Source: an uncultured Bacteroidales bacterium
Lineage (GTDB): Bacteria; Bacteroidota; Bacteroidia; Bacteroidales; VadinHA17
NCBI GenBank assembly: GCA_963844935.1
Contig: CAWJQH010000004.1
Coordinates: 733,058 to 797,057, forward strand
Direction: 5' to 3'
DNA length: 64,000 nucleotides
Shown here: one piece after another, positions 1-64,000 of the stretch
How positions within the stretch are numbered: the first letter of the stretch is position 1
Layout: every line of letters starts with the position of its first letter
Made by a program: the position numbers and the translations under genes
The notes under the pieces: generated by a model
Seen by the model: the letters and a program-made list of their open reading frames with translations, nothing else
What the model was told of the DNA's origin: nothing
Databases searched by the model: none

Positions 1-260
1 CCGATATGGTTCATCCGTCTGAAACGGCCATCGACTATATATGGGAGAAATTTTCCGCGGTATTTTTAGACAGTCCTGCACTCCGGCTGTGGAATGAGGC
101 TGCAAGGATCACCAGGGCAATGGCCCACCGCATCACCGGAGATAAGCGGGAAACGGCTCCCTTTGCCACTGCGATGCTTGACAGGATTACCGATCTTAAG
201 GCAAAAGCTCCGTTCATTGATCTCACTGCCGAGGAGGCATATTTCAGGGGCCTGTTATAA
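1..260 (+). CDS. GSCFA-domain protein, C-terminal fragment (starts before the window)
   Basis: DMVHPSETAIDYIWEKF resembles the C-terminus of Bacteroidota GSCFA-family proteins; reading frame is open to the left edge. Confidence 0.6.
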   Translation, partial: DMVHPSETAIDYIWEKFSAVFLDSPALRLWNEAARITRAMAHRITGDKRETAPFATAMLDRITDLKAKAPFIDLTAEEAYFRGLL

Positions 261-327
261 AAAGTTTTTATCCCTGCTGAACTTTTTACCTCATTTCCGG
301 GTTTGTTTCATAAAAACTGCACAAAAA

Positions 328-2724
328 ATGAAGACCAATTATATAATAATTCTGCTTTCAGCCATGATGTTTGCGGATCTTTCCGGACAATCGGGAGGAG
401 GAACCATCCGCGGCAAGGTGGTGGATGCAACTACAAACGAGCCGATTCCGTTTGCCAGCGTTGTGATATGGAACACAACCACTGGTGCAATGACCGATTT
501 TGACGGCAACTTCCTGTTTACAGGCCTGCAACCCGGATTTGTTGAGGTGAGGGTCTCGTATGTGGGTTACAAACCATACATTTCGGAAGGAGTGATGGTA
601 ACAAACAATAACGAGGTTAACCTGACAATCCCTATCGAATCAACCGTTGTGGGTATTTCTGACGTTGTAGTCAAGGCATCGCCTTTCCGCAAAAAAATAG
701 AGAGCCCGGTATCAGCAAGGATCATTGGTATTCAGGAGATCGAACTGAACCCGGGAGGCAACCGTGATATTTCGAAGGTTATTCAGTCTTTTCCCGGAGT
801 GGCTTCAACGCCTGCATTCAGGAATGATGTTATAGTCAGGGGAGGAGGTCCCAATGAAAACAGGTTCTTCGTTGATAATGTGGAAATTCCTTATCTCAAT
901 CACTTCTCGACGCAGGGGGCTTCGGGAGGGCCCGTGGGCATCATTAATGTCGATTTTGTCAGGTCGGTTGATTTTCTGTCAGGCGCATTTCCTTCCTCAA
1001 GAGGTAACGCCCTCAGTTCAGTCATGAACTTCAGCCTGATTGACGGCAACAAGGAGAAGAGAACGCTCAGGGCCACCCTGGGTGCTTCGGACATAGGCCT
1101 TACCTACAACGGCCCGGCAGGAGAAAAGGGCTCGCTCATTGTCTCTGCCCGGCGGTCATACCTGCAGTTTCTGTTCGGAGCGCTTGGCCTTCCGTTCCTT
1201 CCAACCTACAATGATTTTCAGTTCAAATACAAGGTCAATTTTGACCAGAAGAATGAACTGACAATTCTCGGCCTTGGTGCCAAGGATGATTTCAATCTGA
1301 ACCTTGAGGCGAATGAAACGGAATTCCAGCGGTATATCCTTGGTTATATTCCGACGCAGGAGCAGTACGGCTACACTGTGGGCGCTGTCTACAGGCATTT
1401 CCGTTCAAACGGTTCGGACATAGTTGTCTTAAGCCGCAACTACCTTAACAACACTCAGTACAAGTACCTAGACAATGATAAGTCAGACCCTGAAAACAAG
1501 ACCCTTGATTATAACAGCGGAGAGGGTGACATCAGGCTGAGGTATGAGGGAAACGTGATCTACCCCAGCACATTCAGGATCAGCTACGGAGCAGGTACTG
1601 AGATGTCGCGTTACAGGAATGACACCTTCAGGAAGATCTATACTGACGCCGGACCGGAAACCGAGATATACAGCACCAACCTTGTCTTTTTCAAGTACTC
1701 GGCCTTCGGTCAGGTAGGCAAGACGTTCATTGATGAGAAGCTGAGTCTTTCCTTCGGGCTGCGCACAGATGCCAACAGTTATTCTCCAGAAATGTCAAAT
1801 CCCTTTACGCAGATATCGCCCCGTCTTTCTGCATCATATTCCCTGACCGACATCATCAATCTGAATTTCAACACGGGCCGCTATTATCAGCTTCCGCCCT
1901 ATACCTCACTGGGGTATAAAGATAATTCAGACAATTATATCAATAAGGAAAACGGGATCAAATACATATATGCCGATCACATTGTGGCAGGCATTGAAGT
2001 CATTCCGGAAGAAACCCTCCAGTTTACAATGGAAGGGTTTTACAAAAAATACAACGACTATCCCTTCTCAGTCGCTGATCAGGTTCCGTTGTCCACCAAG
2101 AGCGCGGGTTACGGCATTTTCGGTGACGAAGAGCTTGTCTCGACAGCGATTGGCAGGGCATACGGACTTGAGCTCATGGGCCGGGTGAGGGAACTGAAGG
2201 GACTGAATGCCGTGTTTGCATACACCTTCGTAAGAAGCGAGTTTAAAGGTACTGATGATCAATACATTCCAACGGCCTGGGACAACAGGCACCTCTTCAG
2301 TCTGACAGCAACAAAAAAACTGGGGGAAACCTGGAATCTGGGGTTCAAATGGAGGTATGTCGGAGGGGCGCCTTATACACCTTATGATGTTGAGAAATCA
2401 TCGCTCATTGAAGCATGGGACGCCACCGGCCAGGGTTACCTCGACTACACAAAATATAACACAGAAAGACTGACGGCCTTTAACCAGCTTGATGTGAGGG
2501 TTGACAAGCAGTTTTACTTTAAGAAATGGTCACTGATGCTGTATGCTGACGTACAGAACATTTTGAATTTCAAGGCTGAACAGCCCGATCTGCTTATCCA
2601 GCAGACAGATGAGGCCGGTGTGCCGCTGATAGATCCGGAGGATTCCAGCCGTTATCTTCTCAAGTTTATTCCGGCAGACGTCGGGACCGTCCTTCCAACC
2701 GTCGGTATCATTATTGAAATTTAA
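328..2724 (+). CDS. TonB-dependent outer-membrane receptor with N-terminal carboxypeptidase-regulatory-like domain
   Basis: Signal peptide from ATG 328 (MKTNYIIILL); GTIRGKVVDATTNEPIPFASV N-domain; plug-like IQSFPGV...IVRGG; barrel-like C-terminus. Confidence 0.9.
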   Translation: MKTNYIIILLSAMMFADLSGQSGGGTIRGKVVDATTNEPIPFASVVIWNTTTGAMTDFDGNFLFTGLQPGFVEVRVSYVGYKPYISEGVMVTNNNEVNLTIPIESTVVGISDVVVKASPFRKKIESPVSARIIGIQEIELNPGGNRDISKVIQSFPGVASTPAFRNDVIVRGGGPNENRFFVDNVEIPYLNHFSTQGASGGPVGIINVDFVRSVDFLSGAFPSSRGNALSSVMNFSLIDGNKEKRTLRATLGASDIGLTYNGPAGEKGSLIVSARRSYLQFLFGALGLPFLPTYNDFQFKYKVNFDQKNELTILGLGAKDDFNLNLEANETEFQRYILGYIPTQEQYGYTVGAVYRHFRSNGSDIVVLSRNYLNNTQYKYLDNDKSDPENKTLDYNSGEGDIRLRYEGNVIYPSTFRISYGAGTEMSRYRNDTFRKIYTDAGPETEIYSTNLVFFKYSAFGQVGKTFIDEKLSLSFGLRTDANSYSPEMSNPFTQISPRLSASYSLTDIINLNFNTGRYYQLPPYTSLGYKDNSDNYINKENGIKYIYADHIVAGIEVIPEETLQFTMEGFYKKYNDYPFSVADQVPLSTKSAGYGIFGDEELVSTAIGRAYGLELMGRVRELKGLNAVFAYTFVRSEFKGTDDQYIPTAWDNRHLFSLTATKKLGETWNLGFKWRYVGGAPYTPYDVEKSSLIEAWDATGQGYLDYTKYNTERLTAFNQLDVRVDKQFYFKKWSLMLYADVQNILNFKAEQPDLLIQQTDEAGVPLIDPEDSSRYLLKFIPADVGTVLPTVGIIIEI

Positions 2725-2735
2725 AAAGGAGAGAG

Positions 2736-3485
2736 ATGAAATACGTTATAATTGCTTTAATGGTGTTTTTTGCCGCATGCTCGGCAAAGCCCACCACATC
2801 AAAAACTGCTGATAAGCAGAAGTTTACTGATTTGCAGACAAACACTTCCGGTACCGGACCTGCAATTGAAGTGAAGTTTTACGGGGGTTCGTCGCTTTAT
2901 TATCCGCTTATGGCCGTATGGCTTGAGGATGAAAAGGGCGGTTACATTCAAACTATGTTCGTACCCAAAACCATTGCTACGGGTATCTTCAGGTACGGAT
3001 CTGATGCTTCCGGGAAATGGGTTGAAGCACCTAAAAGGGCACCCCAGACTTTGCCTTACTGGTCTCACAAGAGGGGCATAAAAGCTTCTGACGGACTATA
3101 TATGCCTGAACCGGAGAATCCTGTTCCTGATGCATACAGCGGTGCCACACCTGTGACCAGCTTCACCCTCACTGCCCATGCTGACGGACCATTGCCGGAG
3201 AAGTTCAGGGTTATGTTCGAGATCAATCAGAACTGGGACTGGAATAAGTACTGGACCAATGACAAATTCCCGGGAGACAAAAACTACCTTAATTCAGCAC
3301 AGCCGGCTGTTGTTTATGAGAGCATTGTCGATCAGAAAGAGCTTCAGGACAGGTATATCATGAAGCCTATAGGACACAGTCATCCTGCAGGACAGACGGG
3401 TGAACTGTTCACAGACCTCAGCACTCTTACAACAGCGTTGCAGATTGCAGATTCAATAGTAGTTAAGATTGTTCCTCAGATATAA
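2736..3485 (+). CDS. Lipoprotein, DUF2271-like
   Basis: Lipobox FAAC; MAVWLEDEKGGYIQT and PDAYSGATP motifs; starts 11 bp after the receptor. Confidence 0.6.
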   Translation: MKYVIIALMVFFAACSAKPTTSKTADKQKFTDLQTNTSGTGPAIEVKFYGGSSLYYPLMAVWLEDEKGGYIQTMFVPKTIATGIFRYGSDASGKWVEAPKRAPQTLPYWSHKRGIKASDGLYMPEPENPVPDAYSGATPVTSFTLTAHADGPLPEKFRVMFEINQNWDWNKYWTNDKFPGDKNYLNSAQPAVVYESIVDQKELQDRYIMKPIGHSHPAGQTGELFTDLSTLTTALQIADSIVVKIVPQI

Positions 3486-3502
3486 TCCGGAAGGGGCATT
3501 TT

Positions 3503-4402
3503 TCAGAGGCTGTCTGCCCATTCTGCCAGTCCGGCGGGGGAGCAGACAGCTTCTGTTTTACCCTTGACCCATGACCCGCTGCTGTCATAGCGTCCTGTGA
3601 CAAGTATTTTCTTCAGCTTCAGTTCACGGGTAAGGGTGTTTGAAAATCTTTTTACTTCATCATCAGGTTCGGAAGCCGGCAGGTTGACAGCAAGGATTGT
3701 AAAAGGCCTGATTGAATGAATGCCCCTTATGTCTTCCGCTGACAGGGTACCTTCCGTATAGACGGTTTCGATGCCTTTTTTCCTGAGAAGACACTTGAGG
3801 AACACCAGGTTGTTTTCCGCCTCATTACCGCCCAGGTTGATAATGGCCGCGTTCTGGCCGGTCAGGGCAGTGGCCGGGGACATATCTTGCGAAATAATTA
3901 CGGTCCTGATAACATGCCTGATGAACTGTTCCTGCGGCTTCGAGATACATCCGGTCAGCCACAGGGCCTTGGCCTTCTGCATCAGCGGATAAAACACTTT
4001 GATATAAGCCTCTCTGATACCTAATTCCCGTATAAACAGGTTAAGCCGTTGCCTGAACTCTTCCTCACTGAACCTCAGTGCAGAAATAATCAGGTCGCCG
4101 GGTTTGAACGTCCCGTCACCGGTTTCGTCTCCTGTTTCTTTCTTCAGAACTTCATGCAACAGATCATTGTCGTTAAGCTGCGAAATCTTTGAAATCTTCA
4201 GTCCGTTACGGTTAAGTATGGAGACGGTGATGAGCTTCTTGAGCTCTTCTTCCGTATAATGTCTTATGTTCGAATCGCTTCTTTCAGGTGTGAGTATTCC
4301 GTATCTTTTCTCCCACATCCTGATCGTGTGGGCTTTGATGCCACAGAAGTTTTCAAGATCCTTTATTGAATATGTTCTGCTTCCAGCATTCATCTCTCTC
4401 AT
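3503..4402 (-). CDS. MerR-family regulator with CarH/LitR-like architecture
   Basis: MerR HTH YSIKDLENFCGIKAHTIRMWEKRY; C-terminal part resembles the B12-binding module but the His motifs are degenerate. Confidence 0.8.
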   Translation of the reverse strand: MREMNAGSRTYSIKDLENFCGIKAHTIRMWEKRYGILTPERSDSNIRHYTEEELKKLITVSILNRNGLKISKISQLNDNDLLHEVLKKETGDETGDGTFKPGDLIISALRFSEEEFRQRLNLFIRELGIREAYIKVFYPLMQKAKALWLTGCISKPQEQFIRHVIRTVIISQDMSPATALTGQNAAIINLGGNEAENNLVFLKCLLRKKGIETVYTEGTLSAEDIRGIHSIRPFTILAVNLPASEPDDEVKRFSNTLTRELKLKKILVTGRYDSSGSWVKGKTEAVCSPAGLAEWADSL

Positions 4403-4551
4403 TATTTATAACTCAATGATTATAACAATGAGATGATGTAAAAGTTTACAGGTTACCGCTTTCCGCAGGAATTTTAAGGCAATTGTTTTACAGGGGCGAC
4501 CACTTCAACATAATCCAAAAAAGTCGTAAATTCGCAGTTCATTGGTATTTG

Positions 4552-5796
4552 ATGAAGGAATTACAGAGTATAAAACAGAGATTTGGGATTATCGGCAATC
4601 ATGAAGGGCTCAACAGGGCGCTTGACATTGCAGTACAGGTAGCCCCCACTGATCTCTCCGTACTCATTACCGGTGAGAGCGGCACCGGCAAGGAGGTGTT
4701 CCCGCAGGTGATACACACATACAGCCTGCGCAAGCACGGTCCGTATATTGCCGTCAACTGCGGTGCCATTCCCGAAGGAACGATAAACTCAGAGCTTTTC
4801 GGCCATGAAAAAGGCGCCTTCACGGGAGCGACAGACAGCAGGAAGGGGTATTTCGAGGTTGCCGACGAAGGAACCATCTTTCTTGACGAAGTGGCTGAAC
4901 TTCCGCTATCAACACAGGTCAGGCTTCTAAGGGTGCTCGAGTCAGGGGAATTTATCAGGGTGGGATCATCAAAGGTGCAGAAGACAAATGTGCGGGTAAT
5001 AACCGCTACCAATATTGATATTGTTCAGGCTGTCTCTTCAGGCAGGTTCCGCGAGGACCTGTTTTACAGGCTCAACACAGTGCCTGTGAGGGTGCCTCCG
5101 CTGAGGGAGAGAGGAGAAGACATCATCCTGCTTTTCCGGAAGTTTGCCGTGGATTTCGCTGAGCGTTACCGCATGCCTGCAATCAGGCCTGACGGTCCTG
5201 CCAGGGAGATGCTGATAAATTATTACTGGCCGGGCAATGTCAGGCAGCTTAAGAACATCACTGAGCAGATATCCGTTATTGAGCAGGAACGTGAAGTTAC
5301 TGCAGTCATGCTGTCGCACTATCTGCCTGATTATGAAAGCGGGCGTCTTCCTGTTCCCGTCAGAAGTCCGGAAGGGAAAAACTTCAGTTCGGAAAGAGAG
5401 ATTCTATATAAGGTCCTCTTCGATATGAAGAGCGATATGCATGACCTGAAAAATCTTGTCTATGAGATGCTCAGCGCGGGAGGTGAAGTCACCGGCCTCA
5501 CTGAGACAGGTGTCAGGTCAGCGCGCAATCTTTTCAATGACAGTGCTGTACGCAAGGAGAGCATTGAGCCCCTGCGGCCGGTCACGGTTGGTTTCGGCAC
5601 ACCCAGGGAAAGAAACGATATACAGGATACTGAAGAGGTGGTTGAGGAATCGCTCTCACTGACTGACCGTGAGAAGGAGCTGATAATAAAGGCGCTCGAC
5701 AAGAACAACGGCAAACGCAAGCTGGCAGCGTCTGAGCTGGGTATTTCAGAGAGAACCCTGTACAGAAAAATCAAGGAATATGGTCTTGATACGTAA
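4552..5796 (+). CDS. Sigma-54-dependent Fis-family enhancer-binding protein
   Basis: Walker A GESGTGKE, GAFTGA loop, Walker B FLDE, C-terminal Fis HTH (LGISERTLYRKIKEY); ATG at 4552. Confidence 0.92.
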   Translation: MKELQSIKQRFGIIGNHEGLNRALDIAVQVAPTDLSVLITGESGTGKEVFPQVIHTYSLRKHGPYIAVNCGAIPEGTINSELFGHEKGAFTGATDSRKGYFEVADEGTIFLDEVAELPLSTQVRLLRVLESGEFIRVGSSKVQKTNVRVITATNIDIVQAVSSGRFREDLFYRLNTVPVRVPPLRERGEDIILLFRKFAVDFAERYRMPAIRPDGPAREMLINYYWPGNVRQLKNITEQISVIEQEREVTAVMLSHYLPDYESGRLPVPVRSPEGKNFSSEREILYKVLFDMKSDMHDLKNLVYEMLSAGGEVTGLTETGVRSARNLFNDSAVRKESIEPLRPVTVGFGTPRERNDIQDTEEVVEESLSLTDREKELIIKALDKNNGKRKLAASELGISERTLYRKIKEYGLDT

Positions 5797-6304
5797 TATA
5801 CCAAGGGTAATCATTACGCTGATACTCCTTGTCATGACTGAGAGCTGCGGGGTAAAAATAGGCTACTCATTTTCAGGAGTATCTGTTTCACCTGAGGTTA
5901 AAACTTTCAGTGTGGCAAACTTTCAGAACAGGGCCAGCCTTGTACAGCCCGGACTGTCACAGAGGCTCACCGACGCCCTGATGGATATGTGCCAGGCACA
6001 GACAAACCTTGATATGGTAACCTCAGGCGGTGATGTCAGCTTTGAGGGCGACATAACTGACTACAGAACGCAGCCTCTTACTGTCAGCGGCGATGAGCAG
6101 GCTGCCAGTAACCGTTTTTCAATCAGCGTCAGGGTAAAGTTCGTCAACACAGTTGATACCGAACTGAGTTATGAGCAGACGTTCACCCGTTATCAGGATT
6201 ATGACAGCTCGCTTGATCTGAGTGCGGTGGAGGTTGAGCTGGCTGAGGAGATTAGCAAGATGCTCATTGAGGATATCTTTAATAAGGCTTTTGTCAACTG
6301 GTGA
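5780..6304 (+). CDS. lptE: LptE-family LPS assembly lipoprotein
   Basis: Lipobox ESC, YSFSG motif, C-terminal EDIFNKAFVNW; usual Bacteroidota position after the sigma-54 activator. Confidence 0.7.
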   Translation: MVLIRNIPRVIITLILLVMTESCGVKIGYSFSGVSVSPEVKTFSVANFQNRASLVQPGLSQRLTDALMDMCQAQTNLDMVTSGGDVSFEGDITDYRTQPLTVSGDEQAASNRFSISVRVKFVNTVDTELSYEQTFTRYQDYDSSLDLSAVEVELAEEISKMLIEDIFNKAFVNW

Positions 6305-6313
6305 CCCTGACCC

Positions 6314-7967
6314 ATGAACAGGAATGAATTCAACCGGTTTGTTGCCGGCGGTGCCCTGCCGGGCCCCGGAGATCTCGAGGGCCTGAGGGAACTGACACTC
6401 CTTTTTCCGTGGTTTCATTCCGCGCACCTGGTGCTGCTGCGGGGACTGAAGGAGAATTCCGATGTCAGGTTTGATTCGCAGCTGAAGGCATCAGCCCTCT
6501 CCGTTTCTGACAGGGAGGTGCTCTATCATTATCTCTTCATGCAACCGGAAGCTGAGGTTGCCGGGGAGGTGGCTGCACAGGAAGAAATCAGGATTGAAGA
6601 AGTGGTGCAGGAACCGACTGCTCAGGAGGAAATCAGGATTGAAGAAGTGGTGCAGGAACTGGCTGGAGAAGAGAAGGAGAGAGTCTGGGAAGTCGTGCCC
6701 GAGGAAGCAGTGCCGGAAGGGATCGCTCCGGAAGAAGCTGCACCGGAAGAAATAGTGCAGGAAGAAACCTTCCCGGAAGAACCAGTCGCACGGAAGAAAT
6801 TCCGGTTGCCGGAAGAAATCGCTCATCCGGAGACTGTCGCGGAAGAAATTGTGCCGGAGGAAGCTGTAGCGGAATATCTCCCGCAGGAGCAGGTTGCATC
6901 ATCGCCGGTGGATGAAATTATATCTCCCGCAGAAGAGGTTATGGCACCCCCGGCAGAAGAAGTTTTAACTTCATCAGACGAGTTTATAGCACCGTCTAAA
7001 GAAGAAATTATAACTCCCGCGGACGAGTTTATAGCACTGCCGGAAGAGGAAGTTGCAACTCCCGCAGAAAATGTTACAGTACTGCCGGTGGAGGAAGTTG
7101 TAACTCCTTCAGCGGAGAGTGAGGCTCCACCCTTGGAGGAAGAACTGTCTCCGGTGATCACTGAAGAGGCAGTTACTGCTTCGGTCGCGGAAGATTTAAC
7201 CCTCCGGACCAGGGAAGAGCTGATGGCTGAGATTGAGGCGAGACTTCAGGAACTGTCGTCTGTGCATGAAGAGATTCTTGAACTGGTTGCTGAAGCTCCG
7301 CCGGTTCAGGAGGCAATTGTTGAGGAAACAGAAGTTGCGGCAACCCCGGAGGCAATTGCCGTGGATGAAGAAACTGCGGCAACCCCGCAGGCAAATGTGG
7401 AGGCGGCAGAAACAGCTGCCACCCCCGAAGCAATTGCCGCGGATGCAGAAGTTGTCGAAATCCCCGGAGCAATTGCCGCGGATGCAGAAGCAGCCGTAAC
7501 CCCGGAAGCAATTATTGAGGTTGCAGAAGCTGTCGAAATCCCCGAAGCAATTGTCGCAGAGGCCGCAGAGGTTAAGGGCACCTGAAGAAACTGTTGAGGA
7601 AGAGGAAGAAGAGGAGGAGCCTGAACTGCCCGCTGAAGAGCTGATGGAGTTTATTGAAGAGAGCGAACCGGCAGCAGAAGTGACCCCCGCCCGGCTGTCA
7701 GCACAGGACCTGATCGACAGGTTCATAAAGAGCAGTCCTACCCTTGAAAGGATGGCACCTGCCGCAACCCAGCCCGTCAGGGACCTGTCGGAGCCAGGCA
7801 CGGAAGAGCAGGGATCTTTTATAACCGAGACCCTGGCAAAGATTTATATAAACCAGGGGTATTACAGCAGAGCGATAAATATTTATGAGAAACTCTCTTT
7901 GCAATATCCGGAAAAAAGTGCTTACTTTGCAGGCCGTATTGAAAAAATTAACGATCTAATAAAATAA
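6314..7967 (+). CDS. Conserved hypothetical protein with long acidic repeat linker and TPR-like C-terminus; frameshift near 7577
   Basis: N-terminal LFPWFHSAHL block (ORF 6314-7585) and C-terminal FITETLAKIYINQGYY...YPEKSAYFA block (ORF 7515-7967) join if one G of GGG at 7576-7578 is removed. Confidence 0.7.
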
Positions 7968-7974
7968 GGAAACA

Positions 7975-8325
7975 ATGGGCATTTATATTTTAGTTTCAAT
8001 CCTGGTGCTTATAGCCTGCGTTCTTGTGATCATGGTTGTGCTTGTTCAGAATTCAAAGGGAGGCGGCCTGGCTGCGAACTTTACATCTGCCGGCCAGTCG
8101 ATGGGCGTCAGGAAAACGGCTGACTTCCTTGAGAAATCAACATGGACGCTCGCCGCTGCAATAGTACTTCTTTGCCTTGTGGCTACAGCCTCAATTCCAA
8201 GGGGACAGAGCCAGGAGTCAGTCATCAAATCGTCAATCGAAAGAGCTCAGGATCCCACAGCCATTCCAACCCTGCCAACTCCTGTTCCGCAGGAAGAACA
8301 GCAGAATGACGGCGGAAACAAATAA
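7975..8325 (+). CDS. secG: Preprotein translocase subunit SecG
   Basis: VLVQNSKGGGL and DFLEKSTWTLA motifs; two TM helices. Confidence 0.92.
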   Translation: MGIYILVSILVLIACVLVIMVVLVQNSKGGGLAANFTSAGQSMGVRKTADFLEKSTWTLAAAIVLLCLVATASIPRGQSQESVIKSSIERAQDPTAIPTLPTPVPQEEQQNDGGNK

Positions 8326-8347
8326 GAATGACATTAATATTATACAG

Positions 8348-8379
8348 AAGTGTCAGTTTGTCATGAACTGACACTTTTT
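8348..8379 (+). terminator. Hairpin after secG (intrinsic terminator and/or operator)
   Basis: AAGTGTCAGTT-N7-AACTGACACTT followed by a T run. Confidence 0.55.
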
Positions 8380-8452
8380 GTTTGTCAAAAACCTTTTGGC
8401 ACAGATTATGAGATTCTCAGGCAGGAAAAATATTGTTTAACTTATAAAACTA

Positions 8453-8737
8453 ATGAAAATGGCACAATTAAAAGGAAAAGTGCTGGCAGGTAAGGTTCTC
8501 ATCAAGCCCCAGGAGGCAGAAGAGAAGACCGCCAGCGGTATTATTATCCCCAATTCAGCGAAGGAAAAACCCCGCGCAGGCACTGTTATTCTTGTAGGTG
8601 CTGCCAAGAAGGATGAAGAGATGGAACTCAAAAAGGGTGATGTTGTTCTCTATGGCAAATACTCCGGTCAGGAACTGACGATTGACGGTACAGACTATCT
8701 TCTTCTGTCACAGACTGATGTCCTTTATATTTCGTAA
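8453..8737 (+). CDS. groES: Co-chaperonin GroES
   Basis: [11 protein letters not shown] mobile loop; [11 protein letters not shown]. Confidence 0.96.
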
Positions 8738-8746
8738 CAACCGTAA

Positions 8747-10393
<1,647 letters not shown>

Positions 10394-10413
10394 CAGCTGA
10401 TAAATTCATGAGG

Positions 10414-10444
10414 AAGCTGCTCCGGAAACGGGGCAGCTTTTTTT
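10414..10444 (+). terminator. Rho-independent terminator of groESL
   Basis: AAGCTGCTCCG-GAAA-CGGGGCAGCTT plus T tract. Confidence 0.85.
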
Positions 10445-10530
10445 ATTCTGCGGTGACTTCACCGGACCTGCAAACTATCGTTTGTTAGGTTCAGGAATTC
10501 GTCTCATCTTTGCTGAATTATTTTTATTTC

Positions 10531-11901
10531 ATGGCAGATCCGCGACAGGTAAGCAATCTTGAGAACGAGAAAATCGGGAAGTTGATGTGGAGTTACTTTC
10601 TTCCCGCCTTTGCCTCCATGATGGCAAACGCTCTTTATAACATTGTTGACAGGATATATATTGGACAGGGAGTTGATGCCCTTGCTCTCGCGGGTCTCAG
10701 CGTGATCTTCCCCCTCATGATCATCATAATGGCTTTCGGGATGCTGGTAGGCATGGGCTCGGCAGTACGTATCTCGCTCAGCCTGGGAGAGAAGGATTAT
10801 GTCAGGGCGAACAGGATACTGGGGAATGCGCTCTTCCTTGCATTCACGCTGGGCATAGTGCTGATGATTGCGGGTTTTCTGGTGCGTGACAAGGTGCTGA
10901 TGATTTTCGGGGCAGGACCGGAGACATTGAAATATGCATCAGATTATTTTGTCATAATCCTGATCGGAATACCCTTTGCGATGACAGGCTATGCGCTCAA
11001 TAACATAATCAGGGCAGAGGGTAATCCGCGCATTGCGATGGTTTCCATTTTCATCAGTGCCGGAATAAATATCATTCTTGATCCGATCCTTATCTTCGGT
11101 TTTGACATGGGAGTAAAGGGCGCTGCATATGCGACAATATTCTCGCAATTCGTCCTTTTTGCCTGGGTTTTGTTTCATTTCCGCGGTAAAAAGAGCATCG
11201 TCAAACTCTATATTCCGAATATTTACCCCGATCCGTACATCATAAAACATATTATCTCAATAGGTTTTGCTCCCTTTGCCATGAATGTGGCAGCGAGTGT
11301 TGTCACTGCCATAATGAACACCCAGTTCATCAAATACGGCGGCGATATCGCCGTAGGCGCCATGGGTATAGTCAGCAGCACCACAATGATGATGGTGATG
11401 ACTATAATAGCAATAAATATGGCCATCCAGCCAATAATCGGGTTCAATTATGGCGCCGGACTCTACTGCCGTGTCAAGGAGACGGCTGTAAAGGCGATCA
11501 GGTACGGTACTCTGGTTGCCACCGGAGGGTGGCTGATATGCATGCTGATCCCGGGTATCGTGATAAGCATCTTTAACCATGATAATATGGAACTCAGGGA
11601 GGCTGGTGTCATGGGCCTCCGTATATACTGTTCAGTCCTGCCCGTTGTCGGATTCCAGATCGTCGCCTCAAGCTACTTTCAGGCAATCGGCCAGGCAAAG
11701 CTTGCAACCTTCCTGTCGCTGCTGAGACAGATCATAGTATTATTGCCGCTTATACTTCTGCTTCCGAAACTCTGGGGCATTGAAGGTGTGTGGATTGCAA
11801 ACCCGGTGTCAGATCTGGTGGCAGCTATTATCACTTTCATCTTCTTCCGTAAGGAGCTGAAGAAACTGAACTGCGGGATCTCCGCTACAGATGTCAACTA
11901 A
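10531..11901 (+). CDS. MATE-family efflux transporter
   Basis: About 12 hydrophobic segments; ALYNIVDRIYIG, GVKGAAYAT and QPIIGFNYGA motifs. Confidence 0.9.
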   Translation: MADPRQVSNLENEKIGKLMWSYFLPAFASMMANALYNIVDRIYIGQGVDALALAGLSVIFPLMIIIMAFGMLVGMGSAVRISLSLGEKDYVRANRILGNALFLAFTLGIVLMIAGFLVRDKVLMIFGAGPETLKYASDYFVIILIGIPFAMTGYALNNIIRAEGNPRIAMVSIFISAGINIILDPILIFGFDMGVKGAAYATIFSQFVLFAWVLFHFRGKKSIVKLYIPNIYPDPYIIKHIISIGFAPFAMNVAASVVTAIMNTQFIKYGGDIAVGAMGIVSSTTMMMVMTIIAINMAIQPIIGFNYGAGLYCRVKETAVKAIRYGTLVATGGWLICMLIPGIVISIFNHDNMELREAGVMGLRIYCSVLPVVGFQIVASSYFQAIGQAKLATFLSLLRQIIVLLPLILLLPKLWGIEGVWIANPVSDLVAAIITFIFFRKELKKLNCGISATDVN

Positions 11902-11918
11902 TAAAGGGTCAAATTATC

Positions 11919-11926
11919 TATATTTG
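11919..11926 (+). promoter_or_regulatory. Bacteroidota -7 promoter box of lepA
   Basis: TATATTTG matches TAnnTTTG just upstream of lepA. Confidence 0.55.
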
Positions 11927-11934
11927 CACCTGAA

Positions 11935-13740
11935 ATGAACCGGCCCGGCCAGATGGATAACATACGCAACTTTTGCATTATAGCACATATTGATCACGGC
12001 AAGAGTACTCTTGCGGACAGGCTGCTTGAAAAGACGAAGACAGTTGATGCGCGGGAATTCCAGAACCAGGTTCTGGATGACATGGATCTTGAGCGGGAGA
12101 GGGGCATCACGATTAAAAGCCATGCCATACAAATGGATTATGAGCAGGATGGCAGGAAGTATTATCTTAATCTCATTGACACCCCAGGTCATGTTGATTT
12201 CTCGTATGAGGTCTCACGGTCGATAGCCGCCTGTGAAGGTGCCTTGCTGGTTGTTGACGCTACACAGGGCATCCAGGCGCAGACAATCTCCAATCTGTAC
12301 ATGGCCATAGAACACGGTCTTGAAATAATACCCGTGCTGAACAAGATGGATTCCCCCAGCGCCATGCCTGAAGATGTCAAGGACCAGATAGTTGATCTTA
12401 TCGGTTGCAAGCGCGACGACATCATCGAAGCCAGTGCCCGTACAGGGATGGGCGTTGACCGCATCATGGAAGATATAATCTCAAAGATACCCCCGCCGAA
12501 GGGTGACCCTGAGGGTCCTTTACAGGCACTTATATTCGATTCGGTGTTCAACTCATTCAGGGGGATCATTGCATATTTCAAGATCGCCAACGGCACTGTC
12601 CATACACATGACAAGGTGAAATTTGTGAACACCGGCAGTGAATATGATGCTGATGAGATAGGGGTGCTCAAGATAAAGAGGGAACCGAGGGATGTCCTCA
12701 GCGCCGGCGACGTAGGATATATTATTTCAGGAATAAAAAACTCGGTTGAGGTAAAGGTTGGGGATACAATTACTCACGTTGAGCGTCCCTGCCAGCTTGC
12801 AATATCAGGATTTGCAGATGTGAAGCCGATGGTCTTTGCTGGCATTTATCCTGTTGATGCTGACGATTATGAAGATCTCCGGGCCTCAATAGAAAAACTG
12901 CAGCTCAATGATGCCTCCCTGACTTTTGTCCCGGAATCGTCTGCCGCCCTTGGCTTCGGCTTCCGTTGCGGCTTCCTGGGTTTGCTGCACATGGAGATTG
13001 TCCAGGAGCGCCTCGACAGGGAGTTTGATATGGATGTCATCACCACCGTGCCCAACGTTTCATTCAGGGTCCTGACTACAAAAGGTGACATCATTGATGT
13101 GCATAATCCGTCGGGGATGCCGCCGGTGACCACAATTGATGAGATAGAGGAGCCGTACATATATGCCCAGGTCATTTCAAAATCAGAGTATCTCGGGTCG
13201 ATCCTGAAGCTTTGCATTGACAAGAGAGGCACCATGAAGAACCAGGTCTACCTGACAAGCGACAGGGTGGAGGTGACATTCGACATGCCTCTTTCGGAGA
13301 TAGTTTTTGATTTCTATGACAAGCTGAAAAGCATTTCCAAGGGCTATGCATCTTTTGACTATCATATCACCGATTACAGGAAAGCAGACCTTGTCAGGCT
13401 TGATATACTGCTTAACGGCGAGATGGTCGATGCTCTCTCGACGCTTATTTACAGGGGCCATGCCTATGATTTTGGCAGGAGGATGTGTGAGAAACTGCGT
13501 GAACTTATCCCGAGACAACAGTTTGATATTGCCATCCAGGCAGCAATCGGTGCAAAGATAATTGCACGGGAGACCGTCAAGGCTGTGCGCAAGGATGTAA
13601 CCGCCAAGTGTTACGGCGGTGATATCACCCGCAAGAGAAAGCTGCTTGAGAAGCAGAAGAAAGGCAAGAAGCGGATGAGGCAGATCGGTAATGTGGAGGT
13701 TCCGCAGCAGGCTTTTCTTGCAGTGCTTAAGCTCGACTGA
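11935..13740 (+). CDS. lepA: Elongation factor 4 (LepA)
   Basis: [47 protein letters not shown]. True start may be 11953. Confidence 0.98.
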
Positions 13741-13797
13741 AATGAAAAAGTTGCACCCTGGTGTTGGAAATTAATATTTTTTGCTAACTTGGCGCTT

Positions 13798-13893
13798 CAC
13801 AGGGGGTTTGAAACGGAAGAATACTTGATCATAACCCTGAAATTGACCTAATCTAAATACCCCGTACGATATTTTCGTGCGGGGTATATTTTT
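13798..13893 (+). ncRNA. Candidate small RNA B (about 95 nt) between lepA and the rprY-like gene
   Basis: Promoter-like GTTG-N18-TAACTTGG (13763-13792); no ORF; ends in hairpin 13857-13887 whose single non-WC pair is G-U on the plus strand, then a T tail. Confidence 0.45.
13857..13893. terminator. Intrinsic terminator, probably bidirectional
   Basis: ATACCCCGTACGA-N5-TCGTGCGGGGTAT with short A/T tracts on both sides, between convergent genes. Confidence 0.8.
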
Positions 13894-14578
13894 AGCAGAG
13901 CAGCTTGTATCCCTTTCCGTGAATATTTAAAATCTCGACCTTCCGGTCCCTGCTGAGGTACTTGCGCAGCTTGGTGATGTAAACATCCATGCTCCTGGCA
14001 TTGAAGTAGTTGTCATCGATCCAGATAGATTTAAGGGCAAAATTGCGTTCCAGGACCTGGTTGCGGTTACGGCAGAGCAGTTCGAGAAGCTCGGACTCCT
14101 TGGTGGTCAGTTTCTGTGACTGTTCCCTGAATGTCAGTAACTGTTTTGCGACATCAAAAGTGAATTCCCCGATTGTGTACCTATCCCTGGGCGCTTCATC
14201 CTCACGTTTGGATGACCGCCGGAGAATGGCTTCAATGCGGTACACCAGCTCCTCCATCGAAAATGGTTTTGTCAGGTAATCATCAGCTCCGGACTTGAAT
14301 CCTTCTATGACATCCTGCTTGAGGTTCTTGGCTGTGAGAAATATAACCGGAATATGCGGGTCTATCGCCCTTATCTCCCTTGCAAGCGTAAAGCCGTCCA
14401 TCTCGGGCATCATCACGTCGAGAAGACAGAGGTTGAATTTTTCCTTCCTGTAAAGCTTCAGGGCCTGGGCTCCGTCGGTGACCAGCGCAGTGTCATACTC
14501 TTTCACACTGAGGTAATTTTTCAGCAACTGACCCAGGTTGGGATCGTCTTCAGCAAGTAAAATGCTTACTTTTTTCAT
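13892..14578 (-). CDS. rprY: OmpR-family response regulator, RprY-like
   Basis: Receiver LLDVMMPEMDG; winged helix WIDDNYFNARSMDVYITKLRKYL typical of Bacteroidota RprY. Confidence 0.8.
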   Translation of the reverse strand: MKKVSILLAEDDPNLGQLLKNYLSVKEYDTALVTDGAQALKLYRKEKFNLCLLDVMMPEMDGFTLAREIRAIDPHIPVIFLTAKNLKQDVIEGFKSGADDYLTKPFSMEELVYRIEAILRRSSKREDEAPRDRYTIGEFTFDVAKQLLTFREQSQKLTTKESELLELLCRNRNQVLERNFALKSIWIDDNYFNARSMDVYITKLRKYLSRDRKVEILNIHGKGYKLLC

Positions 14579-16113
14579 TTTGGCTGATCTTTTGGAAGAT
14601 GAATGATTATTCTGGAACCTTTGTTGATCTGGCTTTCAACTTTGATTGTGCCGTTGTGTTCATCAACGATTTTCTTTACAAAGCTCAGACCCAGCCCGAA
14701 TCCTTTAATATTATGTGTATTGCCTGCCGGCACCCTGTAGAATTTCTCAAAAATATGTTTCTGATGTTCCCTCGGGATGCCGATACCGTTATCAGAAACA
14801 GTGATTGTTATGCCCCTGCTGTAAGCTCTTGTGGAAATGGTTATCTCAGGCACCTGGGTTGTATATTTGAGTGCATTGTCGATGAGATTGATGAAAACAT
14901 TGAAGAAATTGGCTTCATCGATGAACACCACCGGGTCAGTTGCATCGAGGAAAGTTGATATCACTCCGCCCCGGCCGTTAACCTGCAGTTTAAATGCATC
15001 AACGGCTCTGAGGATCACCTCGTGAATATCCGTTTCATGCCTGTCGAGCTCGATCTTCGACTTTTCAAAGATTGCGGTCTGAAGCACTTTTTCAACCAGG
15101 ATCCTCAGTCTGTTGCTCTCCTCATTGATGACGGAAGCAAGTCCATGGGTGTCCCTTGATTTCTCGGGTATTTTTGGATCAGCGAGCATCTGTGATGCCA
15201 GCGAGATTGTGGCTATCGGGGTCTTCAGCTCGTGGGTCATGTTGTTGATGAAGTCGCCCTTAATCTCCGAGAGCTTTTTCTGTCGGAAGATGACAATGAA
15301 TGTGCTTGTTGAGAGGATAATCAGCAGGAGGGCTATAAGCATGGATGCGATTGCCATGAAGGAAATACGGCTGAATTTGTACTTTTCCTCATCAGGAAAG
15401 TATATTGAAAGGATATTGTTGCCGGGAACAGGGTCATTGGGGAAGAGCTGACGGAGGTATTTGTTCGCCCCTGATCTCTCGCTGTAGTTGGGAGTACGGT
15501 ATATTATTCCACCGTAATCGCCCCTGACGGCACATTCGTAACTGAGGTGAATGCCGACAGCGTCAAGCGACTGCCTGATCTGCTTATTTAAGTCATCGGA
15601 TGTGAACCGGTCACGCAACGGAGGTGTCTCATGCAGGATACGGCTGACAATGTTCTCAATGGAGATTACCTTGCTTGTCATGCGGTCGGTGGCGCCGGCA
15701 GTAAGGCTCAGCGCTTCATTCCCGGCGTCGCCGACAGAAGATTCAGCCAGTAAGCTGTCGGAACTCAGAAGATATGTCCGCCCTGCCCTGTTTATAACCA
15801 CTGACCTGACACCGGGATGGAAGCCGTATTTCTCCAGCAGCCTCTCCTCTGCCGTCTGCCCCTGAGCCTCATTGCTTAAATCATCTCCCTGATCCTCCTG
15901 AGGAACCGGGTTGATTTCATTTATGATACGGTTATAAGTCTCTGCCTTTTCAAGTTCCGACACAACTTCCTTCAACGCATCATTGACACTGAACCTGAAA
16001 GCCTGGTCTTCAGCGCGGGATACGCTGTTTATCCACCTGACCTGGATAAAAACCAGGGCAGAAATGGCTAAAAAGAAAAAGACTGCCAGAAGGACTGTGT
16101 ACTCACGCTTCAT
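14575..16113 (-). CDS. rprX: Sensor histidine kinase, RprX-like
   Basis: Two TM helices; H-box FINNMTHELKTP; NLIDNALKY; GFGLGL; 4-bp overlap with the regulator gene. Confidence 0.78.
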   Translation of the reverse strand: MKREYTVLLAVFFFLAISALVFIQVRWINSVSRAEDQAFRFSVNDALKEVVSELEKAETYNRIINEINPVPQEDQGDDLSNEAQGQTAEERLLEKYGFHPGVRSVVINRAGRTYLLSSDSLLAESSVGDAGNEALSLTAGATDRMTSKVISIENIVSRILHETPPLRDRFTSDDLNKQIRQSLDAVGIHLSYECAVRGDYGGIIYRTPNYSERSGANKYLRQLFPNDPVPGNNILSIYFPDEEKYKFSRISFMAIASMLIALLLIILSTSTFIVIFRQKKLSEIKGDFINNMTHELKTPIATISLASQMLADPKIPEKSRDTHGLASVINEESNRLRILVEKVLQTAIFEKSKIELDRHETDIHEVILRAVDAFKLQVNGRGGVISTFLDATDPVVFIDEANFFNVFINLIDNALKYTTQVPEITISTRAYSRGITITVSDNGIGIPREHQKHIFEKFYRVPAGNTHNIKGFGLGLSFVKKIVDEHNGTIKVESQINKGSRIIIHLPKDQPK

Positions 16114-16284
16114 CTTATTGCAAATGTAACTTTAAAGAGCCTTAATACACTGGTTTAACCAACTTTAACAACTATTACAGAAAAAAATCAGGCTGCGGAA
16201 AAGTTAAAAAAGTGTTAAATATCAATAAATTAACATATCGTTAAGAAAGAAGTCAGGAAATTATTTTCATATTTGCACTGTTAA

Positions 16285-16299
16285 TGGCACGAAAATTGT
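16285..16299 (+). promoter_or_regulatory. Sigma-54 (-24/-12) promoter
   Basis: TGGCACG-AAAA-TTGT versus consensus TGGCACG-N4-TTGC. Confidence 0.65.
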
Positions 16300-16309
16300 G
16301 ATAGTATAT

Positions 16310-16390
16310 TTGGAGTTTTTTTCATAGGTTAGGTTAGTTTTAGGGTTAACACTGAAGAGGAGGCAAGAAATTGTCTCCTCTTCCATTTTT
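16310..16390 (+). ncRNA. Candidate sigma-54-dependent small RNA A (about 80 nt)
   Basis: Follows the -24/-12 box; GU-rich body TTTTTTCATAGGTTAGGTTAGTTTTAGGGTT; terminator hairpin 16354-16383 with plus-strand G-U pair and T tail; no ORF. Confidence 0.55.
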
Positions 16391-16817
16391 ACAGTACCAG
16401 CAAGGGGATGTTTTTATCGCTGAGGTCGCTGCTGTCAAACAGGAATACTGCTGTTACTTCCGGGATGTTCCTTACCTCCGCCGCCAGCGTTTCTGCCAGC
16501 TTCCTGTCGGGTGCGCCGTGTATCAGCAGCAGGAAGTCAATATTCTTAAGCTTTCTGATCAATGTCCCGCCCATGCTTCTGTTCGAGACAAGTGAAAAGG
16601 TTAACGGTGCAGAGGTAAATACTGAATAAGAATGAGTTTTCTCGCCGGATCCTTCTGTTATTTCTTCCGGTTTTTTCCGCAGATCGATGCCAAGGTGCCT
16701 GTTCAGCATCACGGATAGCCGGTAATCCGGTTCAGAGGATACAATTCCCAGTATCAGGAAAGGGGGAATCTCTTCGGCCCGGATAGTATGTTTGGTTATT
16801 TTTCCCGCAGGGCTCAT
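16389..16817 (-). CDS. IPExxxVDY-family protein
   Basis: LGIVSSEPDYRLSVMLN and LIRKLKNIDFLL pattern; downstream of rnc as is common in Bacteroidota. Confidence 0.65.
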   Translation of the reverse strand: MSPAGKITKHTIRAEEIPPFLILGIVSSEPDYRLSVMLNRHLGIDLRKKPEEITEGSGEKTHSYSVFTSAPLTFSLVSNRSMGGTLIRKLKNIDFLLLIHGAPDRKLAETLAAEVRNIPEVTAVFLFDSSDLSDKNIPLLVL

Positions 16818-17552
16818 ACCTTAGCTGTTACGGTCTTGTTCCAGGCAACCATTGATGCCTCCTGTTCTGCTTCTTTCTTTGATGCTCCTTCACCATGAGC
16901 TATCGTTTCATCATTGATCTCAAGGGAAACCCTGAAAAGGGGATGTGAGTTGTTCTGAATGGCCACTTCCTGAAAGGAATAGTGCAGTTTCAGCTTGTTC
17001 TTCTGGCAATACTCAAGGATCAGACTCTTATAATCAGTTTCCGACTTCAGCACTTCATCAAGGTTAAGGTACTTCTTCAGGACCTTTTCAATGAAGAAGC
17101 GATGTGTGCGGATGTATCCTGTATCAATAAACAGTGCGCCTATGAGGGCTTCCAGTGCATTTCCGTAAAGGTTGGGCGGGATGGTGCCTGACGACAGGTT
17201 CGATACTATCAGGTTGTCTAGTTTCATTGAGATGCCGAGCTGGTTAAGCGTCTCCCGGCTGACGATACGTGCCCTGGTCTTTGTCAGGAAGCCTTCGGAT
17301 GCCTCGGGGTAAAGGTGAAAAAGGTAATCGGAGATTATACCGTCAATGATTGCATCGCCCAGATATTCGAGCCGTTCGTTGTTGACCCGGGAGCCGTCAG
17401 CCAAGGGTGTATGAAGCTGAGCGGTGAATGAAAGCCATCTCGTACAGACGCAGGTTCGAGGGCCTGCAGCCAAGCATGTTCTTCAGGCGCAACCGGAAGT
17501 CGCGTCTGTCAAGTACAAGAGTGTTGTTTTCTTTCCTGCGAAGGAGGAACAC
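16814..17552 (-). CDS. rnc: Ribonuclease III (single-base frameshift near 17401)
   Basis: NERLEYLGDA, NALEALIGA and dsRBD GEGASKKEAEQ; N-terminus VFLLRR...LYEMAFIHRS reads from GTG 17552 in another frame. Confidence 0.9.
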
Positions 17553-18799
17553 TATTCTTCAAATTTCCTGATCAAAATCGAGGCATTATGCCCTCCGAAA
17601 CCGAAGGTATTGCTCAGCGCCACCTTCACAGTCCGGTGCTGTGCCTTGTTTACAGTCAGGTTCAGATTCTGATCTATGGCAGGGTCCGGGTTCCTGAAAT
17701 TGATTGTCGGCGGGACAATATCATGAACCACTGCCATAATTGATGCAATGGCTTCAACGGCGCCGGCAGCCCCCAGAAGGTGTCCGGTCATTGATTTGGT
17801 GGAGCTGATATTCAGTTTGTAAGCATGTTCTCCGAAGACTGACAGTATGGCCTTGGTCTCAGCCACGTCACCAAGCGGCGTTGAGGTACCGTGAACATTA
17901 ACGTAGTCAACGTCTGCCGGTGTGAGTTTAGCCTCGAGGATGGCCTGCTTCATTACATTGTATGCTCCCATGCCGTCAGGATGCGGAGCGGTGATGTGGT
18001 ATGCGTCTGCAGTCAGTCCTGATCCAATGATTTCAGCATAGATCCTGGCTCCTCTTGCCCGGGCATGCTCCAATTCCTCCAGGACAAGGCCTCCGGCACC
18101 CTCGCCTATTACGAAGCCGTCCCTGGTCACATCGAAAGGCCGTGATGCGGTGGCATACTCGTCATTGTTAGTTGAAAGGGCCTGCATTGAATTGAAACCT
18201 CCCACGCCCACTATATTTACGCCTGCCTCAGAGCCGCCGGCAATAAAGACATCAGCCTTTCCAAGGAGGATATAATAATATGCGTCTATCAGGGCATTTG
18301 TGGAAGAGGCACATGCTGACACCGTGGCAAAGTTCGGGCCTCTGAAACCATACTTGATGGAGAGCATCCCTGCGGCTATGTCACTGATCATTTTCGGTAT
18401 GAAGAAAGGACTGTAACGGGGGGTTCCGTCGCCCGTTACAAAACTTTTAACCTCTTCGAAAAATGTCTCAATTCCTCCGATACCTGATGCCCAAATCACG
18501 CCGCAACGGTCTTTGTCAGCAGCATCAGGGTCAAGCTTTAAATCTTTGATCGCTTCGTCAGCAGCCACAAGGGCATACTGGGCAAAGCGATCCATTTTGC
18601 GGGCTTCTTTCCTGTCAAAAAAATTTGCCGGATCAAAACCCTTGATTTCGCAGGCAAATTTTGTCTTGAACTTCGTGGTGTCAAAATGCGTGATAAGACC
18701 AGCACCGCTGACCCCTTCAACAAGACCTTTCCAGTAATCCTGCAGAGTGTTGCCGATGGGGGTAAGGGCCCCCATCCCGGTAACTACGACCCGCCTCAT
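17552..18799 (-). CDS. fabF: 3-oxoacyl-ACP synthase II
   Basis: VVVTGMG, SACAS, HGTST, GHLLGAAG, SNTFGFGGHN. Confidence 0.97.
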   Translation of the reverse strand: MRRVVVTGMGALTPIGNTLQDYWKGLVEGVSGAGLITHFDTTKFKTKFACEIKGFDPANFFDRKEARKMDRFAQYALVAADEAIKDLKLDPDAADKDRCGVIWASGIGGIETFFEEVKSFVTGDGTPRYSPFFIPKMISDIAAGMLSIKYGFRGPNFATVSACASSTNALIDAYYYILLGKADVFIAGGSEAGVNIVGVGGFNSMQALSTNNDEYATASRPFDVTRDGFVIGEGAGGLVLEELEHARARGARIYAEIIGSGLTADAYHITAPHPDGMGAYNVMKQAILEAKLTPADVDYVNVHGTSTPLGDVAETKAILSVFGEHAYKLNISSTKSMTGHLLGAAGAVEAIASIMAVVHDIVPPTINFRNPDPAIDQNLNLTVNKAQHRTVKVALSNTFGFGGHNASILIRKFEE

Positions 18800-18819
18800 T
18801 ATAGGTTATTGGAAGAAAA

Positions 18820-19056
18820 CTACTTAGCGTTTTCTTCTATATACTTGATAGCTTCTCCTACCGTGCTGATGCTTTCTGCCTGGTCATCAGGAATTCCGAT
18901 ATTAAATTCTTTTTCGAATTCCATGATCAGCTCGACAGTGTCAAGAGAATCTGCTCCGAGGTCATTTGTGAAATGAGCTTCAGTGGTAACCTCTGCTTCG
19001 TCAACGCCAAGCTTCTCAACGATGATCTTTTTTACTCGTGTTGAAATGTCAGACAT
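18820..19056 (-). CDS. acpP: Acyl carrier protein
   Basis: [12 protein letters not shown] phosphopantetheine motif. Confidence 0.97.
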
Positions 19057-19240
19057 ACTATTCAATTTTACGTTAATACTCGTTTTAAAAACTACGCAAA
19101 GAAATATATTTGTACCATATTATTCAAGCAATTTGCCGGAAATTTATACCGGCACAAATATAAGCTAAAGTAATTCAATATTTTAACCTGACAATTGAGG
19201 TACCGGGCCTCAGAAAATATTTATTTGTAAAGATCATATA

Positions 19241-19816
19241 ATGAAGAACATAGTCATTTTTGCCTCGGGTGCCGGTACGAATGCGGAAAACATAATCAGA
19301 TACTTTTCGAATGAAAAGAAAGCAAAAGTAGTTCTTGTATTGTCGAATAAGCCTCAGGCCAAGGTACTGGAAAGAGCTGCCGCACTCGGCGTTGATGTGT
19401 TTTTTTTCGACCGGAGACAGTTTTACGAGACGGAAGAGGTGCTCTTTATCCTGCAAAGGAGGAACACTGACCTGATCGTTCTGGCAGGGTTTCTGTGGCT
19501 TGTTCCCACCCGGATAATTGAAGAGTACAAAGGAAGGATTGTCAATATTCATCCGGCACTTCTGCCTGGTTTCGGCGGCAGGGGGATGTTCGGCGACAGG
19601 GTTCACAAGGCAGTTCTTGATGCCCGCAGTACCGAGAGCGGGATTACAATTCATTTCGTGAATGAGCAGTATGATTCCGGGGATATTATTTTCCAGGCGA
19701 GATGCCCTGTTTTGCCCGGTGACGATGTGGATACCCTGGCTGCAAGAGTGCATGCCCTTGAATACGAGCATTATCCTGCTGTGATCAGCAGCATTATTGA
19801 TACCCTTCCCGGCTAG
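19241..19816 (+). CDS. purN: Phosphoribosylglycinamide formyltransferase
   Basis: IFASGAGTN, NIHPALLP, SGITIHFV...DSG. Confidence 0.93.
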   Translation: MKNIVIFASGAGTNAENIIRYFSNEKKAKVVLVLSNKPQAKVLERAAALGVDVFFFDRRQFYETEEVLFILQRRNTDLIVLAGFLWLVPTRIIEEYKGRIVNIHPALLPGFGGRGMFGDRVHKAVLDARSTESGITIHFVNEQYDSGDIIFQARCPVLPGDDVDTLAARVHALEYEHYPAVISSIIDTLPG

Positions 19817-21120
19817 TAGCTGATGGTTTCGAAGAGGCTTATATAACCCTGAACCACCTTCTCAAACCCCTCCATTTCTTCAGGTGCCACAGGGTTAACG
19901 GGCGGGGCTTCCACCTTCAGCGGATCCACTGCATACCCGTTACGGTAGAATCTGAAATCAAGATGAGGACCGGTCGATAATCCCGAGCTGCCAACATATC
20001 CGATCACCTGTCCCTGTTTAACATATACACCGGGTGCTATGCCCGGGCCAAAGCGCGACAGGTGCATATATGCCGTTGAATAGACGCTGTTGTGCGTTAC
20101 GCGAACTATCCTTCCGGATCCGTTCTCGAATGCTGTCTGCGTCACCCTGCCATCGCCGATGGATACCACCGGTGTTCCGGTCGGTGCCGAGTAGTCAATC
20201 CCGTGATGCGGTCTGACTATCTTGAGAACAGGATGGTATCTTGCCCCTGAGAAGCGTGAGCTTATGCGTGAATACCGCAAGGGTGCCTTGAGAAATGCCT
20301 TCCGCAGACTGGCGCCGGTAGTGTCGTAGAATGACATCGTGCTGTCCTGTATGTAGGGTATGGCATATATTGAGTTGCCGGCATGCTCGAACAGCGCTGC
20401 ATGTACCTTTCTTATGCCTATGCTTTCCTCGCCTATGAATTCCTCCTCGTAAATGACCTTGAACCTGTCGCCCTGCTGCAGGCCGAAGAAGTCTATTGTC
20501 CATGCATATATCTCTGAAAGCTCGGCTGAGAGGTTGGGATTGAGCTGGTTTTCCATCGCCGCTTCCCAGAGGGAGGTTGAAATTGAACCTGATGAATACC
20601 TGAGCATTTTCTTCACTTCGGCATCATGCCTGGAAACAGTCAGCGTGTCCTTAAGTGAGAAAATATAACTGACAGTCGGGTCATGTTCATATATGAAATA
20701 ATCTGCCCTGTTCAGTGTGTCCTTAGTCAGGAACACCGAGTAACTGCTTCCGGTGCGTACCTTTCTTGCATCAAATATCTCCCTGTTCTCTCTCAGGAGT
20801 TCTTCAATCGTGTTCCACGGTACATTATAGGATGCAAGGATCTCGGCGATGAACTGGTTCCTCTTCACCCTTCCTGTCACAACATTATAAGAATCAACCG
20901 GGATGCCGTGGATGAGGTTGACGGTACCGGGTGTGGCAACAGCGGTGGCGGCTGTATCAGCCACGCCGGATGTATCGGCCCCGGCGGAAGCATTTGCCCT
21001 GCTGCCCGTTTCAGCCCTGCCCGAAACCTCGTCAGTTTCAGCCGGTGCGGTACGGAGACATGAATAGAGTGCAAGGCAGGAGAATGCAAGCAGGATGAAT
21101 CTGATCACCGGAACCCTCAT
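19813..21120 (-). CDS. M23-family peptidoglycan DD-endopeptidase (MepM-like)
   Basis: HHGID, YMHLS and STGPHLDF motifs; N-terminal lipoprotein-like signal from ATG 21120. Confidence 0.88.
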
Positions 21121-23774
21121 ACAACGATGTTTACTATACGGTTTGGTACTACGATTACTTTTGGTGTGGCAGTGCCTATCCATTTGACGGCTCTTTCGTC
21201 CGACAGCACTATCCTTTTAACTTCTTCCTGCGGCAGATCAACGGGCAATTCAATCTTAAACCTCATTTTCCCGTTGACTGACACCGGGCATTCGAAGGTG
21301 TCGGTCTTGAGATATTTTTCCACAGCATGCGGCCATGGCTCGTATGCCAGAGTGTTTTTATTTCCTGTGAGATGCCAGAGCTCTTCTCCGAGGTGAGGAG
21401 CAAATGGTGACAGTATCTTTATGAAAATCAGGGCAGTCTCACGTGTGACTTTCCCCTTTTTCACCGCCAGGTTCAGGAATATCATCATTGCCGAAATGGC
21501 AGTGTTAAAGTGCAGATTTTCAATGTCATCAGTCACTTTTTTTATAGTCTGGTGAAGCGACCTGAGTATTTCGGGGTCTTCTTCCCCCTCAGTGATGTTT
21601 TCACTGTTTGCGATCAGACGGTATGCCCTTGACAGAAAACCGAGCACTCCCTTGACGCCCTTTTCGTCCCATGGTTTTGTAGCCTCGAGCGGACCCAGGA
21701 ACATCTCATACAGACGCAATGAGTTGGCTCCGTAGTTTTTTATAACATCGTCGGGATTAATTACATTCTTGAGGCTCTTTGACATTTTGGCAACAATCTG
21801 CCTCAGCTCCTCGCCTGTTTCTGAATTGAAATACCGGCCGTCGCGTTCGGTGACCTGGTCCGATGACACTTTGGCGCCGGCAGGCGTCTCATAGGCAAAC
21901 GCCAGTATCATGCCCTGGTTGAAAAGTTTGGAGAATGGCTCATCGGTTGAAACGATTCCCAGGTCAAACAGCACCTTATGCCAGAAGCGGCTGTAAAGGA
22001 GATGCAGCACTGCATGTTCAGCTCCGCCGATGTAGAGATCGACAGGCATCCAGTACTTCTCTTTGGCTTTATCAAAAATGGCTCCGTCGTTTTTCGGGTC
22101 GATAAATCTCAGGTAGTACCAGCATGAACCTGCCCATTGCGGCATTGTGTTCGTTTCGCGTCTTCCCCTCCGGCCTTCCTTGTCTGTGACATAGAGCCAT
22201 CCGGTGGCGTTTGACAGGGGCGATTCCCCGTTTTCGCCGGGTTCATACACCTCAAGGTCAGGGAGATTAAGGGGTAGCTCATTTTCGTCCAGCAGGGTTA
22301 TCCGGCCGTCATCCCAGTGAATGACAGGGAATGGCTCTCCCCAGTAGCGCTGGCGGCTGAAGAGCCAGTCGCGCAGTTTGTAGTTGACACGGTGCATGCC
22401 TATATTCCTCTGCTCGATCCAGGCGGTGATGGTTTTTATTCCTTCCTCAACGTTGAGACCGTCGAGGGTGATGCCCAGCTCATCGCATGACGAGTTGATA
22501 TACTCACCGTCACCTGTCCAGCATTCCTTACCTGCTATTATCCTCTGCTTCTGTGCTTCGTCAGTTACGTCGGGCGAGAGGATGCAGTTTATCTCCAGCC
22601 CGTACTTTTCCGCAAACTCAAAGTCGCGTTCATCATGAGCCGGCACGGCCATGATGGCGCCTGTCCCGTAACCCATCAGAACGTAATCGGCTACCCAGAC
22701 AGGTATTTTTTTGTTATTGACAGGATTGATCGCCCATGCACCCGTGAATACGCCGGTCTTCTCCTTGGAGAGATCAGTGCGGTCGAGGTCTGATTTCAGT
22801 GATGTGGCGCTAATATACGCTTCCACCTCTTTGCTCTTCTCCGGGGTTGTCAGTTTCGCAACGAGAGGGTGCTCGGGCGCGAGAACCATATAGGTGGCAC
22901 CGAAAAGCGTATCGGGACGGGTGGTGTAAACGCAAATGATTGTTTTTTGTCCGTCCACTTTGAAATCCACTTCCGCGCCTGTTGACCTGCCTATCCAGTT
23001 GCGCTGCATCTCCTTGATGCCCTCCGGCCAGTCGAGGTTATCAAGTCCGCTGAGAAGTCTTTCAGCGTAAGCCGGGATGCGGAGCATCCACTGCTTAAGA
23101 TTGCGGCGTACAACCTGGTTGCCGCATTTCTCATGCGTTCCGTCGTTCAGCACCTCTTCATTGGCACAGACGATACGGCATGAGGGACAATACCATATCT
23201 GTGCATTGTCATAATATGCCAGCCGCTTTGAGTCCGTGTATTTTTTTCTGGCTTCGTCGCCGGCCTTGAGCACATCCAGCGGGATGGGAAGCTCATTGAT
23301 ATCGCGTCCGCGGTTTGTCTGCGGATCGAACCAGGTGTTATAGAGTTTGATGAAGATCCACTGTGTCCATTTTACATAGCCGGGATCTGTGGTGTTTATC
23401 TCACGTTCCCAGTCATAGCTCAGTCCCAGTTCTTTTATCTGTCTGCGGAAGGTGTCGCAGTTCTGCCTTGTGGTGACCGAGGGGTGTGTACCTGTCTGTA
23501 TGGCATACTGTTCGGCAGGGAGACCGAAAGCATCCCAGCCCATGGGGTGGAGGACGTTAAAGCCCTTCATGCGCTTGTAACGTGCGACAATGTCCGTTGC
23601 GGTATAGCCCTCCGGGTGTCCTACATGCAATCCTGCGCCTGAAGGGTAGGGGTACATGTCAAGGACATAGAACTTATGCGGGTTTGAGAGATCGTCAGTA
23701 GTCCTGAAAGTCCTGTTCTTTTCCCAGTACTCCTGCCATTTTTTTTCGATCTCGCTGAAATTGTAATCCTTCAT
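21117..23774 (-). CDS. leuS: Leucine--tRNA ligase
   Basis: [12 protein letters not shown] (HIGH-like), KMSKS, editing motif [15 protein letters not shown]; ATG at 23774. Confidence 0.97.
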
Positions 23775-23874
23775 TTCCTTTTTCAGGTTTGGGCTTATGG
23801 CTCGCAAAATTAGGAAACTTTGGCAAAAAAGCATCAGGATGGAGAGGCGGGAGAGGCATATTTCCGGTATAAGT

Positions 23875-23905
23875 TTTGAAAAGTGCGGATGTCGGGTTAC
23901 TTTTG
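23875..23905 (+). promoter_or_regulatory. Bacteroidota -33/-7 promoter of tRNA-Arg
   Basis: TTTG-N19-TACTTTTG. Confidence 0.65.
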
Positions 23906-23915
23906 CAGGCGAAAC

Positions 23916-23988
23916 GGTCCCGTAGTTCAATGGATAGAATGACAGATTCCGGTTCTGTTGGTTGGGCGTTCGAGTCGCCCCGGGATCA
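23916..23988 (+). tRNA. tRNA-Arg(CCG)
   Basis: Acceptor GGTCCCG/CGGGATC, anticodon arm ACAGA-TTCCGGT-TCTGT, T arm GGGCG-TTCGAGT-CGCCC. Confidence 0.93.
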
Positions 23989-23990
23989 CC

Positions 23991-24032
23991 TTAACCGCTG
24001 TAAGTAATTTATTTACAGCGGTTAATTTTTTT
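23991..24032 (+). terminator. Terminator after tRNA-Arg
   Basis: TTAACCGCTGTAA...TTACAGCGGTTAA plus T run. Confidence 0.8.
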
Positions 24033-24063
24033 AAATAAAGGCACGGTAATAATGTTGGATTTA

Positions 24064-26277
24064 TTATCCCGGGATTGTAAAAATAAATTCACTTCCCTGG
24101 TCAAGGATACTCTTAACCCATATCTTTCCCCCATGCATCTCAATAAACTCTTTACATATTTTCAATCCCAGGCCTGTTCCGTGTTCCATGTTGGTTCCGG
24201 GTTTTGTGTAAATGTTTTCTCTCCTGAATAATCTGTTAATCTGTTCCTCAGGGATACCGATGCCGGTATCTTTCACTGAGATGTCAACTCCATTTTCGCT
24301 GACTGATGCACTGACTTCAATAGTACCTGAATTATAGGTGAATTTTATCGCATTGTCCAGCAAATTCCTTAGAATGGCGTTTAACATATTCTTATCTGCA
24401 AAGACGTATATATCATTTTTCACATTGTCAACCACCCGGATAGACTTTTTTTCGCTTGCTAATTTATGTTCAGATATATTTCCTTCAATTAATATTTTAA
24501 GATTTAATTTTTCAGGATTATATTTTATCATACCTACCTGAGATCTTGACCAGTCGAGTAAATTCCGCAATACCTCAAATCCGCTTTTGGCTGAATCATT
24601 CAAAACCGTGGCAAGTTCCCTGATACTCTCAGGGTTCATCTTGTCTATGTTATTGTTTAACAGCTCAGTAATGCCTAACATAGATGTAAACGGGTTCTTG
24701 AGGTCATGGGCTAAAATGTTAAAGTACTTATCCTTTGCAGCGTTAAGTTCTTTCAGGCTGTTCTCGCTTTTTTTAAGTGACTCCGTGGTCCTGTGACGTT
24801 CTACCAGCTCCTGATTCAGCCGGTAGTTTGATGTTTCAAGATCACGGGTTCGTTCCATCACCCTTTGTTCAAGTTCAATATTTAACGTAACGAGTTTTGA
24901 TTCAGCTTCTTTCACACTGGTTATATCGATGCCCATCTCCATAATAAGAGGTGAACCGTCAGTGTCAGTGTACGGGAAATCATGAATTGAATAAATATGT
25001 CCGTCAGGACCTGTCCATTCCCAGGTGTGCGGTTTATTGTCTTTAAGAACCTTAAAGGTTTCACATATTTCACATGGTGTGGAACGGTCGAACAGAAACT
25101 GGTAACACCTTTTGCTGTTTGATTTGCCAAAGCGTTCCCTGAAAAATTTGTTCGAGTAAGACACCTGATAATCAGGAGTTAACAGGATAATATATACTGG
25201 CATAATTTCAAGCAGTCCTTCAATCCGCTTGCGTTCAGCGGCTACCAGGGCTTCAGCATTGATACGCTCCCGGATCTCATCTCTGAGAACCATGTTCAGA
25301 TGCATTAGTTCAACAGTCCTTTCCTTCACCCTGTTCTCGAGGTCAGAATTTGATTTTTTTAATGCCTCATCTGCAATCTGTCTTTTACTGTCAATCAGGT
25401 TCAGGGATCTTGCAGTGATCCAGATCAGAATTATAAAAAAGAATGTATAGGTTACTGCAACCAGAAGAACACCCGTTATCGAGTCGAACAAGTAAGTCTC
25501 TTCTCCGAATATCCGAAGCCTGCCGATAATAATTGGAATTAAAATTATCCATGGAAAGAGGCGTCTTGCCATTATTCCACCCATGCTTTTGCTGGCATAC
25601 ACCCTCATAAACCAGGTATCAGTCCGGGCTAAGTAAAGTGCGATACAGATCGCACAGAAAGATATTCCCGAGTTCAATCCTGCCGGTTCATTATAAAAGT
25701 CCCGTATCGAATGAATATCCAGGAGATAGCATACAGGTATCAGGTAAGCTGCTATAGAGACCGGAAACAATAAAATGTGTGCAATGTCTGCAAAATAACG
25801 ATTGTCAAAAGCAAACAGAATAATAATTACCCCGATAAAAAGAAAGATTAATGCCGAAAGCAGAGGCATTCTTTGCTCCGGAGAGAGAAACAGGTTAAAA
25901 ATGGGTGCATGTATAAAAAGCCCATCCTGCCATATGCCGGTGCGGTTCCAGCTTATAATTGTCAGGGTACCCAGGATGATCAGCACAACTCCTGCGATAA
26001 TCATTCCGGGTTTTCTGATTTTACCCGGTTCCCCCGAAAAGAAAATTATAAGCGCAAAAGATGAAATCAGGAAACATACAGAGCCTACTTTCAACGGAAC
26101 CCAATAGTATCCCGTACTATTAAGCAAGGTCAATCCAAAAATCCATCCAGCAAGATCCAGAAGAGCAATTACAACCACCAGGCCAATAAGCATCCACACG
26201 GTGAATCTTATCTTATCCGGGATGTTAGCCTGAAGCTGCCTTTTTTCTTTTGTACGGTCTGTATTTACTTTTGGCAT
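24064..26277 (-). CDS. Multi-TM sensor histidine kinase with PAS-like domain
   Basis: About 7-8 TM helices; PAS-like segment with CYQFL...PCEIC; ILAHDLKNP; NLLDNAIKF; GTGLGL. Confidence 0.88.
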   Translation of the reverse strand: MPKVNTDRTKEKRQLQANIPDKIRFTVWMLIGLVVVIALLDLAGWIFGLTLLNSTGYYWVPLKVGSVCFLISSFALIIFFSGEPGKIRKPGMIIAGVVLIILGTLTIISWNRTGIWQDGLFIHAPIFNLFLSPEQRMPLLSALIFLFIGVIIILFAFDNRYFADIAHILLFPVSIAAYLIPVCYLLDIHSIRDFYNEPAGLNSGISFCAICIALYLARTDTWFMRVYASKSMGGIMARRLFPWIILIPIIIGRLRIFGEETYLFDSITGVLLVAVTYTFFFIILIWITARSLNLIDSKRQIADEALKKSNSDLENRVKERTVELMHLNMVLRDEIRERINAEALVAAERKRIEGLLEIMPVYIILLTPDYQVSYSNKFFRERFGKSNSKRCYQFLFDRSTPCEICETFKVLKDNKPHTWEWTGPDGHIYSIHDFPYTDTDGSPLIMEMGIDITSVKEAESKLVTLNIELEQRVMERTRDLETSNYRLNQELVERHRTTESLKKSENSLKELNAAKDKYFNILAHDLKNPFTSMLGITELLNNNIDKMNPESIRELATVLNDSAKSGFEVLRNLLDWSRSQVGMIKYNPEKLNLKILIEGNISEHKLASEKKSIRVVDNVKNDIYVFADKNMLNAILRNLLDNAIKFTYNSGTIEVSASVSENGVDISVKDTGIGIPEEQINRLFRRENIYTKPGTNMEHGTGLGLKICKEFIEMHGGKIWVKSILDQGSEFIFTIPG

Positions 26278-26395
26278 CCGGAATGCTGTAAAATGAATAA
26301 TAATAATGGTCCTGAATCATACATAGTGAAACGACTGATTAGTAAATGTATTAATTATTAGATAAATTTGACAGGAATCAAAGCCAATTTTAACC

Positions 26396-27073
26396 ATGAA
26401 ATTGCTGTTAGTTGAGGATGATCCGAAAATTTCGGCATTTGTTAAAATAGGGCTGGAGAGCAATGACTTTATTGTAGATCTGGCATTTAACAGTCAGGAA
26501 GCAGAAAAACTTGCATTTTCGAGGAAGTACGATATGATGATTCTTGATATTGTAATACCGGGTATCTCGGGATTTGAATTATGCAAAAACATCAGAAACA
26601 AAAATATAATTACCCCGATCATTCTTCTCACGTCTCTTGATTCTGTTGAAGACAAACTTGAGGGCTTTGATTGCGGGGCAGATGATTATATAGTTAAACC
26701 ATTCAGCTTTCAGGAGCTTATGGCCCGTATTAAGGCATTGAACCGCAGGGTCAAAGCAGAAAATGTCATACCGGTCCTTCAAATTGCCGATCTCGAAGTT
26801 GATACAATAAAAAAGAAAGTCAGAAGAGCCGGAAAGGATATATCCCTGACAGCTATGGAATATAAGATAATCGAACTTCTCGTTGAAAACAAGGAGAAGG
26901 TTTTTGACAGGGTCCAGATAGCTGAAAAAATATGGGGATTTTCATTCAATGCCGGGACAAACGTAATTGATGTTCATATTACATCCCTCAGAAAAAAAAT
27001 CGATAAGGATTTTGAATGTAATCTTATCCATACAAGGAGAGGCCTTGGATACGTACTGAGCGAAAAGGGATAA
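26396..27073 (+). CDS. OmpR/CusR-like response regulator 1
   Basis: MKLLLVEDD, ILDIVIPGISG, GADDYIVKPF, TNVIDVHI...LRKKID. Confidence 0.9.
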   Translation: MKLLLVEDDPKISAFVKIGLESNDFIVDLAFNSQEAEKLAFSRKYDMMILDIVIPGISGFELCKNIRNKNIITPIILLTSLDSVEDKLEGFDCGADDYIVKPFSFQELMARIKALNRRVKAENVIPVLQIADLEVDTIKKKVRRAGKDISLTAMEYKIIELLVENKEKVFDRVQIAEKIWGFSFNAGTNVIDVHITSLRKKIDKDFECNLIHTRRGLGYVLSEKG

Positions 27074-27113
27074 TATCGTCCTGTTCTGATCAATATTCAA
27101 TTACTCTTTAGCC

Positions 27114-27182
27114 TCTTAATTCAATCTTAATATAAGATTAATGGTTTCTTAATTTCCTGTCCGGAACATACTTTTAATTTTG
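27114..27182 (+). promoter_or_regulatory. Four-box (11-bp period) operator plus -7 box before response regulator 2
   Basis: TCTTAAT 27114, TCTTAAT 27125, GATTAAT 27136, TCTTAAT 27147; TAATTTTG at 27175. Confidence 0.65.
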
Positions 27183-27247
27183 ATTTAAGGTATGAAGGGA
27201 CAAATCGTATTGTTCCAAAATGATAAGATCCACATTATCTGTAAGTA

Positions 27248-27925
27248 ATGAAATTACTTTTGGTGGAAGATGATCCAAAGATTTCCTGTTTCATAAGAAT
27301 AGGCCTGGAATCGAATAATTTTCTTGTCGACGTTGCTTATGACAGCGCCATTGCCGAGAAGTTTGCATTATCAAGAAAATACGATGTTATGATACTTGAT
27401 GTTGTAATACCGGGGATTTCGGGATTCGATCTGTGCAGAAACATCAGGAATAACAATATTATGACTCCTGTTCTTTTCCTCACATCGCTTGATTCGCTCG
27501 ACGATAAACTGATGGGCTTTAATTCCGGTGCCGATGATTATATGGTCAAACCCTTCAGCTTTGAGGAGCTGCTCGCCAGGTTAAACGCCCTGACAAGAAG
27601 AAACGGGGATATGACGGTAAAACAGGTTCTTAAAGTTGCAGACCTGGAAATGGATACCAGCTCACGTAAAGTTATAAGAGGCGGAAAGAATATTTTTCTG
27701 ACAGCAACTGAATATAAGATCCTGGAATTATTCATGGAAAACCGGGGGAAAGTCTTCAACAGGGTGAATATTGCAGAAAGAATATGGGGATTTTCATTTA
27801 ATTCAGGCACGAATATAATTGATGTGCATATTAACTCTATCAGGAAGAAAATCGATAAAGACTTCAATACCAAGCTTATTCACACAAGGAAGGGATTTGG
27901 GTATGTGCTTGGTGAGGAGGAATAA
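27248..27925 (+). CDS. OmpR/CusR-like response regulator 2 (paralog of 26396-27073)
   Basis: Same length (225 aa) and colinear similarity to regulator 1. Confidence 0.9.
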   Translation: MKLLLVEDDPKISCFIRIGLESNNFLVDVAYDSAIAEKFALSRKYDVMILDVVIPGISGFDLCRNIRNNNIMTPVLFLTSLDSLDDKLMGFNSGADDYMVKPFSFEELLARLNALTRRNGDMTVKQVLKVADLEMDTSSRKVIRGGKNIFLTATEYKILELFMENRGKVFNRVNIAERIWGFSFNSGTNIIDVHINSIRKKIDKDFNTKLIHTRKGFGYVLGEEE

Positions 27926-27976
27926 TTATAATCAATAAATATCTGCGAAAGGAAAAAGTAATTCTCCGGCAACTGA

Positions 27977-30047
27977 TCAGTAAGTGTATTTCAGAAAAAC
28001 ATTGAAACTCCGGCCGGGCCTCGGAACATGTCCCCAATCGAGATGTTCGTAATACCATGTATTAAAGAGGTTTGTTATTCCGGCACTGAAGTCGAACATC
28101 GATCTTTTCAGCATAAAATGCATATTCCCTTTAACATTGAACAATGTATAGCCTGGGGAGGCTGTCTCACCATAATCAGGATTTATCCGTTGTTGTCGAA
28201 ACGCTGTTTCATTATCAGCCTGTAAGGACCATCTGCCTCTTTCATAGCTTACAGAAAAGATATTTTTATACGGAGGAATTAAAGGCAGGGGAGTTCCTGA
28301 ATCAAGCTGACCCCACGTAAATTTCCCCTGAAGGAAGAAGGTTAAACCACCGGAGAGTTTGTACATCACCTGTAAATCAGAACTGCACATTGTTGCATTC
28401 GGGATATTGCCGAATACTCTTAGTCCATTTGTGTAAAAATTCATCGGAGGAGTGGTAGAATCAGTAATTCCCATGATATAATCACTGAGATAACTGATTG
28501 ACTGGGCAAAATTTATTTTCAATCCGTGATTGAAATAAGTGAATGAGAAATCTTGCAGCTGCTGATTTTTCAGTCTTCAGAGCGGGGTTGCCAATATAAT
28601 CATACCCATCATACGCATTGTAGAGGTAAAAGCCATAACGTTCGGTGATTGTTGGTATTCTTTCAGAAATGCCTGTCTCGAGGGATAAAATAACCGGTCT
28701 GAAAATATGGTATTGACCACTGAAATTAAGTCCCTTCGTAAACTGGCTGTATTTTTGCGACATATTATAGTCGAAGACGGAAAACTGATCCGGTCCGACA
28801 GTGGATTGAAATTTATCAACGATATAATCCACCCTGGCATTTAAGTTAAGTACAATTTTACTGCTGACAGTGGTTGAATTGCTTACATATAAACCTATAA
28901 CATTTCTATTAATGTCGGGCCAAGTCTGGAGGTACATCGGAGGTTCCGGGGGCTGACCCTTGAAATGCATCCACATTGTCATCTCTGCCAGCGAAGAATT
29001 AAGGTAATTATCAGCCTTTACAGTAAGCTTGTTTTTACTATTAATATTTATGACAGCCTGCAGATAGGCGCCAAATGTACTGCTCCATCCGGGCATATCC
29101 ATTCTCATAATAACAGTATCCGGAGCTCCTGCAGGCGCATCTTCAAGAAAATAAATGCTGTCTCTTTCAGAATCGTCCATGACATGATATACCGAATTGT
29201 AATAGAGTTTGGTTTTAAGAAAATATTTTGGCTTATTCCTTTGATATTCAAGAGCAAACAAGGCCGCCCTTGCTTTGCTTACATCCATAGGCAAAGCAGG
29301 GTAGCCAACATTTTTCGCCAGATCCCAGAGCAGGTCAGCCCTTAAGGCGGAGACACTGTCAACGGTGTATTTCAATACCGAGTGAATATTATACTTCCCG
29401 AATTGGGAGTATTGTATTACGTTATGATTTCCATCCCTGTACGGGTCGTTTATACGGTAAACTCCATTCAGCCCCCATGCCCATTTCCCTTTCCTGTAGC
29501 CGGTCGAGACCAGGATATTCCTGCCGTTTGAGATGCTCTCATAGCCAAAAGATAATGCCGTGAAAAATGGATACATGCTACTGGTACCGGGTTCATTTAA
29601 AGCCAGATCGATCGAGCCGCCGACATTATTCCCGTGCAGGCCACCGTTTGTGCCATGTTCGATTGTTATGCTCTTCAGGTTTCCCGGTTCCAGGTATGAA
29701 GTTACCGGATCCATTTTATCTGTACATGCACCGAACATTTTCATCCCATCTATCGTAATATTCAGCTGACCTGCCGAGAATCCGTTCATCTGAGGCTCCA
29801 TGGCATATGGTCCCCGTTTAATAAGGGAGACCCCTTCAAGATGTCCCGTGAGGTTATCTATCGTTGAAAAATAGTTTGTCCTGTAAAATTTCTCAACCTG
29901 GCTGTCATTTAACGGTACAGTACCTGAAACGGTGATATCATCAAGCATAATTGTATCGAGTGTCAGCCTGTAATTTGCAGTACCCGATTGCGCGTAATTG
30001 CTCAGTGACAGAACAAGTGCAACAGCTGATATATAGATGCGTTTCAT
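27977..30047 (-). CDS. OprC-like copper TonB-dependent receptor (frameshift near 28520-28550)
   Basis: Plug motif FGACTDKMDP (CxxxM), YHVMDD (HxM), Met-rich loops; ORF 27977-28522 supplies the barrel end PGRSFNVFLKYTY. Confidence 0.8.
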
Positions 30048-30076
30048 TGCAGAAATATGAGAAGATCAAGTATTTG

Positions 30077-30907
30077 TCAGACAATTACATCGAAGAACAC
30101 CGTCTTCCCGATCACCCTGTCTCCTTTCCTGAAGATCATATTTATCCTCCATTCACCGGTCATTGTAAAGTTTACTGTTCCAGAATAATGGCCCATGCCT
30201 GTTGAAACTGGATTTACATTATTCGGTGACCCGTGACCCATCGATGGCATTTCCGGAATTATCTCAACAGTAAGATCGTCACAACATGGAAAGCTCATCA
30301 TTGAGGCCATCCTGTGTACCGTTATTTCATAGGTATTATTCCCCACTTTCCATTTTGCGGGTTCAATCAGTGATACCGGGTATTTTGTGATTATCCACGA
30401 CCCCGGACCATTGCTCAGACTGTCAATAACGACAAGTTTCTTTGCCGGGTAGGTCGCAATTACCTCCTCTATTCCGAAATTTACCGAATCTCTGATGCTG
30501 TTTATTACGATTCCCGCAGAGAGCGACCAGCTGAAGTCCTCACCTGGCATTGAAAACAACACCGCCCCTTTAAAGTAACCGTCAGGATTTGGGGTTTCAC
30601 CAGGATTTTCATAAGGACATGCGTGCGAGAACGTACCCATATCCATCAGCGGGTGAAGAAAAATTGAAGCACTGGATACTGGTTTTCCCGATGCCTTTTC
30701 AATCACCTTGAAATAAACCTTATTATATCCGACGAAAAGAGAATCTTCTGAGAAAAACTGGATATTATACGAAGAGCTGGTGGTGGTCGCTTCACCAACC
30801 TTTAATAATGCAGCAGGGTCATCTGTACCGCTTTCAATTTTAGTACATGAGACAACTAATACCATTAATAAAATAATATTCAGGAATATAAAATATTTGA
30901 GTTTCAT
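30077..30907 (-). CDS. YtkA/FixH-like lipoprotein (putative copper chaperone)
   Basis: Lipobox VVSC; PLMDMGTFSHACP and PEMPSMGHGSP motifs; GTVNFTMTGEW. Confidence 0.7.
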   Translation of the reverse strand: MKLKYFIFLNIILLMVLVVSCTKIESGTDDPAALLKVGEATTTSSSYNIQFFSEDSLFVGYNKVYFKVIEKASGKPVSSASIFLHPLMDMGTFSHACPYENPGETPNPDGYFKGAVLFSMPGEDFSWSLSAGIVINSIRDSVNFGIEEVIATYPAKKLVVIDSLSNGPGSWIITKYPVSLIEPAKWKVGNNTYEITVHRMASMMSFPCCDDLTVEIIPEMPSMGHGSPNNVNPVSTGMGHYSGTVNFTMTGEWRINMIFRKGDRVIGKTVFFDVIV

Positions 30908-31043
30908 AGCTAAGGAATTTATCGATTTGGAAAATTATCTGACTGATAACAATCAACTGAAATCTGCCTGAATTATCTAAAACAATCTGGCAGATAAAAT
31001 ATATGGCAGTCGGCTGGTCCCTTAAAGGGTTGTCAAGAACAAA

Positions 31044-31421
31044 TTATTCCTGGGGTGGGACAAATATATCTGAGATGTTGCTGGTGGTCTCGCGGAGGAA
31101 ATAATGTCCCGCCATCGGAGATCCATCCGGAAACATTAAGAGATCATCTGAAAAGGGCCTCAGATGATCTTTCATATTGTTGTCAGAAATCTTGTTTTCC
31201 TTATCGTTTCCCTCATTGTTCACCGGCACACTGCTTTTGTTGAGTTGTTCTTGCAGGTGGCATTTGCCATGGCAGGTATTGTCAGGGTTGTCCTTTTCTA
31301 CACACAGGTTTTTTGTAATGTAGTCCCTGTTAATCATATAATCAATATAGGGCAGTAATGGTCTGAAAAGATATAAAAGGATGATTACCAGATATAATAT
31401 GCTGTAGTATTTGTACCTCAT
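31044..31421 (-). CDS. Small Cys/His-rich membrane-anchored protein (candidate regulatory leader ORF)
   Basis: ATG 31421; N-terminal TM helix; C-x9-CHGKCH; C-terminus IFVPPQE. Confidence 0.7.
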   Translation of the reverse strand: MRYKYYSILYLVIILLYLFRPLLPYIDYMINRDYITKNLCVEKDNPDNTCHGKCHLQEQLNKSSVPVNNEGNDKENKISDNNMKDHLRPFSDDLLMFPDGSPMAGHYFLRETTSNISDIFVPPQE

Positions 31422-31512
31422 CGTTGAGAATTGATTCCGATCATTACTATTCAGGCATTTCTCTGAACTTCCGGTATTTAGAAAATAGCTTAGCCGGAAG
31501 TTACCCGTTAAG

Positions 31513-31574
31513 TTATTATGTATTAATTGTATAAGGATTAAGAACAGATTAAGATTGAATGAAGAAAAGGTTAA
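31513..31574. repeat. 62-bp direct repeat, copy 1 (contains four-box operator)
   Basis: 58/62 identical to 36847-36908 by manual alignment. Confidence 0.9.
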
Positions 31575-31680
31575 GTGGACTGATCGGGTAGCCTGGGGAA
31601 GTTTCATCGCCGGTCGCTCGCAGAACCGCTCAAATGTAGTGATGGCAGGTCGGACAAATAAGCATGCAACTGTTATGCAT

Positions 31681-31719
31681 AAAAAAAGAGGTTGCCCCGA
31701 AGAAAGGGCAACCTCTTTT
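31681..31719 (-). terminator. Terminator after the multicopper oxidase gene
   Basis: AAAAGAGGTTGCCC-N8-GGGCAACCTCTTTT with a plus-strand A run (U tail on minus). Confidence 0.8.
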
Positions 31720-31735
31720 GATACGGCATTAAAAA

Positions 31736-34700
31736 CTACTTAATCATAATTTTGATGGCAGTTGTCTGTGGGATACTACCATCAGTTGGTATTAAGGTCA
31801 GCCTTAAATAATAGTTGCCCTTTAACAGAGTGCCGAGGTTGGCAGCAATCGATGAATTGAGTATATCACCCGAGGGTTTATTATTGGCTAAAGACTTCAT
31901 AAGCAAACCCTTGGTATCATATATCTCGATACTGAAAACTCCAGGTAAAGGCAGAATATAATTTATAGTAACGTCCTGGCCCTTTGTGGCTGGGTTTGGC
32001 ACCATCGAAAGTGTTATAAGTGTCGTATTACTGGCCTTGGCTGTAACCTGAACATTATCTACCGTCAGGGCAGGATTAGCAATCGGCACAAACAATCCGT
32101 CAGCCAGTTCATTAAGGTTGCTGGCAGCCAGTGTAACCCTCAACGTCTGTGTCGTGGTAAATCCTGTTAACGGGGTCATATTGATTACAACAAGACTTCC
32201 GCCAGCAGTTATAGGCACAGCTGTGGGTGAGTACCATGCAATTTTGAGTACATTGCCAGCGTGTTTAAAGACTGCCGGGATACCTCCTACTTTAACGCTA
32301 TTAACTTGCACAAGATTTGATGGCACATTAAGGATCAGCGAAACAGCCCCTAACTGCGGTATAGCTGAGACAGAATTAATCGGCAGGTCAAATGGTGTGG
32401 CGACCGGAACCTTTAAAGCAAGGCCTGTAGATGTAAGCAGGACGGTTGAAACACCCGGGGTTACCGGACTAAAGCTGCTGTTGAAGTCGCCGGTGCACAT
32501 TCCAAGGATATCAAATCCGGTGACTGACTCGCCGTTTACATCCGACATAAACTGAGGTGGATTTCGGAATACTCACTCCCTGGCCGATAGCATCCCAGAA
32601 CACCCAGGGTCCTCTGGCAAATGCAGCTGCTGCATCGACAAAGTTGTTCTGGATGCCGGTTGCATCAGTAGCGTTGATCAGGGTATTGTTATCCACATCA
32701 CCCGCCATGTACTTTACATTCAGGATGGTGGAAGGTAAAAGTTCCCATGCTTTTACCGTTCCTGCATCCGTTGAGTTGACGCCACCAGGCAACATCGGAG
32801 TGGTAATATTAATGGGATAAGAACCTGAGGTTACATTATTGATTACAAATGCTCCTGCAGCATCGGTGACAGCAGTACCTCCGTTTGCCGAAACCGTAAA
32901 GTTGGCCAGCGGATCCAGGGCTCATTATTGTATTTCAACGTGCCGCTGATTGAGCAGGCATTGACCGTCAGTGGGGTGGGACTTGAGATCGGTGACCTCA
33001 CCCGGGGTCCATTCGTAAGAACGCACCTGTATTTATATCCGGTCATTCCCAGGCTCACGGGGGTCTATCGCCAGTGAGGATGTTGTTACGGTGGAATAGG
33101 GAGCCGTATCAGTAAGGTCTGTCCAGATTTTTCCTCCGTCAATGCTGACCTGCCATTGATAATTTGCATGTTTGGTGTGTTGCTTCAACCGAATATGTCA
33201 GCGACATCACCGACACAGGCTGTTCTCGGAACAGGTTGCGTTTAATTTGTGGATAGTTGGCTCTTGAGCGGACTTGGATGTATTTCCAGCGGGCGCATCA
33301 TGCTCATGTCCTCATGATCGATAACATGGCAGTGCCACACATAACCAGGACCAAGGCTCGGATCAAACGGGAACATCAGGTCGGCAGGCTCTGCATTCGC
33401 AGGTCTGTCAGTCGGGGCAACCCTCATAACAAATTTGGAAACATAACCGGGAAGCACCGTAACATTGTCTTTCCATCCCATCTCTTCAGGACTTGCAGGG
33501 ATCTTCATTACGATTAATGAAAGGACTGAAAGCAGGATTACCACCAACAGCTCCGTCATCATTTTCTACATCCGGTACATCCTTTATACCGTAGCCAAAC
33601 GGAGTGCCTGCTCCTCCCGGGTAATCCATCGCTCCTGCAGGGAATGGCAGAACATCAGGGTGGTTCGTCTTCCATGCATTTGCATAAGCCTGCAAATATC
33701 CGACATCGTCTAATCGGTGTGCGGCTTACAAGCTGCCACTGCATAAGATGTATATGCATAGGGTGCGCATCTGCTGAGACATTAGCGATCTCTATTATTT
33801 CGGTGGTACCTTCAAGCGGGAAATTCTGTCGGTCCGCCTGCCGCATAGGGATCGCCTGCAATGGAGAGGGCTTTTTCAAAATAGGTATTGTTCACAAGTA
33901 CTGCTGCCGGACCACCTAATGACATAACCTCATTCAGGATAATCTGTCTTTTGACTGCAGGTGTTATTGCTGCATCAATTTTTCCGGCAAAGTCGGTAAG
34001 CTTTACCATGGGAGTTACTGGCCTGAGGTCAACTGGCAACTGGCTGTAAATCCTTACCCGAACCCAAGAACTGTTGGGGAACCGGGAGAAACCATTGAAC
34101 CGTTGACTACGAACTGCATGATGACATCCGTCAGACCGGGAACAACTGGATCACCAAAGGGGAAAGGTGCACTCGCATTTTGCTTCAGGACAAGTGTTCT
34201 CCCTGCAAAGGCGCTGAAATCGATTACAACGTCAGCTCTCTGGCCGGGACCAATATTAAGTGCCTCATTAAGGGCAGGATCAAGGGCCACAGGGCTTGAC
34301 AGAAGTCCCCCTTCAATACCGACGACATTGATGGCCGGTCCGGGTGTCGACAATCCGGTAGCAGTAGAATCCACAAGCCACATATTCAGCCACCGTGCAT
34401 TGCACCCGTCAAGAATACGGAAACGGTACTTGCGAGGTGCAACACTAAGGTAAGGCCAGGTCTTGCCGTTTACAACAAATATGTCACCGATGAATTCCGG
34501 GGTCCAGAAAGGATGAAGTTCGGGGTTCGGAGGAGCCACCGGCCAGTAAAGGGCGCCGTTGACATCGAACATACGGTCCTGGATACCAAGTTCTATTTCA
34601 GGAAGATAAGCATTAGCACCGTTAAATGTCGCCGTTTTTCCCGGGGGAGTAGCTTCCACAACCATCTCATCACCTGACCAGCCAGGCAGCTGTGCCTTTT

Positions 34701-35969
34701 CCTCATCATCTCCCCTCAGGAAATAGTAACCTGCCAGTCCTGTATAGACGTTGATCCTTGTCAGACCGTCATCGTGGGGATGATACCATAATGTAGCTGC
34801 TTCCTGCTGATTCGGATAGGTTACCAGGGGGGATGCGCCAAAGGGAAATCCGGGGCCGACCGTGGTTCCGCCAGGCATAAACCAGGAGTTCGGACCGCCG
34901 TCAGAACCAGAGGGTATTTCACCTCCGTGAAGATGAACCACCATCGGTATCGGACCCAGGTAGGGTTCTGTAAGAGGTGACACGGGCTCCGGGTAACCGT
35001 TCATCATAAGCGTCTGGTCGGCCAAATGTTGAAATGGTCATATGTCAAGCCTTCCAGGCCATTCTCGTAACTGACTATCAGCTGGTTGCCCTGTTTGGCT
35101 TCTATCGTCTGGGCAGGCCACATTGCTGGGCCCCACGACTTGCCGCCATCCCTTGATATCTGATAAGCGGCGTAATTGCCTTTGCCTGCACCAGGAGTGG
35201 CAATACTACCATGATCGTACCGTTACCTACAGTCGTTCCTGATTGGCAGTGCGACCTGCTTTACAGGAACAGTTCTGATGCTAAGGTTCCCGCCGTTTTT
35301 GGCATTAACCCTCAGTCCTGCAGCAAAATGCGGCAATGGGTCCACAAACTTGGGAATTAATGTTGGATCAATTGGACCAGCAAAAGGGAAATAATTAACT
35401 ATAAGGGTCAAGCTGAGAAACCGAACAAACATTCGGATTGCCCAGGATCACGCTTACACTTTGCTGCGATTGAATCCCTGTCCAGTCTACAGTAATGGAA
35501 TTCGGTGGTATCTTCCCGGTAAATGTTCCTGCAGGGGAAACGTTCCAGGTATACGGACCCATTCCAGGTTCCGTTTTGTAAACCTGACCGGTGGTTAGTC
35601 CCGAACCTTAGAGTAGCCGGCATTTCGGTCACAGGATCCAGGGGCCCCGTAATTGTAGCCGTCGGATCGACCGTCACATCCAGTGTAAAAGTCGTAGCCG
35701 GATTACCACCGTCATTGACAGTGATGGTCTGAAGCCCCCGGACAGTCCAGTCTACGATAATTTCTCCGGTGTTGGCTCCTGTAGCAAAGGTGATTCCGTT
35801 CGTAGACTGTCCAATTATAGGTTGTCCAACCTGTGGGTCCAGTGTAGGACACCCCTGTCGTTCCTTCGCAGACCGGAGTAGGTCCGGTTATCTGCGAAAA
35901 CAGATTTACCGAGGCTGCAAGAAGGGCAACCATGATAAATGAGCATTTTGTGTAAACTTTTGATTTCAT
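31736..35969 (-). pseudogene. Large T9SS-type multicopper oxidase (CotA/bilirubin-oxidase-like) with Ig-like, dockerin-like and cohesin-like modules; many frameshifts
   Basis: Fragments in order: signal peptide (35969), IPKFVDPLP, HLHGG, WYHPH, HPMHIHL, WHCHVIDHEDMSMM, Ig-like YQWQVSIDGG...YRC, GDVDNNTLINATD, CTD-like PNPA...IEIYD...GNYYLRL...KIMIK. Confidence 0.75.
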
Positions 35970-36046
35970 AGGCTAAAATTGAATTAAATATTTCAGGGTA
36001 TTAAAACTTAGTTTTTTAAAACCTTCGTAACCGGGTTCAGCTTCCT

Positions 36047-36730
36047 CTAGTCCTTTTCGCATCTGACTGAAAAGCCAGCACCTTTGTCCGATTTCAGGTA
36101 TTTCACTCCAACACTGTTATCATCCAGCACAACTGAATATATCTGGCTGGATGGCTGTATCTCCACCGGGGATGAATTTGTCCACCACCGGCAAGACCGG
36201 CCCAGGTCGGCGAATTTGCCGTCCGCCTGGCGGTATCCGCCGGGGAGGCCTTCAAAACCTATCTTGTTCGTACCGGGTTTCGATTTCCATACTTTGGAAG
36301 TGCTTTTAAGGCCGCTTCCCGCCATGTCGACCCCGTTCAGATTTTTTACCAGGGTACTCCAGTCGGCGTTGGCCGGAATATGCCACCCCTCTGGGGCAAG
36401 ACCTCTCGGATCATTGACAGCATACCAGTTGTACAGCTTTCCGTACCTGTTCCCGTTAGCGGGATCATTCTCCTGGTAACACCAGGCTGGTTCACCTGCT
36501 TCAGCTGCTCTTGCCCATTCCTCCTCAGTCGTTGCCTGCGGAATGGTGTCGCCGTTCCTGAAGTGTGACACATTGAGATTTGGGACTGTCCAAACCTGAA
36601 GGCCATGAGAAACTGTCCTGTATGTATTCCCGTCAATATCCTGTATGCTCTGGGCTTTTCCCGAAAGGCTCAGGAGCAGGAATGCCGGGATTGCTAAAAT
36701 TGATAATCTATTGATTTTTGCTATTTTCAT
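36047..36730 (-). CDS. Fibrobacter succinogenes major paralogous (FISUMP) domain protein
   Basis: DIDGNTYRTV, YGKLYNWYAV, APEGWHIP, GFSVRC; signal peptide. Confidence 0.85.
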   Translation of the reverse strand: MKIAKINRLSILAIPAFLLLSLSGKAQSIQDIDGNTYRTVSHGLQVWTVPNLNVSHFRNGDTIPQATTEEEWARAAEAGEPAWCYQENDPANGNRYGKLYNWYAVNDPRGLAPEGWHIPANADWSTLVKNLNGVDMAGSGLKSTSKVWKSKPGTNKIGFEGLPGGYRQADGKFADLGRSCRWWTNSSPVEIQPSSQIYSVVLDDNSVGVKYLKSDKGAGFSVRCEKD

Positions 36731-36846
36731 AATATTTCAACTTTATTGAATCCGCTAAAGTACTTTGTTCGTAAACACACTAATTCAATCCGTCACGATC
36801 ATTATCAGCAGCTACCATTCGCCGCACATCTCCGGGCCCTGCTAAA

Positions 36847-36908
36847 TTATTATGTATTAATTGTGTAATGATTAAGAACAGGTTAAGATTGAATGAATAA
36901 AAGGTTAA
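36847..36908. repeat. 62-bp direct repeat, copy 2
   Basis: Matches 31513-31574. Confidence 0.9.
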
Positions 36909-36939
36909 CAGGTCTGTCAGGCAGGGGCCTTTGTCAGCA

Positions 36940-38037
36940 TTTCCGTTTCTGCAGGCATTGCAGGGGCCCTGCTTCAGGATCCGCTCACTGTCAAGCAAAT
37001 AAGCCCCGGATGTCACAACCACTTCGGATTCTTTCACACCTGAAACGATCAGTATCGAGTTCGCCTGACTGATTGCCTGTGACTACCGGTCTGACCGAAA
37101 ATCCTCCGCATTCTTCCCTTATCCATACCCTGTCCTCGCCATTGTTTCTTATGACGGCGGAGGCCGGGATGACTACTCCCCGGAAAGTCTGAGCCCTCAC
37201 TTTCAGTATGGCGAGCATGCCGGGGTGAAGAGTTCTGTCGGGATTGTTTATTGTTGCCCTGACCAGGCTGACATTCTTTCCCTGCTCAAGCGAAGGATTG
37301 ATGAAATCAATTCTGCAGGTTATGAGCTTATTACCTGCTGAAGGTATCAGCACTTCAGCCTCCATACCCGGTCTGATGAACCTTGTATCATGCGGGTAAG
37401 CCTGCCCCTCAACCCACAGAGTATTGTCATCGGCAAGTTCAAACAGCACCTGGCCTTCCTTAACGTATTCGCCTTCCGAAATATTAACGCTCCTTATCTT
37501 TCCTGAAACAGCGCTGTGTATAGGCAGTGTGAACAGGACCTTACTGTCGGCGGCCAGCTGCTGAATCTGCAGCTCTGTCATGCCCATTCTCTGCAGCTTT
37601 TCCCTTACAGCCAGGCTGGGTTCATATCTTGCCGAGAAGTTCCAGTTATTGCTTTCGAGCCTCATATATTCACGCTCGGTTGTAATGAGGTCTTCACTGA
37701 ATAACTCATAAAGCTTGTCTCCTTTTTTAACCGTTTCCCCTGTATTCCTGAAATATAACTTCTCTATCCTTCCGGAAACGCGTGAGCTTACCGTGGCGGC
37801 ACTCTGTTCATTGACCTTGAGTACTGCGGTCAGGGTCAATTCCTTTCCGATGGCTCCCGCCCTGGCTGTGGTGGTACTGATATTCGCAAGCTGGATCTGG
37901 GCGTCGCTCAGCATTATATGACTGACGGAACCGGCTTCACCGGAAGTCATCTCCTCCTGCCCGGTCCTGCATGAGAACAAGGCCAGTAAGAAGGCTGTCA
38001 TAAGTGCCTGAATTATCCTGGTATTATACGCTTTCAT
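36940..38037 (-). CDS. CusB-like RND periplasmic adaptor (frameshift near 37060; 3' end approximate)
   Basis: VSSRVSGRIEKLY, FINPSL, LHPGM; C-terminal VVVTSGAYLLDSE is in another frame. Confidence 0.8.
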
Positions 38038-38053
38038 TTTACCTGAGAATTAT

Positions 38054-39370
38054 TTATTCAGAATCACCCCGGGATTTATTTTCATCGGTTGCTGCTTGTC
38101 CGGGAATAATAAAACCGTCGCTGTCAACAAGCAGTAAAGCCTTTTCAGCAATTTCCGAAGTTGCATCAATGCCCGACAGAATCTCAATTTTGCCGTCCGC
38201 TTCAACTCCGGTACTGACCTCCACCGGAATGAATTTATTATCCTTGCGAACCAGCACTGTCCTTCGTGTGCCGAGGTCAACAACTGCCGACGCCGGGACC
38301 CACAGACCTTCCCTGTCCCCGGTTACGATTTCTGCCATAACCTGTCTGCCTGGCGAAAGGATCCTTTCATCGTCCCTGATGTAAATTCTTACAGACTGGA
38401 ATATTCCGCCGTTAAGGGGTTCCACCTGGTCGATTTTACCTGTAAGTTTTCTGTCCGGGAAGAGAGGATCGGATACAGTTACGGGTTGTCCTCTTCTCAG
38501 CAACGCACCCTCTTCTGTCTTCACCTTCAGCTCGATGAGCAGTGACCTTACATCAGCAAGCTTAAACAGCGGTTCACCGGTCTCAACGCTTTGCCCGTCA
38601 ATAAGGCCTACTCCGCCGGATCCGGAGGAGAAGTCCCCGGAGGCACCTTCATTTTCGGCTCCGGCAGTAAAAAAAGTCTCAGCATTGAAATCGTTACTGA
38701 CCGCATACCCATCCGCCGGACTGTAAACCGCGAAATGATAATCAGGCCTGATTGTTTTTTTCAGCGTGTCAATCTGCCCCTTCGAGAGCCCGATGAGCCT
38801 GAACCATTCAAGGGCTTCAACTGTAAGATCTTCCCTGTCGGGGTAGGTCTGGATAAGCCTTACATAATTCCAGCGAACATCAAAAATGTTTGGAGCAAAA
38901 ATCTCGAAGATTTTGTCTCCCTTTCTGATATACTGGAACTGGTATCTGACAAATGACTTTTCAATCACCCCTCCGAAACGGGCGCTTACAGTCTGCACTT
39001 TACGCGGGTCATAATTCACGATACCCGATGCCTCGATGACCACAGGAAGCGACATTTGTGAGGGAGTCACCGTTTTCACGGCAGCCAGTACTAACTCGTT
39101 AACCGGACGGACAATATCTGTCAGTGATGAGTTGTAACTGTTTTTATCCAGCGCTATCAGTTCAATCAGAAACATGTCGCAGATAGGACAATCGCCGGGA
39201 GCATCCCTGATCACCTGCGGATGCATTGAGCAGACATACTGCGTCGCTTCTTCGGCATGATCCTTCTCCCCTTTAATCCCCCCCTGGCCCCTGAACGAGG
39301 CAGCGACGAGAATTAAGATCGTCAGGACCAATACCGCTACACCTGCAATTTTTAAATACTTTTTCTGCAT
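38054..39370 (-). CDS. CusB-like RND adaptor with heavy-metal-binding domain
   Basis: YVCSMHPQV...PGDCPICDMFL; ARFGGVIEK; C-terminal LLVDSDG; ATG 39370. Confidence 0.82.
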   Translation of the reverse strand: MQKKYLKIAGVAVLVLTILILVAASFRGQGGIKGEKDHAEEATQYVCSMHPQVIRDAPGDCPICDMFLIELIALDKNSYNSSLTDIVRPVNELVLAAVKTVTPSQMSLPVVIEASGIVNYDPRKVQTVSARFGGVIEKSFVRYQFQYIRKGDKIFEIFAPNIFDVRWNYVRLIQTYPDREDLTVEALEWFRLIGLSKGQIDTLKKTIRPDYHFAVYSPADGYAVSNDFNAETFFTAGAENEGASGDFSSGSGGVGLIDGQSVETGEPLFKLADVRSLLIELKVKTEEGALLRRGQPVTVSDPLFPDRKLTGKIDQVEPLNGGIFQSVRIYIRDDERILSPGRQVMAEIVTGDREGLWVPASAVVDLGTRRTVLVRKDNKFIPVEVSTGVEADGKIEILSGIDATSEIAEKALLLVDSDGFIIPGQAATDENKSRGDSE

Positions 39371-39398
39371 GTTGTGAAGTGTTTTTGCACTGACTTTT

Positions 39399-41288
39399 CT
39401 ATTTCGGTTTAAAGATGTTAACTGTCCCGTGTTTTGCCAGTTCACGCTCCTTCGACATTTCAAAAATGACAGGGGTGACGAGCAGGACGTGGATTGTGGA
39501 GGTGAACAATCCGCCGATAAGAGGCAGCGTGATCGGAAGCATCACATCGCTTCCTGCACCTGTTGCCCACAGCACCGGGAACAACCCGAACAGCGATACG
39601 GATACTGTCATTATCTTGGGTCTCAACCGTTTTACTGCCCCTTTTATGACTCCCTGCCGTATATCGTCCTTCGTCACCTGAACTGATGTTTTCCTGCTTC
39701 TGGCCAGCATCTCCTCCATGGCTTCATTCAGGTAAATAGTCATCAGCATCGAGGTTTCAATAGCCATTCCGAAGAGTGCAATGAACCCTACCGCAACAGC
39801 GACGGACATATTTATGTGATAGAACCATACGATGAACACACCACCCATCAACGCGAAAGGAACCGTTATAAGTGTCAGGAGGGCTTCCTTGAATGAGCGG
39901 TACGTAAAGTAAACTACCAGAAGGATGATAAAAATGACAACAGGTATTATGACCATCAGTTTGCGGTTCACCCGGATCTGATTTTCATACTGGCCGCTCC
40001 ACTCGAGGTAATATCCTTTCGGGAGGGACTTGACCATCTCTTCCAGCCTCTGCTTGCATTCTTTTACAGTGCTTCCCAGATCACGGTCCCTTACATTGAA
40101 CAGAACTGCACCGCGAAGCATCGCATTTTCAGAGGTCACCATAGCAGGACCTTCCGTTATGGTTATGTCGGCGACGGCTGAAAGAGGGATGGGGCCGGAG
40201 ACGGGGCTTTGCACCAGTATACCCCTGATCTCCTCGAGACTGTTCCTGTACTCCTGGGCAAACCGTACATTCACATTAAATCTCTGCCTGCCCTCAATTG
40301 TGGTTGTGACATTTACCCCGCCGAGGGCTGATTCAATAACCCTGTTGACTTCGTCGACGCTAAGACCGTACCTGCCGATCTCATCGCGGCGTACCGCGAT
40401 ATCTATGAATTTGCCTCCGGTCACCGGATCCACGTAGAGGTCAGATACACCCTTTATGCCTGAAAGATGGTTCTTAAGCTCATTTGACAGGAACCAGATT
40501 GAGTCGAGATTCTGGCCGTAGACCTTTAACCCGACATCGGTACGTACCCCTGTCGCAAGCATATTGATACGGTTGATGATCGGCTGGGTCCAGCCGTTGA
40601 CAACACCGGGTATCTGAAGCCGGGCATTCATCTCAAGGAGGAGGTCCTCCTTGGTCATGCCGGGCCGCCATTCATCCCGTGGCTTGAGCAGGATGATCGT
40701 CTCGATCATGCTTATCGGAGAGTTGTCAGTTGCGCTGCTTGCCCTGCCTGCTTTGCCAAGAACATTTTCGACCTCGGGGAAGGATTTGATTATCTTGTCC
40801 TGAACCTGAAGAATCCTCTTGATCTCGCTGTTTGAAACGTCGGGGAGGGTGACAGGCATGAACAGCAGCGAACCTTCATCGAGCGGCGGTATGAACTCGG
40901 TACCCATTCTGAACAATAAAGGAATGCTGATGAGCAACGCGGCTAAATTTATTCCAAGCGTTGTTTTCCTGTACCTGAGACATGCCTTGAGCACCGGGGT
41001 ATAAATACGTTCACTGAACCGCGTGACAGGATTGGCTGTTTCCCTTTTGAGCTTCCCTTTCAGGAGGAAACTGATAAGTACCGGAGTAAAAGTAATTGCC
41101 AGAAAGGCATCTATCAGCAGTATGAATGTTTTTGTAAAAGCCAGCGGATGGAACATTTTTCCCTCCATCCCTGTAAGCATGAAAACCGGCAGGAATGAAG
41201 AAACAACAACTATAGTTGAGTAGAAAACTCCCGGACCAACCTGTCTGGCAGCTCTTTCAATAATCGAATCCCTGCGCTCTTTTTTCAT
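39399..41288 (-). CDS. cusA: CusA-family heavy-metal RND permease, C-terminal part
   Basis: EGKMFHPLAFTKT, EFIPPLDEG, WTQPIINRINMLATG, RLRPKIMT. Confidence 0.85.
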   Translation of the reverse strand: MKKERRDSIIERAARQVGPGVFYSTIVVVSSFLPVFMLTGMEGKMFHPLAFTKTFILLIDAFLAITFTPVLISFLLKGKLKRETANPVTRFSERIYTPVLKACLRYRKTTLGINLAALLISIPLLFRMGTEFIPPLDEGSLLFMPVTLPDVSNSEIKRILQVQDKIIKSFPEVENVLGKAGRASSATDNSPISMIETIILLKPRDEWRPGMTKEDLLLEMNARLQIPGVVNGWTQPIINRINMLATGVRTDVGLKVYGQNLDSIWFLSNELKNHLSGIKGVSDLYVDPVTGGKFIDIAVRRDEIGRYGLSVDEVNRVIESALGGVNVTTTIEGRQRFNVNVRFAQEYRNSLEEIRGILVQSPVSGPIPLSAVADITITEGPAMVTSENAMLRGAVLFNVRDRDLGSTVKECKQRLEEMVKSLPKGYYLEWSGQYENQIRVNRKLMVIIPVVIFIILLVVYFTYRSFKEALLTLITVPFALMGGVFIVWFYHINMSVAVAVGFIALFGMAIETSMLMTIYLNEAMEEMLARSRKTSVQVTKDDIRQGVIKGAVKRLRPKIMTVSVSLFGLFPVLWATGAGSDVMLPITLPLIGGLFTSTIHVLLVTPVIFEMSKERELAKHGTVNIFKPK

Positions 41289-42592
41289 GTAGTGACCTGT
41301 TTGTTATCCGGGGTGTCCATTTCATCACCCCGGTCAGATTCATCTGCAAGATGGCGGTATGAGTTCTCTACCATAACGATTGTGTCGTCAACGATTACTC
41401 CGATTGCCAGGATTATGCCGGTAAGGGACATAATATTGGAGGAAATGTCCAGTGCGTTCAGGAGAATGAATGCAACAGCAATTGAAATAGGCATCTGAAT
41501 AAGTATGATCAGAGCGCTGCGCCAGTGAAAAAGGAAAACGAGCACTACCAAGGATACGGCCAGCATCTCCTCAAGGAGTGTGCTTTTGACGGATTTTACC
41601 GCTTCACGGATAAGTACACTGCGGTCATACGCTGTTTTGAATTTCACCCCGTCGGGGAGACCCTTGGCGACTTCGTCCATCTTTGCCTTGACAGCTGTGA
41701 TCACCTTGTCGGCGTTCTGATTATAACGCATGACAACGATTCCTCCGACTGCTTCGCCTTCACCGTTCTCATCGAAAATACCCAGTCTCAGATCGCCACC
41801 CTCCCCAACGCTGCCAATATCGCTTATATATACGGGAACGCTGTTGAAGACGCCGACGGGGATCTTTTCGATATCCCTTGTATTCCTTATATAACCAAGT
41901 CCGCGAATGATGTAACCGACATCGGATATCTCCAGCTTGCGGCCGCTGACATCATTGTTGTTTTCGCGGACTGCATCGAGGACATCCCCCAGGGGGATAT
42001 TGTAATAGTTCAGCTTATGAGGGTCAACAGATACCTGGTATTGCTTCTGGAAACCACCGAAGGAAGCCACCTCGCTCACTCCGGGAACGGTTTGCAGTGC
42101 ATATTTCACATACCAGTCCTGAAGTGCCCTCAGCTCTCCCAGGTCATAACCCCTGCCTTCGAGGGTGTACCAGAAAATATGTCCCACACCCGTACCGTCC
42201 GGTCCGATTGCCGGTGTGACCCCGGAGGGAAGAAGCTGCTGTGCCGAGTTGAGTCTCTCCAGGACTCTTGTTCGTGCCCAGTAGACATCTGTTTTGTCCT
42301 CGAATATCAGGTAAATGAAGCTCATGCCAAACATCGAGGTTCCCCTGACAGTCTTGACATCTGGGATGCCCTGAAGGTTTGATACAAGGGGAAAAGTCAC
42401 CTGGTCTTCTATCACCTGCGGGCTCCTTCCGGGCCACTCCGTAAATACAATTACCTGGTTTTCTGAAACATCGGGTATTGCATCAACAGGATTTTCCTTA
42501 AGGGAGAATATACCCCAGATAAACAAACCGATTGCTATTGCCAGGACAGCAACTTTGTTTTTAAGTGAAAATGAAATAAGCTTCTCAACCAC
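41285..42592 (-). CDS. cusA: CusA-family heavy-metal RND permease, N-terminal part
   Basis: VDAIPDVSENQVIV, VYWARTRVLE, SNIMSLTGI, IVMVEN; GTG start. Confidence 0.85.
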   Translation of the reverse strand: MVEKLISFSLKNKVAVLAIAIGLFIWGIFSLKENPVDAIPDVSENQVIVFTEWPGRSPQVIEDQVTFPLVSNLQGIPDVKTVRGTSMFGMSFIYLIFEDKTDVYWARTRVLERLNSAQQLLPSGVTPAIGPDGTGVGHIFWYTLEGRGYDLGELRALQDWYVKYALQTVPGVSEVASFGGFQKQYQVSVDPHKLNYYNIPLGDVLDAVRENNNDVSGRKLEISDVGYIIRGLGYIRNTRDIEKIPVGVFNSVPVYISDIGSVGEGGDLRLGIFDENGEGEAVGGIVVMRYNQNADKVITAVKAKMDEVAKGLPDGVKFKTAYDRSVLIREAVKSVKSTLLEEMLAVSLVVLVFLFHWRSALIILIQMPISIAVAFILLNALDISSNIMSLTGIILAIGVIVDDTIVMVENSYRHLADESDRGDEMDTPDNKQVTT

Positions 42593-42664
42593 CCGGATAA
42601 AGATATTTGCAGGTAAATATTCTGATTAATAAAACTAAAATTAGCTTATTGGAAGCAGGTATTT

Positions 42665-42704
42665 GTTAAGTTAAAATTAAATAAACATTAAGATGACATT
42701 AAGG
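42665..42704 (-). promoter_or_regulatory. Four-box (11-bp period) operator upstream of cusA
   Basis: Plus-strand GTTAAGT 42665, ATTAAAT 42676, ATTAAGA 42687, ATTAAGG 42698. Confidence 0.6.
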
Positions 42705-44123
42705 TGTTTCCGGCTGCAGGTTAAGCTCACCTTCCCAGCGGGCGATCACTGCAGTCGCAAGGCAGTTGCCCAGCACATTTACCGAGGTCCGGGCCATATC
42801 CATTAATTCATCAATACCCAGGATGATGTAAATTGGCCAGGTCGGAAGCCCGAAACTTGCAGCAGTCCCCAGCAGGATGACGAGCGAGGCCCGGGGTACT
42901 CCAGCAACTCCCTTGCTTGTCAGCATCAGGGTAAAAACTATCAGGAGCTGTTTTTCAATTGGAAGATCAATACCGGATATCTGAGCAAGAAAGATGGTTG
43001 CAAGTGAAAGATAAAGTGTTGTTCCATCCAGATTAAAGCTGTATCCCGTAGGCATAACAAATGCAACTATTTTACGCGGAACGCCAAACTCTTCCATGCG
43101 TTCCATTGCAATGGGAAGGGCTGCTTCAGAACTGGTTGTGGAGAATGCTATCACTACAGGCTCGGAGATTGCCTTAATGAATCTTTTTATCGGGATCTTG
43201 AATATAAGTGCTACCGGCAGCAACACCACAAGGAGGAAGACAATCAAAGAAACGTAAAGGGTGGCAAGGAGTTTAAGCAGGTTATAAAGTATATCTAGAC
43301 CCATGTGACCGGTGCTGTAAGCAATTGCCGCAAACACTGCAAACGGAGCAAAATACATTATCAGCTGTGTAAACTTGAACATCGTTTCGGCAAGCGCTTC
43401 GGTAAACCTGATCATCGGGTTTTTATATTTATCCTTGATCATGGCAACAGCTATACCGAAGATAATGCTGAAAACAACGATCTGCAGAACCTGTCCCTCA
43501 TAGATGGCTTTTGCTATATTCTCGGGAAATATGTGGAGGATCAGATCAGTCCCCTTTGTTACAGTGGCAACAGGAATATCAGCCTGGTTTACGGCCTCAG
43601 GTACTTTCACCCCGATACCTGCTTTGCTGATATTTATTGCAAGCAATCCGATGAAGAGGGCCAGAGTCGAAACAATCTCAAAATAGACAAGCGATTTCCA
43701 CCCCATCCTTCCTACCTGTTTCAGGTTTGAATGACCGGCAATACCCACAACCAGTGTGGCAAACAGCAGGGGAGCAATAATAGTTTTAATCAGGCGCAGG
43801 AAAATCATACTGACGACCTGCATTTTCACGGCTATTTGCGGCAGGTCGTGTCCAAACTCAGCGCCAAGGATCATACTGATCAGAATCCAGGTGGTGAGAG
43901 ATTTTTTGTACAAGGCATAACCAACTATTGCAGCTATGGTGATCAGCCTGGATATCAGCAGGATTGTTTTGCTGATGCTTAGAATGTCATAATGATTGAC
44001 CGTTATAAGTAAAGAAGTAATAAAAACAGTTGCCAGAAGAAAAAGGAGATAGCGTTTAGGAACCTTGTTGTTTTTACCCGTGTTCTTAGGGTCACCTTTG
44101 GAGGTTAAGGGCGCTGAGGACAT
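42699..44123 (-). CDS. Dicarboxylate/amino acid:cation symporter (GltP-like)
   Basis: AFSTTSSEAALP, GYSFNLDGT, TSKGVAGVP, DMARTSVNV. Confidence 0.9.
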   Translation of the reverse strand: MSSAPLTSKGDPKNTGKNNKVPKRYLLFLLATVFITSLLITVNHYDILSISKTILLISRLITIAAIVGYALYKKSLTTWILISMILGAEFGHDLPQIAVKMQVVSMIFLRLIKTIIAPLLFATLVVGIAGHSNLKQVGRMGWKSLVYFEIVSTLALFIGLLAINISKAGIGVKVPEAVNQADIPVATVTKGTDLILHIFPENIAKAIYEGQVLQIVVFSIIFGIAVAMIKDKYKNPMIRFTEALAETMFKFTQLIMYFAPFAVFAAIAYSTGHMGLDILYNLLKLLATLYVSLIVFLLVVLLPVALIFKIPIKRFIKAISEPVVIAFSTTSSEAALPIAMERMEEFGVPRKIVAFVMPTGYSFNLDGTTLYLSLATIFLAQISGIDLPIEKQLLIVFTLMLTSKGVAGVPRASLVILLGTAASFGLPTWPIYIILGIDELMDMARTSVNVLGNCLATAVIARWEGELNLQPETP

Positions 44124-44346
44124 AAAATGGTACAATTTTAATCATCCGTACAAACCTAGTCAAATAAATTGATTGGACGAGCCTGATCATTTCATAACAT
44201 ATCTATTCCAATTTGTAATTTTACCTGCCTGCCCCTGAATACTTAATGAACAATATCCATGACTTATTGAATGTACTATCTTTGGGTCCCAGGATGAATG
44301 TCAAAATGATTATGGCAACAGCCAGGACACAGGAACCTTATTGAAA

Positions 44347-46292
44347 ATGGAGGGATTAGGCAAACGTCAGGATATTAGTAAACTCTCTCTCGCTGGTGCA
44401 ATAATTGCACTGGGAATTGTATTTGGTGATCTCGGAACCAGTCCGCTCTACACGATGAGAGCTATCATTCATGGTGGTTCAGAAAATATAAATCAGTTAC
44501 TTATATTCGGTGGGCTGTCATGTATCTTCTGGACACTGACTCTGACAACTACAGTAAAATATGTCTTAATAACATTACGTTCCGATAATAAGGGAGAGGG
44601 GGGAATCTTTGCACTGGCTGCATTGATCAAGAGAAAATCACCATTGATTGCTGTTCTGACAATGATCGGAGGAGCAGCTATTCTTGCTGATGGTGTTATT
44701 ACCCCTGCTATTACAGTTACTTCTTCAATTGAGGGACTAAAGCTTTATAATTCTGACATTCCGGTTGTTCTGATTGTTTTATGCATCCTGACAGTCATGT
44801 TTTTCATACAACAATTTGGCTCAAATCTGATCGGAAAGTCGTTTGGTCCGATTATGCTTGTATGGTTTACCACGATTGCCGTACTTGGATTATCTCAGGT
44901 AATCCGGCATCCGGAAATTTTAAAAGCAGTAAATCCTGCATATGCTTACCGGTTCCTTACTGAGTACCCAGGTGGCTTTGTTTTACTTGGTGCAGTTTTT
45001 CTATGTACAACTGGAGCTGAAGCGCTTTATGCTGATCTGGGACATTGCGGCAGGTCAAATATTCAGGTGACATGGGGATTTGTCAAGATTGCGCTACTTC
45101 TTAATTATTTCGGACAGGGAGCCTGGCTGATGTTGAATATGGAAACAGGAGCAGATTCCAATCCATTTTTTGAAATAATGCCAAAATGGTTCCTGATACC
45201 GGGAATCACTCTGGCTTCAGCTGCAGCCATTATTGCCAGCCAGGCCATAATAAGCGGGTCATTTACTCTTATTAGTGAAGCAATTTCCCTGAACTTCTGG
45301 CCTAAGCTCAAGGTGCTTCATCCGACTTATGTCAGGGGTCAGGTTTACCTGCCGGTTGTGAACTGGTTCCTCTGGATAGCCTGCAGCCTTACTGTTATAT
45401 TCTTCAAAGAATCATCAAACATGGAGGCTGCTTATGGTCTGGCAATAACATTGACAATGATAGTGACCACAATGTTATTGTCATATTATTTTTATCAAAG
45501 AAGGTAAATCACGGTTTAATACTTTTGCTGTTGGTCGTCTATTTAACCATTGAAGGCAGTTTCCTTATCGCTAATCTTCATAAATTCAGTCATGGCGGCT
45601 GGTTTACATTAATTTTGACAGCCTTGTTTACTTTGATAATGTATGGCTGGTATTTCGGCAGGAAACTCAGGAACAAGTATATCTCCTTTGCCTCTCTGTA
45701 TGGATACCTTGGAATGTTCAGGGACCTCGCCAGGGACAAGTCGGTTCCGATGTTGGCCACCAATCTGGTTTACATCATACATGCAAACAGCATTGACCAG
45801 GTAGAATCAAAAGTGATCTATTCCATTTTTAACAAACAACCCAAACGGGCAAATACATACTGGTTTCTGCATGTCGATATGGTAGATGAACCCAATCGCT
45901 TTGAATATAAGATTACCCATATAATACCGGGAATACTTATCAGGATTGATTTTCACCTGGGATATAAAGTTGAACCGAAAATCAATCTCTATTTCAGGGA
46001 AGTGCTGGAAGATATGGTCAAATCAGGTGAAATTACTCTCGAAAGCGGCTTTGCTTCAATGAAAAAGAGAGGATTGCCAGGTGATTTTAAGTTTGTGCTG
46101 ATTGACAGAATAATGCTCCATGACTTCAAACTTTCAAATGTCGAGAGCTTCATTATTTCTTTATATTCATTAGTAAGAAGACTGAGTATACCTGCAGAGA
46201 GAGCTTTCAATCTCGATAATACGAGCATTATAGTTGAAAAGGTCCCTATTATGATAGATCAGCCTGTGGGTAAACGAATTGAGCGGATCTGA
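44347..46292 (+). CDS. kup: KUP/HAK/KT potassium transporter (frameshift near 45500)
   Basis: GIVFGDLGTSPLY, DNKGEGG, DGVITPAI, GAEALYADLGH, AAYGLA; continues in ORF 45525-46292. Confidence 0.88.
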
Positions 46293-46309
46293 AGATTGCT
46301 GGAGGTTCC

Positions 46310-46792
46310 CTATTGCTGAAATGTTATCCTGTCAACGTTGACGTCGGCATACATGATCTTCAGGGCGCTGGCCCGGCGCAGGGCCTGTTTTACTTCCGTG
46401 ACAATACCCATCCGGGCGTCCTTGTCGATCTTCAGCACCACGAGCATCTTTGTCTTGTCAGCCTCGCTGAGCTGTTCACGCTCCTGGGCAATGAAATCCT
46501 GGATATCATTTATCTCCCTGAAGGTATCATTGAGCTGGATCTTCGGCTCAGTGCCATACAAGGCCTGAAAGTTGCCGAGAGGCTCGCCTATGAATATAAA
46601 GCTGGCAAGCGATTTCTTCTCCAGCACTTTGCCCTCAGTTGCTTCAGGAAGCCTTACTGTCACCATGACATCCGTCTCACGCATTGTTGTGATAGCCATG
46701 AAGAAGAAGAGTGTTATGAATACTATATCAGGAAGTGAGGCTGTGCTGATCGCCTTCACTGATTTTTCCCCTGTTTTTACAAACCTGGCCAT
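46310..46792 (-). CDS. exbD: Biopolymer transporter ExbD
   Basis: ISTASLPDIVFITLFFFM. Confidence 0.85.
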   Translation of the reverse strand: MARFVKTGEKSVKAISTASLPDIVFITLFFFMAITTMRETDVMVTVRLPEATEGKVLEKKSLASFIFIGEPLGNFQALYGTEPKIQLNDTFREINDIQDFIAQEREQLSEADKTKMLVVLKIDKDARMGIVTEVKQALRRASALKIMYADVNVDRITFQQ

Positions 46793-46793
46793 T

Positions 46794-47378
46794 TTATTTC
46801 TCTCCTATCCTTTTTGGTTCAGCCTCCGAAATAGGCACCTTATAGAATTCATCAACGGCGCTTTTCCTGTCCTCACCAAGTTTTTCGTAAGCCATTCCGA
46901 ATTGTTCCATGGCAACTTCCTCACGCAGTTTTGACCTTGCAGCAATGAGCTCGTTCTGTACGGCAATATAGACCCCGTATTTTGTTCCGATGTCATTCTG
47001 CAGTGAGATAACCGCTTTTGAGACAGGAACGTTCCCGAAATAAGGAATATTGACTACCTCTTTTTCAGGCATATTGGGCTGATTGGCGGCATTTACAATA
47101 AACCTTTCGGCAATTTCCCTCAGCTGGCTGAATTCAGTCAGCTCTCCTTCCACCAGTAACAGGTTGTCTTTGTTGACTTTCACTTCCAGGATATTCCTGT
47201 CGTTGATCTTGTTGACATCCTGCGGCACATTGGGATCCGGGATTGCCGGCAACTGACGCATCAGTCCCGTATCCGTGTCGAGTGTTGTAACAGCCAGGAA
47301 AAATATTAGAAGGAGGAACGCAATGTCAGCCATCGAGCTTGCATTTATCTCCGGTACTTGCCTTCTTTTTCTTGCCAT
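46794..47378 (-). CDS. exbD: Biopolymer transporter ExbD
   Basis: EINASSMADIAFLLLIFF. Confidence 0.85.
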   Translation of the reverse strand: MARKRRQVPEINASSMADIAFLLLIFFLAVTTLDTDTGLMRQLPAIPDPNVPQDVNKINDRNILEVKVNKDNLLLVEGELTEFSQLREIAERFIVNAANQPNMPEKEVVNIPYFGNVPVSKAVISLQNDIGTKYGVYIAVQNELIAARSKLREEVAMEQFGMAYEKLGEDRKSAVDEFYKVPISEAEPKRIGEK

Positions 47379-47418
47379 CTGATATATTTTTTAGTCCGGT
47401 ATCTGGCGGATCATCAGG

Positions 47419-47880
47419 TTATTTTTTAAAATACCTTGATATCACTGAATATATAATGGCCAGGAAGGAAAGAGCAAGCAGGAAGTAGGCAAGATAGAGC
47501 CCCACGTCGGTCAAAAAGAGCGTTCGCGGCACGTTGTCCTTGCCCTTATAATGAGGCAGGTCGAGAACCGTGTTGTCAGCCATCAATGCTGCTATACCTA
47601 TAAGAACGACGCCAATGACCAGTGCTATAAGGGTAAGTCTTATACCTTTAGGATTAAGTACAAAGTTCCTGACAGTAAAGAAGAGCGTAATGAGAAGGGC
47701 AATACCAAATAATACATACGCATAAATGATGAAAGAGTTGGTTATTTTCGGCTCTTCATATCTTGTCCCCTCGGTGCCCGGAACCACTCCGCCGATGAAG
47801 AAAATCACGGCAAAGATCACCGTGAGACCCATCAGGACCCACAGGAGGATCAGTGTTAACTTATTTATTTTTGCTGACAT
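47419..47880 (-). CDS. Four-TM hypothetical protein of the exbB/exbD operon
   Basis: Four hydrophobic segments; lies between exbB and exbD. Confidence 0.7.
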   Translation of the reverse strand: MSAKINKLTLILLWVLMGLTVIFAVIFFIGGVVPGTEGTRYEEPKITNSFIIYAYVLFGIALLITLFFTVRNFVLNPKGIRLTLIALVIGVVLIGIAALMADNTVLDLPHYKGKDNVPRTLFLTDVGLYLAYFLLALSFLAIIYSVISRYFKK

Positions 47881-47886
47881 GACAGG

Positions 47887-48666
47887 TTATTTTTGAGTGT
47901 ATCTGGCCAGCATGTCAATAAGCGAGATCGAAGAATCTTCCATCTGGTTGGAAATGGAATCGATTTTTGAAAGGATATAATTGTAGAAGACCTGCAGGAT
48001 AATTGCCACCACAAGGCCGAACACAGTTGTAATAAGCGCTACCTTGATACCACCCGCAACGATGGTGGCAGAAACTGTTCCTGCCTGTTCAATGGCATCG
48101 AAAGCCTGGATCATACCGATAACTGTTCCGAGGAACCCGAGCATCGGGGCAAGAGCAATGAAAAGCGATATCCATGAGAGGTTCTTCTCGAGAAGGCCTG
48201 CCTGAACGCCACCGTAGGCAACAACTGATTTTTCTGCCATTTCAATCCCTTCATGGGATCTGTCAAGACCCTGATAAAAGATACTAGCCACAGGTCCCCT
48301 TGTATTACGGCATACTTCCTTGGCAGCGTTGACATCCTTTTCTTGCAGGGCTTTATCTATCCTGGCCAGAAGTTTATCAGTGTTAGTGGTGGCCAGGTTA
48401 AGGTATATTATCCTCTCAATAACGATGGCCAGACCAATGATCAGGCAGAGAAGGATAGAAGACATGAATCCTGCGCCGCCCTCAATGAACAGTCGTTTTA
48501 TCTCTTTGTGGAGCACCGCCTCGCCTGTGGCAGGTGTAGTCTCTGCCTGTTCGGTAAGTTGCTGGGTTGTAGTTGCAGGCTGTTCCGTTTGCGCCTGTGA
48601 GGTCTGTGTTGTGCCCAGGAGGAGGAGGGCTGCAAAAACCGTAAGAACGAGAACTCTTTTCATCAT
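47887..48666 (-). CDS. exbB: MotA/TolQ/ExbB proton channel protein
   Basis: APMLGFLGTVIGMIQAF, GIKVALITTVFGL; ATG 48666. Confidence 0.88.
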   Translation of the reverse strand: MMKRVLVLTVFAALLLLGTTQTSQAQTEQPATTTQQLTEQAETTPATGEAVLHKEIKRLFIEGGAGFMSSILLCLIIGLAIVIERIIYLNLATTNTDKLLARIDKALQEKDVNAAKEVCRNTRGPVASIFYQGLDRSHEGIEMAEKSVVAYGGVQAGLLEKNLSWISLFIALAPMLGFLGTVIGMIQAFDAIEQAGTVSATIVAGGIKVALITTVFGLVVAIILQVFYNYILSKIDSISNQMEDSSISLIDMLARYTQK

Positions 48667-48788
48667 GTTGTTTTTAATGGAAGTTTCAGCAAAAATAAAA
48701 AAAAAGGTCAAAGTATCAACGCTGTACGTTTCTTTAGGACAAAAAGCATAGGGTATCAAAAGAGGCGTGGCAGCATACAGTGGTGATA

Positions 48789-49625
48789 TTAATACTCATC
48801 AGGCAGTTCTTTCAGCTGTGCCAGGGTAAATACAGGACCATCCTTACAGACATATACTTTACCAACATTGCACCGGCCGCATTTGCCAAAGCCGCATTTC
48901 ATCCTGTTCTCCAGGGTGGTATAGATGTTCTCATCCGGGAAACCGAGTTTTGCAAGAACCGGGAATGTGTATTTTATCATTACCGGAGGTCCGCAAACAA
49001 TCGCTACTGTTTCCTTTGATGAAGGAGCAACTTTTTCAACGATTGTCGGAACAAACCCGATTTCACCTTTCCAGTCAGGCGTTTCCCCTCCCGGATCGAC
49101 AGTGGTAATGAGTTTTACATCCTTCCGTTTTTCCCATTCCTCCAATTCGTGCTTATAAACAAGATCGTTAACTGATCTTGCTCCGTAGATAATAGTTACA
49201 TCTTTGAAATTCTCCCTGAGGTCAAGGGCATTCCAGATCACGCATCGCATCGGGGGCAAAGCTATTCCGCCTGCAATAAAGAGGAGGCTTTTTCCTTTCC
49301 ATTCATCTATGGGGAAAGTATTTCCGTAAGGGCCGCGGAACCCTATTATATTGCCTTCCTCACAGCCCGAAAGCGCTTTGGTTACCTTGCCCGCTTGCCG
49401 GAAGGTGCATTCTATATATCCTTTGCGTGTTGGTGAGGAGGCAATACAGAAGGTTGATTCTCCTGCCCCGAAAACGGAATATTCGCCGAACTGACCGGCT
49501 TTAAATGTAAACCTGTTCTGATCTTCCTCATTGACGAATTTCAGCATAAATGTTTTCACACCCGGTGCCTCAAAAGTGACCTTCTCAACCTTCATGAGGT
49601 AAGGCATATATATATTGTCTGTCAT
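48789..49625 (-). CDS. flxA: FlxA-like FAD/NAD-binding [2Fe-2S] oxidoreductase
   Basis: FRGPYGN, IAGGIAL, CGPPVM, MKCGFGKCGRC...C. Confidence 0.75.
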   Translation of the reverse strand: MTDNIYMPYLMKVEKVTFEAPGVKTFMLKFVNEEDQNRFTFKAGQFGEYSVFGAGESTFCIASSPTRKGYIECTFRQAGKVTKALSGCEEGNIIGFRGPYGNTFPIDEWKGKSLLFIAGGIALPPMRCVIWNALDLRENFKDVTIIYGARSVNDLVYKHELEEWEKRKDVKLITTVDPGGETPDWKGEIGFVPTIVEKVAPSSKETVAIVCGPPVMIKYTFPVLAKLGFPDENIYTTLENRMKCGFGKCGRCNVGKVYVCKDGPVFTLAQLKELPDEY

Positions 49626-50647
49626 ACAGCGGTCTCCTGAATTGAAATTAAATGTTCAAGAATATTCATGTCGGCAGGACATGCCCTGGAACACCGGCCA
49701 CAGCCCGTGCATCCATAGACAGACTGTCTTTCTGGCATATATGAGAATTTATGCATAACGCGCTGTCTCCACCGCTGTGACTGCACATCCCTTGGGTTAT
49801 GTCCCGAGGTATGAAGTGTGAAAACTGAAAATCCGCATGAATCCCAGCATCTTACACGGGATCCGGATTTACCATGCGATTCATCCTGTATATCGAAGCA
49901 TGCGCAGGTCGGGCAGACATAGGCACAGGCACCGCATCCGAGACATTTAAGTGACTGTGCAACCCATTCGTCACTTTCAAAATAATTTTCGAGCCTCTGC
50001 CTGATTTCTTCGTGGTTAAACCTGACCGGAACTTCGGCAAGATATTGTTCTTTATTTATCTCTCCGGCTTCCTCAAAAAGTGCAGTTGCCATTGAAACAA
50101 CTTCTGATCCTTTGTCTGTCAGCACTTCTGCCAGAAAGTCACTGTCATCCCCAAGCTGTGTAAACAAAATGTCGCTACCTGATGTACCGCCGGGATTTCC
50201 GCCGACTGAGGTGCAAAAACAGTATTCATCCGCTGTGCTGCAGCTGAAACCTAAAACAGTCACCCGTGATAACCGGCTGTTATAGATTTCATCTTTATAA
50301 TCCCAGTTGAAAATTGAACTCAGCTGGCTGATGCCCATCGCGTCACAAGGTCTTGTTCCCCAGATGACAATATCAGGAATGCTGTCAATATCAATTCCTT
50401 TAACTGATATTCCTCCGCCGGATTTGGAATAATCCAGAATTTTTTCAGCTCTGGGAAATGCAACCTCTTTTGAAGACTGGGTTGTCTGAATGTAACCGGT
50501 TGCAACTTCAGAAAAGCTTCCGGCCTCTTTGAATGACACCTTCCCGTTCTTAGTGGCAGGAGCATAGACTGTTTTGTTGTTCTGCTTCAGGATATCGAAA
50601 AGCTTCTCCAGTGAATCCTTCCTGATTAACCGCCTGTCAATACTCAT
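49622..50647 (-). CDS. flxB: FlxB-like (AsrA-family) 4Fe-4S protein
   Basis: RPCD, CFCTS, CLGCGACAYVCPTCAC, CTGCGRCSRACP. Confidence 0.72.
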   Translation of the reverse strand: MSIDRRLIRKDSLEKLFDILKQNNKTVYAPATKNGKVSFKEAGSFSEVATGYIQTTQSSKEVAFPRAEKILDYSKSGGGISVKGIDIDSIPDIVIWGTRPCDAMGISQLSSIFNWDYKDEIYNSRLSRVTVLGFSCSTADEYCFCTSVGGNPGGTSGSDILFTQLGDDSDFLAEVLTDKGSEVVSMATALFEEAGEINKEQYLAEVPVRFNHEEIRQRLENYFESDEWVAQSLKCLGCGACAYVCPTCACFDIQDESHGKSGSRVRCWDSCGFSVFTLHTSGHNPRDVQSQRWRQRVMHKFSYMPERQSVYGCTGCGRCSRACPADMNILEHLISIQETAV

Positions 50648-50650
50648 ATC

Positions 50651-51451
50651 TTACTTTATAAAGTTCTCTTTATCATCGGGTTTGTACGTAGACATCAGAT
50701 GTTCTCCTTTTATTGCAGGCTGATAACCTCCAAAGTTAGCTCTGACATCTTCGATCATTCTCTTGGTCAGCAGGTTAAGCGGAATAGCAAGAGGGCATGC
50801 ATTGAAGCATGCATCACAGTCAATGCACCGGCCTGTAAGATGAACAGCTCTCATTATGTGCCATTCAAGATTGCCCAGCTTATCCGAAGGAACGGGTATC
50901 CACTGAGGCTGATTAAAGTCAACCGTGCACCTGCTGCAATAACACATAGGGCATGCTGCCCTGCAGGCGTAACACTTAAAGCAGGGGGTGAGCTCATCAA
51001 TCCAGAACTGCCATCTTTCAGATGACGTCATTTTCTCCAGCTTATCAAGCTTCTCCCTGTTGCGTGCATCAATCTCGATCTGATACTGATGAACAAACGT
51101 TTCTACTTCTGTGAGATTTCCAAATTCGATCAGTTTGTTTTCAGGAGTAATTCCCAGAACGAGTAAATTGTTATCGTTTACCTGGAATTCCGAGGCAAGC
51201 TGAATAATGCTTCTCATCACAGGCAATGTGGCCTCAATGGCCATCCTGCCTCTTTCCTTTACTTCCCGTTTTGTAACATAAGCAGCCAGGTTCTGTACGC
51301 AGCGGCTGTCAAATAAAAGTTTGCCGGTATCTTCGGGTCTTTCAGCAAATAGCGCACGGGTTTTGCCGGCCGTGCCTTCCTCATATCCTATTACAACCTT
51401 TACCTCAGAGGTCTCAAGAAGCTCTCTGGCCCTTTTTCTCAGTTCATCCAT
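50651..51451 (-). CDS. flxC: FlxC-like 4Fe-4S dicluster protein
   Basis: CFKCYACRAACPMCYCSRC and HLTGRCIDCDACFNACP. Confidence 0.7.
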   Translation of the reverse strand: MDELRKRARELLETSEVKVVIGYEEGTAGKTRALFAERPEDTGKLLFDSRCVQNLAAYVTKREVKERGRMAIEATLPVMRSIIQLASEFQVNDNNLLVLGITPENKLIEFGNLTEVETFVHQYQIEIDARNREKLDKLEKMTSSERWQFWIDELTPCFKCYACRAACPMCYCSRCTVDFNQPQWIPVPSDKLGNLEWHIMRAVHLTGRCIDCDACFNACPLAIPLNLLTKRMIEDVRANFGGYQPAIKGEHLMSTYKPDDKENFIK

Positions 51452-51896
51452 GGTTCTCCGCCTCCATCACCGGTTTCCTTGCAATCTTTTTATAATCATC
51501 ATATGGGCCTAATTCACGGATTGAAGCAACCGTAGAATTAACAAGCTCAGCCCATCTGGCCCCTTCTGCGGCAGACACCCATGAAAATATTATCCTTCTC
51601 GTGTCAATACCCATAAAATCACAGAGTGAACGGAACATTATCCACCTTCTTCTGGCGTGGAAATTTCCGGAGGTATAATGACAATCGTTCGGATGGCATC
51701 CTGATATCATTATCCCGTCAGCTCCTTCATCAAAAGCTTTCAGCAACAGCATATAATCTATGCGACCGGTACAGGGAAACCTTATTATACGGACATTGTG
51801 AGCATATTTTATCCGGCTTGTACCGGTCAGGTCCGCTCCGGCATAAGTGCACCAGTTACAGACGAATGCCACAATTTTTGGTTCAAAATCAGCCAT
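51444..51896 (-). CDS. flxD: MvhD/FlxD-family [2Fe-2S] subunit
   Basis: AFVCNWCTYAGAD, PCTGR, GCHPNDCHY. Confidence 0.8.
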   Translation of the reverse strand: MADFEPKIVAFVCNWCTYAGADLTGTSRIKYAHNVRIIRFPCTGRIDYMLLLKAFDEGADGIMISGCHPNDCHYTSGNFHARRRWIMFRSLCDFMGIDTRRIIFSWVSAAEGARWAELVNSTVASIRELGPYDDYKKIARKPVMEAENHG

Positions 51897-51907
51897 TACA
51901 TATAATA

Positions 51908-53911
51908 TTAATATTCATTCAATAAAGCCATAACCTCAGAATATACCTGCTCATGTGTATATCCCTGTATGTCAATTGATTTAGTCCGGCAGAAAGCAAC
52001 ACATGTACCGCAACCCTGGCACAGGCCGGGATTAACTCTGGCAACACTTTTTATTATTTCTCCGGCCCTGTTTCTGATATCCTCTTTCTCAATTGCCTGG
52101 TACGGGCAAGCAGACTGGCATAAGAAACAACCCACACATGAGGAATAAGCCGGTGCCGGCTGACGGTTGACGAAAGCAATCAGCGGTTCACGCGTGAGTT
52201 CGTCCTGCGAAAATAATGCTGCCACTTTAACTGCAGCACCTGATGCCATTGCGACAGATTCAGGTATGTCACGGGGAGCCTGGCATGCACCTGCCAGAAA
52301 AATACCTGCGGTGTTTGTTTCAACAGGCTTCAGTTTCGGATGAGCTTCCGCAAAGAAATGATAAGGATCGTATGAAACATGTAATTTCTGCGCCAGTTCT
52401 TCAGCTCCCTCGTTTGCAACACCGGCAGTGGCAAGAACAACCATATCAGCATCAATTTCGACCGGCATGGCATTCAGCAATGTATCGGCTCCGATCACAA
52501 TCAGCTTTCCGTTCTTCTCATATATTCTTGATATCCTGCCACGCACGTAATTAACGCCGTCATCCTCGATGGCTCTCCTGACAAATTCTTCATACATTTT
52601 GCCTCCTGCCCTGATATCCATGTAGAATACATAAGATTTTCCTCCATGCACCTTATGCTGATACAGCATGGCATGTTTAGCGATATACATGCAGCATATT
52701 TTGGAACAATAAGGAATCCCTTTAGCCGGGTCACGGGATCCCGCACAGGCGACGAATACGATTTTTTCAGGGATCTTTCCGTCTGAGGGCCTTCTGATTT
52801 CACCGAGAGTGGGTCCGGAGGCTGAAGCCAGACGCTCAAACTGAAGCCCGGTAATCACATCCGGATATTTGCCATAGCCATATTCAGGGAAGAAATCTGT
52901 TTGTTTTACAGTGAAGCCTGTGGCAATGACAACAGCTCCGATTTCGGCTTCAACAATCTGATCTTCCTGGTCAAAACGAATGGCCTGTGTGGGACATACC
53001 TTTTCACATATCCGGCATTTGCCTTTGGTATAGTAGGTGCAGTGCTCCCTGTCGATCACAGGTTTGTTTGGAACAGCCTGGGGGAAAGGCACGTAAATAG
53101 CAGGCCGGTTACCCATTCCTTCATTGAATTCGCTGGGTATCTTTTTGTTGGGGCACTTTGTGGTGCACAATCCGCAACCGGTGCAGAGTTTTTCATCAAG
53201 GCTTTTTGATTTCCTCCGGATCTTCACTTTAAAGTTCCCGATAAAGCCTTCAATACTTTCCAGTTCCGAATAAGTGTATAATGTAATGTTTTGATGCTGT
53301 GCTACTTCTACCATCCTTGGCGTCAGGATACACTGCGAACAGTCGAGCGTGGGGAAAGTTTCCGAAAGCTGCGACATGTGCCCTCCGATGGATGGCTCCT
53401 TCTCGATGAGGATCACTTTATGGCCGGTATTGGCTATATCAAGGCTCGCCTGGATACCTGCAATACCGCCTCCTATCACCAGTGCTGTCTTTGTAACAGG
53501 GACCTTTATTGCATCAAGTGACTGATTATATTTGATTTTTTCAACCAGTATTCTTACGAGGTCAATTGCCTTTTCAGTTGTTTCTTCTCCCTTTTCATGC
53601 ACCCATGAGCAATGTTCGCGCAGGTTGGCCATTTCGCACATGTAAGGATTTAATCCGGCTTCATCGCAGGCTTTTCTGAAAGTAGGCTCATGCATCCTGG
53701 GAGAACATGAGGCAACGACCACTCCGGTCAGGCCTTTTTCAGCAATGGCGTTTTTAATAATGGTCTGCCCCGGATCGGAACACATATACTTGTAGTCTAC
53801 GCTGAAGGTCACTCCGTCATATTTGCCGGCAACGTCAGCGACTTTGGCACAATCGACTGTGGCGCTTATGTTCTCTCCGCAATGACAGACAAATACTCCT
53901 ATTTTTGACAT
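51908..53911 (-). CDS. hdrA: Heterodisulfide reductase subunit A-like flavoprotein
   Basis: VFVCHCG, SCSPRMHE, GGGIAG, FPTLDCSQC, CSKICCMY, terminal ferredoxin motifs. Confidence 0.92.
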   Translation of the reverse strand: MSKIGVFVCHCGENISATVDCAKVADVAGKYDGVTFSVDYKYMCSDPGQTIIKNAIAEKGLTGVVVASCSPRMHEPTFRKACDEAGLNPYMCEMANLREHCSWVHEKGEETTEKAIDLVRILVEKIKYNQSLDAIKVPVTKTALVIGGGIAGIQASLDIANTGHKVILIEKEPSIGGHMSQLSETFPTLDCSQCILTPRMVEVAQHQNITLYTYSELESIEGFIGNFKVKIRRKSKSLDEKLCTGCGLCTTKCPNKKIPSEFNEGMGNRPAIYVPFPQAVPNKPVIDREHCTYYTKGKCRICEKVCPTQAIRFDQEDQIVEAEIGAVVIATGFTVKQTDFFPEYGYGKYPDVITGLQFERLASASGPTLGEIRRPSDGKIPEKIVFVACAGSRDPAKGIPYCSKICCMYIAKHAMLYQHKVHGGKSYVFYMDIRAGGKMYEEFVRRAIEDDGVNYVRGRISRIYEKNGKLIVIGADTLLNAMPVEIDADMVVLATAGVANEGAEELAQKLHVSYDPYHFFAEAHPKLKPVETNTAGIFLAGACQAPRDIPESVAMASGAAVKVAALFSQDELTREPLIAFVNRQPAPAYSSCVGCFLCQSACPYQAIEKEDIRNRAGEIIKSVARVNPGLCQGCGTCVAFCRTKSIDIQGYTHEQVYSEVMALLNEY

Positions 53912-53939
53912 ATTGCAGTCTGAATAAACATATTAATAA

Positions 53940-54782
53940 TCAAACATTTACTTTTACGAAGTGCCTCTGAAGGCCCAGGGCTTTCCTGTCAAGTCCGACA
54001 GCCAATCCGAGTGCCTGGGTGACATAGAGTACGGGAATATCAACTTTCATTCCCAGGTAAGAGTTGATTGAACCGCGGCGCATATCGAGATTTGAATGAC
54101 ACATCGGGCATGCGACTATCATCGCCTCCGCTCCGCGGTCTGTTGCGTCACCTATTATTTTACCCGAGAGCCTTCCGACAGAGCCGGTTCTTGAGACAGA
54201 CAATCCTGCTCCGCAGCATTCTGTCTTGAAGGCCCAGTCAATTGGTGTTGCACCTGCCTTGAGCATCAGTTCATCCATTGACTGAGGATCTTCCTCACGG
54301 TCAAATTTCAGGATCTCGTGCGGTCTGACAAGATAACAGCCGTAATAACATGCAACCTTATGGTCAAAGGGCTTTACAATACGTCCCTCCAGGTTGGGAG
54401 TAACATATTTATTGAGCATCTGGATGATATTCAGCACTTCAACAGTCCCGCTGTAATCAAGGCCATTTGCTTCAGTGACAGTATGCCTGAGTTCCGGATT
54501 TTCGGACAATTCATGTTTGGTAACGGTAAGACGGCTGTAACATGCTGCACATGGAACAACTATCTCTTTTAATCCCTGCTTTTCTGCAAGCGAGAAGATC
54601 CTTGCAGGCAATGCCAGCGATAGCTCCTTATTGATGTTATGGGCTGCCGTGGCCCCGCAGCAGTTCCAGTCTTCGATTTCTTCAATATTGATGTCAAAGG
54701 CTCTTGCGACCGCAAGTACCAACTCAGCATATTCACGGGAGGAACCTTTAAGGGAACAACCGGGATAAAATCCGAGAGTCAT
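53940..54782 (-). CDS. hdrB: Heterodisulfide reductase subunit B-like protein
   Basis: YPGCS, two CCG motifs (WNCCG, ECCG), CAAC, CPMC; ATG 54782. Confidence 0.9.
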   Translation of the reverse strand: MTLGFYPGCSLKGSSREYAELVLAVARAFDINIEEIEDWNCCGATAAHNINKELSLALPARIFSLAEKQGLKEIVVPCAACYSRLTVTKHELSENPELRHTVTEANGLDYSGTVEVLNIIQMLNKYVTPNLEGRIVKPFDHKVACYYGCYLVRPHEILKFDREEDPQSMDELMLKAGATPIDWAFKTECCGAGLSVSRTGSVGRLSGKIIGDATDRGAEAMIVACPMCHSNLDMRRGSINSYLGMKVDIPVLYVTQALGLAVGLDRKALGLQRHFVKVNV

Positions 54783-54786
54783 ATAT

Positions 54787-55359
54787 TTAATTTTTATTTT
54801 TCTTAATTGTTTTTTTGAAGATAGAGGCAACTCCTGCACGGTCTTTTATCAGTTCGGGAAATATATTCAGTTTACCGCGTTTGAGCATTTTTGGAGCCAG
54901 TTCCATGTCGTCAAGAATTTTTAAAGTTCTGGTCTTATATCCTGCCAGCAGCCCGATTTCATAAAGCCGTCCGGTATAGCGGATTGTATCAAGGAATGAT
55001 CTGTGAAATGCTATTATTTCTTTTGCCCCGGGATTTGCTTTTTTCTCCCTCATTGATTTTTCCCTCAGAAAATCCATCATTTTGGGAATATCAATGCTCA
55101 TGGGGCACCGTGCGAAACACATTTCACATGTAAGACAAACCCATATTGAGAAAGAGCGTAAGACTTTCTCTTCAAGTTCAGGATTACCTGTTTGAAGCAT
55201 CCTCATTATTACGCTTGGCGGATAATCCATCTCAACCGAAAGGGGACATCCTGCAGAACATTTCCCGCACTGGTAGCAATGGCTCACCTTGACTTCCGTA
55301 TGCTCAAGGATACTGCCGCCAAGACCTGAGGGTGCCGAATGACTGTTTTCGCCGCTCAT
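54787..55359 (-). CDS. hdrC: Heterodisulfide reductase subunit C-like protein
   Basis: CYQCGKCSAGCP and WVCLTCEMCFARCP. Confidence 0.88.
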   Translation of the reverse strand: MSGENSHSAPSGLGGSILEHTEVKVSHCYQCGKCSAGCPLSVEMDYPPSVIMRMLQTGNPELEEKVLRSFSIWVCLTCEMCFARCPMSIDIPKMMDFLREKSMREKKANPGAKEIIAFHRSFLDTIRYTGRLYEIGLLAGYKTRTLKILDDMELAPKMLKRGKLNIFPELIKDRAGVASIFKKTIKKNKN

Positions 55360-55661
55360 GTTGTCGTTCTTGATTCTGATTACTTAAGGCTGTGAAATAA
55401 TTAACAGATAAAAATAGCTATTTATAAAGTCCGGCGACATGAAAAAAATCATTTTGTTATGTTTTGTAAGTGATCAGAAGCGTAGCCTGAGAAGAAACCG
55501 AGGATAAGCACTTAAACATTTTAAACACAATTAATAAGCTGCGCAACAACCCTTATTATTTGTTTGCCTGCTCTAAAAAAAATGCATAAAATAGTTATAC
55601 TTTTGTCCTGATATATATCATTCCTGAAGAAAGAACGGACATTTCTGATACCTTGAATCTG

Positions 55662-56936
55662 ATGATTAATATTCCTTCAACGAACAAGAAAAGGATTGTT
55701 ATTGTCGGTTGCGGATTTGGCGGTCTGACATTGGCAAAAAAGCTGCGGAAAGCCAATTACCAGGTGGTTATTATTGACAAACATAACTACCACCAATTCC
55801 AGCCATTGTTTTACCAGATTGCATCAGCCGGTCTGGACGCAAGCTCAATTACATTTCCAATTCGTAAAGTATTTCAGGAGTACAATGATTTCTACATCCG
55901 CAAGGCTGAAGTAAAGGAAGTTAATGTATCAGATAATGAGCTCAATACGTCTTTAGGTACAATAAGATACGATTATCTTGTGCTTGCGCACGGCGCGACA
56001 AATTCGTTTTTCGGATCGGATAAAATGCAGCGGTACTCAAAAGGAATGAAATCGATAGCTGAGGCTCTTGACCTGAGAAACTCCCTTCTGATGAATTTTG
56101 AAAATGCTGTCGCAACAACGGATATGGAAGAGCAGGAGCGGCTGCTCAATATTGTAATTATTGGAGGCGGTCCGTCGGGTGTAGAGATTGCCGGAGCTCT
56201 TGCCGAGATGAATAAGTTCGTTATTCATAAAGACTATCCCGAACTGAAAGACAAAGCAGTAAACATTTATCTGATAGAAGGAACTGACAGGCTTCTTAAT
56301 GCAATGTCACTTAAATCATCAGAAAAAGCCAGGCAATTTCTTGAGAAGGTAGGTGTCAGGGTAATGACAGGGACACTTGCAACTGATTGTGACGATAAGA
56401 GTGTTACAACGAGCACGGGTGAAGTTATCAAAACAGGACTAATTCTGTGGACTGCAGGTATTGCAGGGAACAAATTAAAGGGTTTCACACAGGAGAACTA
56501 TGGCAGGGGCGGCCGTATGTATGTTGACAGGTTCAGCAGAGTAAAGGGTTATGACAATATATTTGCCCTGGGGGATATTTCATTGATGACAGAGGGAAAA
56601 TACACTTCGGGTCATCCTCAGGTAGCGCAGGTTGCAATACAACAGGCTAAATTACTTTCTGAGAACCTTAAGAATTTATCAAACGGCAAACCTCTCAGGG
56701 AATTCTCATATAAGGATCTTGGAACAATGGCGACTGTCGGAAAAAATCTTGCCGTTGTCGAACTGCCCCATTTCTGTTTCCAGGGTGCATTTGCCTGGTT
56801 TGTATGGTTGTTTATTCACCTGATGAGCATTATCGGCGTAAGAAACAAACTGATGATATTTATCAACTGGGCCTGGAAATATTTTACTTACGATCAGTCT
56901 CTCAGATTGATTCTCAGGCCAAAGAATTGTGCCTAG
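55662..56936 (+). CDS. ndh: Type II NADH dehydrogenase
   Basis: GCGFGG, FQPLFYQ, GGGPSGVE, AQVAIQQ, YKDLGTMAT. Confidence 0.88.
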   Translation: MINIPSTNKKRIVIVGCGFGGLTLAKKLRKANYQVVIIDKHNYHQFQPLFYQIASAGLDASSITFPIRKVFQEYNDFYIRKAEVKEVNVSDNELNTSLGTIRYDYLVLAHGATNSFFGSDKMQRYSKGMKSIAEALDLRNSLLMNFENAVATTDMEEQERLLNIVIIGGGPSGVEIAGALAEMNKFVIHKDYPELKDKAVNIYLIEGTDRLLNAMSLKSSEKARQFLEKVGVRVMTGTLATDCDDKSVTTSTGEVIKTGLILWTAGIAGNKLKGFTQENYGRGGRMYVDRFSRVKGYDNIFALGDISLMTEGKYTSGHPQVAQVAIQQAKLLSENLKNLSNGKPLREFSYKDLGTMATVGKNLAVVELPHFCFQGAFAWFVWLFIHLMSIIGVRNKLMIFINWAWKYFTYDQSLRLILRPKNCA

Positions 56937-56950
56937 GTGTAGATTATTAT

Positions 56951-57985
56951 TTATTCTATACCAGAATAAAGCTTCATGAACTGAACCCGTTCAATTGCAG
57001 CCGGATTTTCAAGATTTGCCTGGCTTAGCTTACCCCGGAAAGAGTCGACTGTTTCAAATTTGTGTTTTCGCATCCATTCGGCTGTATTCTTCAGTATCTC
57101 AGGAATAGCATCAAAGCCTTCCTTATAAAGGGCTGAAGCAATCTGAACAGTGGTTGCACCAGCCAGAAGCTGTTTGACAAATGCTTTATGGTCGTGAACT
57201 CCGGTGGAAGCAGAAAGGTCACATTTTACATGCCCTGACAGTATTGAGATCCACCGAAGGGTATGATTATACTCTTCATTTGAGCTCAGGATTGGTCCGT
57301 GGCTAACATCGATTTTTTCGATATCAAAGTCGGTATTATAGGGTCTGTTGAAAAGAACGAGGCCCTTTATGCCGGTTTCAGACAGTTTCTGAACCGACTG
57401 TGCCAGGGACGAAAAATAATACCCGATTTTTACTGCAACAGGTATATTGACGTAGTTCCTTACTTCCCTGATAATATCAAAATAGATTCTTTCATTGTCT
57501 TCTCCGCTTCGTCTCCTGTCCGATGGCAGTATATAAATGTTCAGTTCCAGGGCATCGGCATTTGTTTCCTGTACTTTTTTAGCAAATGAATGCCAGTTAA
57601 GGTTTGAAACGCAGTTTATGCTGGCAATGACGGGAATGTCAACGGACTCTTTAGCTTCCCGGAGAAATCCAAGGTATTTATTCAGCGTGTTTGTTTTCGC
57701 AAAATCAAAGATGTAGGAGTATGCTTCATCATAATCATAAATTCTTTTTCCGAACAGTGTGCCGGGAGCCTGTGTAAATGTTTTTACATCACCTTCTTCC
57801 GACTTAATAACGTTATGAGTTTCAACATGGATCTGCTCTTCAAAAAGGGATTTAACAACTATAGCCCCGACACCTTTTGCAGCCAATTCTTTAATGTTTG
57901 AGATTGAATTTGTCAATCCGCAGCTTCCTGCGATAAGTGGATTTCTGAGCTTTAATCCGAGATAATTGGTTTGAAGGGATTCCAT
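56951..57985 (-). CDS. Dihydroorotate dehydrogenase-like flavoprotein
   Basis: YLGLKLRNPLIAGS, KSLFEEQI, DALELNIY, VLFNR, ERVQFMK; ATG 57985. Confidence 0.8.
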   Translation of the reverse strand: MESLQTNYLGLKLRNPLIAGSCGLTNSISNIKELAAKGVGAIVVKSLFEEQIHVETHNVIKSEEGDVKTFTQAPGTLFGKRIYDYDEAYSYIFDFAKTNTLNKYLGFLREAKESVDIPVIASINCVSNLNWHSFAKKVQETNADALELNIYILPSDRRRSGEDNERIYFDIIREVRNYVNIPVAVKIGYYFSSLAQSVQKLSETGIKGLVLFNRPYNTDFDIEKIDVSHGPILSSNEEYNHTLRWISILSGHVKCDLSASTGVHDHKAFVKQLLAGATTVQIASALYKEGFDAIPEILKNTAEWMRKHKFETVDSFRGKLSQANLENPAAIERVQFMKLYSGIE

Positions 57986-58050
57986 TGTCTTATCACTATT
58001 AATATTAAGTATCAGAAGTAAAGTTAGCAATTAAGATAATATGTAATTGG

Positions 58051-58475
<425 letters not shown>

Positions 58476-58507
58476 GGAAAAACGGCGCAATTTACAAAAA
58501 AAATGAT

Positions 58508-58637
58508 GACAGCAGCGGGTTCAGCTCATTTCACCAAAGAGGGATTTCGACAACAGCGGGATCAGCTCATTTCACCGCTGAGGGATTTCGACAACAGCGG
58601 GATCAGCTCATTTCACCGCTGAGGGATTTCGACAGCA
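58508..58637. repeat. 41-bp tandem repeat, three copies plus a partial
   Basis: Units start at 58508, 58549 and 58590 (GACAACAGCGGGATCAGCTCATTTCACCGCTGAGGGATTTC). Confidence 0.92.
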
Positions 58638-59630
58638 GGGCCTCAATTTTAGTCTTAGTCAAAGAACTGCCTAAAAAATCATCATCTTCGTCACGGCAGC
58701 CTCGGTGGTGATATCACCGCCACTTATGACTCCTGCTGTACGCAGTCCTGCCGAGGTCTCATACAGGCCCATCTCGACACTGCCGGCCTGGCATTGAGTG
58801 ACATTGAGCACAATACCTCCCTCCGCTATGAACGAACGGATCTCCCCGAGAAACCAGTCAAGCGTCGGTGCATTACCGGTTCCGAATGTTTCAAGAATGA
58901 GTCCGTGCAGCCCCTCCGTTCTGAGCAACGACCTGACAACACCCTGCCCGATACCCGGAAAGAGCCTCAATACTGCCACCCCGGTATCAAATCCTGCGGA
59001 CACTTTCAGGGGACGTCTTACCGTTGGATACCTTATCAGGTTGCGGTTATAGCGGATCTGCAGACCTGCCTCTGCCAGCGGCGGCAGATTGGGTGAGGTG
59101 AAAGCATTGAAATGTTCCGCGCTGAACTTGATGGTCCTGTTGCCTCGTAACAGTTTGTTCTCGAAGTAGATACACACCTCAGGCACAAGCGGCAGCCCGT
59201 TCTCGCTGGCAGCGGCAATCTCAATTGCAGTGATCAGATTTTCCTTCCCATCGGTACGCAGAACACCGATCGGCAACTGGGCACCGGTAAAGATGACAGG
59301 TTTCTCGAGTCCCGAGAGCATAAAACTCAACGCAGAGGCTGAATATGACATGGTGTCAGTTCCGTGCAACACCACGAAACCGTCGAAATGATCATATTCT
59401 GCGGAAATTGTGTTTGCAATCCGGATCCATGTATCAGGACTGACATCCGAGGAATCAATCACCGGGTCGAAGGTCACAGTCTCGAGATTGAATCCGAACC
59501 TCTGCAGTTCAGGTACCTGGTCCGAAATGTGTTTGAAGTCGATCGGTACAAGCGTCCCTGTCACCGGGTCGTTGACCATCCCGATGGTACCTCCTGTATA
59601 TATTATTAATATTGAAATGCTCTTTTCCAT
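58603..59630 (-). CDS. ansA: L-asparaginase type I (homopolymer frameshift near 58675)
   Basis: YTGGTIGM and HGTDTM; adding one T to the 6-T run restores ...FLGSS...SLSGEMS* with the stop at 58603. Confidence 0.88.
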
Positions 59631-59633
59631 CCA

Positions 59634-60401
59634 TTAAATTTTAAAGAGTGCTTTTGCATTGGCAGTGGTTTTGTCGGCTACTTCCGCCGGGCTGATGGCC
59701 AGCAACTCAGATAATTTGTCAATCACCAGTGTCAGGCGGCTGCTCTCATTCCTTTTGCCACGGTAGGGTACCGGTGCAAGATACGGTGCATCGGTTTCAA
59801 TTACAATTTTGTTAATACCAGCCTCTATTGCAGCTTCTCCCAGACGGCTGTTCCGGAAGGTGATCACACCGCCTATTCCGATCAGGAAACCCATCGCAAC
59901 AACCTGCCTTGCTTCCTCAGCATTTCCGGGAAATGCATGAAAAACACCTGTCACACGGCCGGGGCCGAAGGACTTTATTTCGCGGATTATAACATCAAGT
60001 GATTCGCGTGCATGAATCACCACAGGCAAGGCGTATTCCTCCGCAAGCTCGAGGTGACGCCTGAATGAGACCAGCTGTTCATTGATGAAGGTCTTGTCCC
60101 AGTAAAGATCGATACCGGTCTCACCAATACCGTAGTACTTATGGTCAGCCAGCCTGGCTTCCACCTCATCAAGCTCCTGCCGGTAATTCTCCCTCACTGA
60201 CGTCGGATGCAGGGCCATCATCGGCAGGCAGACCCCCGGGAAGCTTTTCTCAACAGCAAGCATGGAGGCCACCGAGGATGAATCAATATTGGGCATAAGG
60301 ATGGTCTGTACTCCGGAGCTGAGTGATCTTTTAACCACTTCATCGCGGTCAGCATCAAACTCCGGCAGGTAAATGTGGCAATGAGTATCAATGATCTGCA
60401 T
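59634..60401 (-). CDS. tatD: TatD-family hydrolase
   Basis: IDTHCH, IGETGID, IHAR, ETDAPYLAP. Confidence 0.92.
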   Translation of the reverse strand: MQIIDTHCHIYLPEFDADRDEVVKRSLSSGVQTILMPNIDSSSVASMLAVEKSFPGVCLPMMALHPTSVRENYRQELDEVEARLADHKYYGIGETGIDLYWDKTFINEQLVSFRRHLELAEEYALPVVIHARESLDVIIREIKSFGPGRVTGVFHAFPGNAEEARQVVAMGFLIGIGGVITFRNSRLGEAAIEAGINKIVIETDAPYLAPVPYRGKRNESSRLTLVIDKLSELLAISPAEVADKTTANAKALFKI

Positions 60402-60420
60402 ACTGCAAAATTAGCTTTTT

Positions 60421-60547
60421 TAGGCATTAGGCAGTAGGCATTAGGCAGTAGTGATTTTTACAAATCATCAATCTGCGTTGCAGACTGCCGATTGTGGATT
60501 TCGGACTGCTTTCCCACTATTGCCTACTGCCTATTGCCTCTTGCCTT
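60421..60547. repeat. Inverted arrays of 7-bp repeats (TAGGCAN / NTGCCTN)
   Basis: Four TAGGCA(T/G) units at 60421-60448 and four reverse units at 60520-60547. Confidence 0.75.
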
Positions 60548-60589
60548 ATTTCTTTATACCTTTACTATGTCTCGCAAACATTATTACAT

Positions 60590-61699
60590 ATGTCACAAAC
60601 TTCACTTGTGCACAAGATTGCACTTGGAATGATTCCGGGTGTGGGAGATATCACCGCCCGAAAACTTGTCTCGTATGCAGGCAGCGTGGAGGCAGTATTC
60701 AGTGAACCGTACCGCAACCTGACGAAAATTCCCGGAGTGGGAGAAGCCCTGGCAAAAGCAGTGTCCGGGCGCGATTACCTCGAAGCAGCCGCCAGGGAGG
60801 CTGACTTTGTCGAAAAACATGGAATCAAAGTATTCCACTACCTCGATGAAGATTACCCTTTCCGGCTTCGTCAGTGTGAAGATTCTCCCGTCACTTTTTT
60901 CTTCAGGGGCAATGCCGACCTCAATGCATCACGTATGTTAAGCATCGTTGGTACCCGCAATGCAACACAGCGGGGCCGTGAACTGTGCCAGAAAATTGTT
61001 GCGGGATTATCGGTCCATTTCCCGGAACTGGTCATAATAAGCGGACTGGCTTACGGAGTGGATATCGCCGCGCACAAGGCGGCACTGGCAAACGGCCTGC
61101 CTACTATCGCAGTTCTGGGTCACGGTCTCAAATCGATGTACCCGTCCATTCATGCCGGAGTAGCCGGAACGATGCTTGAGAAAGGAGGTCACCTGACGGA
61201 TTTTTCTTCAGATACCCTTCCCGAAAGGAATAATTTTATCAGGCGAAACAGGATCATCGCAGGTGTCTCTGATGCCACACTGATAATAGAATCCGGAATC
61301 AAGGGAGGTGCCTTGATAACCGCAGATATTGCTTCCTCCTATAACCGGGATGTCATGGCTGTACCAGGCCGTCCCGGTGATGAATGGTCCGCAGGATGCA
61401 ATGCCCTCATAAGGTGCAATAAGGCGGCGCTTGTCGAGAACTGTGAACATATTGAATACCTGCTCGGGTGGAAACCGTCTGCACTGTCGGCTCCGGCTGC
61501 ACAACCGCAACTCTTCCCTGCAATGACAGACAATGAGAAGAAAGTCTATGAAGCCCTGAAGTCAGGCGGTGACCTGACAATGGATACGCTCGCACGGGCG
61601 CTTGAAATACCAGTTTACAGGCTTTCCACAGTGTTGCTGCAGATGGAGCTTGCAGGATTGATCACTCCGTGCCCGGGAAGTGTTTACAGGATCAGATAA
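60590..61699 (+). CDS. dprA: DNA-processing protein DprA
   Basis: SIVGTR, ISGLAYGVD, FIRRNRIIAG, GGALITA; ATG 60590. Confidence 0.93.
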   Translation: MSQTSLVHKIALGMIPGVGDITARKLVSYAGSVEAVFSEPYRNLTKIPGVGEALAKAVSGRDYLEAAAREADFVEKHGIKVFHYLDEDYPFRLRQCEDSPVTFFFRGNADLNASRMLSIVGTRNATQRGRELCQKIVAGLSVHFPELVIISGLAYGVDIAAHKAALANGLPTIAVLGHGLKSMYPSIHAGVAGTMLEKGGHLTDFSSDTLPERNNFIRRNRIIAGVSDATLIIESGIKGGALITADIASSYNRDVMAVPGRPGDEWSAGCNALIRCNKAALVENCEHIEYLLGWKPSALSAPAAQPQLFPAMTDNEKKVYEALKSGGDLTMDTLARALEIPVYRLSTVLLQMELAGLITPCPGSVYRIR

Positions 61700-61705
61700 A
61701 AAAAC

Positions 61706-61740
61706 ACCGTAACCCTCAGACTCAGGCTGAGGGCCACGGT
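61706..61740. terminator. Hairpin between convergent dprA and gdhA
   Basis: ACCGT-AA-CCCTCAG...CTGAGGG-CC-ACGGT preceded by an A run (U tail and G-U pairs on the minus strand). Confidence 0.6.
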
Positions 61741-61761
61741 GCATATCAGTCAGATTGGATA

Positions 61762-63135
<1,374 letters not shown>

Positions 63136-63208
63136 TCAATTCTTTTCCAAAGGTGAGGTAACCTTCAGTCATGAAAAATGACTTTACTCATGTTTTATGA
63201 TTCCGGGA

Positions 63209-63691
63209 TTAACCTGCTGATTTATAGGTTTTAAGAACCTCTTCTATTTTTGCTCTCTGGATGCCTGACAGCGCCGTTATGCTTACAGGACTGTATGCGG
63301 CTTTCTGACCCTGGACCCTTCGATAAAGGATGAGATCCTGATGCATGCCCATCATGCTGGTGATGATCTCGAAGCCGGCAAACTGCAGGGCAGGGATCTC
63401 AATGCTCTTGCTGTCGCCTGGGATAAGGCCTGTCTTGTACCATCTGAGAGTGATACCACGTTCATCAGCAGAGAAATAAATGTATCTGAATTTCATTATA
63501 GCCGGATAGAAGATGAGAAGCAGATAGATCACAGTTAAGGCGGCGGTCATGATATGGACACTGTTCTCGGCCATGACATGCCGGAAGATTTTCGGGAAAT
63601 ATGCCATGAAGACATACAGAACATATACCACTGTTGCTATGAATCCAAGCAGCCTGAAAGCAACAATTTTCTGACCGTTATCGATAGTCAT
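63209..63691 (-). CDS. Hypothetical two-TM membrane protein
   Basis: 160-aa ORF with two hydrophobic helices, filling the gap between tadA and gdhA. Confidence 0.6.
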   Translation of the reverse strand: MTIDNGQKIVAFRLLGFIATVVYVLYVFMAYFPKIFRHVMAENSVHIMTAALTVIYLLLIFYPAIMKFRYIYFSADERGITLRWYKTGLIPGDSKSIEIPALQFAGFEIITSMMGMHQDLILYRRVQGQKAAYSPVSITALSGIQRAKIEEVLKTYKSAG

Positions 63692-63756
63692 AATCTTTTC
63701 ATTTTAAACAAATCTAAGAAATTTCTTTAAAAAAAACTTTCCGGAACTGATTTGGG

Positions 63757-64000
63757 CTAGTCTCGCTTTTTACTGAAGAACTTTTTCATCATCATTGAGC
63801 ACTCCTTTGCCAGTACTCCGCTTCTGACAATTGTCTTCGGGTGGAGGATGTTCACGCCGGTTGTTGTATAACCTTTCTTTTCATCAGATGCTCCGTAAAC
63901 TACCGCCGAAACCTGGCTCCATGCCAGTGCACCGGCGCACATGATACACGGCTCCACGGTAATGTAAATGGTGCAGTCGGTCAGGTATTTTCCCCCGAGA
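63757..64000 (-). CDS. tadA: tRNA adenosine deaminase-like nucleoside deaminase (partial; starts beyond the window)
   Basis: GKYLTDCTIYITVEPCIMCAGA motif. Confidence 0.8.
   Translation of the reverse strand, partial: LGGKYLTDCTIYITVEPCIMCAGALAWSQVSAVVYGASDEKKGYTTTGVNILHPKTIVRSGVLAKECSMMMKKFFSKKRD

What the first reader, a model, noticed from the sequence alone, without database searches (positions are those of the whole stretch)
13763..16390. Two mutually complementary candidate sRNAs flank the RprXY-like two-component system: possible sRNA plus sponge circuit
Seen: plus-strand 16325-16348 (UAGGUUAGGUUAGUUUUAGGGUUA) pairs antiparallel with plus-strand 13832-13855 (UAACCCUGAAAUUGACCUAAUCUA) at all 24 positions: 20 Watson-Crick and 4 G-U, no gaps. 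All four non-WC positions are G-U on the plus strand and would be A-C on the minus strand, as expected from selection on an RNA duplex rather than a DNA inverted repeat. Each segment lies in an ORF-free unit with its own promoter-like element (sigma-54 box at 16285; -7-like TAACTTGG at 13785) and directly precedes a terminator hairpin that also has a plus-strand G-U pair. Inference: a sigma-54-driven regulatory sRNA and a housekeeping-promoter-driven antagonist, 2.5 kb apart on either side of the kinase/regulator pair, with rnc (dsRNA nuclease) two genes away. I do not recognise this as a described system.
Basis: partly seen in the sequence, partly recalled or inferred. Interest (0 to 1): 0.85.

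Follow-up and report, generated by a model that had tools for sequence, protein, structure and literature searches.

The report
Sigma-54 small RNA with partner RNA
Two short non-coding units flanking a two-component sensor operon in an uncultured Bacteroidales bacterium look like a stress-type small regulatory RNA and a second small RNA built to base-pair with it, a pairing not yet described in this phylum but shown here only by sequence comparison.

Summary
Window 16325-16348 pairs with 13832-13855 at 24 of 24 positions on the + strand (20 Watson-Crick, 4 G-U).

Unit B (about 16311-16390, +) is a conserved small RNA gene.
- Its 24-nt pairing segment is identical in 20 of 20 genus relatives.
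- A model of it matches 125 of 151 family genomes.
- A sigma-54-type -24/-12 box stands in front of 65 of 71 copies.
- Its terminator is shaped for the + strand.
- It is a distant look-alike of the Bacteroides FopS/GibS sRNAs: Rfam FopS scores 29.7 bits, below the cut-off of 56.

Unit A (about 13798-13893, +) is a second conserved non-coding unit: a -7-like box, a 5' hairpin, an open linker and a terminator. It lies between lepA and the rprY-like regulator gene in 12 of 18 genus loci and 25 of 52 loci of other genera.

A-B complementarity is kept. Own-pair co-folding beat every shuffle in 26 of 29 pairs from 8 genera.

My best reading is a sigma-54-driven FopS-like sRNA with a dedicated partner (sponge) RNA. 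Expression, direction of action and the RNase III link are not shown. In this one genome the pairing alone is only borderline (1 of 20 shuffles does as well). I class it as a new variant of a known kind.

The parts
11935..13740 (+). lepA (EF4). It has no terminator of its own before unit A, so its transcripts would run through A to A's terminator.
   Evidence: Pfam GTP_EFTU, LepA_C; sequence
13764..13792 (+). Candidate promoter of A: a TTG at about -33 (13764-13766) and the -7-like box TAACTTGG (13785-13792).
   Evidence: TTG and TA..TT.G are invariant in 13 genus copies. TA..TT.G is invariant in 31 copies of 8 genera, mostly as TAnnTTAG.
13798..13893 (+). Unit A, a candidate sRNA of about 95 nt: 5' hairpin (about 13800-13839), open linker and terminator. 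The start is inferred from the box, not mapped.
   Evidence: MFE -32.2 kcal/mol, z -5.16, against -24.6 for the - strand. The same three-part fold is predicted in nearly all of 31 copies of 8 genera. Model R2 scores 80.8 bits.
13832..13855 (+). The segment of A that pairs with B. Block I (TAACCC) is the 3' arm of A's hairpin. Block II (TTGACCTAA) lies in the open linker.
   Evidence: T.ACCT is invariant in 31 copies
13857..13887 (+). Terminator hairpin of A (and of lepA read-through), followed by a T run to 13893. It abuts the stop of the convergent regulator gene.
   Evidence: 8 of 20 predicted pairs show compensatory changes. Many G-U cells and no A-C cells on the + strand.
13892..14578 (-). 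OmpR-family response regulator, RprY-like.
   Evidence: Pfam Response_reg and Trans_reg_C; NCBIfam RespRegRprY 355 bits, cut-off 370
14575..16113 (-). Sensor histidine kinase, the RprX-like partner.
   Evidence: Pfam HisKA, HATPase_c. Found within about 3.4 kb of B in 57 of 60 loci of other genera.
16154..16169 (.). Direct repeat TTTAAC-N4-TTTAAC upstream of the kinase promoter; a possible site for the OmpR-type regulator (inference).
   Evidence: Seen in the window and in the genus loci. Not tested.
16213..16235 (.). Inverted repeat TGTTAA-N11-TTAACA, about 50-70 nt upstream of the -24 element; a candidate activator (bEBP) site (inference).
   Evidence: Kept in the genus loci printed. Not tested further.
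16285..16299 (+). Sigma-54-type promoter TGGCAC-N5-TTGT.
   Evidence: TGG[CT]A[CT]-N5-TTG in 65 of 71 B loci, 13 or 14 nt before the conserved RNA block in 60 of the 65. rpoN and 5 bEBP genes are present.
16311..16390 (+). Unit B, a candidate sRNA of about 80 nt: unpaired G/U-rich 5' part and one terminator. The start is inferred from the -12 element, not mapped.
   Evidence: Rfam FopS 29.7 bits over the full model, below the cut-off of 56. Model R1 107.7 bits. MFE -24.2, against -16.6 for the - strand.
16315..16324 (+). FopS-like 5' seed GUUUUUUUCA(U); its CAU can pair with start codons.
   Evidence: Alignment to the FopS consensus. The seed's role in B. thetaiotaomicron is from passages of PMC11697453.
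16325..16348 (+). The segment of B that pairs with A.
   Evidence: identical in 20 of 20 genus relatives
16354..16383 (+). Terminator hairpin of B.
   Evidence: 5 pairs show compensatory change. One pair is G-U in 15 of 20 rows and another in 10 of 20 on the + strand.

Best explanation
B is a trans-acting small RNA of the FopS/GibS kind: an unpaired G/U-rich 5' part with a UUUUUCAU seed, then one terminator. In this uncultured Bacteroidales family it is transcribed from a sigma-54 promoter, so it is switched on by an enhancer-binding activator. It is fixed next to, and divergent from, an rprXY-like two-component operon.

A is a second small RNA, made from its own -7-like promoter and probably also as the tail of lepA transcripts. 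Its only parts conserved across genera are the promoter, a 5' hairpin, an open linker and the terminator. The linker (YUAACCUA), together with the 3' arm of the hairpin (UAACCC), is complementary to the unpaired part of B.

I propose that B first pairs with the open linker and then opens A's hairpin. In this genome that gives a 24-bp duplex. The duplex removes free B (and its paralogues) from its mRNA targets and is probably cut by RNase III. A would thus act as a dedicated sponge that sets a threshold for the sigma-54 response.

Shown here: conservation of both units, of the promoter boxes, of the folds and of the complementarity.
Inferred: transcription, the start sites, the pairing in vivo, which RNA controls which, and the nuclease.
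For: B is a conserved RNA gene:
- Its pairing segment is identical in 20 of 20 genus relatives whose kinase is only 60-91% identical.
- Model R1 matches 125 of 151 family genomes, in 16 of 20 genera.
- The terminator shows compensatory changes and + strand G-U pairs.
- It gives a full-length though sub-threshold match to Rfam FopS.

Sigma-54 promoter:
- The box is present in 65 of 71 loci at a fixed distance of 13-14 nt.
- A TAnnTTTG box right at B is present in only 3 of 21 genus loci.
- rpoN and 5 bEBP genes are present.

A is a conserved non-coding unit:
- It is present in 12 of 18 genus loci and 25 of 52 loci of other genera.
- The promoter box and T.ACCT are invariant in 31 copies of 8 genera.
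- The same hairpin-linker-terminator fold recurs, and the hairpin arms differ between genera yet stay complementary.
- The terminator has 8 compensatory pairs and G-U only on the + strand.

Pairing:
- The A site is the best non-self site for B in the whole genome.
- Net co-fold energy is -25.6 kcal/mol; 0 of 100 shuffles reach it.
- In 26 of 29 own A-B pairs from 8 genera, none of 25 shuffles reaches the real value.
- Within the genus, the 6 variable columns of the 19-bp core switch only between WC and G-U; there are 3 single mismatch cells.
- A units of g1, g19, g27, g32 and g25 pair best with their own type of B.
- In g25 a G-to-A change in B faces a C-to-U change in A (read by eye).

Order on the chromosome: lepA - A - regulator - kinase - B is kept across genera, always in one orientation.
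Against: - There is no evidence of transcription for either unit. Only contigs of related organisms could be laid.
- In this genome alone the match is borderline: 1 of 20 shuffles of B finds an equally good site somewhere in the genome.
- B does not vary within four genera. True two-sided covariation between A and B therefore rests on one event (g25).
- The one-sided changes are weak evidence, because 16 of 19 core positions tolerate a transition.
- In g18 the own pair is weak (1-3 of 25 shuffles reach it). In g18, g28 and g31, A pairs better with another genus's B type than with its own. There a second tandem sRNA pairs as well or better.
- A is missing from about a third to a half of the loci that have B. 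It is therefore dispensable.
- An equally stable predicted B site lies before the start codon of an unrelated gene (-35.0 against -35.1 kcal/mol).
- A conserved TAnnTTTG box 44-45 nt upstream of B in most g27 loci could be a second promoter. It would put the 'sigma-54 box' inside a longer RNA.
Confidence: 0.5

Rival explanations
1. A is not a sponge but the thing regulated. The site is the 3' end of lepA mRNA, or of an sRNA derived from it with a function of its own. B, once induced, pairs just before the terminator to change the stability of lepA mRNA or of A. In this reading B controls A.
For: There is no terminator between the lepA stop (13740) and A, so lepA transcripts should carry the site. 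Another B-complementary site in the genome lies at a stop codon directly before a terminator (C5:105749-105840). B is universal and A patchy.
Against: A keeps its own -7-like box in 8 genera. Apart from the fold, the only conserved content of A is the B-complementary part. In several relatives, lepA ends within a few bases of the regulator gene's stop with no 3' UTR at all, so lepA does not need the element.
Confidence: 0.2
2. Both are real small RNAs, but their pairing has no function. A is a C/A-rich sRNA and B a G/U-rich one. Both are shaped by a common motif, for example for an RRM-type RNA-binding protein or for A-rich start regions, and low-complexity complementary motifs match by composition.
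For: B is built of TTAGG-like repeats. A second, more conserved C/A-rich non-coding unit also pairs with B over 18 bp. One shuffle in 20 finds an equal site. In three genera the own pairing is not the best. One RRM_1 gene is present.
Against: The co-fold gain far exceeds that of composition-matched shuffles in 26 of 29 pairs. The two units stay linked across genera. A's conserved blocks are exactly the complements of B's two conserved blocks.
Confidence: 0.15
3. It is a DNA-level feature: inverted repeats of an invertible or once-mobile segment carrying the two-component operon, or the relic of an inverted duplication of a B-like gene.
For: The arms are 83% complementary as DNA and flank a 2.5-kb segment. 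The 5' arm of A's hairpin looks B-like in some genera, so an origin by duplication is possible.
Against: The orientation is the same in all loci examined, 20 of the genus and 57 of other genera. No recombinase is among the neighbouring genes. Similarity to the reverse complement of B ends at the 24-nt segment. Mismatches are G-U on the + strand only. The one 'opposite strands' joint seen (14175/15214, one contig, depth 3) does not lie at the arms.
Confidence: 0.03

Closest known systems
FopS sRNA family of Bacteroides thetaiotaomicron (Rfam RF04319; Nat Commun 2025, PMC11697453, passages read)
   Same: About 65-80 nt. Unpaired 5' part starting G-U-rich with ...UUUUUCAU, then UUAG..UUUA.GGUUAA, then a single terminator hairpin. 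The CM aligns over its full length. FopS-like copies with the canonical promoter occur in 8 of 149 other families of the order.
   Different: 29.7 bits against a cut-off of 56. A sigma-54-type promoter instead of the canonical one. 2 copies against 14. Fixed beside a two-component operon. Has a conserved complementary RNA, which the FopS passages I read do not mention; there the antagonist is the protein RbpB.
GibS sRNA of Bacteroides (Rfam RF04182; PMC7366714, passages read)
   Same: Shares the R1-type 5' seed with FopS. It is driven by a non-canonical promoter (PM2).
   Different: 19 bits against a cut-off of 115. PM2 is described as a near-palindromic -10/-30 motif, not a -24/-12 one. GibS has a second seed and is longer.
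Qrr sRNAs with the QrrX sponge in Vibrio cholerae. The sponge part is recalled from memory and was not read here. That Qrr sRNAs need sigma-54 and LuxO was seen only in the abstract listing.
   Same: By analogy: sigma-54/bEBP-dependent sRNAs whose free pool is set by a separately transcribed base-pairing sponge.
   Different: Unrelated sequences and phylum. Hfq and RNase E are involved there; Bacteroidota lack Hfq (recalled). No synteny with a kinase/regulator pair of this kind.
Other base-pairing antagonists: the SroC sponge of GcvB (PMC4474525) and the RNase III-processed sRNA with a cis-encoded antagonist in Campylobacter (PMC8687705). Both were seen only as title and abstract in the listing.
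   Same: An RNA whose main job is to pair with and inactivate an sRNA. In the second case a long duplex is cut by RNase III.
   Different: SroC is cut out of an mRNA. The Campylobacter antagonist is antisense at the same locus. Here the partner lies 2.5 kb away on the same strand with its own promoter box.

Membership tests
FopS (RF04319) | Covariance-model score at or above the gathering score (56 bits) | tested here: not met
   29.7 bits for B and 29.5 bits for the paralogue on contig C5
FopS (RF04319) | Unpaired 5' part with a U-rich ...CAU seed, followed only by a Rho-independent terminator | tested here: met
   Alignment to the consensus over positions 1-71; fold; terminator
FopS (RF04319) | Canonical TAnnTTTG (-7) promoter, as stated for the 14 B. 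thetaiotaomicron genes (passages) | tested here: not met
   TAnnTTTG directly before B in 3 of 21 genus loci. A -24/-12 box is found instead in 65 of 71 loci.
FopS (RF04319) | Multicopy paralogous family | tested here: inconclusive
   2 copies in this genome. Tandem second copies in some genera.
FopS (RF04319) | Bound by RbpB; represses susC-type start regions | not testable with these tools
   One RRM_1 gene is present. Start-codon sites of signal-peptide proteins, including two of over 1000 aa, are among the predicted sites, but no enrichment test was done.
GibS (RF04182) | Covariance-model score at or above the gathering score (115 bits) | tested here: not met
   19 bits
Sigma-54-dependent promoter | GG at -24 and (T)TG(C) at -12 with the right spacing, and a fixed distance to the transcript | tested here: met
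   TGG[CT]A[CT]-N5-TTG in 65 of 71 loci; 13-14 nt to the conserved block in 60 of the 65
Sigma-54-dependent promoter | rpoN and enhancer-binding activators encoded | tested here: met
   1 Sigma54_DBD match. 5 strong Sigma54_activat matches. The cognate activator is unknown; the neighbouring regulator is OmpR-type and not a bEBP.
Sigma-54-dependent promoter | Start site about 12 nt after the -12 element, dependent on rpoN | not testable with these tools
   No usable reads
Base-pairing sRNA sponge (anti-sRNA) | Extended complementarity to the sRNA's unpaired functional region | tested here: met
   24 of 24 positions; best non-self site in the genome; net -25.6 kcal/mol
Base-pairing sRNA sponge (anti-sRNA) | Complementarity kept in relatives | tested here: met
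   26 of 29 pairs from 8 genera beat all 25 shuffles; the 3 exceptions are in g18
Base-pairing sRNA sponge (anti-sRNA) | The sponge is made as a separate or processed RNA | tested here: inconclusive
   Conserved -7-like box and terminator; no expression data
Base-pairing sRNA sponge (anti-sRNA) | Lowers the level or activity of the sRNA in the cell | not testable with these tools
   Needs genetics
Invertible DNA segment | Both orientations occur; recombinase nearby | tested here: not met
   One orientation in 20 genus loci and 57 other loci. No recombinase domain in the neighbouring genes.
RprXY two-component system | Regulator reaches the NCBIfam RprY equivalog cut-off (370 bits) | tested here: inconclusive
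   355 bits; it is the best hit by far, the next being 187.6 bits

The most novel reading that the evidence does not exclude
The four-part module (A, regulator, kinase, B) is one circuit. B is induced through sigma-54 and pairs with nascent A. The site ends one base before A's terminator stem, and B's 5' GGAG can reach the stem's CCCC. This pairing weakens termination, so transcription from A's promoter and from lepA runs on, antisense, into the convergent rprY-rprX operon. The resulting double-stranded RNA shuts the two-component system down. A would then be an sRNA-controlled terminator switch rather than a passive sponge.
Probability: 0.07. Interest if true: 0.85.

Novelty: new variant of a known kind. 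Interest (0 to 1): 0.62.

Why it matters
Small-RNA biology in Bacteroidota is young, and the phylum lacks the classical chaperone Hfq (recalled). The only antagonist of FopS-type sRNAs that I found described is a protein, RbpB.

I found no base-pairing sponge and no sigma-54-dependent sRNA described for this phylum:
- The searches listed none.
- A 2026 review of gut-commensal sRNAs does not contain the word 'sponge'.

If the reading holds, it gives three things:
1. A first candidate anti-sRNA in the phylum.
2. A link between the sigma-54 regulon, which in a flavobacterium covers envelope stress functions (passages of PMC9723704), and FopS-like post-transcriptional control.
3. A compact conserved module whose repeated natural loss of A offers a ready comparison.

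The weakness is that all carriers found are uncultured (record titles). Tests will therefore need heterologous hosts or metatranscriptomes.

Tried and rejected
Expression. The look-up of sequencing runs gave only runs holding small shares of the stretch. The four runs laid are Logan contigs of related organisms. One RNA-library contig covers 16319-16388 and another covers 16315-16348, the latter running on 138 nt upstream. Contigs show neither strand nor ends, and assembly graphs branch where the conserved block ends. I draw nothing from them.

RNAduplex of B against whole spacers, with shuffled B, gave a noisy and broad null. I replaced it by co-folding.

rnc as part of the system: rnc and orf142 lie next to B only in the genus. 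Rejected as evidence.

FopS or GibS membership: below the cut-offs.

An A-like partner of FopS-like sRNAs in five other families: a pattern search found the genes' own antisense strands plus a few hits no more frequent than the control pattern. Nothing usable.

mRNA targets of B: start-codon sites were listed. I made no background test, so I claim no enrichment.

Model R2 was built from the genus only and undercounts A elsewhere. It found A in 7 of 39 g27 genomes, against 12 of 22 g27 loci by synteny.

The G-U strand argument as proof of selection is weakened by B's composition.

Supplementary files of PMC11697453 (FopS homologue table and predicted targets) could not be seen. They may bear on how far FopS homologues had already been traced.


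Full report
THE OBSERVATION

The repeat finder ranks them first among inverted pairs of the region: 24 nt, 83% complementary, 2469 nt apart. On the + strand all 24 positions pair, with 20 WC and 4 G-U. On the - strand the same four positions would be mismatches. The promoter-like boxes and the two + strand terminators are also there.

CHANCE

A gapless WC/G-U scan of B's unpaired 41 nt over both strands of the whole 3.95-Mb genome puts the A site first among non-self places. It scores 50 and the next scores 43. Only the antisense of B (96) and of its paralogue (58) score higher.

One of 20 shuffled versions of B also found a site scoring 50 or more somewhere in the genome. In this genome alone the match is therefore about a 1-in-20 event.

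Co-folding the two full-length RNAs gives a net gain of 25.6 kcal/mol with both terminators kept. None of 100 shuffles comes near; the best reaches -12.5.

THE GENES AROUND

- lepA (+, 11935-13740).
- An OmpR-type regulator (-, 13892-14578), whose best NCBIfam match is RprY at 355 bits against a cut-off of 370.
- A histidine kinase (-, 14575-16113).
- An IPExxxVDY-family ORF (-, 16389-16817).
- rnc (-, 16814-17473).

Unit A fills the lepA-regulator spacer. Unit B lies between the kinase start and the end of the next gene.

UNIT B

Rfam finds nothing above threshold in the region. The best sub-threshold match is the Bacteroides FopS family, aligned over the whole model at 16315-16390 (29.7 bits, cut-off 56). 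It shares GU.UUUUUCAU and UUAG.UUUA.GGUUAA. The genome has a second copy on contig C5 with the same 5' part and a different terminator.

In 20 of 20 genus relatives whose locus covers the place, the 24-nt pairing segment is identical, although the kinase protein falls to 60-91% identity. The terminator stem varies with compensatory changes and is full of G-U pairs on the + strand. One pair is G-U in 15 of 20 rows and another in 10 of 20. It is therefore a + strand RNA hairpin.

A covariance model of B matches 125 of 151 genomes of the family, in 16 of 20 genera. In a sample of the order it matches only 8 of 149 other families, and weakly. Those distant copies carry a canonical TAnnTTTG promoter, have no -24/-12 box and no kinase gene of this kind beside them. 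They look like ordinary FopS-type genes.

In the family itself, TGG[CT]A[CT]-N5-TTG precedes 65 of 71 copies, and in 60 of those 65 it stands 13-14 nt before the first conserved base of the RNA. That is where a sigma-54 start site should fall. A TAnnTTTG box directly before B occurs in only 3 of 21 genus loci.

The genome encodes RpoN and five enhancer-binding activators. One is an orphan PspF-like protein without a receiver domain, next to lptE in the window (4483-6304). Another lies beside the B paralogue.

One caveat stands. In most g27 loci and some genus loci, a canonical TAnnTTTG box lies 44-45 nt upstream of B. It could start a longer transcript.

UNIT A

Within the genus A is present in 12 of 18 loci that cover the spacer. 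In the four closest relatives it is absent, wholly in two and down to the terminator in two.

Its alignment shows a TTG, a TAACTTAG box, a conserved 5' stretch, the B-complementary stretch and a terminator. The terminator has 8 compensatory pairs, many G-U cells and no A-C cells on the + strand.

Model R2 finds one copy per genome in 33 of 39 genus genomes. It gives weaker hits in other genera, each about 2.5 kb upstream of B on the same strand.

I fetched 60 loci around B from the other genera. The kinase is beside B in 57 of them. An A unit fills the lepA-regulator spacer in 25 of the 52 loci that cover it:
- g19: 4 of 4
- g25: 1 of 1
- g32: 1 of 1
- g28: 2 of 2
- g18: 5 of 8
- g27: 12 of 22
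- g23, g30, g33, g34, g35 and g36: none.

Across 31 copies of 8 genera, three things are invariant: the box TA..TT.G (mostly TAnnTTAG, a variant of the canonical box), T.ACCT in the linker, and the terminator core.

Each copy is predicted to fold the same way. A 5' hairpin carries block I (UAACCC, UAAUCC, CUUAA and so on) as its 3' arm. An unpaired linker carries block II (YUAACCUA). Then comes the terminator. The hairpin arms differ between genera but stay complementary.

Both strands of the window units fold better as + strand RNA. A has no conserved ORF.

IS THE PAIRING KEPT?

Within the genus B is invariant, and the core of 19 pairs is kept. Six columns of A alternate only between WC and G-U, and three single cells are mismatches. 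This is weaker than it looks. Because B is G/U-rich, 16 of the 19 positions tolerate a transition.

Across genera I co-folded each A with its own B. In 26 of 29 pairs from 8 genera, none of 25 shuffles of B's 5' part reaches the real gain. The three exceptions are all in g18.

In a swap test, A units of g1, g19, g27, g32 and g25 pair best with their own type of B. Those of g18, g28 and g31 do not. Those genera carry a second FopS-like sRNA in tandem behind B, and it pairs with A as well or better.

I saw one two-sided compensatory change. In g25, B has AGG where others have GGG, and A has CCU where others have CCC. Related genomes are not independent, so these counts describe the data and are not probabilities.

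WHAT IT MOST LIKELY IS

B is a FopS-like trans-acting sRNA. In this family it has been placed under sigma-54 control and fixed beside an rprXY-like operon. A is a small RNA whose conserved content is, in effect, a B-binding site displayed between a hairpin and a terminator.

A is dispensable and patchy, while B is nearly universal and has other predicted sites. One lies before a start codon and is as stable as the A duplex. Many lie on start codons of signal-peptide proteins. The simplest mechanism is therefore a sponge: A titrates B, and a duplex of 19-24 bp is a natural RNase III substrate.

Three rivals remain:
1. B acts on lepA mRNA or on A. lepA has no terminator of its own before A.
2. 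The pairing is a by-product of composition.
3. It is a DNA inverted repeat. That rival is nearly excluded, since there is a single orientation in 77 loci, no recombinase nearby and G-U pairs on one strand only.

The neighbouring regulator is OmpR-type and cannot itself activate a sigma-54 promoter. What ties the RNAs to the two-component system is unknown.

COMPARISON WITH WHAT IS KNOWN

- FopS and GibS are described for B. thetaiotaomicron. They pair with start regions of susC-type mRNAs and are countered by the protein RbpB. FopS genes have canonical promoters, and GibS has the PM2 motif, which is not a -24/-12 motif (passages).
- The flavobacterial sigma-54 regulon includes envelope-stress functions and the same activator-lptE gene pair (passages).
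- I found no base-pairing sponge and no sigma-54-dependent sRNA reported for Bacteroidota (search listings). A 2026 review has no occurrence of 'sponge'.
- Sponges as such, and sigma-54-dependent sRNAs as such, are well known in Proteobacteria. Of these papers I saw only abstracts in the listings, and the Qrr/QrrX parallel is recalled.

Verdict on novelty: a new variant of a known kind.

LIMITS

- All carriers are uncultured (titles).
- There are no expression data.
- Start sites are inferred from the boxes.
- Supplements were closed.

Noticed in passing
own genome contig C5:63612-63688 (-), locus L037 1501-1577: Second copy of B. It has the same 5' 37 nt (one U fewer, CAUA changed to CACG) and a different terminator. 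It has a TAAATTTG box about 12 nt upstream and no -24/-12 box. It lies between a cation-efflux gene and a convergent histidine-kinase gene that follows a sigma-54 activator gene.
   Followed up: partly
own genome contig C5:657239-657409 (-), locus L285 about 1440-1610: A G-poor, C/A/U-rich non-coding unit with a terminator, conserved in 39 of 40 genus relatives (76-93% identity, about 70 nt nearly invariant). It carries UUACCCU twice and UUAACCU, and pairs with B over 18 contiguous bp (-30.4 kcal/mol). It has no Rfam family above threshold. It may be a second partner RNA of B-type sRNAs.
   Followed up: partly
own genome contig C5:105749-105840 (-) and contig C4:288136-288176 (+): Two further B-complementary sites. 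One sits at a stop codon directly before a terminator, behind a 490-aa ORF with a weak OMP beta-barrel match. The other sits just upstream of the start codon of a 508-aa ORF without a Pfam family, with a duplex of -35.0 kcal/mol, as stable as that with A.
   Followed up: partly
window 4483-6304 (+): A sigma-54 activator without a receiver domain (PspF-like architecture, 437 aa), followed directly by lptE. The same gene pair is listed in Flavobacterium psychrophilum (PMC9723704). It is a candidate activator of B, 11 kb away.
   Followed up: no
loci L134-L141 (g18), L114 (g31), L116-L117 (g28), L122 (g36), just downstream of B: A second FopS-like sRNA gene in tandem behind B (..UUUUCAUAACUUAGGUUUUAGGUUUUAGGGUUAG.. 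plus its own terminator). It pairs with that genome's A as well as or better than B does.
   Followed up: partly
window 16154-16169 and 16213-16235: A direct repeat TTTAAC-N4-TTTAAC upstream of the kinase promoter, and an inverted repeat TGTTAA-N11-TTAACA 50-70 nt upstream of the -24 element. Both are kept in the genus. They may be binding sites for the OmpR-type regulator and for a sigma-54 activator.
   Followed up: no
loci L142-L164 (g27) and L020-L026 (genus), 44-45 nt upstream of B: A canonical TAnnTTTG box lies just upstream of the TGGCAC element in most g27 loci and in some genus loci. It may be a second, overlapping promoter giving a longer B transcript.
   Followed up: partly
locus L015 (genome G007), downstream of B: B's terminator is followed by three further near-identical hairpin units (ggtaccatggaggagg..ctctcctctt), a local tandem amplification of the terminator.
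   Followed up: no
window 16111-16128 (-): The kinase gene has a TACATTTG box only 7 nt before its ATG, so its mRNA is probably leaderless or nearly so.
   Followed up: no
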